Assembly (NCBI GenBank): GCA_024704765.1
Contig: JAKMXF010000066.1
Span: 1,175,883 to 1,239,882, forward strand
From: Oopsacas minuta
Lineage: Eukaryota > Animalia > Porifera
Direction: 5' to 3'
DNA length: 64,000 bases
The notes below the pieces were generated by a model. It had not been told where the DNA came from. It made no database searches and worked only from the letters and a program-made list of their open reading frames with translations. Below are positions 1 through 64,000 of the stretch, piece by piece (the first letter of the stretch is position 1; every line of letters starts with the position of its first letter). Made by a program: the position numbers and the translations under genes.

Positions 1-923
1 ATTCTAATGTTCTTTAGAAATTTCCCTCTCAAACAAAGCGAGGAGTGTAAAAATGCCTAGAAAACATCCAAGCCATATATTAAAGAAATAATATATAAAG
101 AGCTCAGCTTCACAGTTTTCGGGAATATAAGTAGTGAGTATAATTCGATGGATAATATATGAGGGTCTGTGTATTTTGTTTTTTGGTTTCTTGTTGATGG
201 AAATTGTTTCGATTAATTGATCATGCCTCTTAATTGTGGTTGTGTTTTTCTAGCTATTTAATGTGGACTTGAGCTTTTATAACGCATTCAATAGTCGTTG
301 ATCAATTTGATGCATTAGCGTTGTTATTAAGATCATTGTCAAATAACCTGCTGCAAATCCCACGCCTGCATTTTCGACCGATTACCTGAAATTGAATAAC
401 TTGAGTCTTCAAATTTTCCATGATTTCAATATACGTAACACTAATATCGCCAAAAACTGTGCTCTAGTAGGGCTGAGCTTTACTAGAGCTGAGCTCTATA
501 CCTTATCCCTATATTAAATATTGTTAGTCAAATGTCGAATAAAAGTTTAAGTTAAGTGATTGAAAGAGGCCAATTAGAAAGTAAATTACTTACTGTAAGG
601 TTTCTAATCAGTATTTATTAATAAAGTCTGCCAGCTTGACAACCAATTATTGTGAATGGCACGCTAAGGTATTTTATCTAGAATGTTCCATAGGAAAGGT
701 TTCTGAATTCAATCACTTTTATGACACATTTCCCCATCAAATACGACATAAGTAAAAGTTGTGAGACAGATTGTAGATACCAGCGGGCATTTTATAAGGC
801 TACAGTTGCATGTATGCTTAGGTGTACGGATTCGCGAATCATTTGAGTATATAAAACAGCTGTGTAGTCATAATGGCTATTATAATATATCGATTTTGAT
901 GTAATATTTGTAACTTTAGAATA

Positions 924-2192
924 ATGTCTGGGAATAGAAATAACAGTAAATCGAGCAAGAATAGCTCAAAAGATGGAAAAGATTCTAAGCAAATAAAAAC
1001 GGACAGTTCGTCAACAGATTCTTTGCTTAGCTTTTTGAGTACGGCTTCTAACGCAATGAGGAAAGCAATGGATATGACAAAACAAGGGAGTAGTGCAAAT
1101 AGTCGCAAGAGAGACCCCAATCATAGACGGCATCTTCTTAATAACATGAAAGAGTCCAGTTTGGAGTATAGCGCGTATAACAAACGTAGATATAAACGTC
1201 GTTCTATAAGCTCTAGCTCTGCACATAACGGAGATGCTCAGGCAGATTCTAGTGATTATCTGACTGATACTATGAAAGAACTGTTCATGAATTCTACAGA
1301 AGAACCTGGGACGAATTTACATTTCCAAAGCAGCAACCAAATGGAAGGATCTCTTCTGGGGTATACAGGAGATTCTGTGTATTTCCAAGAGAACGAATGG
1401 GCAGCTGATTGTGAGAGTATTGTCACTACTTCAGATCATTACTTCAATGCTAGCAATGAACTACAACTCAGTCAAAATTATGAGGGAAGTTATATGGGAG
1501 TGCCGCAAGTAACCGGATACATACCGGACCCTTTCGAGGGAGGCAGTAACTTCACGAATAGTTCTAGCTACTTGACGTCATCTCTGGAGATGAGTGAGAT
1601 AGGAGGACATCTGTCAGATAGTTTTAATCTAGAAACACTATGTAGAGATAATCTTGTGTCAAGTCAAGTATCTTGTTCTAGCTGTTTATACAATGATAAA
1701 GCTACAGGTCTACCAAACGAGAATGGAAATACAAACAATAATAATTTATCCAGAAAGACAGAATTGAGTATTTGCGTTGCTCCTGAAGCCCTGGCCTCTG
1801 GAGAATTCTCATCAGTAGACACGCGACTTGTGGAACAAGTTTTAGCACAAGCAGATATACAAGCTACTATGAATGAGTTGGTTGATATAGCTAGACCTAA
1901 AAGAAAGCGAGTAAGTGTAACTCCAACTCATGAGAACAATGATCAGATGTTACCATACTCCATAGCCTATCAAGATTGTCAGTTGTCACATAGACAATGT
2001 AGACAACCATTGACAGAAATACGGCCTAAATCTTGGGCGACATCGCGGCCATCCCACCAACACAAACTAGCACACAAGAGACAATCATGCCCCAACAGCT
2101 CGCCCTCCTACACCCCACATACCACTGGCCTCAGCCCGTATCAAGGAGGGTTCTTCTCAAACGGGCCGCCCCATGAAATCGGACTCATATGA
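924..2192 (+). CDS. FAM181: FAM181-like protein (N-terminal FAM181 motif, long Ser-rich disordered tail), 422 aa, single exon
   Basis: Long ORF. Residues 34-76 (LLSFLSTASNAMRKAMD...RKRDPNHRRHLLNNMK) match the FAM181A/B N-terminal motif LLSF.D.AS..IK.ALD...KRKVNHRKYL.KQ.K as I recall it. The rest is low-complexity, with an NLS-like RPKRKR. Confidence 0.65.
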   Translation: MSGNRNNSKSSKNSSKDGKDSKQIKTDSSSTDSLLSFLSTASNAMRKAMDMTKQGSSANSRKRDPNHRRHLLNNMKESSLEYSAYNKRRYKRRSISSSSAHNGDAQADSSDYLTDTMKELFMNSTEEPGTNLHFQSSNQMEGSLLGYTGDSVYFQENEWAADCESIVTTSDHYFNASNELQLSQNYEGSYMGVPQVTGYIPDPFEGGSNFTNSSSYLTSSLEMSEIGGHLSDSFNLETLCRDNLVSSQVSCSSCLYNDKATGLPNENGNTNNNNLSRKTELSICVAPEALASGEFSSVDTRLVEQVLAQADIQATMNELVDIARPKRKRVSVTPTHENNDQMLPYSIAYQDCQLSHRQCRQPLTEIRPKSWATSRPSHQHKLAHKRQSCPNSSPSYTPHTTGLSPYQGGFFSNGPPHEIGLI

Positions 2193-2632
2193 ACCATTAA
2201 CAATCATTTTATAAATTTGATGAGAGAAGCGAACTATCAAAACAGTTTCTTATAAATATGCATTATAAGTTTTCAATATTTGTATATTATAGTATTATGT
2301 ATAGGAGATTATATAATTTGTATATTTTTGTTATGATAATTAAATAAACACATTAATACATATGTATGTGTATTTATTAGTACGATGCTATATAGTACAT
2401 GTTGTCAATATAAGTACAAGTAAATACAAAAATACTAGATATACAATATGTCACCTGTCATCTGTCAATCGCTAAAAGATGAGAGAAGATTGGGAAAAGA
2501 AAATATTAAACAGTCTTCTCTAGCGTTAAAATATCATATATCTACACTAAAAGGTTAATTGCGTATAAAAGCTAGAGGGAAGATAGTCGCATATTTTCAA
2601 CAGTGTAATATATGTACACGCGAGTATGGGGA

Positions 2633-4924
2633 TTAGTATGAAGGTGCAGGGTACGAGTAAGGAGGGTTAGGTTGAGTTCCGGGGGATAGACTAGAAGCTG
2701 AGCTGAGAGAAAAGTTGCCAGCGTATGCACTAGCCTGTGTAGTCAGGTCTGGGGAGTATGATTCACTGGAGCCATAAGCTGGGGGGTACACACCACCTGA
2801 CTCGTAGTAGGGATTAGAAACATAGGGACTGAAATCTGGCGTTTGTGTAGTATTGTACCCACAGCTTAGAAGCTTTTGATGTTGCTCTGCTTGAGCGTAG
2901 AATTTAGAAATAGAATCCTGAGCTTGAAGGAATTGAGATAAATGTGAGTAAGCTTCTGGTATGTGAGAAGGAGATTCTGATAGGTGAGGTTCTTGCTTTA
3001 TACCCTGTTGTCCGTCATCTTCCTTAAAACTTTGCATTTCTCCAGAATCAAGAGGTGTGGAGACTGACAAAGGACTGGAAGAATCACGGGGTTCTGATTT
3101 AATATCATCTTTAGATTCTAAGCAATGCATTGGTAGTAACTCCTCAGATAAATCAGGTGACATGATACTCTCTCTATCAGTATCTCCTGTATCAGAGTCT
3201 TTCTTACCGCTCAGACTGCAGGAGCGTTTCTCACGCTTCTCTGGTTTAGTACTAAGGGTAGAATATACTTAACAATCCTATCATATTTATATATACACAC
3301 GTTATTGCACACAACAGTTTATATAAAAGAATTATCGTGGTCCCTTGAACTTCGATATAACGAGAGTTGACTAGTACTTCAAAAATTTCAAACGTCAAAA
3401 TCAAGGAAATAATGTCACAGATAAAAAGTTCATTGTAATTTTCGTCAGAATCATACGCCTATATTAGGCGTAACAAGCGTTTGGGAAGAGGAAGCTTATA
3501 TAATTATGAGTTATTCACACATTTCATATTAGAGTTACAACTATTTTGAAGCAATTATTACATCAACCTCCTCGCTCTGGATGTTCTAGTTACGCCCTTT
3601 TCTGACTTACAATGTCCTTATACTTACAGAGACATAATGAAAGCAGTCTGTAATACTATCTGCTAGCGATATTACTCATCTAATTTAATTAAAATCTTTT
3701 ACCTTAAACTACTCCACTCTCTCATATATCGAAGCTCGAGGGACCGCGATAATTACTTGGGAAATAAGTATAAGATCATATGACCGATGGAATTTGTATT
3801 ACTTTTTGACGGTTTGGGACCATATTTGTACTATTTCGATACTTCGATACATTCGTGTTCGATTTTAACAGGAGTTGACTGTAGTCTACAAAGTTGCTGA
3901 CTTACGAACCCTTAAAATATTTTCCCGAGATTTTCGAAAAAGTTTTACGCCCATAAATGGCAATTTCAAGCTATTATTTCTGAAATTAGCATATATTCCC
4001 TGGGATATCTTAGAGTTACGTAATTATGACTACTTACGGGTCTTTGCTCTCAGCAGCTCTATCACGCTGTCTCCTATTCTTAAACCAGTTAGAAACCTGT
4101 GTAGTAGTCAGTCCAGTCAGATCAGCGAGATCACGTTTCTCACGAGGAGAGGGGTAAGAATTCTTGACGTACCAATCTCTTAGCAGACCTCTGCTCTTCT
4201 CTTTGAAGCAATAGCTAGTCTCTTCACCGTCCCAAATTGTGCGTGGGAGAGGGAACTTTCTACGCACGCGGTATTTTCCTACAGCACCCAATGGCCGGCC
4301 TCTTATGCGTTCTGCTTCGATGTAGCGTGCCTATGGAAAAGAACCATGGATAATAACAGACTCAGACTTAGATAACTATTTTTTGAAAATTTTGAAAATT
4401 AAAAAAAATGTATAGAAATTGGCCAAAAAGTGTGAAAAATGAAATTTTGGGCCATCTATTTATGGATATTAAAATTCGGTGTATTCGCTGGAGATTTTCA
4501 GGAATAGAATATTTTCCTATGGACAAAATATTTGTAGCCTAAGTTCATGATATTTGATACTAATTGTTGTGTAGCTGAAAATAATAGAATATTTGCATTA
4601 GAAACTATAACTTACTTGTAACCAAAGAGCTTGCATCTTTGGGTGAGCTATTGCAGTGAAATGATTGTTCTCAACAATATTGTAGAGATCAGCAAAGTTT
4701 CCTTGATGAAAAGCGACAGTTGCTTTTGACTTTAGAACAGATTCATTCTTGTGTAATTGCTCACAGGGTGGCAGAGACCATAGAAATCTAGATAACCGAT
4801 CTATATTCCCCGCTTGCATAAGAACATCACAAACACATGCAACTTGCTCTTCAGTGAACCCAAAGCTAGGTATCATGTTTGGCTTCATGCTAGCAGTGCT
4901 GCCTTGCAGTGGACTAATACTCAT
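2633..4924 (-). CDS. SIX1: SIX-class homeobox transcription factor, Six1/2 (sine oculis) subfamily, 406 aa
   Basis: Three exons: 4924-4616, 4330-4038, 3251-2633. GT-AG introns keep the frame. SIX domain ([20 protein letters not shown]) and homeodomain ([28 protein letters not shown]); the ETSY tetrapeptide is diagnostic of Six1/2. Confidence 0.95.
3331..3376. mobile_element. Solo right-end TIR of MITE family A, in Six intron 2
   Basis: aattatcgtggtcccttgaacttcgatataacgagagttgactagta is the reverse complement of the family A terminus (CAGTCAACTCTCGTTATATCGAAGCTCAAGGGACC). Confidence 0.6.
3712..3881. mobile_element. Tc1/pogo-type MITE family A, in Six intron 2
   Basis: Degenerate left TIR (ctctcatatatcgaagctcgagggacc) and right TIR (gttcgattttaacaggagttgactg|TA). 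The internal core tttgacggtttgggaccatatttgtactatttcgatacttcgata is shared with the 42668 and 54291 copies. Confidence 0.7.
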
Positions 4925-5920
4925 TGCAATCTAGTCTAATCTAAGTAACCAATCTATTGTAATGTAATATTGCGTGTGTAAGCAAAGATAATCTGAATCT
5001 CTCTATTGTGAATACTAATTAGAAGAGGTAGCGCTATTTATAATGTAATGCGAGCTGGGTATCAAGTGGCTATTGAGCAAAGTAATCCGATATGAGCTAC
5101 GTAGTGCATGCCAAAGTGAGTGGCGTAATTCTAATACAGATTTATACGTGGGTAATTCAATTAGCTATGCTTGCATACCATTAGAAAGATTGTGTTGTTA
5201 AGATGGAATAATGGCTGAGTATATAATTAGCAATAGCAGAATAACAATAGCAACTTTTGGTTGTCAAGGAAATACAGTGTTAATTACATCATATTATATC
5301 GACCACATTGGCATAATGCTGTCATTACAAATATTTGTAAACTATTTTTAGTTGAATAGAGAAATACATACCAAATTATAATAATTTCCTGAGAAATGCA
5401 AAATTCCTGGATTCCAAGTTTTATTTCCATAAATAGCAGTTTCAGCCAATTATTTACAAAAAAAGGCAATTAAATTTGTAAGTATTTGCCTGAATTTCCT
5501 GTAAAAGCTCCGAATAATCCTGGGATCCTAGGAGAGTTGGCAAGTATGGAAATTAATTAGAATTCGATGAGATTCTAATTATAGAATAAGCCATAGTCCA
5601 CTAATAATCATATTTGCAGGCCCAGATATTACCAGTTAAAAGAATTCCTAATTTGTCGAAAAGGTTTCGGTCTACAAATTTGTACAAGAAACATTGGTAG
5701 TTTATGGATAAGGATTCTCTTCTACAACCATAACATAGAAGTTCTTACTTTTATGGTATTAGAGGAAAGAGTATATTAAAAGTTCATTGAGAGCTGAATT
5801 AGTGCAATACAACACAATAGGAAAGTTTACAAATTAAATATTAATGAGAAAATTGAGTAATTAATTAAGTTAATGATATAATAATAATAATGATAATAAT
5901 GATAAAATGAAACGTAGTAG

Positions 5921-6505
5921 TCATTTCGCCCCAGCGATTGCAGGAGAATCGCACTGTAAGAGTTTGACAATAGAAGGATCGCTCTTTGCCCCGTTTATGA
6001 ATTCCAACAAGGATAGGCGCCCGTTTTTGTTGAGGTCCATTTGTTGGAATATTTTATCAGTCCTCTTTTCAGGGGTAGACTCGTCTTCTGGCATTTTCAT
6101 GACCTTTCCAACCATCTTATAGATAGCTCGGACGATTTCCAGCATTTCTTGTTTTGTGATGTAACCGTTAGAATCCATATCGTACATACGAAATGCCCAT
6201 CTAAGCTTTTCATCCAGTGAACCTCTTGATGTTATCGATAGGGCCTGAATAAATTCGGCGAAATCTATAGAACCATCTCCGTTCTCGTCAAACGTACGAA
6301 ATACATGCTCTGCAAAATCCGAAGCGTCACCGTATGGGAAAAACACAGCATATATCTTTCTAAATTCGTGCACAGACAGTTTTCCTGATGGACAATCTTT
6401 CACAAACCCGCGGTACCAGTCCTGTAGTTCTTGTTCAGAGAAAAGAGTTTTTTGTTTCAACTCGCGGAGCGTATCGTCACGCAGTTTGCTATTATTTTTG
6501 CCCAT
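5921..6505 (-). CDS. NCALD: Neuronal calcium sensor, neurocalcin/hippocalcin-like, 194 aa, intronless
   Basis: N-myristoylation start MGKNNSKL; [12 protein letters not shown]; EF-hands [24 protein letters not shown] and [12 protein letters not shown]. Confidence 0.93.
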
Positions 6506-7209
6506 TCGAGTAGTTACAAATTATAATTCTAAATAGTTAATATTCGTTTTACTGCGAGTAAAATGTATGGAAAATGGAAAGAAACCTGGTTGGTTGGAAG
6601 TGGAATGAAGATCAGAATGATACGAACAAATGATCAGATACTACAATGCAATTTAGCTGAGTAGTTTTATATTATGGGAGGGGAGATCAAATGTAATTTG
6701 TGTAGAAGTCTATTTGCCTAAATCAATTTAAGGGTGTATCAAGTTGCCCAAGAGAGTGCGTCGTAAATCCATAATGGTTTTGAAGAAGAGGTCATACATA
6801 TTTGTCAAATTATGTACATCTGCCAGTGGCTTAATTATCAGCTGTTCCAACAGGAAATGAACAAAGAAAGCTCGAAGTAGCACTGTTGAGTGACGTATCA
6901 AAAGTTATGACAATCATATAAGAAACAAAGCACTAGAGTATATCACCATAAGGAGAAGCCAACTGGGCTTTTGATAAAGCTGAGTTGTTGAATGTCCGAA
7001 ACTAGTGTCAATTGAATGAATCCGTATCTTCTATGTGTAGCAGAACAATGGTAAGTTCACAAGTCTTCTTTCTCAATAGATAACTTCTGGAAACAGTATC
7101 AGCTATAAATCAGTTTCGAACGCTCAATGGACATTTCTAATATTTTTTTCAGGTGTTATTGATATATAAAATGCAACATTGCTAACAAACTCATATTTAT
7201 ATCGTCAAT

Positions 7210-8247
7210 ATGGATTTTACCTGGGGCTATTTCTTAATTGTGCTTGTTGCAAGCGTTACCAGTTTACCGAATGATGTGTTCAGAATTCCCTATTCAGACG
7301 ATAATTTGCATATCTACGCACTACCCATGGGTGAGGGAGAGAGTACAGTCATACAGTGTCCAGGAGGGGATATCATACTCGTAGATATGGGGAGCTCCGG
7401 CAATGGATGGACAAAAGACAGAGTCTACCAATTCTTGCTGCATCAACTGGAGCGAGTAAAAACAGTTATAATATCCAATACATCGCCTGAACATTATAAT
7501 TACATTCCTACTGTATTACGTACTGTATCCGGCTTACAGCAAATTGTAATAGGAGGTAGATCAGAGTACTACGAGGCTGATAGAGACTTTTCTAGCTGGC
7601 TAGAAGTAAATAATAAGAAAGTGAACTTCTTGAATAGTGGAGAACCTTGTATTACAGATTGTGATATATCTACCATTAGCTGTGGAGATGAAGCAGCAGG
7701 AGTGCAATTGAATGTACTCGGTTCAAATCTGGCACAGAACCACTCAAACTCTGGGGTAATCTTACAATTAGTTTCACAAGAATTCAAGTTATTGCTGCCT
7801 GGAGATTTTACTGGACACGATATGGAGGAGTTGATTATATACGAATGGAACCTTGTAGGATTTTCACTCAGCTCTTCGCACTTTAAACTCTCTAAACACG
7901 GCTCAGCTGATCGAGCTAATGGCGAGAGCTTTCTATTAGCTATCTCTCCTAATTACGCATTCTCTTCCAACGCTTATCCAAACAACTACGATGGTTGGGA
8001 TCCAGATTGTGACATAGTATGGCGACTATTGAACCTGCAAAGTATCCGAAAGAGTAAATACGTGGATTCGTATTCCTGTGGCGACTCAAACGATCATAAA
8101 CCTGTTCGTTACAACAACTGGCCATATGAGATTCATTCTACTTCAGTTGATCAATATTTAGGGAAACTTATTCGTATCAACGTCAATACTACGGATCCTA
8201 TCAACTCAAAAACTTCGCCACAGATATTCTACGTATCTCACGAATAG
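7210..8247 (+). CDS. Secreted metallo-beta-lactamase-fold protein of ComEC/Rec2-like type with degenerate metal ligands, 345 aa
   Basis: Signal-peptide-like N-terminus. Motifs LPMGEGESTVI..ILVDMG, VIISNTSPEH, LLPGD and FKLSKHGS align with ComEC-MBL motifs (DVGQGDA, LIDxG, SHxHxDH, LFTGD, LKVGHHGS). Confidence 0.8.
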   Translation: MDFTWGYFLIVLVASVTSLPNDVFRIPYSDDNLHIYALPMGEGESTVIQCPGGDIILVDMGSSGNGWTKDRVYQFLLHQLERVKTVIISNTSPEHYNYIPTVLRTVSGLQQIVIGGRSEYYEADRDFSSWLEVNNKKVNFLNSGEPCITDCDISTISCGDEAAGVQLNVLGSNLAQNHSNSGVILQLVSQEFKLLLPGDFTGHDMEELIIYEWNLVGFSLSSSHFKLSKHGSADRANGESFLLAISPNYAFSSNAYPNNYDGWDPDCDIVWRLLNLQSIRKSKYVDSYSCGDSNDHKPVRYNNWPYEIHSTSVDQYLGKLIRINVNTTDPINSKTSPQIFYVSHE

Positions 8248-8722
8248 AGTGAAAGGAATTTATTTTTATTCTCATTTTTGTTTCTTTTATACTTACACAC
8301 TTCACACACACACAAACACTATATTATTGATAATGAATAAATAATAAGGCCCTATTAATGAGAAACTTGTTTCAGCTCAACATGACGTCCATCTAATCAT
8401 GCGGGTGGCAGTTTATTATCATTATTTTATGACATTATCATAATAATACAGGCCAATTCAAAGAAAATCTACTTCGAAATATGCTAATTAAGCGTGTAAA
8501 AGGAGGTCTGTGAATATAAAATCACTACTATACTATTCACCTGTTAGTTAAAATCACAGAAAATGGTAAAATAATGACAATATTCACGTGGTAGGCAACT
8601 TGATGCGGACAGTGGAGCTGAAACAAGTTTACAACAAACAGTTGCCTAATAATAATAATTCAATACAAGTAATGCAAAAAACCAAAATACTATAAATCAG
8701 AATCTACGATAAAATGCATAAT

Positions 8723-9853
8723 TCAACATTGTTTCCTTATGAAAGGTTGAAACTTATTAGCCTTTACTCCTAATCTCATCTGTTGCTTGTTATAGCTCGT
8801 AGCTATTTGTTTCCTTTCTCGCAGTATTCTAAGTTTCATAGCATATTCGGCTGGGCTAGGAACTGTCGGCTTTGCTAAGACAACTGCTCTTGAGACAGAG
8901 GACCGCAAATTTTGTTTGTAAATGTGTTTGAAGGCTCTGTGTCCGATTTTAGCCCCCGATGGTAATACAAGACTCATATCATCTGCTAGAGTTAGTCTGG
9001 GGGTTGTAGGTATGTGTTCATCGTTATTCTGTTCGTGATCTGGATAGCTAGTTGAGAAATCGTAAAAATCTGATAACTGGTCACTGAATGCTTCTGTATC
9101 CTCAAAATCGAGTTTACAATGTGATCTATCCCGCATATGATGTTGCGCTGCTTCCACCGAATTGAATGATCGATTAGCACAATAAAGACAGCTGTAATTT
9201 TCTCCTATTAAAGCCGCCAATAGTTGTAACAACCCGTCTATATCTTTAATATAATCTAGTGAGGGAATAAAGAATCCGTGAGCTATGTACATATGCTGTA
9301 GATGTTTGTCTCTGTCTGCTGACTGTATAGGACAAAATAGACATTCGTTTTCTTCCAAAGGTTCTGGATCGATGGATTCTTCAATGTCATCATCTGGTTG
9401 GGAATCTTCTGTGTGGGTTTGCTTATTAGAATCTTCTATAGCTGTTTTTGGATGTTCTAAATGGGGAAACAATATTTAAGTTTAAGAATTGATAAGTGCA
9501 TCGTACTTGGGCAATATCATCTGACTAACGTAGTGATATAACTTACTGCGATTCGCTTGTGTAATGTGCTTTTTGGAGAGTAGATGATTATCTAACTGTT
9601 TCTGACAGGCAAAATGCTTCTTACAGATTTCACATTTCCATGTCTGTTTACGAACTGATTCGGCAGCTAAGAGGAGAGCCTCGTGAGCAGATGCCTTTTC
9701 TAGAAATGTCTCTAAAGATACAGAGGGTAGAGATGCTACTTTACGTTTCAAATTATATCTATGCCAGTCAGATTGGTAGTGCTCTCTTTGAAGCTCTTGA
9801 TTAGTCACGAGCAGACGACAAGTCATACAACTGTACATGTTCTCGTCAGCCAT
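8723..9853 (-). CDS. ZNF622: Cytoplasmic pre-60S maturation factor ZNF622/REI1 (C2H2 zinc fingers), 346 aa
   Basis: Two exons, 9853-9547 and 9456-8723, joined in frame by a 90-nt phase-1 GT-AG intron. Motifs CMTC..REHYQSDWHRYNLKRKVASLP, CLFC..HMYIAHGFFIP, CLYC..QHHMRDRSHCKL and LVLPSGAKIGHR. Confidence 0.93.
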
Positions 9854-10218
9854 TTGATCCTAAAACTCTAATAATAAAAATATAATTTTTGTAGTGAGCT
9901 GTGAAGCTCTTTCAATTTAGTAAATAATGAAAGTTATTTCCCTATTTCAAATTCAAGTAACCCATTTATTTCATGAATTTAATACAAAGTATTAAGATAG
10001 ACCAAGGTCATTATAGTTGGATACGGGTCCCAGCTCCATCAACCGCATCAAAATGCCTTCTCCAACATTTTGACTATTTTTGTTGGAAATTTCAGAGCTC
10101 TCGCGTTGTATGTCTGCTCCTTGGAAATTATTTCTACCATATAAGTTAGCCAACAATAACGTGGTTCAGTCTAATTATTTTCATTGCTATTTATGTGCTA
10201 GCTAGCTAGTGATCCATA
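9854..10218. promoter_or_regulatory. Putative bidirectional promoter between ZNF622 and KIF6
   Basis: The divergent start codons are only 365 bp apart. Inferred from gene geometry only. Confidence 0.55.
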
Positions 10219-13200
10219 ATGGTGAAAGAAGGAATAAAGATTTTCTGCAGGGTCCGTCCCAGCTCGAAACCTGAAAATGTCAGCCAATTTCTAATAAAAT
10301 CACCTGATTCACCAAAGGAAACTCACGCTATAGCATTTCAAATTCCCAAAAACATCAGTGATGGTCTAGTCAACAACAAAAAAGACGTTTACCAATTCAA
10401 ATTCAATCAAATATTCAATTCTCAATCCACACAAGACCAAGTATTCACGCAAGTAGCATCATCGGTTATTGACAATGTAATAGAAGGCTATAACGGTACA
10501 ATATTCGCATATGGACAGACAGGCTCTGGTAAAACATATACCATGACTGGAGGCACTGAGAAGTACACGGATCGTGGAATTATCCCAAGAACAATTTCAT
10601 ATCTTTTCGATTATTTCAAGAAGAAATCTGGGTTAATTTTCACACTACACATATCTTATATGGAAATATACAATGAACATGGATATGATCTTCTCAGTGC
10701 AGAGCATGAAGCTTCTAGGCTAGAGGATTTACCTAGAGTAACTTTGATGGAGGATTCACAAGGTGAGTGAATAGATAGCATTTTCGACCTCACTGTAATG
10801 GGTAACGTCACCTAAATTAACCCCTTCTCTTTGAGGAAGGCTAAAAATAGATATTTACCTCTTTTCCGCTAATTTAACCTCTTAAACCATGGATACTACT
10901 CTTTGAATTTAGTCTTAAATTTCTCCAATCCAGTGTATTCAAATTATGTATATATAATTAATAGGAACAATCCATCTACGTAATCTATCACAACATGGAG
11001 CTAATACAACAGAAGAAGCTCTGAATTGGTTATTCATGGGAGATACTAATAGAGTTATAGCTGAGACTCCTATGAATATGGCATCAACCCGATCACACTG
11101 CATATTCACACTGCATATTACTAGCAGAGAAGCTGGTAAGTATATTTACCATATAAACTATGAATATTCTCAATTTTATGATATTTCCTAATATTCATTT
11201 GTACTTCTTACAAAATTTACAGTAATTCTCCTAACGAAATTGTTTGTTAAAAACTTTCAATATAATTTCCCACTGAGAAACAGATTTCTGATTGAAAATT
11301 ATTTTTATAACATGTTTCCCTTCAATGATAATTCTGAGATCTTTAGAGCTAATTTCTAGTGTTAGCAAAATTCGAATAATTTGATGGGGGTGAGGTTTAC
11401 TATTTCAACGTTCTTCATATTCTATCAATTCCAATTTGTTTGATTGTAACCTTATATGGTGAATTTATATGGAGATTTGTCCAGTGTATTGTGTATGATA
11501 CAGTTATTTATTAGTGGGGGAATATTCACTCAAATTTGTTGCCACTTCAAAGCTCACATTTCTAGAACGAAGGGACTTTGAGAGTGTTTTGAGTGACGTC
11601 ATAATTTTAGAATTATATCCTGAATTTTCGAAACATCCTATTGATGACGAATCTTCTCTAATTTAGAATTTCGAACAACAATTATTTTTGTAATTTCGAA
11701 TTCATAGGTTCAGATGTTATCAAACGATCAAAACTCCACCTTGTTGACTTGGCCGGTTCAGAGCGAATCGGGAAGTCCGGGATAAAGGGTTCACTCTTGA
11801 CGGAAGCTAAATACATTAACTTATCCCTACACTACCTGGAGCAGGTAATAATATCTCTCTCAGAGAAGAAAGGTCATATTCCTTATAGGAATTCTCTTAT
11901 GACGTCAGTACTAAGAGATAGTTTAGGAGGAAATTGTATGACTAGTATGGTAGCTACATGTTCTGTGGAAATGAGTAATATTGATGAGTCTATCTCTACC
12001 TGTAGGTTTGTATAACATATATGACGTCACTATTGTCCTACTCATAGAACATGATTCCCAACTTTTTTCACTGGTAGATCCCCTATACCAATTTCATACA
12101 AATTATAATATAGATAATATTCATATTATGTATATAATTTTGCTTAGATTCGCACAAAGAGTAGCTCTAATTAAGAATGAAGCTCTCGTTAATGAAGAAT
12201 TAGATCCTAGAGCTATGATAGCTCGTCTCAAGAATCAAGTCAGTGAGTTAAAGCAGGATTTAGAGTTGGTAACAGGACAAGAGAGAACTGATGAGTTAGT
12301 TGAAGAAGAGATAGAATCATGTAGAAGTGCTGTTGATATGTATTTGAAGGAAAATGACATTGAAACTCAGATACAAGTGAGTTGATTTTATATTCTATGA
12401 ATATCCCTGGTGTATATATTGGTATGAATATATTGATATGAATATCCTGGGAACTAAATTTTTGATTTGAAAGAAGAAGTATGTATAAACCGAATCTACA
12501 TTTTAAATACTCCAGATAATCTGGCCAACACATTTTTCCTGATTAATCGTGTCAGATACCTGGTCTGGAGTACTGTTTCTAAATGTACAAAAACTGGATT
12601 TAACCTACATTATTCCAATTCTATGCAATGCCCAAGAAATTTATAATTATCAAAAAATATCAATTTTCAAGGTATCAGGAGATATGCGTAAAATCCATTA
12701 TTGTTTCAGAATTCTGAAAGAAAAATATTTGAATTCACAAATGAAAACAAAACAAGAAACACAATCACCTCAAAGTAAACTGAATGAATTAAAATTAACA
12801 AAAGATGAGGGCAATCTCCAGGTACACAGAATGGGTGTTGAATCTGACTTATTGACCATGGATGTTACACGTTTACGAGGGTTACTACACCAAAGAGATG
12901 AAGAGATTAATGTAATCGTAAAATTACTTAAGCAAGAAAAAGAAAATTTTGCCGAAACGCAGCGTTCCTTGTTCATACTCCGTGAAAAATATATTGAAGC
13001 TACTGGCCAACAATATGATATAAAAATCGCGAAAAAAATTGAACGTCCGTTGACAGAACCGAAAATACCCACAAATATTAATATTTCAACACCTAGAGGG
13101 ACAGTTTCAGAGGAAACGATTACTCGAAAACGATCTGAATTCTCAAAAGCACGTCAAACAGCATTCGACACATTCCGCAGAAAACATCCACAAGACTCGA

Positions 13201-13716
13201 TACTAAATCAGCACAACGTTAGACTGAATGATTGTTACACAAAGGCTAGAGTATTAGGCGAAAAGGTTAACTCATCACGTTTACAGGTTAACAAGCTAAA
13301 AACTAAAATACAGCAATTGAGAGTCTCAAATGCCGTGGATTTTCAAGCTGATGCATCGGCGATAGAGGAGGAAAATCGACTGAGAGGTGAACTTGAAATT
13401 AGCAGGATTGCGTTTAAATGTGACTGTGCTTTATTGAAAGAATTAAAGACTGAGATAGAACATATTCAGCATTTGATGGAAAAAATTAAAGTTCTTGTTT
13501 TGAAGGAATTTGATAGCTGGTGGGCTGAACAGATACACACATACAAGAATTCTATGTTAAAAGGTGAAAATAACCACGATAATGTCAATGGAATTCCCAG
13601 ATTCTAAAAAGCAAAATGATTCCCTGCTTCAAACTGGTGATAAAGTTCTAGATGAAACGATTCAAATCTTTTATAAAATGAAACAGAAAGTAATTAATAG
13701 CCGCACAACTAAATAA
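10219..13716 (+). CDS. KIF6: Kinesin-9 family motor KIF6, about 749 aa (725 aa if the final 37-nt intron is not spliced)
   Basis: Exons 10219-10762, 10965-11135, 11708-12005, 12148-12376, 12672-13563 and putative 13601-13716, all GT-AG and in frame. P-loop GQTGSGKT; GDTNRVIAETPMN..STRSHCIF; LHLVDLAGSER; LLTEAKYINLSLHYLEQVI; DMRKIHYCF. Confidence 0.93.
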
Positions 13717-14062
13717 TAGATTTTTAAACATATTAAATGATATACACACATAAACATAAATATTACATTCTGGTGGATTTACTAATTTCCCCACATATTG
13801 TGAGCCTGTCCCTTACTAATTTTGAGATCCTATGGACCTCTCTTGTCGTCCGTGGACCCCCGTTTAGAACCGCTGCTTTTGCTATCATCGCTTACATTTC
13901 TGTTATAGCTAAGTACAGTAAAACCTCCAAAAGTGAACACCTTTTCTCTGTCCAAAATGATTTCCATTGTCACGCACAATGTCATGAAAAATGAACACCT
14001 CTCGCGAATGTGAACATTTTGGCTGGTCCCCAGGGTGTTCACTTGCTGAGGGTTTTATTGTA

Positions 14063-14147
14063 CAATGGACGCCGGTTATAAGATAATGGATATACACCAT
14101 CATCTGGAAGACGGTTCATATATACTTCTTATAACCGGCATCTACAG
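14063..14147. mobile_element. Short MITE family D, 85 bp
   Basis: TA|CAATGGACGCCGGTTATAAGA ... TTCTTATAACCGGCATCTACAG|TA: imperfect TIRs with TA on both sides. Same terminus as the element at 53594. Confidence 0.6.
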
Positions 14148-14561
14148 TACAATGGAGAAATTTTTCAGAAAATTTTATTACCAAATGACTTCATTCAATT
14201 GCTAGCATAATTGAATAGCAAAAATTAGTCTTATTTCTGTGTACAATTTCTTATCATTTTGTGATGCTATCTTGTTTCCTTACTTATCCCTTTGAATAAC
14301 AGGAATAATTCGTGTAATATTCTTCACTGTTAGCAATGAATTTTTGTTGCCAAAGCATTTTTCATCGGTAATTATACTTACAATTCCATCAAGTTCAACA
14401 CCACAAATTCACCATTTCCAATCAATAAAGAGAATACACAATTCTCTAATTACTAATCAGTTAAAAATTGATAATTAAATTCTTTTTCCCATCAGTTATT
14501 AATCATTTTAAAATTATTTATGATATTAGTAACAGTTTATTGAAGTTTTAATATCCTACAC

Positions 14562-15053
14562 ATGGCTACAAACAATGTAGATAGTGATACCAATGTAAAA
14601 ACAACTCAAAACAGTGAGTTAGGGGATTGTCGTAAAGAGTTATTAGATCTTATCCAGAAGAAACATGATCTAGAATTAAACCTTATTTCCTTAGAAAAAC
14701 AAATTTATAAATTTGAAGAATCTTATTTAGATGAGACGCAAGCTTTTGGTAATGTAATCAAAGGTTGGGATAATTATTTGACGTCAAACTTAAAATCAAG
14801 TGGATCCAGTCAGAAAGCCGATAGAAAAGTTAAAAAATGGAAAGATTCTGATCGTTTATTTTCTAAATCTTCCGTAACTTATGAGTACGCCCTCAGGGCT
14901 CCAACTGCTACTCCACAAGGCAAGGAAAATCGTTTTCTAGACGATTCTATTCTAGGTCGAAAAATTGATATCTCATCTCAACTTTCACTCACTCCAACTG
15001 GATCTCCATACAATAAATCAAGTAAGAAATCTCTGAAAAGAATATCAAAATAG
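14562..15053 (+). CDS. MEAF6: Chromatin modification-related protein MEAF6/Eaf6 (NuA4/MOZ/HBO1 subunit), 163 aa
   Basis: ELLDLIQKKHDLELNLISLEKQIYKFEESYLDET..GNVIKGWDNYL and DSDRLFSKSSVT match the Eaf6 signature. Confidence 0.93.
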   Translation: MATNNVDSDTNVKTTQNSELGDCRKELLDLIQKKHDLELNLISLEKQIYKFEESYLDETQAFGNVIKGWDNYLTSNLKSSGSSQKADRKVKKWKDSDRLFSKSSVTYEYALRAPTATPQGKENRFLDDSILGRKIDISSQLSLTPTGSPYNKSSKKSLKRISK

Positions 15054-15663
15054 ATTCACTGTATGTAGCACAAGGAAATGTTTCCGCTATTATACAATAT
15101 TATTCATAATCAATATTTATTTCAATTATAAAAATCAACTAAGCTTTATTTTGTCAATTCGAGGGTTGGAAATTTGCCTTCCATGGAAAATTATACACAT
15201 CGTGTTTGCCTCGTGAACTATTTCAACCTTGCCCTTGACAACTAGGTATGCTATTTGCCCCGACCCCAACGCCCCCAATAATTGAGAAGCATCTATTGAA
15301 ATGATGTACTTTTTGCTTTCGCCGTGCCTACAATCACTTTTTGAGTCAGTCGAATGCGTTGGTACTAGACAAAATTGAGATTTTCCCCATTCAAAATTAC
15401 TTAATATAGCTCCGTGGCGTAGTGAATGATATCTGCTTGATTTTGTCGAGCCGATTAAAATGATATGTTAGATGGTTTTTATTATTAAGATAATCATAAA
15501 ATATACCCGAGTGTATTTGTCTTGTAAGCTTTTTTCTAACTTGATTAGTGCTATACCCAATTCCCTTATTCATTTTCTAAATGTAGTATTATTCAATCAG
15601 ACTAATTTTGTATAAATACAAAAAGCAAAAGAGTTTGCAAATAAATATTTACAATATTTTGTC

Positions 15664-16755
15664 ATGACTGTAATGCGAATATTTTATCATATCTCTGATG
15701 TGTTACTCGTTGTTAGTTGCATAGTTATGTCAATTGTCGTCATCTTTTGGTTGTTGTACTGTCTCCACGAAATATACACAAATTACAAATTACACAAAAA
15801 TCTAAAATTGAGGTACAATGACCATGAGGTGAGTTTTAAGATGATACGCCTTAAGAAAAATATTGTCAGAGACACTCTATTGATTCTTGGATTACTTAGC
15901 GAAATTTTCGTAGCATTTCTAGTTACTTTCAATGTACTTTTTCCTGTTTCTAACAATTATATTGATGGATTGACTACCCAAGTAGTTGCTGCGAAATTCA
16001 ACTGTACCAAAGTAGTTGAGGGAAGCAATGTGTTATTCTTCGCGCATTTCGGTAGTCTTGTGATCGTGACTGACGGTTTACTTCTAGGAACATTTCTCTT
16101 ACAGATAAGGCTGTACAAAATCATCCTGGATTTCTTCATTAAGGAGTATCAGTGTGTTTCTATGGCCAAAGAGTTTTATTTCAGTTTGACAGGAACTTGC
16201 GTACAGTTTCTACTTGTATTTGTCCTGAGCTCTATCCTTGAAACGCGCTTAATTGGTGTAACTTTATCCAGTTTCTTCATGACCTTCAATCTCTATTCCA
16301 TTATCCATACAGCCAAACGCTTGTATTCTCTCCTAAAAAGCTATCTCCAAGATATCAAACTCATACACAATTATGATGCCCAACTAGAATACAAAAAAGT
16401 ATACAAAATGACTCGAAAATTCAAAATTTCACTGAACATATTCACCATACTTTTCTCTACCATCACTTTTGGTGTATCTGTCTATGTATTTGGCTGCACA
16501 TGGATAGAGTGGTTGTTTCTATTTGATTGTAAATCGGTCAATCCCTTTTCACTTCGGATCAATATCAGTGATTCGACTGAGGATATTCTGTTACATATTA
16601 GCTTGTTTGCAAGGATAGTGCAATCTTTTGCTGGTTTTATATACTATACTGGTACCATTGGTGTAAGTATAGTGCTGGGATGGAGTTCGTTGTATAGTTT
16701 TAGGAAAAACCGGTATATTCCAGTTGATCAAGGCTTGATTAGACCTTTGGTATAG
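15664..16755 (+). CDS. Orphan seven-transmembrane (GPCR-like topology) protein, 363 aa, intronless
   Basis: Seven hydrophobic segments counted by eye; N-glycosylation sequons NCT and NIS in loops; no recognisable class A/B/C motifs. Confidence 0.8.
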   Translation: MTVMRIFYHISDVLLVVSCIVMSIVVIFWLLYCLHEIYTNYKLHKNLKLRYNDHEVSFKMIRLKKNIVRDTLLILGLLSEIFVAFLVTFNVLFPVSNNYIDGLTTQVVAAKFNCTKVVEGSNVLFFAHFGSLVIVTDGLLLGTFLLQIRLYKIILDFFIKEYQCVSMAKEFYFSLTGTCVQFLLVFVLSSILETRLIGVTLSSFFMTFNLYSIIHTAKRLYSLLKSYLQDIKLIHNYDAQLEYKKVYKMTRKFKISLNIFTILFSTITFGVSVYVFGCTWIEWLFLFDCKSVNPFSLRINISDSTEDILLHISLFARIVQSFAGFIYYTGTIGVSIVLGWSSLYSFRKNRYIPVDQGLIRPLV

Positions 16756-17336
16756 TAAATTTCTGTGTATTATTTATTGATATTTTTGCAATTTTTAATA
16801 ATCTGTTCGTTACTTTTGGAATGCAATCAAATATATTAATATTTTGTCTTGCACTACATTTGTCTGTCTGTTTTATTCAATAAATGGCGAAATTCGAAAA
16901 TTACGAATTAGGAATTTTTGAAATGAAAATAATTCTTGATTTTCATTTGGTTTTGAATGATCTAGGCATGAAAATCATATGATCTTAGTATAAACTACTT
17001 TTAGTTTTTGCATGAAGTGTTTATCTTGGCAAGCACATGGCAGAAACTTATCAAGTTTATGGCAAGAACTTTGTCGACATATCATCTGCCTCCAGGGGTC
17101 GTGTCGAGGATACGACATCCACGCACGCACCAAAGCATTTGAATAATCTTCTTTTTATAAGTATATATTTAAAATTCAATAATAAAACTCATATACATAC
17201 ATAATGCCGTAAACTCCCCGTTATATGCCTAATGAACCCTGGTAATTACTTCAGTGTAAGTGGAATCCTATATAACCGATGAAACTTTGTTACTTTGATC
17301 TACAGTTAGCACATCACTACATTATGAACTAGCATT

Positions 17337-20300
17337 ATGACACTAAACTACGATTGTTCCTCTCGAATTGTGACATTTGCGACAGGACAGAATGAAAACC
17401 AACCTGACGACACACAACCACATAACCATATGACGTCACCCTCAGATAAAAATGAACTAGAAACAGTCTACTCTACGTCACGACAACAAATAGATATTCT
17501 CTCAAATTATCTCACTCAATCTACAAAGGAAGTAAATACTAATACAGATAGTTTAACTTTTTTCCAGCCGGTAGAATTCGATGATAGTACCTCAGTTGAG
17601 GAAGAGATAGGTCAATACAATCTACGTCCTGTTAATAAAACAATTGTAAAAACTGAGCTTTCGACAAAGGGCTTGACGCCCTCCCCAAGTGTATGTCTCG
17701 GCTCAACATTATCGCTACCAGCTAAACGCACTGAGGAATATCAAAGTGGATCAAAACTATCATCACAGTCACTTCAACAACAACAACAGGAAGTCAAAGA
17801 TAACGAAACATACAGTACTTCTGGCCTAGAAGCAAAGCAGATTCAGAAACGTAATGTTGTATTCGACGTACTTACCCGTTTATCACGATCCAAGCTCTCT
17901 GAAGACAGACCCTCTGATGACATGCGTCAATACTGGATGGCAGATCGTACTTGTAAAGAATGCTATGAATGCGGGCAGGTTTTCACGACTTTTCGCCGTC
18001 GCCATCACTGTAGAATATGTGGACAGATATTCTGTGCAAAATGCTGTAGCGAGTACGCTCCCGGGCAAATGTTTGGCTTAAACACGAATCAGAGAGTATG
18101 TTCATATTGCCATCGTGTTATCCGTGTATACGCACAAACTACTAGTGGTACTGCAGACATGAATAATTTCCTTATGGAAACTAGCAATTTATCCCAGCAA
18201 AAACCAAAGTTTTTATCTTACTCCGTTAACGATTCTAACGAAACATACGACATACCATTCAATCCAAATTTTGCTTCAAACACTCCTGCAAAGATTAACC
18301 TTAAAACTGAGCCAAATATTAAAGTAGTAAATAGTCAAGGTAGTCTTGATATAGATCCTAGTCATATTGATGTAGTAGATGAAGAGGATCAGCTACCGAT
18401 TGCTAAAGACACGCTATTAGCTGTTTGGATGAAAATGCAGGATTTAGACTCAGGACTAACTCTGCAGACACAGCGTCATAGATTCAAACACTATCGTAAT
18501 GCCATTACAGGTGCTCAGGTTGTAGATTGGCTATTATCGAATAAAATAGCAGAAACGCAACATTACGCTGAAAATATAGGAAAAGCACTGGTTGATGCCA
18601 AATGGTTAACTCCAGCAACGAATTCAACTATACCTTTTAAGAACGATAATCGTCCGTATAATCTCGTGTACTCAACTAACGTACAAGATTCTAAGTTACC
18701 ATTGGAGAAAGATAAAGCTGATCCTCTCTGGTTACAAGCTATTGACTTTAATGATGAAGATGATGAAATGTTTGATTTACATAAAAACGAAACTGGAAAT
18801 ATTCCCCATCGTGATTCAATTTCTAAGCGGGACGCGAATCAACCTTCTGAATCGAATTTTCATCTACCAACCGTTTCAAAATTCGATACCAATAATGACA
18901 CCAAACGAAGCAGCATGGCAACTAAATTAGACGAAGGTGTTAGTTTTGTAGATGCATATCTTGGCAATTCATATATAATGTCACCAAGTCTCCCTTTACG
19001 TAGAGCTAGTTCACTTGGGCAACTCAATATAACCCAACCAAGCGATTTCCCTCGCATAGATATTGAGCATTTTCGTGATTCGGTTGAATTAAGGCTTACA
19101 GATTCCTTACCCGCAGTAGATAAATTCGATTCTAGCATGTACAATAGTAAACGTGTAGGTTCAGATCCCTGTCTTCTTGATAAAACAATGTATTTGGATA
19201 GTAATAGCGGTACTCTTAATGATCGCCACACTTCAATGAAAGGCATTTTCCGGAAATCTTTCCATGAATTCGATGAGGGTGAAGCCCAAAAACGACTTGA
19301 TCAATACACAAAGACACATTTGAGTTCATTGATGCTACAGGAATTATATCAAGGAGGGTTATCGTCTAAATGGTTCGATGTACTTATGCCGATTATCACG
19401 GAAATAAGTCAAACAGTTCGTCTGAACCTTCAACATGATGAAGTGATTGATATCCGAAAGTTTGCGAAATTTAAAAAGGTATCTGGTGGCGCAATGGCCG
19501 ACAGTGAAATAATATACGGAGTTGTTTGTAGTAAAAATCTTACGAGCAAACACACGCAAAAGTATTACAATAAACCAAAAGTCCTACTATTGCGATGTGC
19601 TTTCGAATTTGAACGTAAAGAAAACAAAATCTCGTCATTCGATATGTTAATAATGCAGGAAAAAGAGTACATATCAAACTTAGTTAATAAAGTATTAGCT
19701 TTAGAGCCGAATTTAGTTATTGTAGAAAGATCTGTAGCAAGAATTGCCCAGGAAATGCTAATAAACAATGGAATTACTCTTGTCACTAATATGAAATCAA
19801 GCGTTATCAATAGGATAGCCCGTAGCACAGCTGGTCACCAATTAGTCTCACTGGATCAATTATCATGGGAGATACAGTTAGGTGTTTGTAAGAAATTCTT
19901 TCTTAAAACTTTCACTATTTCTGAAAATGAAACTAAAACTTTGATGTTTTTCGAAGGCTGTCCTCCAGTGCTAGGCTGCTCAGTCTGTCTGAGAGGTGGA
20001 AGTAGAAAAGAATTGATTAAAATTAAAAAAATCGCGAATTTCGTGCTACTTTCCGCATACAACCTACATCTAGAGAATGCTTTTATCAGAGATACATTCA
20101 CGAAACCTCTTCCTATACGTACTCTCCCGAAGTATAGTTTATCATCTGGCTACCCCACGCCCCCATCAAGCCCTCGTTTAAAATTCGCCCCAGCAATTCA
20201 ACACACAAACGGGTTATGTGAAAATGCACTGCCATTATCCGGTCAATCATTATGTACAGAACCTTCAGAGGAATTAACACAAGACCTAACAACGCCATTC

Positions 20301-23300
20301 TATAAGGTATTTGAAAAGCATATATTTACGCTATCACCTCATTTAGTATTGAATCCCCCATATCTGCATACATACAATGGTACACTGAGTAAAGTTAGAA
20401 AATACCTACCTAATATGCTATACTGGTCGAATCAATTTGAATCAATTGATGCCTCTGTTGTTATGGGAATTGATGAGGCGAATTTTTCACGTGAAACTCT
20501 ATGTAATTCCCTCACACAGCTTGATAACCTATCCGTGTTCAGAGGATTATCGTTCATTTCAAACAGAAAACCTGATATTGATAGGAAAAAAGGCAAAAGT
20601 GGAACTTACAAAAAGTTTGATAGCAACAGTAATAATTATTCTACGTCAGTGACGTCACACAAAACGTATTCAGTAGATTCCAGTAGTAATCTACCTGCTG
20701 GTTTTGTCAAGGGAATTACATTCAAACCAACTGATTACTTTTCTTCGAGCACTTCTCATTGGTTTGTGAATGCTATCATACTCGGCACAGCTCCGAAAAA
20801 TACGTTCGATGGGCTCCTAGCTAATTATCGTGCAACAGCACAGTTTAGCCATTTACATCAAGATCAATACCCTATCAGTCTGTATTTGAAATATCCTGAT
20901 GTGAAAATTGAGCAGTACCAATTGCAAGATAATTCTATCGAATCAAAACTGTTATTAAATGATGAAAAGAGTACTGAATTAGATCAGAAAATCGATGTGC
21001 TTCCCACATCAGAATATTTGGAATTAGATCACGACGATTATTTGGAGGACTTCACCTATTCCACAAAGCGTGTGGACTGTTTTGACATGAAGTATCATCA
21101 AAAAATTCCAGTCTTGTTCAGTTCAAATTCGATAGAATCACCTAACTGGCCTCTTGCTTGTATTAAGCCATGGGTAATTATAATGGATTTCTACGGCAAG
21201 CGAGATATAGATCTTTACAATTTCCTAATGAAATATTGTTTCCGTCCAAATTACAATTGTCTAACAGACAAGTGTAGAGTAAAAATGAACAAACATTTAC
21301 GGTATTTTGCACACGGTGATGCAGCTATATTTCTCCGTACTGACGTCATCAAAGAACTATCCTCTGAATTTGAACGTATAAGAACCTGGGGGCAGTGTAT
21401 CACTTGTAAATCAAGTACTCCAGTTTCCATTTTATCTCCAGAAGCACAAGCCTTTTCATTCGCGAAATTTCTAGAGCTAAAATTCTATGGAAAACACTTA
21501 ATTCGGCGGTTATCTTCACAACAATGCACTCATGCTGTATTCAGTGATCAAATTCAATTTTTTTCTTATGGAAAATGGATTGCAGCTTTTGAATATCAGA
21601 AATTGAACTTGAAAGATGTCGTCCTAACTTCATCTCTGTTAACTTTTGATGCTAAAACACTGTTATTAAATCAAGATTGGGCAAAAGAGCTCAAATTTCT
21701 TAACAGCAAAATGGCAGAAACTTTCAATTTACTCTACACAAAACTAGAAATATTGAACAAGTCGCTTATTTCCGAAGAATCCACGATATCTGAGTATAAA
21801 ATCAAACTAGCTCACGAAGAAACAGACCTAATGGAAAAGGTGAAATCACTAATAGCAAAAGCAGATGAATTCGGATGTTTTTCAAACGACCCTCAAATAC
21901 ACGACAACACTCAATCTTTTTATAAAAGCACTTTAGAATACTTACAAGATCATCTAGCCTATATTAAAGGGGTTTTCTCAAAGGCAATACGCAAATGGAA
22001 CAATTTGTACCAAGGATTAGTAGACTCCGACAGTGTCTCGAAGCAACAAAAGTCCATCCCTGGCCCGTCTAGTAGAACCTACTCCGATTTTACTCCCTCA
22101 ACAACAACTAAAGAGTTTTCTGTAAGCAATACTATCCCTGAAGAAATTGATAATAAATACATTGATTATGATAACTTTGAAGTAGACAGTGAACAATCGA
22201 ATCCAGATTTATCTTCTCTTAGTAGTGGTCGTGGGTCTCTCATACAACATAGTGATCATTACAGTTTACCATCCAGTCCTGTTAAGAGTAGTGCAGCATT
22301 CATGGTTTTTCCAAAACAAAATAGCCTCACTGCTCCTTCGACCTCAGAGGTACATGGTGAGGTGTACGCCCCCTCTGATTTTCCGACACAGGAACCGCCA
22401 AAACGACAAATGTCTGAACCACCGAATTTTAACACACAAAAGACAAAATCTTTAGGTAGAATGGGTAACAAAGATTTTATTGAGAAAAAACGACCTTCAA
22501 TTCAAAAAGGATTTTTCACTCCAGTCCCTTTACCATTCAATACTGGCGATCACTTTACACTTGAGTGCGGGCAAATACCTCTTGCTATCTATGAGAGTGA
22601 ACCTTCATCGATCATTGCTTACGGATTAAACTCTACGTCATATAAGGATAAATTAAGCCAACTCTTACGCTTGGAAAAGACTACGAAAAAGAATAATATT
22701 TCAGGGACATATTCTAACGATCTAGCTGAGGAAGATCGATCAGTAAAATCGGATATTAACTCTGATCATGAGGAACATATTGAATTAGAATTTGAAGATA
22801 GCGGTACTCATTTTTATTGTAAAGTTTTCTATGCGCAGCAATTCATGCGATTGAGAGAGGAAATATATTCAGAAGGGGAAGACTGTTTTATCCGTTCTCT
22901 CTCACGATGTGTCGATTGGGCGGCTAGAGGCGGGAAAACACGCGCCACATTTCGTAAAGTCCTTGACAACCAGTTTATTATCAAACAAATGTCACGAACG
23001 GAAGTTGATTCATTTATAACATTTGCTAACAGTTATTTTGCGTACATCAAAAGTATGATTGGAAACGAGAAACCTACAACTCTCGCTAAAGTGCTCGGAG
23101 TATATCGTATTGGATTTCGAAACACTATTACGAATCAATCAATGAAAGAAGATGTGTTAGTAATTGAAAATTTGTTTTATTTGCATAAATGCTCGAAAGT
23201 TTTCGATTTGAAAGGTTCACTAAGAAACCGTTACCTACAACCAAATAACAAAGATAGTGATGTACTATTAGATGAGAACCTTCTTGAGTATATCGGTCAA

Positions 23301-23657
23301 ACACCGATATTTCTCCGTCCACATGCAAAAAGCGTGCTAGCGTGTGCCATAGAAAACGATTCAGCATTTCTTTCCCGTCACCTCATCATGGATTATTCGC
23401 TACTCGTTGGCATAGATGAAGAAAGTCAACAGTTATTAGTTGGTATAATAGATTATATCAGGACATTTACTTGGGATAAAAAACTAGAAATGTGGGTGAA
23501 GAGTAGCGGAATACTTGGAGGCGGCGGCAAAGCACCAACCGTGATCTCACCTGAAAAGTATAAAAAGAGATTTTGTGAAGCTATTGATAAATATTTCCCA
23601 ATGGTTCCTGATAAGTGGACAGTGATTGGGACGGAAAAAATTCATTTATCATCCTGA
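17337..23657 (+). CDS. PIKFYVE: 1-phosphatidylinositol 3-phosphate 5-kinase PIKfyve/Fab1, 2106 aa, intronless
   Basis: FYVE finger (YWMAD..CKECYEC..FRRRHHCRICGQIFC), DEP domain (GAQVVDWLL), CCT/Cpn60-like domain, and PIP5K domain (ARGGKTRA, FDLKGS, MDYSLLVG, IIDYIRTFTWDKKLE, PTVISPEKYKKRF). Confidence 0.97.
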   Translation: MTLNYDCSSRIVTFATGQNENQPDDTQPHNHMTSPSDKNELETVYSTSRQQIDILSNYLTQSTKEVNTNTDSLTFFQPVEFDDSTSVEEEIGQYNLRPVNKTIVKTELSTKGLTPSPSVCLGSTLSLPAKRTEEYQSGSKLSSQSLQQQQQEVKDNETYSTSGLEAKQIQKRNVVFDVLTRLSRSKLSEDRPSDDMRQYWMADRTCKECYECGQVFTTFRRRHHCRICGQIFCAKCCSEYAPGQMFGLNTNQRVCSYCHRVIRVYAQTTSGTADMNNFLMETSNLSQQKPKFLSYSVNDSNETYDIPFNPNFASNTPAKINLKTEPNIKVVNSQGSLDIDPSHIDVVDEEDQLPIAKDTLLAVWMKMQDLDSGLTLQTQRHRFKHYRNAITGAQVVDWLLSNKIAETQHYAENIGKALVDAKWLTPATNSTIPFKNDNRPYNLVYSTNVQDSKLPLEKDKADPLWLQAIDFNDEDDEMFDLHKNETGNIPHRDSISKRDANQPSESNFHLPTVSKFDTNNDTKRSSMATKLDEGVSFVDAYLGNSYIMSPSLPLRRASSLGQLNITQPSDFPRIDIEHFRDSVELRLTDSLPAVDKFDSSMYNSKRVGSDPCLLDKTMYLDSNSGTLNDRHTSMKGIFRKSFHEFDEGEAQKRLDQYTKTHLSSLMLQELYQGGLSSKWFDVLMPIITEISQTVRLNLQHDEVIDIRKFAKFKKVSGGAMADSEIIYGVVCSKNLTSKHTQKYYNKPKVLLLRCAFEFERKENKISSFDMLIMQEKEYISNLVNKVLALEPNLVIVERSVARIAQEMLINNGITLVTNMKSSVINRIARSTAGHQLVSLDQLSWEIQLGVCKKFFLKTFTISENETKTLMFFEGCPPVLGCSVCLRGGSRKELIKIKKIANFVLLSAYNLHLENAFIRDTFTKPLPIRTLPKYSLSSGYPTPPSSPRLKFAPAIQHTNGLCENALPLSGQSLCTEPSEELTQDLTTPFYKVFEKHIFTLSPHLVLNPPYLHTYNGTLSKVRKYLPNMLYWSNQFESIDASVVMGIDEANFSRETLCNSLTQLDNLSVFRGLSFISNRKPDIDRKKGKSGTYKKFDSNSNNYSTSVTSHKTYSVDSSSNLPAGFVKGITFKPTDYFSSSTSHWFVNAIILGTAPKNTFDGLLANYRATAQFSHLHQDQYPISLYLKYPDVKIEQYQLQDNSIESKLLLNDEKSTELDQKIDVLPTSEYLELDHDDYLEDFTYSTKRVDCFDMKYHQKIPVLFSSNSIESPNWPLACIKPWVIIMDFYGKRDIDLYNFLMKYCFRPNYNCLTDKCRVKMNKHLRYFAHGDAAIFLRTDVIKELSSEFERIRTWGQCITCKSSTPVSILSPEAQAFSFAKFLELKFYGKHLIRRLSSQQCTHAVFSDQIQFFSYGKWIAAFEYQKLNLKDVVLTSSLLTFDAKTLLLNQDWAKELKFLNSKMAETFNLLYTKLEILNKSLISEESTISEYKIKLAHEETDLMEKVKSLIAKADEFGCFSNDPQIHDNTQSFYKSTLEYLQDHLAYIKGVFSKAIRKWNNLYQGLVDSDSVSKQQKSIPGPSSRTYSDFTPSTTTKEFSVSNTIPEEIDNKYIDYDNFEVDSEQSNPDLSSLSSGRGSLIQHSDHYSLPSSPVKSSAAFMVFPKQNSLTAPSTSEVHGEVYAPSDFPTQEPPKRQMSEPPNFNTQKTKSLGRMGNKDFIEKKRPSIQKGFFTPVPLPFNTGDHFTLECGQIPLAIYESEPSSIIAYGLNSTSYKDKLSQLLRLEKTTKKNNISGTYSNDLAEEDRSVKSDINSDHEEHIELEFEDSGTHFYCKVFYAQQFMRLREEIYSEGEDCFIRSLSRCVDWAARGGKTRATFRKVLDNQFIIKQMSRTEVDSFITFANSYFAYIKSMIGNEKPTTLAKVLGVYRIGFRNTITNQSMKEDVLVIENLFYLHKCSKVFDLKGSLRNRYLQPNNKDSDVLLDENLLEYIGQTPIFLRPHAKSVLACAIENDSAFLSRHLIMDYSLLVGIDEESQQLLVGIIDYIRTFTWDKKLEMWVKSSGILGGGGKAPTVISPEKYKKRFCEAIDKYFPMVPDKWTVIGTEKIHLSS

Positions 23658-24363
23658 AATATCTGATGACTTGTTCCTTGTGTAAATACGCTACGAATTT
23701 ATAAGTTCGTTTATTTCACGGCAGCTATGCTAGGCTAGGATTTGTTGTATGATATTCATTAAAAACCGCTTATATTTATTCTATGTTTAATATTATGATA
23801 AGTTGCAATGACGTAACCAAAATAATTAATGTTTAAAACGCTACGAAAAGTATTGTGGCTATGTAATGGGATAATGTTCGTATATTTCTTTCTTTTTATT
23901 TCTCGAAAAATATTTCAATTAAACTCTACTCCTATACCTGGGGTCCCCTTGATAGTTCACGGACGACGACAGGGGCCCAGAAGATCCAAAAGTTCTATTG
24001 GAGTCTATGAGAGGGGGTCCATGGGTGAAAATGGTTGAGAACCAAAGCTCTTTACTATACTAGTCCATCAATAAATAATAATCTAGTATTCAAAATCATC
24101 ATATATGTTATCCTTGCGCTTGGCATACTAATGGACCTGCTTATCTCTTGTCAAAGCAGAAATACCCGAATATTTGCATCTACGTATATTGAATATTCAT
24201 GGTTGAAACTTACTACCCATTATATTATTATCTCACCAGTAAAATTGCAAACACTCTCATAACAATATATTACGTGGATCTTATAAATCAAAAAACTGGT
24301 AATTCTCTTTCTCAGTGCATTTATCATTCGATAGAGAAATTCAATTGATACAAGAGGGTATTG

Positions 24364-27300
24364 ATGTCACTTGGCTTTCACTTAAATGAAGTCCCTCTCA
24401 TTTCTGCATGTCTACTCAACAAGATGAATGAAGTAAAGACTCTTATCGACCAATTAGTTGATGTAAATGCTCAAGATTCTGAGAGAAGGACAGCTCTACA
24501 CGTGGCTGCACACTTTGGGCACTATGAATGTATTAAAATATTACTCAATAAAAATGCGAGGCCATCTCCCAAGGATAGTAGATGGTTAACTCCGTTACAT
24601 AGGGCTTGTGCCATGGGTCATGATGATATTGTTAAGCTATTGATTGACAATACTGCTGAGGTACTGTACTTTAATGGTGTAGTTATTTGTTATATTCGTA
24701 GTCAACCCTCGTTATATCGAAGCTCAAAGGAATGCGCTAATTATTTGGTGAAATATTTGTACAATATCAGACGTCAATATAAGCGGGTATTTTAAATTAA
24801 AATATCCGTGTTTGAATAACAGGAGTTGATTGTACTTAATTTCACTGAGTATTAACCGGGAAAAATTTCGAAAATTTGTGGGATTTCTTCGCCATGCTAC
24901 AATAATTGACTGTAATTTCATTTTAGGTAACAGCCCGAGACAAGAACTGGATGACTCCATTACACATAGCAGCTAATAACAACCATGTAGCTTGTGCTGA
25001 AATAATAATACCAACACTACTACATCTCAATATAGCAGATCGTACCGGCAAGACTAGCTTACATCACGCAGCTTATAACGGTCATATTGAGATGACGTCA
25101 TTATTAATTCGTCACGGTGCGAACATTTCAGCTAACGATAAGCGACAGCGGACTTCCTTACACTGGGCAGCATTTGCAGGTAATGTAGAAGTAATTACAG
25201 AGCTGGTAAACAACGGTGCGGACACGAACTCGAAAGATAAACTCGGTTATACCCCACTACACTGCGCTTCTGCTTCTGGAGAGCTCGCTGCTGTCATGAA
25301 ACTGTTAGAACTATCAGCTGACGTGACTGTCGTCACGATTAATGGGGCTACAGCCTTGCATGTAGCTTGTCAAAGTGGTCAAGATGATATTATCCGTGTG
25401 TTGATAAAGAATTCTCCTGATTTGGATATAACTAATGCGAAAGGTGAAACACCATTACATCTAGCTGCGTTCTGTAGAGTACAATCAGACGGTCTGGAGC
25501 TTATGGTGGAAGCTAAAGCTTCTCTAAACCAAAAATCCGAAGATGGACGTACTCCGCTACATCTCGCTTGCACCAGAGGGCCACCAAGTCGTGTACAGTG
25601 TCTATTAAGCAATGAAGCTGAAGTGAACGTATCTGACAATGAAGGTAACTTCCCTATACATTTGGCTGCGAAAAATGGACTCCCAATGGTTCTTAACATC
25701 CTAATAGAACAAGGAGCAAACGTCCATTCCAAAGGCGGTTCAGGGATGCTACCATTACACATGGCTTGTCTATACTCACATGTAGAATGTGTACGGTTAT
25801 TGCTGGAACAAATGACCAAGGATGACATACGTCAAACTCTTGATGAAGAGAAGCGGTCAGTGTTACACGCAGCTGCATGCGGAGGTTCAATTGACTGTCT
25901 TAAAATGATACTCGAACAGGGAGTGGAAATAAACGGAAAAGATATATACACACGTACTCCATTACATTATGCCTCTGCTCATGCTAAATTGAATTGTATT
26001 ACAGAGCTAATTGCTCATGGAGCTCTTGTTAATGTATCCGATAAATTCGGTCGTACTCCACTGCACTATGCTTCTACTTCTGATGAAGATGGTCGTTGTG
26101 TTAGTCATTTACTTAAGAAGCAGGCTAAAGCGAACAAGAAAGATATAGAGCTATTTAACCCAGCTCATTACGCGTCGCGTTTTGGTAGAAAACTTGTGTT
26201 ACAAATGTTGCTAGATAACTCCGCATCAGATTTGCTAGCTCATGGCAGTGGAATGCCAAAGACTACTCCATTACACTTAGCTTCGTATCATGGTCATTTT
26301 ACACTTGTGGATATACTAGCTAGACATTTGCATTCGTTAGATGCTAAAGATGCTCAGGGAAGGACTGCATTAGATCTCGCGGCTTTTCAAGGCCACAGTG
26401 AAGTGTTGGAGGTCCTTATCTCTCAGATTTCCGCGAAAATTATCTCATCTGACGGTCCAGAACGCCTGCATCATGATGAAGCCTTGCTTAGTAAAGATAC
26501 AGTGTCACAACGCACTGCCTTGCATGCTGCAGCAATGAATGGGCACACTTCATGTTTGAGAATTATTCTAGATCATTTAACTGATCCACAGCAAGCTGAT
26601 GTACGTGACAACACATGTAGGACTCCATTAATGGTAGCAGTAGCTAATGGACATTCCGATTGTGTACAGTTGTTGCTAGGGAATAACACTAATATTGATG
26701 CTAGAGATAAAGAGCATAGAACAGCATTACATAGAGCAGCTGCTTACGGATACGAGGAATGTGTTGATGCGCTATTACAACATCGTGCTGACGTCAATAT
26801 TCGAGATGTACAGGGGAAAACAGCTGTACATTTTGCTGCAGCATGTGGCCACGTGGCCTTGCTTAATAATTTACTGCGAGTACGTGGATGTGTGCATGCA
26901 GCGCAGGATAAGCGAGGTTTCACTGCACTACACTGGGCTGCTTATAAAGGTCATCATAAAAGCGTTGAATGCTTATTAGAGATACCAAGCTTATCCAGCG
27001 ATGATCCTGAATGGAAAGGCAATCCATTTTCACCTTTACACTGTGCTGTAGCAAATGACCATGAACCTTGTTGTGATATATTATTCGATTCATTTGACAG
27101 TGATATTATCAATTCTAAAGATAGTAAGGGTCGAACTCCATTACATGTTGCAGCTTTTTACAATTCACCCGATTGTCTACAGATATTACTAACGAAAGAA
27201 GTATTGGTTAATTGTCAGGATGATGATAAAATGACTCCGTTGATGATGGCTGCAAAAGCTGGTCATTCTAATGTAATAGGAATTTTAATGTCTTGTACTG

Positions 27301-27968
27301 GGATTGAAGGCCCGAATATATTTGAGACAGATCTATACGGGAATACAGCGTTACATATAGCTTGTATTGAAGGTAATGGTGATTGCGCATTGTTACTACT
27401 TGAAAAGGCTGGAGTAAACGCGATTTCTATTTGCAATGATCGACAACAGACTCCGTTACATATTTCAGCAAACAAGGGATTGGTTAATGTTGTAGTGGAA
27501 TTGATTCGTTTAGGTTCAAACGTATACGCAATGGATAAAGACCTGCATACACCTGCATTGTGTTGTGCTTCTAATAGCGATACGGTAAAATGTCTGGAGA
27601 TTATTCTTAATGCTTTGCTTAATCCTGAAAAATATGAAAAATCTCACAAAGGTGAAATGAATGAAAGTTCTGAGATACATGAAATATCTGAGACACTCGA
27701 AAAATCTGAAATTTCTGAACTAAACGAAAAATCTGGAACAGTAGATGAGAATCACGAGAAACCTCAAGTACAACAATCAGAAATTCAAGAAAAACCTGAA
27801 ACACATGAAAAATCAAAAGTAGCTGAAAAATATGAGATACATGAGAAATCTGAGATTTCTGAAGGACTCGAAAATTCTGAGATTTTTGAAATTCCTCAAA
27901 TATCTGGAAAACCTGGAAAAACTGAACATTCTGAACAAACTGAAACACCAGCAGAAAGAACTTCGTAA
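24364..27968 (+). CDS. ANKRD28: Ser/Thr protein phosphatase 6 regulatory ankyrin repeat subunit (ANKRD28/44/52 family), 1112 aa
   Basis: Exons 24364-24660 and 24927-27968 (phase-0 GT-AG). About 25 or more ankyrin repeats; VNAQDSERRTALHVAA..KDSRWLTPLHRA..VTARDKNWMTPLH matches the family N-terminus. The paralog cannot be resolved. Confidence 0.9.
24699..24832. mobile_element. MITE family A, in ANKRD intron 1
   Basis: Left TIR tagtcaaccctcgttatatcgaagctcaaagg; core atatttgtacaatatcagacgtcaatataagcggg; right TIR gtttgaataacaggagttgattg|TA. Confidence 0.75.
27621..27955 (+). repeat. Coding degenerate 9-nt repeat (GAA-AAA-TCT type) giving an (E-x-x)n tail
   Basis: Recurrent gaaaaatctgaaatttctgaa, gagaaatctgagatttctgaa and gaaaattctgagatttttgaa; Glu at nearly every third residue. 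Confidence 0.8.
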
Positions 27969-28290
27969 TAGCGTCGAAACTCTTAATATCCAGCCTCACA
28001 ACTAGCTTTTTACTTGGATCCAAAATGTAATAGACTTACATTATTTTTGCTGATCCCTATTCCATTATTTAGCATAATTGAACTTTATAGCTTTGTTCAA
28101 GAATTGTATTTATTGTATTGTGTTTGTGCCAATATATAGTTTGATCAAATTAGTGAGATGATAGTTTAAATCCAGATTCAAAAGTTTCACACTTCCGCTC
28201 TTCCGCGCCGCGCTAAATTTATCATGTCTATCCACGGAATGTTATGGTATTTGCCCAATTTATAAACTCACAGTGCTTTAGTATGTTTCA

Positions 28291-28469
28291 CAATGTAACC
28301 TCCACAAACTGGGGGGGGGGGGGGGGGGGGCAAGGGGCTGAAAATGCTACCCCGTTCCTGTCACTTCCCCGTTTGTGGTGGTTCATTTGTATGTGACTAG
28401 GATTCTCTATTTATTTTTCACGTTGCAGGAGTTCCCCGTTTCCATAGGCCCGTTGTGGGTGTTTCACTG
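28291..28469. mobile_element. MITE family B upstream of PDHA1, containing a G20 run
   Basis: Left end CAATGTAACCTCCACAAACTGGG; right end ...gggtgtttcactg|TA. The internal sequence aligns with the copy at 29996-30151. Confidence 0.7.
28311..28330 (+). repeat. G20 homopolymer
   Basis: 20 consecutive G, 183 bp upstream of the PDHA1 ATG. Confidence 0.9.
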
Positions 28470-28513
28470 TAGTTGATTTTATAGCGATTTATTACAATAT
28501 TTAGTTTTTAGAG

Positions 28514-30591
28514 ATGTCTGTCCTGACTCGCTTTCTCCCTGCTGCTAATACTCTGCTAAGATTATGTACGATGTCATTTACGCGAAGGCCTACTCCATTT
28601 CTTAGGAAAAGATTCCATACCTCCAGTTTGGTAACCCAGGCTAAAGCTAGTATACAGGAACATCCTCATTACAGTGGTTACACTGGAGATGAGACTGTTA
28701 GCTTTACAACACCAAGATATGACTTGTACAGATTTGAAGAGGGGCCTAGTACTGATGTTGTAATATCTAGAGCTGAATTTCTGCAGATTTATGATGATAT
28801 GTTAACGATCAGGACAATGGAGGAGAGGTAATATTTTGATAATTTGAATTCTCATTGGCTTTGGGATAATTTACAGTAAACTCTCGTAATAACGAAGTCC
28901 TCGGGAGTTTCGTTATAACTGACATGGGACTGTATGTGATAATTTTGTGGCCTATATTTCTAGATGTGCAATGCTGTATATGGACAGGAAAATTCGCGGT
29001 TTTTGCCATCTTTACTCTGGGCAAGAAGCAGGTTGTGTAGGACTAGAAAGCAGTATAAGAAGAGATGACAGTGTAATCACTGCATATCGTGCTCACGGTT
29101 GGTCTTATACCCGTGGTATATCAGTTAAAGGAATAATAGCAGAGTTATGTGGTAGAGCTACAGGCTGTACTAAGGGTAAAGGAGGATCTATGCATATGTA
29201 TGCTAAGAACTTCTATGGTGGTAATGGGATTGTAGGAGCACAGATACCTATTGGAGCTGGTATTGCATTTGCGCATATGTATAATAGTAAGTTAAAGATA
29301 CTTATTCACAGATTTATCATATGATTAATCGTATTTCACACCTTTTGCATATATTCAAAATGATGTTGGTGATGGGTAATTGGCTCCTCAGAGTCTAATT
29401 TTAACATTTTCATATGATTAAGATTCACCGTATTCCATATTTTTACGCTATTAAATACTAACTTTGTATATCTTTAGAGGAAGATAGGATATGTGTAACA
29501 CTATACGGAGACGGTGCAGCTAATCAAGGCCAGCTTTTTGAAGCAATGAACATGGCATCTCTATGGAATCTCCCTTGTCTATTCGTATGTGAGAACAATA
29601 AGTACGGTATGGGTACCTCTGTAGAGCGAGCATCTGCTAATTTAGATTTCTATACACGCGGTGATACTATCCCTGGTATACGAGTAGATGGATTGGATGT
29701 ACTAGCTGTACGTGAAGCTACCAAATGGATAGCTGAGTATATGCGAGCTGGTAACGGGCCTGTGTTAATGGAGTTAAATACGTATCGGTATAGAGGACAT
29801 AGTATGACAGATCCTGGTACTACCTATAGATCGAAAGAGGAAATTCAGAAGGTTAGTTCGTTAGCAGTCAACAAGGATCTGTATTTTAATTAGCAATACT
29901 TACAATTACCAACATGGGAGAATCCCTTAATACGACGAACACGTTGACTCAAACAGAATTCGTATTAATCATGTTCGAGGGTCAAAGTCAATATGCAGCG
30001 AAAACCTCCACAAACGAAGACGCCAAATAAGGCTATCCCGTTTCCCCTTTTGTGGAGGTTCATTTCTATGGGACTAGGAATTCACTCTAGGTATTTTCAT
30101 TCGTGTCCAGAAGTTCCCGTTTCCCCAAGCCCATTTATGGAGATTTCACTGTAATTATGATTAGAAATTATACATTATTGTTGAAAAGATTCAGTTGCAA
30201 TTAAAGCCATTATCTCTTCTGGCGAATTACAAAGTTGTCTAGGCTAGCTGGTAATCGTTGAAGTTAAAATTGAATAAATTTCGACGATTTTGTCCTTTCG
30301 CGATAATAATTTACATCCTTAACTGTCATTTATATTCATTTTCTGCACTATTAGGTCCGTGAAATAGACTGTGTCAGAATGGTTAAAGAGTCTATTATTA
30401 ACAGCAATCTAGCTACTGAGTCAGAATTGAAACAAATTGATAAGAAGGTTAAGAAAGTAATTCAAGAAGCGGTTGAATTCTCACTTGCTAGTCCAGAGCC
30501 TAATTTGAATGAGGTATATACACATGTGTACTCAACACTGCCTTATACAGTTAGAGGCAGAGAACCAGGTGAAGAGTATGTTGTATCTTAA
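28514..30591 (+). CDS. PDHA1: Pyruvate dehydrogenase E1 alpha subunit, mitochondrial, 415 aa
   Basis: Exons 28514-28827, 28964-29286, 29478-29851 and 30355-30591, in frame. [13 protein letters not shown]; [10 protein letters not shown]; TPP motif [19 protein letters not shown]; [12 protein letters not shown]; Arg-rich transit peptide. Confidence 0.97.
29996..30151. mobile_element. MITE family B, in PDHA1 intron 3
   Basis: TIRs CAGCGAAAACCTCCACAAACG and ...cccatttatggagatttcactg|TA; internal tttgtggaggttcatttctatgggactagga matches the 28291 copy. Confidence 0.72.
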
Positions 30592-33500
30592 TCAATAGTC
30601 TCACTCGAGAGAGGTAACTGTCATATCATTCAATTCGAAACATTTATTTAGATAAATTTCATACTTTTTTCTGTATCATTTCGTATATCCTTATAATTAT
30701 CAAGTTATGCTAATAGTAAATGTTCGTGTTCCAAGGAGATCTCATGCTACCCAGACATCCACTTCCTTTGTGGTTGTTAGACAGAGACCTTCGAGGGTGT
30801 ACTAGGAACCAAATTAAGCGTATACCCCTTGCGTCTAAATCTGGTCAGGTCATGAGATGTCTACGTATTTCATATTTGTCAACTGTCAAGTTTTTAGAAG
30901 AGAGATTTCGGTATGTTGAGCATGTTCCCGAAAGTGCTAAATGGTGAAATTTCCACCTTCTGTTAGGTTAATTAATCCAAAAAATTCCCGCTACTTCACT
31001 CACTCATATTGACATACGTATACGCATATGGTATAAACATGGAATGAGCAATCGAAAGTATATACCATGAACATGTTTGTTTCATATCTTTGCAACAAGT
31101 TTTACCTTAAACAGAACAGATTTACAACATGTATCACTCTAAAACAGCAATCATCTATAACATATTCTCACAGAATTGTTTTTGAGCCAATAACAGTAGA
31201 ATATCTCCAAGATACATTATGTTGATTCCAAATCATTCAAATACTATCTAACGATAATTATCTCCCTTCGTAGCATTGTAACAACTTTATATTTACGCTT
31301 AACTTTTGTTCAAACAGCTTATTTCCTACACGTTGTAGGATTTGATAACATATTGGCAATAGAATAGCCCACGAAAATATATGTAAATTTATTGTAACAC
31401 TGCCAATTGTACATAGTTTAGAACCAGCACCTTCCATTTTCGTGTGTAGGTTAGGCTAGGTTGCTAAATTACGTGAAAACAGCTGACTATTTGAAGAATG
31501 TGTACTATATTTAGTCTGCATTTACTTATTTGGACAATTTCCAGTTTGAATTAATTACATTTTACGATAGCATTATCAACTCAATAGCATATGTTGCAAC
31601 TTACGTAATATATTTGTTACTTTATTTTACAGATATTATCCAGTGATTTTTATAAAAAATTATAATCTCGTCGTGTCTAATGCTTCATCTTGCGTAAAGT
31701 TAAATCGAGCCATTTAGCCTTCGAGCTATCCTAGCTCAGACTGATTGTATTTTAGGTAGAACCTTCACTTAATTGATAATTTATTTCGCTATTATGGGAG
31801 ATGTCAAATAATTTGTCGCAATGCTCGTTATTATATTTCCTTCATTTCTAATGCTCTGCTCAACTTGATCTTATTAAAGTTGGATATATATTAATCTGTT
31901 CGAGATAGCGTATGTCACCTATATGAGAATACCTCTTAAACAATACATAAGAACAATGGCGAATGTATAGTCACTTTTCAGATAATATAGCACTTCATAA
32001 CCTCGTTAATACCTACGTACGTATTAATTCTGTCCTTACCGAAATGACTATAGTAGTTCCTTGAATCTCAATTCAACCGTAATCTGCTGTTAATACCTAT
32101 CACTTTTATGTTATCCTATCAACCGTGCTCCTTATGGAGTCGACTATCTACCCAATATAGACACTAACCAATGTACAACTAAGTACGATTAATACATGAT
32201 CTGTGTCCACAAATTCTACAATTATACCCTCACCACACCAATACTAATTAATTGAATTGTTTGGGCTATAATTAGTTATACCTTAAACTAATTACGATGA
32301 TGACTTAGAAATTAATAATGAGTATATTATCAAATCATTATATGAGTAATTGTTGATTAAGAGAATATGTCTCAATTAGATTAAAGTGTTACATAAGGAA
32401 TAATTGAGTTTTTTTAATAGCTGTCAAGGAATTATTGATAATACTGTAATGTCTTACTTGCTTTCGTTGAAGAGTCAGCTTATTTAGTTTATTTTATTAT
32501 TTTGTGTATGCGAGTTACATCTACGTAGTTCATGCATTTGCTAAAATACAGAAATCTGGTATGATTTTTGTATATACATATGAAAATTTTTTCCAATTAT
32601 TTAATTACCACAGATTTGTTTGTTATACATATTGTATACCTATTTAAACACACAAGAATATATATCGGGGAAGGTCACTTTGCCCCCCTTGATACGCCAC
32701 TGTTCCTGGCCAATTTCATGTAGAAAATTCTTATGAACAGTTTAGCAATTCATTCATCTCCTTCTTCTACAAATTACAGTAGGCTCTATCTAGATATTGT
32801 ATGAACACCGTTAATATGAAATTCAGGTTAAGACGTAAAAATATGAAGTCTTCTTCAATGAGAATCATGGGCATTACAATTCCATATACGGAGTACAAAT
32901 CTCAAAAAAACAAAGTATATTTCACTTAGCTGTTAAATAACGCGAAATGAAACTAACATACAATCTCCATAAAAACCCTACAAATCTGCTTAGTATTCCA
33001 AAATACTCAGAAATCACATTTTAGCAACGTATACACTGATCTTAAACCCGCCTTTTGGTACAAAAGTATTTCCTACGACGAGCATGGTATATCGCTACTA
33101 TTTCACATAAACCTATCACTACTGATTCAATATTTCACAACTTAGCGTTATAGGTAATCAGGACAGAAAGGTAGTCCCTTATTGATTGCTACGTAACACT
33201 TTCACATTAGAGTATTGTATTACGAATATGAATTACATTTTCTTTGTGGGATATTTATTTGTTTACTTGAGCCATCAGTTTGTTTACTAATGCGTAGAGC
33301 ATTAAAGGACCCCGCTCCATTTCGATTCAGGAAATCTGAAAGAATGAAAAGGAGTAAGATTGGAGCGCTTAATGCTCTGCTATGTTTAATAATGACCATA
33401 TTGTTTATGCATATATGCTCACAAATCAAATATTCCATCTATTTTCAAAGTATTTATTTTTGCTAATTTTAATAATATCAAAATATTATATTTACTATTT

Positions 33501-34579
33501 CAGACAATATTTATCACAAATCACAGCTCAAACTTCATTTCTTTGTCTGGATTATCTCTGTATTCATTATAGATTCATTCTAGGATGACAATTAATATAT
33601 TGTGGTTGTACTGATCAATATGACATGACATTTATCAACTAGCCTCGAAACTGATAATGATATTGTTTCATCAAATTCTCTCCAATAAATTCCAATTTAT
33701 TTTATGGCTGTTTAACATACTATATGTAGTTCAATCATGGCTGTGGCTTTACACACACCCTAGACTGTCGCCAAGTAAATTGAACTATAAATCCATATTC
33801 CTATTACAGAATGCCAGACACATACGATCATATTAATCAACATAGAAATTTTCACATTTTTGTATCAGCCTGTATTTCCAATGGGCTGACTTAAAATAAA
33901 TCTGTTCAACCATACTATTGCATAAGTACAGTGATTGCAGTGCAAAATTGTACTAAAGTATCCTAGCGAGAAAATCATCCGCAATACAGCACATGGCAGG
34001 AGTCAGGCTAATTAACTTAGCATAAAATTCCACGTAGCATGATTATCCAAAAATATAGTGAGAAAAAAGATAACGAAAATATTCCTTAGTGTTTGAATTT
34101 GTTGATTATTATTTTCAATATAATTGGAAAAATTTTAGAAATATATATTGGCTACATATTTTGCTTATCTTGACCAATGAAATCATATTACTTAACCAAA
34201 TACTGCCGAAAATATGTGATTTATGATATCAAAAAGATGCGGGAATTGGTTAAATTTTAGTGTTCCTTTTCACTACTAACGTAAAACTTCAGCCGTAATC
34301 AGTTAATCTTTTTTTATCGCTTAGTAGTTTTCCAAGAAATACAAAAATAACTACGTTGAAAAACAAATATCCATCAATTTTCAAGAGATATATTAAATTA
34401 TACAAGTCTCTGCCCTTTGACTGAGCCAGGTTAAATAAAGTTGGACAACTTATCAAATCGTGGGATGTAATTGAATTAATACAGTTAATATGGCGACTGG
34501 GGTAATTACATAACAAACAACCCATTATTGATAATTTTATTATTTGAAATTCAATGAAACGAAGTAAATTTGATTAGAA

Positions 34580-35389
34580 ATGGCATCAAATCATAGAAAT
34601 GATGTAAATAACCAAACAGAAGAAATCACCTCACCAACTAGTGCTAGTATCCTCAAGCTAAATATTGGCGGTCATAAATTCGAAACAACAAAATCAACTC
34701 TCTCAAACGCATCCGTATTTTTCTCCTCACTTCTCTCAGGTCGGTATTTCACACTTAGAGATGAGAACGGTGCTTATTTTATCGATAGAAACGGTGAATA
34801 TTTCGCTCCAATATTATACTATATGCGTACACGTCACTTGATCGTGCCTCCAAGCATGAATATAGAAGCACTACTCCATGAAGCTGAATATTATTTATTA
34901 GAAGATTTGGCCAGTGAATTACGTGAGATTATAAACCCGCCAGAATGCATTGTGCCTAGTGTAATACAAACTAACGGTGCTTACTGCAATAAGACAGACT
35001 CTAAATTGTTTATTTTTGATAATAGAAAAGGTGTTATGCAGTTGCAAACTCGCGAAAATTGTGCGCTTATAAACGGTAAAGCTATGTGGGACCTGGAGGG
35101 TGTACCAAGTATATGGGGAGCGACAGTATCATGCAAGGATATATACGCTAAATTTATACATACACACGTTCGTAAGGGGCAGTATCAAATCGAAGAAAAG
35201 TTCGTGAAAATATTCTTACCTGGAAAGGAACATATTAGCGGTATGGTGACGTCAATCGGTACATTATCATTTGATTCTAAAAATTTGTATATTCTTGATG
35301 GAATGCCTACTCAAGAGAGTTTATTTGAATTTGAAGAGTATATATTTTATCCATTAAAGAGACGTGGTAAAAATGTATATGAAACATGA
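34580..35389 (+). CDS. KCTD-type BTB/POZ (T1 tetramerisation) domain protein, 269 aa, intronless
   Basis: ILKLNIGGHKFETTKSTL..FFSSLLSG..DENGAYFIDRNGEYFAPILYYMRT..LLHEAEYYLL is a classic T1-type BTB domain. Confidence 0.92.
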   Translation: MASNHRNDVNNQTEEITSPTSASILKLNIGGHKFETTKSTLSNASVFFSSLLSGRYFTLRDENGAYFIDRNGEYFAPILYYMRTRHLIVPPSMNIEALLHEAEYYLLEDLASELREIINPPECIVPSVIQTNGAYCNKTDSKLFIFDNRKGVMQLQTRENCALINGKAMWDLEGVPSIWGATVSCKDIYAKFIHTHVRKGQYQIEEKFVKIFLPGKEHISGMVTSIGTLSFDSKNLYILDGMPTQESLFEFEEYIFYPLKRRGKNVYET

Positions 35390-36018
35390 ATAATTATTTG
35401 TTTTGTACTTATATAAATTGCTATATGATTATATTGAAATATTGAATATATATATTTTTGATTTTTTCAGAGGAAGAGTCCCGGTTTTGGTAATTTATCA
35501 TTAATGACTTCTCCCCGGATAATTTTCAATACTTTTTGTCGACCAACTGACCAATTTGTCATTATGTCTACGGTCCTGACTCCACTGTTCGGACCATGGG
35601 AGTTTCGATTAACAGTTGTTCGATTCGCCGAAATTATTTTCATCAACTTTATGAGCTTATCCACTTAAATTAATAATTTTTTCATATATTCCTCGAATAT
35701 TTGAGCAAGCCGGCTAAAATTGGTATAGGGGGCACCAATTTAGCACCAACCCCCTCTCCCATAGATTGTGTTACAAATTTTGAGTTCCTGTGGACCCTCT
35801 GCTGTCGTCCATGGATCACCAAGGTCAATAGGCCCCTGTTTGGGAACTGCTATTATGAATCAATGTATTTTCTAGAATATTCCTTTTCAACCTTGTTTAA
35901 ATGCCCATAAAAGTTTGTGGAAACACTAATATACAATTCTGAAAATCCAATATTTCGAACTCAATTTACTTATCATGAAAATCTATCAAAATACACTAAT
36001 AATATCTCAAAATGTATT

Positions 36019-39000
36019 TCAAAACTTCCATGTTTTGTAGTTAGTTTGCCAAGTAAGAATATCCACCCATTCCGGCATATCATTTCTGAAATCTTTCAAA
36101 ATCTTCGACTCTTCGTTCGTCCATTGATTCCCTACACCGATATCAATATTAACCTTGTCCTTCTCAAAACCCTCGAATTCCAACCAAAATTCATTCAGAC
36201 AAGGGTCGAATCCACATGACAAATGAAAGAAGAATATCAAGGTACCATCGTTTAGAGATATCTGAGTAGGTTCACCTGCAAACGACCAGTTTATCATTTC
36301 CACGCTTTCTCTCATTGCCATAAGCATTACACCTCTATAGTTAATTTGCACTGAAAATCCAATTTTGACTTTTCCACCATATTCAGTGGAATTTATTTTT
36401 TCCAAAACGGGTTCTGGAACATCATTATTCTCATTAATCTTTATGTAATATGTATTTGACAGTTTACTGTATAATGGCGCGAATGTGGTTAACGGACAAT
36501 CTGTGATAACATTTTTTAAGCCATCGCATTCCACAAGTATTGATTCGTCAAGCAAAGTTCTCTTCGTGTTTAATATTGGATTTATATCTAACCAATCGCC
36601 TGGGATTATCCATAAATAATTATCAGGCATACTGCCCTGATTTTCCGTCGATACATAGCTAACAAAAAGTCTTTTCGGCTTAGGACTTCCTGGCTTCATT
36701 GAATAGGGAAAAATAGTTTGAGTAATCGCCAGTAAGAAGAAAATTACCGTTACAAGCGTGGATAGTAAAGTCACCATTTTGAATATACTTTTGTGTATAT
36801 ACATCGTTAATGGGATAAAATAGCTTGTGAGTAATAGCGTAGACATACTTACAAGCCCTGCTATCATTAGTTCAGAAGGAATTCTATTTCCCATTCGACT
36901 TGTTATTGGTATTATGACGTCAATAAACGTAACAGTAGCGTAGATAGACAAACACAATACCAATAAAACGCCTACAGCAGTTAGTGTGTAAGCTTTAATA
37001 ATATTAAATCCTGAATTTAAAGATGGGAAAACGAATTCCCCGATTATTCCACGACTAATGAACGGTCCAGCAATCCAAAGACACGCGAGAAATGAAGTAG
37101 ATTTATCGTGATAACTCAGGAAAATTAACAAACAAATCCATACTAACATTGTGCCGATGAAAAGCTGTTTTTCTCTCTTAACAATTGCCTTCGAATCAGC
37201 TGGACTATTAAAAATATGATAAATAGAAGCACCAGTAAACGCTGGTATAGCATATAATATTATCACAATCCATTGATGACTGAACCAAGACATACAGCCT
37301 CTACCAGACACGGTGAATTCACCAGCAATGCACAACGGTGCCAAACAGCCACACAAATAACTAATAAGCACATGAACAAATCCTTTCACAGATTCCATCA
37401 CCGTCTGATTCAAGATTGTGTAAATTAAAACAATTATCACAAATGCTGTACTAATAAGAGTATTCGATTCTTTTGACACAGAAATCGTGTACAACCCTAA
37501 TACATCAAAATACACTGGAGTACCGTGTATGTTGTCTAACGGTAATTTTAGGCCTTCAGAATTCAGCAATGCTTTTGTTAAAGATAGTGTGTTCAGGCCT
37601 CCTCGTAGTATCGACCCATCTGGTATGTATTCACTCTTATCGTACGTAGTATGGTAAATGTATCCATTGGTACAGTATGCTATATCTAGCCCTGGTATAT
37701 GCGCGAAATCGCGGAATATTTTGTAATCAGTATCAGATGGAATAATCCCACTTTTGAAGACATCATCTGCCAAGCTAGCGCCAAACGGATATGGAACGGA
37801 TTTCACGTATTCCTCAACTATCCATGGGTTATTCGGTCCGGCTTGGAAGAGAATTTCCCTTCCACCCGAACCAGCTGCTTCCAAATTCACAAACCCTTTG
37901 AGATTCTTAACCCAAGGATGTTGTGTCGAAAATCCATGACTTGCTTGCAGAAAAGTTTCTTCAGCTCCGTTAAAAAGCATTATAAGCTCAGTATCAAAAT
38001 CGTATTTTCCACTATCCACTTCACCCACTATAGAATTTAATACTTCTAGCATTATAGCACAAGATACAGCATCATCGCTAGCAGCTGGGCTGTCTAAAGC
38101 ACTATCGTAATGAGCATTTATCAGTAGGCTATGCTTAGTTCTAATTGATTTTTTGTGTACACGAATAACTACACTGCCTACGTTCTTGTAGATATTCACC
38201 CACGGTTTCTTTGTTAGAATGTTGAGGAGGAAATTACCTAAAAATATGAGTATTTAGCCAGTGAATTACGTTATTTAGAATTCCATTTAAATGAATTGCC
38301 ATATATGGACCGTATTTGTTTTTATCGGTTATCTCCCCATCCTTCAATTTTAGGGTGGATATTTACTTATGTTAATTGCCTGCTCCTAAATCCTACCCCA
38401 TACAACTGCTTCGTGATTATATTTCTTGTTACTCACCTCTTAGTAATGTCCTACTTATCCCGATCACATTGGATAACTTCGATTTAAATCGCCAAATTAG
38501 ATAACCTGATACTCAAGTTGCATTCCTGTTCACTATTGAATTTTCATGCATTTCTACTCGTAGTATATCACTTTTCAATACACTATGTTATCTACAAATT
38601 GGCAGTACAAATATATTTCGAAACTTTCGCTAAGAGCTATGCGTACCCGTGACATATAAATTCGAAAGTTTCATAACTCATAATTTAGACCAATTTTATT
38701 AGAATTCCAAACCATTAGCAGTAATATTTGTTACCTAATGTTCATTATCGCTATCTCTTTTAGATATCTGATAACAAACTTCCAATACATTATCATAGCA
38801 GTATTAGCAAACTCAAATTTCGCTCACCTGAATTTCTTGTAACTTCAATTTCATAGGCAAGTTCTTTTGAATTATTCATAATTTGGTTTAGAGCTTGTGT
38901 TAAATACTGCGGCGTTTGCTCCTCATTCGATTTTGAGCCCACTTGCCTTACGCCATAAGATGTGATGTTTTCTAGATAGTACCGAGCTTGTTTGACCGAG

Positions 39001-39191
39001 AAATCGCGATTTTTGCCATCATCAGTAACAGTGGGTAGTTTGAATAGGAAATAATAAACTGTTAGAAATACGGTAACATGATAACCGATTAAAAACAGTA
39101 GGAGAATACAACTCTGCTTTAGTTCATATGGGGATACCATTTCTCTTTTTAGTCTAATTTTTGAATACTTCAGATCAGATTTCTCTCTCAT
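36019..39191 (-). CDS. ERMP1: Endoplasmic reticulum metallopeptidase 1 (M28 family, FXNA), 860 aa
   Basis: Exons 39191-38828 and 38237-36019 (phase-1 GT-AG). M28 ligands NAHYDS, ASDDAVSC, FNGAEE, NLEAAG and YHT are intact and followed by multiple TM helices. Confidence 0.95.
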
Positions 39192-39586
39192 AGACTGAAT
39201 TAATGGTTCATTTTTATATGCAGTTAAAGAAATTTATTCTGTTACAGAATTATTATTATGGAGTTTGTTTATGATAACTGATTTTCCTTATTATGAATTA
39301 TTGCTATATATTTGCAAGAATTCGCGAAAAGTTTTTCTTATGAAAAAGATGAGCTGAACTCCTTGTAAAGTATTCTGATATATTTTCGCGGAATTTAATC
39401 ATAATTATTCTTGTTTATAATCAGCTACTTAATTACGATGTATCAATTAATTGCAGATTTGATTGATTTTTGGAATTCCATCAAGAGTCTAATATGATTT
39501 ATCGGAAGAATACACCTGCATTGAGATATCCGTATACAGATATAGTATTCTAATTATTTAATTATCTTTATAATAGAAAACAATGA

Positions 39587-39738
39587 CAGTGGAACCTCGT
39601 TAATACGAATTACGGGTAAGACAAACATATATTTACCCAAAATCTGGTGCCCACAATGGTTATTCCCATGGAATTACTCCTTATAAGGCGAACACATTTT
39701 TACCGCCCGTTTATCTTCGTAATAACGAATTTCCGCTG
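39587..39738. mobile_element. Tigger/pogo-like MITE, 152 bp
   Basis: TIR CAGTGGAACCTCGTTAATACGAA versus reverse-complemented right end CAGCGGAAATTCGTTATTACGAA (19/23 identical); TA on the right. Confidence 0.7.
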
Positions 39739-42667
39739 TAGATAGAAATTATCGAAGCCTTGTTGTAATGAGTTACTATTGAATGCTGGTCTACGTAATA
39801 TTTAATAATTACAATAATTGCTAAATGTAGTTTCCATAAGCATTTGTAACGATAACTAACATGCACACTGCATACGGCAGCATTTCGCCAAGTAATACTT
39901 TCTTCAATCAGCACGCGTATACCCAAATTTCAAGCTATTCTTCATATACAAGTTATACTCTGTACCTAAAAAGCATGTATGTACAAATCTGTAAGTTCTG
40001 TTTAAGTGTATCGGTAAGATATTCAAATAATGCAATTGATCTGGTTTTGTGAATATAAGCCCATTCGTCTAATATAGAATTAACATTTCTCAATTTCATT
40101 GTCGTATGTGTTGCTATGTTATCGCATCTGTACCGTAACAGCTGATAATTCCTCTCTCACATATGTTTCGACATTCCTATTCCTTGAACTACCGCATTAT
40201 TTACCATTAATTACAATGGGTCATAATACTTCCCTTGTGGGAAATCAAATACTCTAATTGACCGAACTCGAACTTTTCGTTTTTACGATGTTTGATTCTA
40301 GGCACTAAACATCTTATAGCTACTTTGGAAAAAATACATTTTTCGTTGATGCATCGTCGAAATGTTTGTAGTGTTATAAACTGAATTTACATTTTTGTTT
40401 AGAGAATATTATCCTTCCATACTTCCTTAGGGTGTCGAAATTTGAGAGCGAGGGGGAGCGAGCTCATGTAATTTCCCTAGGAAGCAATTCACGCAACGGC
40501 CCTGTATAACCTCACATTAGCATATATTTTACACAGATATACGATTAGGTTACAAACTTTAGTTTCATTAGAATTTCTTTTTAGAAAGGCAAATTATTAA
40601 TTTCCAATTTATTCTTAGTAAAATTGCTCAGTTTTAATTAATATCTTGTAGGCTATGATAATACATAAGTGCTAGTAATATTGCTCTGTGTTTATCGCAA
40701 TAATAATTACCATAAATTTATAATATCAATTCACATCTGTTTATTGAATAGATTTTGTTTACATAGCCGGATTGTGTCAATTTACTTATACACGCTAATG
40801 CTTGTAGTGTACAGCTATAATTATAATATTTATTTTGCACACGAATTAATCAATCTTCTTTGTAAACGGTATTTTGATTACTTTGAAACTTGTGTCGATT
40901 TATACACCCACAAGTATACTTATTTCTCTAAGTTGTCCATCTATAGCATACAGCCATTTTTATTAATAACCCATTTATGTAAATCGAGGCCTCATTTCAG
41001 AGTCTACTATATTTCTAATTGTTTGATATTTGAAGAAATTTCGTTATGTTGCTGCCATAACTCAATTCCTTTCATCTACATGTTGTAATAATGTTCATAT
41101 GATATACTGTAGACTCTCTCACCCTCATCTAACAACTGTTATTAAATTACCATAAACTATATTATTGCGTTTATTGTTTCCAATTGAAATGTGTAAAGAA
41201 TTCCTTTGATTTTATTTTTGTCAAGCCGCATCAATTTTCCAATTTGTTATGTTAGATTGTAATCTATATGGTTTGATGCATTGTAAATTTCGAATTTAAT
41301 CCTTAATATCTTGAATAACTTGTTACCAACTTCAAATCACCTTACCGTCTGTTTCTAATCAAAAACATCTCAAATCACCGCCTGTGCCGACAATAAATTT
41401 ACAAATGAGATACTTGAAATGCGAAATTCGGTTCAGCATAGTTGATTACCCCCCCTATATGTCTGTTGAACCCATGATAACATGTTGAAACCTAATCTCT
41501 AGAATTCTTTTGAATTTACTTAGAAATGTATGGAAATATGATTAATCAGCTAAAAGGTGTGAAAATTTACCATCAGAAATTTCAAATATCAGGTGCACAA
41601 CTAGATGTCACTACGAATATACATGTCGAATTTCGAGTCTTAATCTCCAAAGGTGTGCACAGGAGAGCGAAGACATATACATGTATACCCATCTGCCGAC
41701 TGAGAAAGTCATCCTTAATAGAACTGTGAGTATAGTCCCACAGTAACAATTTGTTAGTATTTCTCCATTTTATCGCTATGAAAGAATGTTTATTTCTTGC
41801 ATTAACACTTTTGCAATATCTGTACGTATTAGCTAATATTTCAAGACGATCCACAAATAATTGCAGGTGGATTATTATCTAGCCAAATTGCTATTTCAAG
41901 TGTTGATGAGGATTTTAATACATCCATGGGAAAAGATTATTTATCAGAATCTATCCTGTAAAATTTGGAAGTAGCTTCGATGGCTACGATGCCGGCTTGC
42001 AAATACTACGTGTTGCCTCCTGGGACCTCTAGGCAACATTTGGAGCTTTAGTAGCTATTCTAACATCATCTATTTACTTCCCCAAATCTTCATTCAATTA
42101 TAATAATACAAAATATAGGTAACTTGGCTAGAAAGAGAACAATACAAATAGTGCTATATCACAAACACCTTTATTTCGCTTAATCGGGTCAAAATGGTCT
42201 AGCCCCTCTGTGACCATATAAAGCGGTACTACTATATGATATTTAGAGATGTTATTTGATAATATTAATCCGTCGTTACCATCAAATTATCCACTACAAG
42301 AACACTGTAATATTAATTATTACACCTGCACTCTGCTTTGTCTAGCTTGTTCCATTAACTCTTCGGCTATAATTATTAAATATGATGGCATCCTAAAGGC
42401 AGTTATTGTGGGCAAGTTTTTGGATTAACTCAGGTGTTTAATTAATCTTCCAAATTCTAAATTACTCTGTTTCTAGTTATTCTGACTGGTACAATCATTT
42501 TTGATTTGATTAATGATTGAGTCAATATTTGTATCAGCTTATACAGGAGGAAATATTGTGACGGAGGACATCTTGTGCAACTTCGGTTTCCAACCTGTTT
42601 TCTACGTAACCTTGCTTTTTGTTTGTATTAATTAAGTTCGGCTAATAAACGTCATCCGTATGGAATA

Positions 42668-42884
42668 CAGTCAATTCATGTTATATTGAAGCTCAAGAGA
42701 CCATAGTACTCCTATGACTTTGACGGTTTGAGACCATATTTGTACAATTTCGGACTTCGATATGAGCGGGTATTCCGGTATATCCGTATTCGTTATGGAA
42801 TCACATTGAATTTAATGAAAATATTTAATATGTGAAAACACTGACAGATCCGTTATGTTCCAGTTACCCAAGTAAAGTCGACCT
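42668..42884. mobile_element. MITE family A, intergenic copy
   Basis: TA|CAGTCAATTCATGTTATATTGAAGCTCAAGAGACC, then the core tttgacggtttgagaccatatttgtacaatttcggacttcgatatgagcggg. The right end is approximate. Confidence 0.7.
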
Positions 42885-45406
42885 TATCTCACAAATATTT
42901 GCAAATTCCTATCCATTTAGCGTACTGATTGGGCCATACAGATTGTAATTGTAAATTTGATTAATTCCTGTTAATTTGTCCGACCATATGATTGGTACTG
43001 GTCATCCAATTATCCAATTATCCAATAAATCTATCATATGTGTATGATAATATAAATCATATACAAAGCTGATTGTAGGTTACATAATACTATCTCCTGA
43101 TAAATCTACAGATCAGCTGTTTGATACGATTAAATTTTGTATGCAAATCTACAAATATACATTGGAGAGTCTTTCGTGTGCTAGTCACTTATCTTCCTGT
43201 TTTGCTTACATAATTTGACACAGTTTAATTAATTTGTATCATATAGTTGTTATTTACATAAGGAGGTTAATGGTAACTAATTTTGACTATCTTCCGAAAA
43301 TATGTGATTTTCATGTTCTCGTTATTTCCTAACCAGATTGGAAAACAATCCAGCGTGCCATCTGCTCCAACCGCACTATATATTCCGTCATCTTGTTAAA
43401 ATGATTCGGTGCAGACTTTTCCTGAAGGCTATTATTAGTAGAATATATAGACTGTTTTTATCAAATACAGTCAACTCTCGTTAGAACATGATTTCCACGC
43501 TATTGCTTTAAATTATTTGAAGCAATATAGGGAAGAAATAATCACGATTACAAAGAAATGAAACCCAAAACACTTCATAATAACTAGAGTTTGATGTCTT
43601 TAATGTTTTTCAACCATTTTACCGGAAAAACTTTTTAATCATATTTTTGGTCCTTGTGGCACTCCATGCTTTCATTTACACACATAGTTTGGGTGATTTT
43701 CACATCTTTTGTTACGATTCTAATATTATAAGTTCAAATCAGCTACGGCAGGCTAGTCAGGAATTACTTATCTCTTACTATAGATATGCCCCATTGCCCT
43801 AATCAATGTTCCTAGTTTCCTTTTCAGGACAGCAGTTTTCAAAATTCAACTGGTAGGCCAGTAAGTAACCGGTAATTTGGGACATGGAAACCATGGAAAA
43901 GTGGTGGAACTTAATTTTACTTCCATTCTGTTTAGATTAACTACCATTTTTGTGGTTTATTTAGTCATTCAATTAATTCTAGCTTTATTGCTCAATAAAT
44001 TTGGTTTATTGATTAGTACAAATGTAGTTCTATTTCAAACCATTTGTTCCGTGATTGGCTTTAATATATTCTCCTATTTACTTATGTAATATTACAAAAG
44101 GAAAAATACCACATTATTAATTACTAATTATTTGTTTGCGTATAATCAGAGCTGATATTTTGTTTATCATAGCCTTTTCAATAATTACCGCAAACTACTA
44201 GCTACCATTCTCGCACTCATTCAATCAATATTACTCCTTTATCAACTAGGCCATTTTGAATCGATTAAGCGGAATTAAGAAGTTGCCCCACTAACCGAAG
44301 CTTAACACTATTTACGTAGTTCTGTATCTGTCCAAATGACCCGATTAACCGGTCTCTTTTTAAACAGAGTACAGTGAATTTCGTCTTTTAGCAAGTCGTA
44401 TTTTTAAAGGAATTATTTCCAATACTAGCCCCTGTAAAAACTTGCTATTAGGTAAATATTGCTAATAAGCGAATACCCCTGTATTACTATAATATACGTT
44501 TAGATTCCAAAACCTGTTTAATGGTAACTTCATCACTGGAACATCAAATATTTATGAAATTCAATACTCATTACTCACATAAATGCTTTTATTAATTATT
44601 TGCTGTTTGCAATTCTCAAACAACAAACATTGTGTCTGAATTCTTTGTACAGCTACACAACAGCTGTAATGTTGTTATACGTACTGGGAAATCTACATTG
44701 TACAAGTTATATATAATCATCATCACCTGGCCTGCATTCATGGTTAAGTCGCGTATTCTATTTTATATTTACATACATATTTTGGTCATTGTGGATGATA
44801 AAATTCCATTCTCTAGTTTACATAAGTTGTATCTGAGCTCTATCTTCCATAGGCTATAGCTTTGTGTTGGTGTGATATGCACGTTCTTCACCCCAATACA
44901 GATGATACAAACATTTCGGTTAACCGAATTCAGTTTAAACTGACCAAGCAAACATATCCCAATTAAATGTAGCCTTATATATTACGTGGGACACTGATTG
45001 TAAGCATTAGCTACTGATCAGCCAAATATACTTTCGTCAACTGATGCTTACTTTTCTGTCTATACGAAATATTATAATCAATTTCCTCCTCCTTCTAGGT
45101 TGATTAGCATAAGCCTCATATGCAAATTTATTCAAATATCATATGCGTATTGCATATTTAGCGTATCTTTATGTAATTGATTAGAAAAGTATTTCTAATA
45201 GATATAGATTGCCTCAGGCTTAAACACGTTTGATAGTGGAATTATTAGAGGACAAATAATGCTGGCGCTGTTGTTACTATTGCATTATAGTTCTCGTCAT
45301 GTTAATTGGCTGTATTTCCTATCTTCATTCTATGTTTACGGTCATAATAGTATATTTACTATACGTATATTCTATGATATAGAACGTAATTCATTTGTAA
45401 TTATTA

Positions 45407-45538
45407 CAGTGGAGTTTCCAATTCCTGCTTCTCGGAGATTGCTTATCACGTACGTACAATCGTACATGTAGGATAAATTCATTTCGCTCCACTACCTTGT
45501 CCGTTGCAGAGGTGTTATCCGTTTCAGAGACTCCACTG
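45407..45538. mobile_element. Tc1/mariner-type MITE, 132 bp
   Basis: TA|CAGTGGAGTTTC ... GAGACTCCACTG|TA: terminal inverted repeat with TA on both sides. Confidence 0.7.
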
Positions 45539-47044
45539 TATTGTTATAATGCGGATTAATCCACAGACATCGTAATTATATATATGCTGTATGTATGTAG
45601 GGGTAGCTTGTCCTACGGAAATAACCAACGCCTCTTCAGAAATTCTTCAGGCACCCAGAATTTTTCCAGTTTCTCCAGAAATATACGAAATTATTGCATT
45701 CTGGCCAAGTTTGTCAATTTTCATGCCTCTGAATTCTATTATCTCTACACAATGGCCATTTGCATACTTATTACTTTATATAATTTGCAATACGAAGCAC
45801 CCTCAATTCAATAGAATTATTCTATAATTCGTATTCGACTGTAATGAACATAAACTCTAGACAGCAAGGCTCTTAAATCGCTGATGTATTATGGTAAGCA
45901 AATTAGCATCATTTGTTGAGAAGTACTATATGGTAATTGGTCAGGGAATATATGTAGGTCTAGAATTGTATAATTGCATCTAATGTAATCATGTGGAGAA
46001 ATGGCGACAGTATTTCTGTCCTTGATTTCATTTGCACATAAACAAAAGATGTAGAATCTATAGCATCATTCATTTACATTGAAAACTCAATGGTTTAACA
46101 TATGACTGATAATGTTATTCTTCGAATTCTAACGTTATGCATGCACTTACTGATTGAGGAATTATCGAATGATGATTTATTTGTACCTAATTACACAAAA
46201 CACGAGTGCAAAATGGAAGTTTTTAAACCAAAAAAATCACTTTTGTAACAATCATTGTGAAAATTTATGTTTCCAACGTCTTTTATGCACATTTTAATGT
46301 TACGATTAAAATTCTAATTTTATCTGAATAAAATCGGTGAACAAGGAATTTTAATTTCTATAAATCTACAATACTTACTGACTCTAATTATTAACAAATT
46401 ATAGCTGAGTAGCTAGAATTATGTGTATAAATCTGTGCTCATAAACTAAGATCTCCCAACCACATGGAATCTCGTTAATTATTGGAAAATGCCTTCTAAT
46501 AATTAATATATATTATATTATTAACATACAGACTATTTCTGTTAAATCACGTAACACACTCTTTTAGCATCCTCCTACATATCTAGACTAATAGGATCCT
46601 TGAGTCTAGTTATATACAAATCTCAAATATCAACCGCATCTGTTACCCTGTACTTCAGATAGATATAATTACATTTACAATATATTGTAGTTTATCATAT
46701 TAAATTAATTAGATCCCTAAAGTTGTGTAGACGTTGCTTTTTTTAGCTCGGGGGATTTGTATAAATGTGTAAGGCACAGATTTCCCTGCTCCCAAATGAT
46801 CACTAATGTGATACTTATTTCCTATTACATTGTCTATGCAGATCAACTGATAGGTCAAATCTGATACACTCCTAATTTCCTGTCTTTAAAGCTCACGGAA
46901 TCTTTGTTATATAACGCTATATGCTTTGGGATATGCTATATGTATGTAACACCATTCCTTTAAGAGAATATGCATTAACCAGCTGCTTCAATATTGCGAG
47001 AGTTCATTCATCGTAATCCTGATTTAAACTGTTCGAACCGGATA

Positions 47045-47177
47045 CAGTGGTGTTCGCCTAATAGCAAGTTATTTTAAGGACTTGATTCCATTTATATTGG
47101 AATACTGTCTCTAATATTAAGTTCGCATATTAGTAAGGGAAATTCGTGCAAAACCCAACTTGCTAGTAGCTCCACTA
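47045..47177. mobile_element. MITE family F
   Basis: TA|CAGTGGTGTTCGCCTAATAGCAAG...; internal aagttcgcatattagtaagggaaattcgtgcaaaa recurs at 61678-61711. Confidence 0.6.
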
Positions 47178-50100
47178 ACCTCCCGAATACTGGTAATAAG
47201 TTTGATCAACCAAATATCGACTATTTGTCTATTGTTATTCAGTTGTAACCTTGATTATAATATTATTTCTCTAAAACTGGCTAGCTAAGGACGCCTTACC
47301 GTAATGTATAACTAATATAGGTGGTTGCTATTTCACATGTCAATTATGATGTGGAATCTGACAGCTATACAAGTATTTTAAATTCTCTAATTCATATGGG
47401 TTAAGTAATGTCAAATTTTTGATAATATACAAATAATAACCTGGCTAGCTATCTGTGGTGATACTAGACATAATTCTCTCGGCGTTTAGCCCTAATACCT
47501 GGCCTAGCTTATCGACAAAATATATTCAATACTATTCACTCTAAAATACTTCAGAGTCAGTTCGGTGTGATAGAACACGATCTAGACGACGGTCTATTGT
47601 TTACAAATTGCCGACAGTAGGTCTGCCAGAATTATAATGGTCTATACTCCAAAATGGCAAAACTTCTTGTAACGCTACACCACTGGCAATTGACTAGAAA
47701 AACTTAGAAAATTCTCTACAAATTTTCCGTCATCATTTCTTAACAGGATATTATAAACTTTTCTTTATGAGTCACTACTTGGGGCGTGTCTTGTAAACTT
47801 AGGTTCATTTACTGTTCGTAAACATATTATTTATAAGATCCGAACACCATGAAATAAGCTTATTTCAATAAAGTTCATTTTGTAATTAACAGCTAGATTT
47901 ACACAATCCGCCCATTTAGAGGATTAATAGAATTATCAAATTTCTTAATTATTGACCTCGACATCAGACTAGAATGGGGTGGGACTTATCATCTCTTATT
48001 CATAATATTATGATCGTTCAATTCTCTATTACATTTGAGCTATTGGAAGGTGAATGTATACTCATATTTCACGTTTTTATCATGGGCTTTAATATAATCG
48101 GAGGGCAGAGTCATGTTTCTTATCTTTCCAAAAATGACCAAATATGGTGATTATAATTCGATGAAATATATATTTTTGGAAGCTCCTCGCAGCATGAGGC
48201 CCCGGCCAATTGATCTCCCTGGCCCCCTCTTAAGGGGCCTCTTTTCATCCAATAACATTGAAAAGAATGAAAAGAATACATTATGTACAAAATTGTCGAA
48301 TAATAATTATCTAATACCACACACATGTTTTCTAAATATGTACTTGTGTTTACCAAAATTTCCCACAACATTTATCAATCTGGTTTCCTACATAAACTGT
48401 AATAATGTAGAATGGATGTTACAACCTATTTTGTATTATAACAGATAAAATTTTTTTCTTTAATTGACCACTTTAAAGTTAAAGAACAAACAATTTTTCT
48501 AAACCTCAAAGTTCAATTTAATTCATCGTATTACATAATAACGAGCAGTTGCGGAGGTTGCGAAAACCCTGTGTTCGCATGTAACTCGGCACTTCGTGCC
48601 TCGATTATTGTATAAGACTATTATTTACACATGACTTGAAAATAGCGAAAAAAATGATTTTTGAATTTGTTCCATTCAACATATTAAAATGTTCTATTGT
48701 AATTAAAATTAGAATTCTGAAGCTTAATTATTTCTATGCAAACATTAACATAGGAATAATGAAAATGTATAGGAGTTTAGTCTGGAATATGTTTAAGACA
48801 TTTGATATGTAGATTTTGAGATTCTATTAATGCACCAAAATTGTATCTCATATGATATTTATGTAAATTAGTAGGGAGTGTCAGCAGTACGATAATTGAA
48901 TTATTACCTTACCTGTAATATGAATGCACTGCAATAGCTATGTATTTCAGGTTATATGACGTAAATATACTCCCACAAAGGAGGGATGTCTCTTACAAAA
49001 ATGGAGCTGAATTATTGCCTTTGAGATTTAAATTTCTACCATTTACTTAGCATTTGTTTAAAATACACCCACAATTCTTTTTTTTTGAATAAATTAACTT
49101 CTAATTCTAGGCTTAATTTATCACCAAAGAGGTAGGGTAATAATGCCAGTGTCTAGTACTAATGATATTGTACATAATTCCTGTCTGAGCACAGTTTAAA
49201 TGGGGAAAGAAGTGATTGGCTCAAGAGTAGATTAGTTTGAAATAATTAGTGTCGTGCCTATGGCTATTGAGGCATGTGCCCAAATATTTTCTAGCCCCTC
49301 ATCACTCTTACAGCGACCCCAGACCCGCGATTTAACCTTGCCCCCTTCCCAGCGTACGCGACTAGGAACATCTGACACACAGCCAGGCGAAATCTTGAAT
49401 ACTTCTGTGATAACTTGATTAATTTGGTAGAATTAATAATGTTTACATTTAGATCCTCTTCAGCATAAATTTGTCTGTCGTCTAGATAATAATTGGCTCT
49501 ATACATTTTGGTATAAGTAGTTTGATCTCACTTTTTTCTTCCTATCCAACCACACTGAATAATTATCCAAGGCATTGTCATTGTTTACTCCGTTGTATTT
49601 GCAGAAATTGCCGAACCACGTTATATCCTGATAGTACCGCTCATTGAATTTCGGGATATCTAATTAGCATAGTGTAATGAATTAACAATTATCTTCCATA
49701 AAAGTGAAAAATTTCATAGAATTTCTAGAAAGAAACTTTTAGATTTCTTTGCAATTATTCGAATATTATTTCACTGTATTTTATCTAAACCGTAAAACTA
49801 CTAAATCATTTTCCTTTTACTCTTCCCAATCCCTGAATATCACATGATTCCTCTCTTATTCCACAAAAAAATATCCAGAAATCTAGCAAAATAGAAATTT
49901 CCAATGATTTTCAAAATTTCGCCTGGAAAAGACGTGAAATCCAGTGATAATCCATTGCCCCGGGAGGGTTGGTAAGTACACGTGTTACTTCGAATACTAG
50001 TTTGAATCTTCGAAATCCCCACCTGCTATTCGTAATAATGCGGGTACGTACTTATATCCAATTCTAATACTATACTTGCACTTCTCCTATCTGTATATTA

Positions 50101-50852
50101 TCGTACCATCAGTGATATCTTTAATGTTATCGCTATAGTACTAATGTAATAAGTAAATATTTTATACATACTCAAAAATACACGTTTTGAAGCCCAATTT
50201 TAAAATAATTAGTCAGTCGAGATAATCCAGCCCGATAGACTTCTGCTTCCCTAATGGTAGATTAATTGGAATTAGAATACGATAATTTATTCATTGCTTA
50301 TCTGGTATCATATGATATTATCTCCTAGATATAGAGACATCCTAATAACCATTTTGAACCCACCCTGCTTTAATTCATTTCTATATTACTAATTAGTTTT
50401 GGAATAAAATTGCATATTTTTGTGTATGTCAATTACAGAAAAATATTGTTGGATTTTCTAACGAGTAACCTCATGATTACGTCACCAAATAGGTTGCTAG
50501 AATATTTCTATATAGCAACCTAGGTTGCTTGGGAAGTTTGCATATAGCAATCTAGGTTTTAGGTAGAAACATCATTATTTGTTTATACAGATGTTTACTT
50601 TCTTTTACGCAAAGGGCAACATTTTCTACTTAGCAATTTGCTAATTTCACCGATGTACTGTGAATTTGCTTATACAATAAATTCGGTAAATTATTTTATA
50701 CTTCAACGAACTTTTTTCAATAAATTGTGTTGTAATTATCAATCTAAATATAATACAAATGAAAATATGGATTACTTTACAGGGTATAATAAATGAGATT
50801 ATTATAGCTAAAAATTGAAGTCGTTGTGTGTGTCTGTGTGTTTGTTTCCAGA

Positions 50853-52541
50853 TTAGTAAGCGTGTATTACTGCCTGTATTTCTCGTGATACAACGCGAAT
50901 GTCTTCTTTTCGTATTTTTTTCGTGTTTGCTAACGCTGTACTTTCTTTTATTTCCCCTATCACAGTTATACAGTCGTTTTCGAATACCCCAGTTTTACAT
51001 AATGTGGATTCATCGCAGATATAATGGCAAAGTGAGCATAGGTTATTTGATTTTTTGGGCATTTTCGCTCCTGGTATATCGCCTTTAACTTGTTGTTTTG
51101 ATTCGAATTGATTACCTGTTTGTTCATTAATTAGTCTTATCGAGCATTGACCTTTGAACGGCCATTTTAATCGGTTATCGTTTTCACCTTTAAGCATACA
51201 GAGGTAGAACGACGCGTTTCCATTTCCGAAATGTCCACGGATACAAGCTTTATATCCTTTTTCGTTTGTGTAAAAAGCTGGTGAATACTGCATGCACGTT
51301 CGCTCACGTTTTAAAAGTTGTGACATTCCATCTATTTTCCACTCTATTAGCCCGTTTACATTGAATTCATGTTTTATTGATTCTGACGTAAGTGAATCCT
51401 TCTTTTTACTCCAACTAGATTTGTTATTTTTCTTTAAAAACGAAAATGCCGATGATTTGAAGAACTTTCTTTTTCTCAGTTTTGCCTCTGGGATTGTCGG
51501 TGAAGATTTCCCTTCTTGTGAACTGAAAAATCCTGAATCTTCCGAATGGATTTCTGGTAGTTTCTCACTTTTTGTGTGACTTAACTTCATTTCTGCTCGT
51601 GTTAATGTTCTTGGCATAGGTCCTATACTAGAACACTCACTGCTACTGTCCGTACAATACTGTCCTTCTGAAGAATCGCAGTAAGTGAAAACAACCGCAG
51701 GCTTTTCATAGCTATTCGACAAGCATTGGACCTTTTTAACCGTATCAGTTGTAACATGACTTTTCGCGTTATTTCGTGAAATCGATCCGCGTTTTCTCGA
51801 GTTGGTTTCGTTAATATTATTCGTCTGGACGTCACTAGAAACCTGCGGGGGCTCATCACTTATCACTACCTTTTTCCGCGGATAATACTTCATAGTGTAG
51901 TTGCTGTAATTCATGCGAGAACTCTCACTAACCTTGAGACTACCACCTCTTTCAACTTTCACGCGCCAGAATGTTTCCCCTCCATATTTCTTACACGAGT
52001 TAGCTTCATGATTGTACATATCACGTGCTAGCATTGTTTTTGAACAAAAGGCACATTTCAATGAACGAAATTGACATTCGAAAAGTTCGTGACGTTGCAT
52101 TTCTTTGACATTTAAAGTGACTCCGCAATTGAGTTTACATTTCATTAACGTATGTCTGCAGTCTGTGTAATGTTTGTATATATCTCTAAGCTCGCCTTTC
52201 CAATTGCAGCCTTTTGTGAAGTTAACGCACCTGACTGGTTGAGCTTGTATATTTTGATGTAAATTATTGAGTACGTAGCATTCTTCATTGTTATAAATGT
52301 CATCATCTATCGGGCATGTTTTCTTTTTATTTACACAGTTTCGACAGAACCAATGCGTGCAAGGTAGAATCGTTGGATAGTGGAAAATTCCATTGCAACT
52401 TTGACAAACTAACGGTTCTAGCGTTGACCTGTCTTTGATGAAGAATGTAAGTTTATACCCACATGGCTCAGCGTTCGAATCTTTTATGCGTAATATTTCA
52501 TCACACATACGAATAGCTTGTGTATTGATTTCTGTATTCAT
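50853..52541 (-). CDS. TNF receptor-associated factor-like E3 ligase (RING, TRAF Zn fingers, MATH), 562 aa, intronless
   Basis: C3HC3D RING (CQSC..PCTHWFCRNC..TCPID); two TRAF-type Zn fingers; MATH domain (IEWKIDG..YSPAFYT..GYK..LCMLKGENDNRLKWPFKG). Confidence 0.92.
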   Translation of the reverse strand: MNTEINTQAIRMCDEILRIKDSNAEPCGYKLTFFIKDRSTLEPLVCQSCNGIFHYPTILPCTHWFCRNCVNKKKTCPIDDDIYNNEECYVLNNLHQNIQAQPVRCVNFTKGCNWKGELRDIYKHYTDCRHTLMKCKLNCGVTLNVKEMQRHELFECQFRSLKCAFCSKTMLARDMYNHEANSCKKYGGETFWRVKVERGGSLKVSESSRMNYSNYTMKYYPRKKVVISDEPPQVSSDVQTNNINETNSRKRGSISRNNAKSHVTTDTVKKVQCLSNSYEKPAVVFTYCDSSEGQYCTDSSSECSSIGPMPRTLTRAEMKLSHTKSEKLPEIHSEDSGFFSSQEGKSSPTIPEAKLRKRKFFKSSAFSFLKKNNKSSWSKKKDSLTSESIKHEFNVNGLIEWKIDGMSQLLKRERTCMQYSPAFYTNEKGYKACIRGHFGNGNASFYLCMLKGENDNRLKWPFKGQCSIRLINEQTGNQFESKQQVKGDIPGAKMPKKSNNLCSLCHYICDESTLCKTGVFENDCITVIGEIKESTALANTKKIRKEDIRVVSREIQAVIHAY

Positions 52542-53593
52542 TTTTCTTGTAACAATTTTTTATTGATTATATTACTTTCTAGTAATGCTTATATACTACA
52601 AAGATTGTTACAATTGTAATGCTATTCACATTGGATTATAATGTTAGTATCCATGAATTATCTGGCAGTAATGATTGCATGATAATCCAGCTGGAATAGT
52701 GTTCAGCTGTTCGAAGAATTTTGAAGAATAATTTGCTAAAATGATAAGATGATTTATGATGACCTTAAAACGAGAAAGTTTGTGATAATAAGTTGCATAA
52801 TATAACTCAAGGAATAATATGGATAATTTCAAGTAACCTTTATTGATTAGTTATTGAATATCTTGAATTTAAATATTCATAAATTTGATCAGTACTCGCA
52901 ATAATCGACAAAGCAAACTTTTTAATAAATGCAAAGATGAGCCATTTTGTTGTTGCTATCAATATTCAATTTCCCCCTCTGAGTATCCGATATGTTTTTG
53001 TGCTTTAAAGAGTCGTAGTTTTTCTCAATGAATTGCTAGTATGTGTCATGGCTTAGAGGCAAGTGATGTCCATATGCTTTAGTGTCATCCAATTTTTGTG
53101 CCTGCCAGATGCGTAGAACACAAACTAGGATATTAACTTGGCAGATAGAACGGCTACAACTAAACAGATCATAAATTTAATTTTTAATAATACAATGCCC
53201 TGCTGACTTAACGTTTCTGAGGAATAGAATTTATTTACACAAGCCTCAAGCTAGTTTGCGAATATTTTATGAAGCACACCTGCTGGATATATCCGTATAT
53301 ACACATATAAATATTATTCTTATTGAAAATTATTTGATCTTTAATAATCATGTTTTCTCTTATGTTAACATGCGAATTCTTATTTGATGTGGTACATTAA
53401 ATATTTCAACAACTTGGTTAATATTTCTTATAAATTATTCTTGAAAAGAATCTCAAGTTGTTACAGCCTTGTCGTATGAGAACTTAATTAACCACCACAT
53501 AAAAGTCGCCACACATTAAATTGGGTAATCATATTCGCACCATGGATCTTGAAACTAGAGTAAAATTTGTGAAATGACCTGTTATGACATATA

Positions 53594-53790
53594 CAGCAGA
53601 TGTCGGATATAAGAACACCGGTTGTAAGACCATGCTGGTTATAAGAACCATAACTCGATTTACCGAATCTTTTGTATCTTACTCCATTGGATTTACCGGA
53701 TATAAGAACATTCCATGTCGGTTATAAGAACTTGTCGGTTATAAGAACATTATGCCCAGTTCCCGACGATGTTCTTATAACCGTACTTTA
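53594..53790. mobile_element. MITE family D with internal GG(T/A)TATAAGAAC repeats
   Basis: TA|CAGCAGATGTCGGATATAAGAAC; the motif is repeated about 5 times and inverted (gttcttataaccg) at the right end. The right boundary is approximate. Confidence 0.65.
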
Positions 53791-53999
53791 GCCCATAGCT
53801 TCTATGCTTGGGAAATACCTCAATTATTAGGCAAGTCTAGAACCATGGATATAGACAACAATTTCTTAACTGCGAGTAGCAATTACAATGGATGACTTTA
53901 ACCTGCCATTTGATTAACATAGAAATTGGGACATCATTCCCCGAAACGTATTATTCATATGCTAAATCGTATAACAATTATAAACAATTAGAAATTGTT

Positions 54000-56604
54000 A
54001 TGAGTTCAAAGGAAACTATCTTGGAGTATCTCCAAAACCAAAAGAATCAAGCATCTAGCCCTGAAGTAGCAGAGATATGGAGTAACCTCCTTCATCTGTA
54101 TACACATAAATTATGGCATCAGCTGACTGTATTATTACAAGACTTTATTCCTAAGATGTCTTCTGGCCGTGTAGAGCTATACAAGAAGTTTATTACTGAT
54201 TTTGAACACAGTCTTAGTGCACTGTCTCTAGTGCAGATGATATTGCATGTAAGTTTGGAAAGGATCGGATTAGTAATTATGTTCGAATTACAGTCAACTC
54301 CAGTTATTTCTATTTCAATGGACCGTGATAATTACTTCGACAAAACTGACGAATTTTCTGTAACTTTGACGGTTTTGTGACCATATTTGTACAATTTCAG
54401 ACTTCGATATATGCGTGTTCTATATAGCGGAAGTTGACCTTATTTCGCGAAAATATTCCGCGATTCCGCTAATACTTCATACCACACACATACCTCACTT
54501 ATTTTTATGGTCATTTCCTTGATTTTACGCTACTAAAGATTCTTCATAAGATATAACGACCCACGCGTGTCATATTATCTGTAATATGCGAAACCTGACA
54601 ATTATAAATTACTGCTGATATATATTGAATTGGTTAGAGAGTTTAATTTCTATTTAAATCCATTCTGTTCAGATTTTATTTGTCAATCAGTATTTGATTA
54701 TTTATGGTTAGAATTTGATATTCGCTACGGCAATTTCTAGATACCAGTAAAACGATTTTAAATAGAAAATGAACTCTTTCAACCAATGGTTTAGTAATAA
54801 ATTTACAATTATCCTCAAATACATTACAAAATGATTTAATACATTGCTCCAGGTACTGGACGAGCTTACAGACCCGTTAGAAGCATTATCCTTACTGAAA
54901 TCAGTTCTCGATAAAGTTAAGCTTCATCCTGAAGCTAAAGGTCTCTGTTTATCAGCTATAGCAGTGTGTTATCTCACGAATAATGAGGTAGCGGAGTGTA
55001 AAGAGAGATTACAGGAAGCTGAAATACTATTGGAGAATTCTGATATGGAGGTATAATGATCGAAAATATCGAAAGATCTGAGAAAATATCGGGAAATATC
55101 GAAAAAATATCAAATCTCGAAATTTAAAAGTAATGACCGACTTTTCACCATAATTCGATATTTCTTAAGTATTTTCTCTATATTTCTATATTTTCCTATT
55201 TTCAGAAATATCGAGCTGATATTTATCGTATCTGGTAATTCCTTATATTTCATATCGTATCAGAGATTTACCTGATATCGATATTAGCCAAATCTTGAAA
55301 CAGCTGTTTAATTTTTAATCAGATCATACTTCAAAAATCCAAATTATTCTCATAATATCGTTAAACCAAATATGTATATAATAGACAACCTAGAATTTGA
55401 TTTATAAGTTGAGTAATTAATTGAAAATTGGCAAAGAATTGTGAATTAATCAAGTATAAGCAGTTTATAGAGCCAATAAATCTTATCTTATAACTGCTGT
55501 AATACCAAATGAGAAGCAATTTCTATGCCTCAATTATTCCATATTATCCGTTTTGGAATTTATTGAATTATATTCTTATTTATGGATTTTCCCAAAGTCT
55601 GTATTTCTCACATGATTTTTGAGAAATGTTTATTATATTATTTGAGTGCATCTCTGCCATATAAACTTGTATTAATCCCAATATTTGGCAACGCGACAAC
55701 TTAAGCGGGTTAAATGACAGACACATTTTTTGAACAAATATGTCTCAACTCTCAATTATGCGGAGTCTACTGTACAAGTAGTTACGTATTCGAAAATTTC
55801 TACTTTTCGCTAATTTGATTCGATGTACATGAGTGTCCAAATTACCATATATTTACAGTATCTACCATATAGGTTGGTACAGTACATGCTTATTACTACA
55901 AAACTAGTAGTGAGTATTACCGTTACACAGGACAACATGCTCTATACTATAAGGCAGCTCTACGTTACCTTGGATGCCAAACTAGCATCAAACATTTCGA
56001 TAAAGACTCTCCCCCAGAGTTTATAACTACGAGTATTGAGGCTGATCGTGAACATGCATTTTCTCTAGCAATTGCCGCAATTATTGCCGAAGGGGTGTAT
56101 AATTTCGGTGAAATTCTACTTCACCCGATTCTACAAACTTTAAAGGGAGATCCTGACAGGGTCTGGGTTATTGATTTACTACGCGCTTTTAACAGGGGTG
56201 ATATAAAGCGCTTTGAAGAATCAAGGCAATCTTGGAGCGACCAAACCGATTTGAAATCAAACGAAATTATCCTTCAACGAAAACTACGACTTTTATCGCT
56301 TATGGAATTGACTTTTCAGCGTCAAGCAACCCAAAGGACCCTCCCCTTCTCTCTAATATCTGAAATAGCTCATGTTCCAGTTGATGAAGTAGAACAACTT
56401 GTAATGAGAGCATTTAGCCTCGGATTAGTAAAAGGTGATATTGATGAGGTTGATAAAGTAGTTCACTTGAGGTGGGTACAACCACGTGTGTTAGACCTTG
56501 GCCAAGTTAAGAGTATGTCACATAATATAAAGATATGGGGCCAGAAAATAGTTACAGCACTTGATCTATTAGATAATCAGGTTACCCAAGATTTACTAGT
56601 ATAA
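54000..56604 (+). CDS. PSMD13: 26S proteasome non-ATPase regulatory subunit 13 (Rpn9), 392 aa
   Basis: Exons 54000-54248, 54853-55050 and 55873-56604 (phase-0 GT-AG). LYTHKLWHQLT; YYKAALRYLG; GVYNFGEILLHP; PCI domain VEQLVMRAFSLGLVKGDIDEV..WVQPRVL. Confidence 0.95.
54291..54440. mobile_element. MITE family A, in PSMD13 intron 1
   Basis: TA|CAGTCAACTCC..ggaccgtgataattac..tttgacggttttgtgaccatatttgtacaatttcagacttcgata..gttctatatagcggaagttgacct|TA. Confidence 0.75.
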
Positions 56605-57101
56605 TTGCATAATTGGTTGTTAGTGAGATTGGGTTAGGTTCATGTTTACGTGAAATTTGTAATTGATACGTGTTTTGTTATTAATTGATTAGTTGTTGAT
56701 TACATTAATTAATGATTTGACTATTAATATGACACGTGATTTGTATGCATTAGAATTAGAAACGATAGCAACTTGGGTATATAATTAGTTGATAAGCTGG
56801 AATTATGAGTTTTGAAATTATTGCAATATGACGAATGATACGATTTTTTATCAGAACTTTTCGAACTTGACAGGATAATCGGTGAGGCAACAAAAGGAGC
56901 TAGAATTTTTCAGAATAGTTTATTTCTGATCAATTTCTGCGATTTTGCTTGCTCGCTACGCTTGCTTTGAGCCATTATAACGATTTAGATAAAAATCGCA
57001 GGAATCATGCATGCGTGAATAATTATGATTGATAACAATAGAAGATGTAAAGTTATGCATGTGATGACTATTTATACCATAATTTCGCTTTCTAAAGTTG
57101 A

Positions 57102-57167
57102 AATACATCTATAATACATCTATAATACATCTATAATACATCTATAATGCATCTCTAATACATCTAT
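57102..57167 (+). repeat. Tandem repeat, 11-bp unit AATACATCTAT x6
   Basis: Five perfect units and one with two substitutions. Confidence 0.92.
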
Positions 57168-57478
57168 GTATTTAATATTTTGCAAAAAACCATTAATACA
57201 CTTTTTTGATAAATTTTAGAGAATCCTACTTTGGCCAATAAATACTAGAAATATTATTCCTAAGAAATGAGAGTACAAAGTAAGATTTTTATTGAGAAGA
57301 CAGTTAAAATACCTTGAATATGATACAGTAAACTCGCTCATCATTGAAATAGTACAAAAGTTTAGTTTTTAGTCAGGAATTACGTTTAATTGAGACATTG
57401 CATTGAATCCTCGTGTAATCGACTGTATTAATCTTCTATAATGCGAAATAATGAGAAATAACCCCGAAACAATATATC

Positions 57479-57775
57479 CAGTACACCCTCGGTTATCCGA
57501 ACCCCTTCGTCATACACATTCAAGTTTCTTTTCGGATAAGTGAGATTGTCCAGGTAACTGAAATAGTGTATTTTCCTATATAAATTCACTGCTCAGGGAT
57601 ATGTGAGAATGATGATTTTGTAATGTAAATATTTGACAGCATATCTATGCCAATATGGCCCTAAAATGACCATATCATTAGAACCTAATGCTAAAGTAGT
57701 CTAAAGCTCACATGAAATTTGAACAATTTTAATCTAAATGAAATTCCAGCTGTTCGGATAATCGAGGGTCTACTA
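57479..57775. mobile_element. Tigger/pogo-like MITE, 297 bp, ending 48 bp upstream of the P2X ATG
   Basis: TIR CAGTACACCCTCGGTTATCCGAAC versus reverse-complemented right end TAGTAGACCCTCGATTATCCGAAC (21/24 identical). Confidence 0.75.
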
Positions 57776-57823
57776 CAAACATTACCATTTTGTTATTCCA
57801 ATTATGCCCTACATATACTTAGC

Positions 57824-59008
57824 ATGGCAAGTTTCCTAGACTACACAACGTACAAATACGTAACAGTCCGAGACAAGCGTCTGGGTATTACCTACTATAT
57901 TTTCGCATTTCTAATATTCGCCTACCTCCTACAAGACATATTCATTGACAAGGGTTATCTAAAAATAGACACTAATCCACATGGTACACTCAGATTACTT
58001 GTGAAAGATCCGAACAACGAAGCGCCTATAACTGACCTCCCATATTGCCCGGAATTCGCTGGCGACGCTCCAGGCAAATTCCAATACAATCGCACTGACC
58101 CTTGTGTTGACTATGATGCCCAAGAGCTGTCATGGCCTCCTGAAGCTCATGCAGTTAACATTATGACGTATGGCAAAGATAACTGGCAAGAACGGAAGAA
58201 AAATGAGAAAGGTTCTTACAATTTTGAGACAATTAGTGAAAAACAATATTTCACTCGCAATCCTGAAACGACTATACTCAAAATCGATCATTCTATAATT
58301 TCATCACTATTTTCTGGGAAATATCTTCTTGGAGGTTCGCATCGTACAATGCTTGGATTCTTAGTTGGCAAAGATGATAACATTATTCGAAAAGTTTCCG
58401 AATCAGAGAAACCAGATAAATTGAAAGTAAGTGAGCTATTAAAAGCCGCAGGAATCGATACACTTGATCAACTTTCAGATTCACTTAGTGGAGATAGTGA
58501 ATCTTTCCGTATGCGAGGCCTGATCCTAAAAATATCCATTTATTACACAAACCATGAGCATAAATGGTTCGGGACTGGACAAATACATTACACATATAAG
58601 ATACAGCATATACCACTGGTTGACTACCAAACAAAACAAATAATTCCGATAATGAAAGAGAAATCAAATGAGGAATTAGAAACTGAAATATTCCACACTA
58701 ACAAACGGCTACTGCGGAAACGTTATAGCCTACGGCTGATATTTGAGCAAGAAGGAAGTTTAGGTAAAACCTCATTAAACGCACTAATCTATCAACTAAT
58801 CGCCGGCACAAGCTTGCTAACATTATTAGCTACTGTTATTGATGTGGTTGCTCTAAATTTGATTCCAACCTATTCACGTTATATGATGGATTCTAGCCCT
58901 GAATTGGGGAAGAAGGAAGGAGAAATTGCTGGTGGAAAAGATAAAGATGATGCTGTATCTGTTGATGAGGGTGTATCTGGTACTGGTGAAGGGAAAAAGG
59001 ATCAATAG
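57824..59008 (+). CDS. P2X purinoceptor-family ATP-gated cation channel, Cys-poor Dictyostelium-like type, 394 aa, intronless
   Basis: Likely start MASFLDYTTYK (YxTxK motif); RDKRLG-TM1-KGY; LLRKRYSLRLIF..G.LG-TM2 with the conserved Asp (ATVID). The ORF-track start at 57719 lies inside a MITE. Confidence 0.9.
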   Translation: MASFLDYTTYKYVTVRDKRLGITYYIFAFLIFAYLLQDIFIDKGYLKIDTNPHGTLRLLVKDPNNEAPITDLPYCPEFAGDAPGKFQYNRTDPCVDYDAQELSWPPEAHAVNIMTYGKDNWQERKKNEKGSYNFETISEKQYFTRNPETTILKIDHSIISSLFSGKYLLGGSHRTMLGFLVGKDDNIIRKVSESEKPDKLKVSELLKAAGIDTLDQLSDSLSGDSESFRMRGLILKISIYYTNHEHKWFGTGQIHYTYKIQHIPLVDYQTKQIIPIMKEKSNEELETEIFHTNKRLLRKRYSLRLIFEQEGSLGKTSLNALIYQLIAGTSLLTLLATVIDVVALNLIPTYSRYMMDSSPELGKKEGEIAGGKDKDDAVSVDEGVSGTGEGKKDQ

Positions 59009-59543
59009 AATTATTCATATAGTTATTCTTTATTTTTCGGAATTTGATGATAGATATTATCTGTATATGTTGTTCATTAAATAGTTGAGGTATAGAATTT
59101 ATTGTAATTCCTTTCAATAGTCCCACAAAAATTATTATTTATAACACGTACGTATATATCGAGTGCTGTGTTTGCCAGAATTCAAGAAATCTCTTCTATA
59201 ATACTAGCTACCCATTGTAATAATATGTTACATAACCATCATGTTATAACTCTTTCAATATATAATTTCAATAGAAATCCGCTATAATCTCACCTGTTTA
59301 CAGATCATGAACATAGTGTATAGATTTTGGCTAGAACTTTTGACTTATGGCAAGTACTAGGCATGAATCCTTTAACATTTGCTTGAAATGCCAAGAAGAT
59401 GGTATGAACTTCATTGTTACATAATCTGGTAACACTAGCTATAAATAACTTTCTTTTAAGTTATTTCGCAATCAAATGCAATAGAATTAGAAAATTTATC
59501 ACTTACCAAATATTAGCAATATTAGTAATTCTTTGCATTACAA

Positions 59544-59996
59544 ATGCCTACAGTAAAGGATGTCCCTGCTGACAAGTTTATTGAGGAATTCGCTAAATTC
59601 CTGAAACAGAGCGGAATGGTTAAACCCCCGGACTGGACCGAACACGCCCGTACTGGTCACCACAAAGAATTGGCGCCTTACAGACCAGATTGGTGGTACA
59701 TCCGGTGTGCCTCTATAGCTAGACGGGTGTTTATTCGTAAGCGCGTGGGTGTTGGCGGTCTCACGAAAGCATACGGTGGTAGGAAACGCCGTGGGGTACG
59801 TCCTGGTAAATATATCCGTGGTTCATCTAGTATCGCCCGCAAGGCGCTGATACAACTAGAAGACTCTGGTATTGTTGAGAAGATTCGAAAGGCTGACGAT
59901 GAAGGTGGAGAATTCGCAGGTAGACAAGTTACACGTGAAGGGCAGCGTCATTTGAATCAGATAGCTGATCAAGTGTACAACAATTTGAATAGTTAG
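59544..59996 (+). CDS. RPS19: 40S ribosomal protein S19 (eS19), 150 aa, intronless
   Basis: TVKDVPADKFI..PDWTEHARTGHHKELAPYRPDWWYIRCASIARR..YGGRKRRGVRP. Confidence 0.97.
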   Translation: MPTVKDVPADKFIEEFAKFLKQSGMVKPPDWTEHARTGHHKELAPYRPDWWYIRCASIARRVFIRKRVGVGGLTKAYGGRKRRGVRPGKYIRGSSSIARKALIQLEDSGIVEKIRKADDEGGEFAGRQVTREGQRHLNQIADQVYNNLNS

Positions 59997-61095
59997 ATTT
60001 GTATTAGCACTGATTAGATATTAGAATTGTAATTAGAATGATATTGTAGTTCTCTAGTAGTAAATTCTAGCGGTAATAAATTGCTGTATTTATCATGCTT
60101 TATGAATTTCCAACCCTCCTGGGGTATTACGAGAAATTCATGGAAGAATTTGAAATCCCGGAAATATATGAGCAATTTATATGCATTTTTACCAAATTGC
60201 CTGATATTGCTGTTTATGGAAGTAAACTTGGAAATTCAAGAATTTTTTGGGAAAATATTAAAAGGGGCGACGGTTAGTAAGTATGTGAATGGGGATGTTG
60301 CTTATTGATTTCATTACAATCAATTTTGCAAGATTATACAATAGATTCTTGTTTATACAGTGTGGAACTTGATTAATTCGAACACCAACGGTCATTCAAT
60401 ATTTGTTCGCTTTATTTGGTATTCATATTAACCGATTTAATACCAATGTCCAATTGAATAACCACATTGCCCTGACTTTGTGTAGTTGCTGGTTATCCAG
60501 AAATTTGTGCTACCCTTGTTCTTATTAACGAAGTCCAAAATTTCAGTCAGTTTCTGGCTCCCCTCAACACAGTTCCTGAAAGCCAATCTCATTTTCAATT
60601 CTTACACTTACGTTATTACATATCAAGATTTTTCACAGTCATTTGCTTATAAATTAAAATGTCCAATATATGTATAGTTACGTAATATCAAAATGTTGAT
60701 GGTAAACGCATCCTGTCAATTTGAATTGAAAGTGAAACACGCGTTTATCCATCACATTATGTCACGTGTTCTAATAACGTGTTTAAATCTGATAAATATA
60801 CTTTCAGTTCAAGTTATTGTTGTTCGAAATAATAATTTATTCGAAAAAAGACAAACTAATCATACACGTGACTACAACGCGAAACTGACTCCATAACACT
60901 TGTGAAACTCGCGGTTTCTAACAGTTGAATTTTCGTGTGAGGTCGATTTCTACTTCGTAATCTTAAACGTCATAATAGTAACCTTGAATATGCTCTCGTA
61001 AACTTAAATGCTTGCTGGAATTTATATAAAAATCGTTTATTAGTAATGTGGGTTTTCTATTATTTTGTTGTTTCATTTTTGCAATTTTACAACTG

Positions 61096-62126
61096 ATGGC
61101 AACAGAACAAGATAGTAATTTTGAAACTGAAAATTACAAACCAAAACCGCTAAATATTTTCGAATTCTCTAAAAACGTTGGACAAACGACTTCAGAACTG
61201 ATCCAAAATGAGTTGATTCAGAAAAGAAAGACAATAAAGATAATGAAGCGACGATCTAAAACGCATACACGTCATATAATCAATAATATGAATCGTAATG
61301 GAATGGATTGTCATGGCTATTTGAATTGTTTCGTAAAAACTACACCCTACAAGAGCAAATACATTCCAAATATTAAATGTTATATGAATGAATCTGCGAA
61401 ATCACTTTTCCTAACTGATTGTGAAGAGAGTAATGATGCATCTCCTTGTGTGGGGAAAACTGTGAGTAAGAGAAAACCGAAAAAACTTGATAACTGCACC
61501 AAAATAAGACTTAAAGGGTGAGTTATATATTCTCATGTTTCCCACAGTCATAATTAGAAATTGCATGTGTAACTTGAAAATGCTAAGTTGAACATCTGTG
61601 ATTTATGCTATTCAATTCCAAAATATAGCAAATTCGCTTTTAGTTCATTTTGTATTGAAAATAATTCTGGTAATAGCAAGTTCGCGTATTAGCAAGGAAA
61701 TTCGTGCAAAAGACGACCTCCTAATAGGCTAACTCAATTGTATTGTGAAATATCAGTGAATAATAGTTTGCAGCTCTTAAAATTGGCAAAAAAATGTATT
61801 TATTCCTGAAAAACATGTATTTGCATATTATTTATTTGCTTCTTTTTAGGGCTAATAAAACTCGAGCAAAACCCCAAACAACAAAACCCCAAACAACAAA
61901 ACCCCAAACAACAAAACCCCAAACAACAAAACTCCAAACACCAAAACTCCAAACACCAAAAGAACCTTCCAACAGGTCAAAATCTCCCTCTACAATACCT
62001 CTTGACCCACGATTCGATAACCCAATAATCAGCGCTGTTTTAGACGATTTGATAGTGAAAGGTGAATTCAACGCTGAATTTGAAGATCTTTTATGCTCAA
62101 CCTTTACAAGTTCACAGACTTTATAG
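61096..62126 (+). CDS. Hypothetical two-exon protein with KPQTT repeats, about 232 aa
   Basis: Exons 61096-61517 and 61850-62126; the GG|gtgagt...ttttag|G splice joins two long ORFs in frame. No recognisable domain. Confidence 0.6.
61670..61740. mobile_element. MITE family F fragment in the intron of the orphan gene
   Basis: aagttcgcgtattagcaaggaaattcgtgcaaaa matches 47119-47153; the right end ...cctaataggctaactcaattg|TA resembles the family terminus. Confidence 0.55.
61868..61957 (+). repeat. Coding 15-bp minisatellite x6 (KPQTT x4, KLQTP x2)
   Basis: AAAACCCCAAACAAC x4 followed by AAAACTCCAAACACC x2. Confidence 0.93.
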
Positions 62127-62998
62127 AATTTTCTCGAATAACATAATTTCTACCATCATCTTATAGAATAATATCACTTTTCGATGTAATTTTTTAGCTC
62201 TTTACAACCTAAAATCGAATTAATTTTACGAATTTTTATTGATCATGTAAATTTGATAATTCTTTACTACTTTCTAGGAATTCTATACTTTGTTATTACA
62301 ACAATTCTAAATAAACATATTATGACGAATGTTGAAAATATGTGTATTATGTTGTTCCTAGAGCAGGGGGCCCGTGCAGCTTCTCAACTTTAAAGTTAAG
62401 GACATACCAAATTACCACCAATAATTTCCGGGGCGATTGTAAATTTCAACTCCCCCTTGAGAGGGGATTTGCGATTTTTGTAATCTTATGTGTTTACATT
62501 ATGTGTCTTTATCCTAACGAACAGTAGACAAGTCTAAATATACGGAAATGACGATTCTGTCTAGCAGTTATGAATTTTATAAGCCTCTGGGGAGTGATTA
62601 TTTGATGGAGGGCTATTATTCGGGCTAATAAGGTACTTGATAACTTTCGCTAAATATTTAGCTGATCAACGTGACAATGAAACAAGTATAAGAGTTGGAA
62701 AATTTGGCGATATCATAACACCGCGCCGTGAAATGTACACTCTGTGTGTCGAATTAATCCTCAGCTTCATTCTAGATGTTTTAGGGATAGTTTGATAAGA
62801 ACATGTGCATCTACCAACCCCTTGAATTCATTTCCCAGAATTTTTACAAGGACTTTTAGACAATTTTTTGGAGAGTATGCATGAGGTGAAATTTTTGAGT
62901 GATCTAATTGGTCATGGTATATGTGTGTTAATTAATCACAATGTTTGTTTGTTTTGTTTTCAGAATTATAAGTTTTCTATATCAGCTAACACTGCACT

Positions 62999-63108
62999 AT
63001 GGATCAATGTGAGTGTATATGTTGGTATATTCGAGCTATGCAACGAATTTTTGAGATGATTTCTTCAGGAAATGGTTATTGTACTCAAAATCAATGTTTT
63101 CCCACAAC

Positions 63109-63139
<31 letters not shown>

Positions 63140-63301
63140 ACGGATACAAACACATTATTACAACCGGATAATTTAATTTTGTTTGCGTTGTTTTTGTTTT
63201 GGCTTGTCTTCTCCGTTTATTATTTCCTGTTTCTAAGACCAAATATTCGTACAAGAAAGATTCAAAATTTCGCTGATAGAGACAATGAAGGGATTATGTG
63301 A
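62999..63301 (+). CDS. SMIM14: Small integral membrane protein 14 (DUF2615 family), 100 aa
   Basis: DQCECIC....AMQRI..MI..GNGYCTQNQC..TM..FLFLRP matches the SMIM14 pattern DPCECVC..EHAMRRL..LLRQSQSYCTDTEC..LFLLRP as I recall it. Confidence 0.8.
63110..63139 (+). repeat. (CAA)10 microsatellite encoding polyQ
   Basis: Ten perfect CAA triplets in frame within SMIM14. Confidence 0.92.
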
Positions 63302-64000
63302 ATTGAATCAATTCAAATTTAATTATTTCTTATGGAATTCTGATTTGTTTTATTAATATTACTCTTATTACAAGTATTATACATTGTATTGAGATTTTAT
63401 TATTTAATAAAACTACAAGTTCAGTTACAAACTTATTGGGTGGGAATTGTTACAAAATCGAAAGGCAGATTTGGTGAAATATTAATCAACTTGAAGGTAA
63501 TAAATCTTGTGTTGATCAAACAGAATAAATGTATTACAGATTTTTCCAAGTTGTCAGTCAAGGCCACTGTTCATATTGAAGAGATTTATACAAACAACAC
63601 AAATGATACAAGGTGTATGTAATCTACAGCCTGCTATTTGTCCTCTGTAGTTATATAGTAAATGATGGAATGCTTGTGAGTAGGAAAAAGTTGCAGTTGT
63701 AGTAAGTCCATTGTTTGACATCGATCTAACATCAGCACGCCAAAAACAAAGTCCTATCTAGTTACAAAGGAGTTCGTCTATTTTGCAAATTTTAGCTCAA
63801 ATGTTTACGCTAATTTGCAAACCAATATTACTCTATGTCCTTTGTAAACAACTCATCAATATATCTCTTTCTCCCTCTTTACTGAGAATATGATAACAGA
63901 AGTACAAAAAGTAATGACAAATATTAACAAACAATATCTTCTCTATGCATAGTCAATAATCACTGCTAGATATATTAGTTTATATTAGTAAATCAGTGGA

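Follow-up and report, generated by a model that had tools for sequence, protein, structure and literature searches.

The analyzed window, a stretch of 64,000 nucleotides from a contig of the glass sponge Oopsacas minuta (JAKMXF010000066.1), contains a complete gene for a cysteine-poor P2X receptor subunit, which is positioned between two conserved neighbors on the same strand:

56095..56604, + strand: last coding part of PSMD13, a 26S proteasome subunit; upstream syntenic anchor (Pfam PCI and PSD13_N)
57824..59008, + strand: complete single-exon coding sequence of a cysteine-poor P2X subunit (open reading frame, PF00864, P2X fold, collinear orthologues, dN/dS)
59544..59996, + strand: ribosomal protein S19e gene; downstream syntenic anchor (Pfam Ribosomal_S19e, 173 bits)

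The P2X reading frame runs without interruption from an ATG at 57824 to a stop codon at 59006-59008 and encodes 394 amino acids. The mechanical open reading frame extends 35 codons 5' of this ATG, to a TTG, and the start Met-(Ala/Ser/Gly)-Ser-Phe-Leu is shared by all orthologues. Seven hexactinellid orthologues of 389-395 aa, collinear with the protein from Met to stop, support a single exon. One of these, from Vazella pourtalesii (EukProt EP00800; 86% identity), is a complete open reading frame on a Trinity transcript. Six others, likewise 389-395 aa long, come from ENA assemblies and show identities of 79-88%, and one protein shows 59%. The initial annotation had described an intronless protein of 394 aa with two cysteines and no NFR motif, and the reading frame, the cysteine count and the collinear orthologues all agree with this description. 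The same collinearity and the complete Vazella transcript speak against additional exons supplying a Cys-rich head, an eventuality that the annotation had raised.

The gene order is shared with Vazella, in which PSMD13 lies upstream of the P2X gene on contigs L001-L003 and the ribosomal protein S19e gene lies downstream on contigs L001-L004. These two neighbors are ordinary animal genes, and PIKfyve, KIF9, ERMP1, TRAF/MATH and ankyrin genes lie elsewhere in the window. Long single-exon genes are common there, as exemplified by PIKfyve, a single open reading frame of 2106 aa, so the absence of introns is no sign of a foreign origin. In addition, the codon use of the P2X gene is native, with a GC3 of 0.32 and a cosine of 0.94 to the pooled neighboring genes. 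Eight hexactinellid lineages have kept the reading frame open, and comparison with Vazella gave a dN/dS of 0.029 with saturated dS. By part, this ratio is 0.01-0.04, except for aa 356-393, where it is relaxed to 0.29. The evidence for expression comes from related species, namely the complete Vazella open reading frame and two transcriptome contigs of Aphrocallistes vastus. The P2X gene is a native, intact and strongly constrained glass-sponge gene.

Subunit fold and family membership

The protein matched the Pfam family PF00864 (P2X_receptor) with 43.2 bits, above the gathering cutoff of 27 (E 3.6e-11). The match covers mainly aa 5-52, the stretch around the first transmembrane helix (TM1), and Pfam matches are restricted to the TM1 and TM2 ends. 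Similarly, a phmmer search against PDB sequences retrieved chains of P2X1, 2 and 4 only, matching around TM1 and TM2 only, and TM1 is the best-matching stretch for Pfam as well as for P2X sequences of the PDB. Searched as a profile, the orthologues matched PDB chains of P2X1, 2, 3, 4 and 7 with E-values down to 1e-12. By sequence, the similarity to canonical P2X is confined to the surroundings of TM1 and to the segment from beta-14 to TM2. The topology of the subunit is as follows:

57842..57856, + strand: N-terminal YxTxK motif (Y7-T-T-Y-K11), cytoplasmic, aligned to 'DYETPK' of human P2X2 (hP2X2) and 'YDTPR' of hP2X1
57875..57946, + strand: TM1 helix, aa 18-41 (hydropathy; AF2 helix with pLDDT about 97)
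57947..58774, + strand: ectodomain, aa 42-317, mostly beta (AF2; rmsd 3.0-3.6 A over 250-290 residues)
58775..58861, + strand: TM2 pore helix, aa 318-346 (hydropathy; AF2)
58862..59005, + strand: cytoplasmic C-terminal tail, predicted to be disordered, fast-evolving (pLDDT <50 from aa 370; dN/dS)

The final AF2 model, which was built from an alignment of 117 sequences and replaced an 11-sequence model with a pLDDT of 64.5, reached a pLDDT of 89.0 and a pTM of 0.82, with a beta-rich ectodomain between helices at residues 18-41 and 318-346. When this model was compared with the PDB by VIA-align, the 50 best entries were all P2X receptors. The best match was human P2X3 (5svk; Z 17.6, rmsd 3.6 A, 287 residues), and comparable values were obtained with apo human P2X2 (9ogh; Z 17.1, rmsd 3.1 A, 258 residues) and tick P2X (5f1c; Z 16.4). 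Foldseek with the earlier, poorer model gave an E-value of 1e-11, and the closest cluster of the ESM Atlas model was 'P2X receptor B' (TM 0.73). The modeled product thus comprises every element of a P2X subunit: TM1, a beta-rich ectodomain and TM2. Of the features of the P2X superfamily, the profile match, the two-TM 'dolphin' fold, the YxTxK motif, a lysine equivalent to K309 of hP2X1 and the TM2 aspartate are present.

The comparison with canonical P2X1-7 receptors, including zebrafish P2X4, human P2X3 and tick P2X, shows a subunit fold in common (Z 15-17.6 and an rmsd of about 3-3.6 A, with 250-290 residues aligned), a shared two-TM topology and shared YxTxK, R305, K309 and TM2 Asp equivalents. 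The two differ in that identity is only 12-19% and in that the ten ectodomain cysteines, NFR, KxKG and YxxxK of the canonical receptors are all absent from the glass-sponge protein. By cysteine count, the ectodomain is without the canonical Cys-rich head pattern, and NFR is absent from the whole protein. The restriction of the Pfam match to the TM1 and TM2 ends, together with the missing canonical motifs, might indicate a decaying or non-functional relic, but such a reading is extremely improbable given the intact frame in eight hexactinellid lineages, the dN/dS of 0.029 with saturated dS, the transcripts in Vazella and A. vastus, and the confident fold prediction.

Placement in the cysteine-poor branch and mode of inheritance

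A profile of sponge and dictyostelid homologues was searched against 1.84 billion cluster representatives. A first version (A1), which included a diatom-type sequence, drew marine protist P2X over animal kin, and the profile was rebuilt without that sequence (A2). The search yielded 2059 proteins at E<=1e-3, 206 of them at E<=1e-30. The best 150 of the 2059 matches scored 135 bits or more. For the most part they combine a low cysteine count with the absence of NFR, and all were of the cysteine-poor type where checked. Ten of these 150, including the Cys-richest, were scanned with Pfam's canonically seeded model and reached just 23-74 bits, and those with more cysteines or an NFR were still low-scoring Branch 1-like proteins. 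No canonical P2X was found among the best 150 of the 2059 matches or in word-index searches, and with this cysteine-poor profile the canonical P2X chains in the PDB did not exceed 50 bits. Close animal relatives include 'P2X receptor E-like' proteins of Sycon ciliatum and Hydractinia symbiolongicarpus, 'P2X receptor E' of Stylophora pistillata, 'P2X receptor A-like' of Bolinopsis microptera and Em0004g666a of Ephydatia muelleri. More distant named kin come from the amoebozoans Dictyostelium firmibasis, Polysphondylium, Dermamoeba, Flabellula and Balamuthia and from the alveolate Vitrella.

A tree of 56 rows and 409 columns was inferred with IQ-TREE (LG+C20+F+G4 PMSF; support given as UFBoot/SH-aLRT) from full-length proteins of 330-520 aa. 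It was rooted on the Cys-rich diatom-type group and contains no canonical (Branch 2) rows. The hexactinellids form a clade at 100/100, with Ephydatia and a metagenome protein nearest to them (84/42). These are nested in an animal clade of 13 rows, supported at 100/100, that spans Porifera (three classes), Cnidaria and Ctenophora. A Vitrella-containing group is sister to the animal clade (96/91), and a 27-row clade, also at 100/100, holds the animal proteins and excludes the dictyostelids. A FastTree analysis of 121 rows agreed on the animal clade, with a support of 99.

The known metazoan members of this group were described in 2023 as 'Branch 1' P2XR of sponges, ctenophores and cnidarians (Sci Rep; PMC10620158). 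In that tree, Amphimedon XP_003385281, Nematostella, Acropora, Clytia, Rhopilema and Mnemiopsis form a 100/100 clade within a Branch 1 defined by Dictyostelium, and its members include Clytia ChP2X1, Nematostella NV2.19100, Amphimedon XP_003385281 and Mnemiopsis ML088815a. Our animal clade is probably the same one, since it holds Sycon, Hydractinia, Stylophora and Bolinopsis proteins that bear the NCBI names 'P2X receptor E-like' or 'A-like' given to such receptors after Dictyostelium P2X A and E, and the distribution matches as well, with proteins from sponges, cnidarians and ctenophores and none seen from bilaterians or placozoans. The 2023 data set was without a hexactinellid. The O. minuta gene is best read as the hexactinellid orthologue of the metazoan cysteine-poor Branch 1 P2X receptors. 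Membership in Branch 2 is unlikely on indirect grounds: the difference in bit scores between cysteine-poor kin and canonical chains, the absence of the ten ectodomain cysteines, NFR, KxKG and YxxxK, and the separation of the two branches in the published tree (PMC10620158).

Receptors of two other sponges in the literature are the closest known counterparts. Em0004g666a, the Ephydatia orthologue (35% identity over 89% of the length), falls nearest to the hexactinellids in our tree and belongs to the same 90% cluster as the Ephydatia match P0009. A 2025 study (J Exp Biol; PMC11883242) treated it as a 'P2X-like' receptor without the motifs, within a group confined to invertebrates. Its authors doubted that it is specific for ATP, and in their alignment it stands together with Amphimedon XP_003385281. 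It differs from the glass-sponge protein in having introns, a Glu at the position of the TM2 Asp and a degenerate YxTxK. The same paper contains the A. vastus orthologues Avas14669 and Avas10395, whose N-terminal block in the supplementary alignment is almost identical to that of the O. minuta protein and is closest to the match P0005. Like the O. minuta protein, Em0004g666a and the A. vastus orthologues are without NFR and without KxKG. The O. minuta copy comes from a different glass-sponge species than A. vastus, and its nearest relative is that of Vazella, at 86%. The novelty implied by the initial annotation was therefore misplaced, because both the class of cysteine-poor animal P2X and a glass-sponge member had already been published (PMC10620158; PMC11883242). 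Within this known animal P2X branch the gene is unremarkable, and for the same reason it adds little in itself.

The annotation had also proposed a Dictyostelium-type rather than a P2X1-7-type receptor, and this contrast is borne out by the cysteine-poor matches, by the scores of the canonical chains and by the animal clade. The protein shares its branch with P2XA-E of Dictyostelium discoideum and is 25-31% identical to dictyostelid homologues. Both are without the ten canonical cysteines, and they share YxTxK, C75/C94, H156, D198, R229, G232, N243, R300 and the TM2 Asp. The likeness holds at the level of this cysteine-poor branch but not as a special affinity, because the dictyostelids lie outside the 27-row clade and are not the closest non-animal kin.

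Two origins had been put forward for the gene, an ancient P2X lineage absent from most animals and a horizontal acquisition. The fully supported (100/100) clade that unites proteins of sponges, cnidarians and ctenophores agrees with the former. Acquisition by a glass-sponge ancestor from an amoebozoan or another protist would explain both the Dictyostelium-like architecture and the absence of introns from this single-exon gene, and among the non-animal rows of the tree, protists such as Vitrella and Balamuthia do lie nearest. Nevertheless, we consider it highly unlikely, as the closest relatives are animals of three phyla, the Ephydatia orthologue contains at least three introns, the locus is syntenic with that of Vazella, GC3 and codon use match those of the neighboring genes, and genes with one long exon are nothing unusual in this genome. 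The synteny, the native codon use, the intron-bearing Ephydatia orthologue and the monophyletic animal clade with a demosponge nearest instead support vertical descent of an old cysteine-poor lineage, with loss in other animals. The gene would have been inherited from the animal ancestor, and Branch 1 would have been lost in Placozoa and Bilateria, which kept only the Cys-rich Branch 2. Glass sponges thus retain the old, cysteine-poor P2X branch that bilaterians lost, and horizontal transfer is contradicted at the locus itself.

Conserved, lost and animal-specific residues

Residue conservation was assessed across 117 members of the cysteine-poor branch, 13 of which belong to the animal clade. 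The residues of particular interest are located as follows:

58046..58048, + strand: Cys75 (C in 115 of 117 cysteine-poor P2X and in 13 of 13 animal ones; invariant in profiles A1-A3)
58103..58105, + strand: Cys94, directly before the (W/Y)D motif, Y97-D98 (C in 114 of 117)
58718..58723, + strand: K299-R300 (HMM alignment to hP2X1 and hP2X2)
58841..58843, + strand: Asp340, the equivalent in the HMM alignment of the hP2X1 and hP2X2 TM2 Asp (D in 91 of 117, E in 19 of 117)
58871..58885, + strand: YSRYM, aa 350-354, degenerate counterpart of the YxxxK motif after TM2 (column alignment)

The whole protein has exactly two cysteines, C75 (LPYCPE) and C94 (DPCVDYD), and a single N-glycosylation sequon, at N89. 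The cysteines are a near-universal pair in the branch and specific to it. Their segment lies between beta-1 and the (W/Y)D motif, ahead of the stretch that aligns to the canonical WD motif. In the alignment with hP2X2, the xWD...P..E segment after C94 was placed against 'VWDVEEYVKPPE', a stretch that scores below significance, and on this alignment the C75/C94 segment appears longer than in hP2X2. Judging from their co-conservation, C75 and C94 probably form a branch-specific disulfide loop.

The branch-wide conserved columns C75, C94, H156, D198, R229, G232, N243 and R300 are all present in the O. minuta protein, each kept in 106-117 of the 117 members (H156 in 113, D198 in 111, R229 in 115, G232 in 117 and N243 in 112). 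R57 is found in 89, and within the N-terminal motif the tyrosine is kept in 96, the threonine in 97 and a lysine or arginine in 87. In the vicinity of the canonical ATP site, K299 aligns with the ATP-phosphate-binding lysine K309 of hP2X1 (residue 320 of human P2X2), and R295 aligns with R305 of hP2X1 and is kept in 95 of 117. K299 occurs in all 13 animal proteins, yet only 24 of the 117 branch members have a lysine there; R300 is the basic residue kept branch-wide (106/117). The animal clade combines K299 with Y301, and most of the branch has N or D followed by H at these positions. In addition, K118, K153, R174, K199, D219 and Y301 are invariant in the animal clade.

The initial annotation had counted two candidate ATP-binding lysines and the TM2 Asp as kept. 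K299 and D340 do align canonically. K61, probably the first of these lysines, is less certain: its pairing with a KxKG lysine comes from a weak pairwise alignment, the KxKG position itself reading LVKD, and apart from hexactinellids it occurs in a single animal sequence. As had been suggested, YSRYM occupies the aligned position of YxxxK. Y350 is found in 100 of 117 branch members, and position 354 is K in 81 of them but in none of the 13 animal proteins, so the motif has been lost across the animal subclade, beyond the glass sponge. The near-universal C75/C94 pair, the loss of YxxxK in the animal subclade and the invariance of K299 in animals are what this comparison adds to the published descriptions of the branch.

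Proposed function and localization

Taking the evidence together, we propose that the gene is a vertically inherited hexactinellid orthologue of Branch 1 that encodes a subunit of a trimeric cation channel opened by nucleotide, a joint explanation to which we assign a probability of about 0.85. Three subunits would make up the cation channel, and binding of ATP or a closely related nucleotide at the interfaces between them would open it. The likely ligand contacts are K299/R300, R295, R229 and perhaps R57/K61, which coincide only in part with the canonical basic residues, and the animal-invariant K118, K153 and R174 may provide further ones. D340 in TM2 would line the pore. Gating by nucleotide is expected by analogy, because in Dictyostelium ATP opens four of the five P2X receptors, although these have neither the canonical cysteines nor the full set of binding residues (PMC3853471; PMC10620158).

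It is also conceivable that the P2X fold has been kept without the role of an ATP receptor, and that the protein responds to a different ligand, be it ADP, some other nucleotide, a metal or pH, acts as a leak or release channel, or serves as an auxiliary subunit. NFR and KxKG are absent, the animal-specific invariants K118, K153, R174, K199 and D219 suggest a remodeled pocket, and the authors of the Ephydatia study considered that receptors of the Em0004g666a type may be less ligand-specific, responding for example to ADP (PMC11883242). However, the Dictyostelium receptors with equal losses are ATP-gated, and K299, R295, R229, YxTxK and the TM2 Asp have been kept under strong constraint, which makes a non-ATP role unlikely. 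Nucleotide gating is thus the reading that we prefer.

The site of action is a separate matter. The initial annotation had suggested an intracellular compartment, and the protein may function as a vacuolar or lysosome-like channel rather than as a surface receptor. The Dictyostelium P2X receptors are located on the contractile vacuole, YxxxK, which stabilizes mammalian P2X at the plasma membrane, has been lost in 13 of 13 animal-clade proteins, and only one N-glycosylation sequon is present. Yet a vacuolar location is known for Dictyostelium P2X only, a functional P2X of Ostreococcus is also without YxxxK (YESWL instead), and sponges respond to external ATP, whichever receptor mediates this. 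A marine glass sponge is not known to have a contractile vacuole. A targeting motif was not identified in the protein, and a scan of the C-terminal tail by eye found no convincing lysosomal or di-leucine motif. We therefore regard an intracellular location as possible but on balance doubtful.

In the passages of the published alignment that were covered, both A. vastus sequences are of the Branch 1 type (PMC11883242), and for this reason Branch 1 might be the sole P2X of glass sponges, with a remodeled pocket and trafficking altered after the loss of YxxxK. This combination is speculative and rather unlikely as a whole. If true, the channel would be the only P2X in a syncytial, electrically conducting animal, a pocket formed by K118, K153, R174 and K299-R300 with the C75-C94 loop would replace the Cys-rich head, and animals would possess a second, structurally distinct route to nucleotide gating. 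The gene is compact, intron-free and well modeled, which makes it a handy expression construct, and the conserved residues provide a short list for mutagenesis: C75/C94, R229, R295, K299/R300 and D340.

Conserved cysteine pair of the cysteine-poor P2X branch

The only two cysteines of the Oopsacas P2X protein are highly conserved in alignment A4, which spans 117 cysteine-poor P2X proteins from animals, amoebozoans and alveolates: the residue encoded at window:58046-58048 is kept in 115 members, and that at window:58103-58105 in 114. This conservation suggests that the pair may form one disulfide specific to the branch. For DdP2XA, a 2013 review states only that cysteines are absent at the equivalents of the canonical ten (PMC3853471).

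Domain fusions in protist relatives

Some protist members of the cysteine-poor branch are fusion proteins, for example P0149 and P0119, both among the best 150 of 2059 matches listed from the search of cluster representatives. In P0149, a protein of 817 aa, the P2X domain is followed by several EF-hand domains; P0119 has a length of 1479 aa. In addition, the Atlas search returned structurally similar clusters with many WWE, EF-hand or SAP domains.

Genomic surroundings of the P2X gene

Other open reading frames in the window
924-2192, +, ORF of 422 aa
7210-8247, +, ORF of 345 aa
15664-16755, +, ORF of 363 aa
17337-23657, +, PIKfyve-type lipid kinase with FYVE, DEP, Cpn60_TCP1 and PIP5K domains
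24951-27968, +, ORF of 1005 aa, ankyrin repeats over almost its entire length

The PIKfyve-type frame runs for 2106 aa without interruption, which indicates that the genome is intron-poor. Pfam gave no match at E<=1e-3 for the 422-, 345- and 363-aa frames.

On the Vazella-bearing contigs L001-L004, a gene downstream of RPS19e is conserved.

L001:7875-8288, 137-aa gene downstream of RPS19e, with matching genes in L002-L004

Pfam returned no match for this 137-aa gene. Within the 1.2-kb intergenic region 5' of the Oopsacas P2X gene lies a short tandem array (window:57100-57160) of about five copies of an 11-base, ATACATCTATA-like unit.
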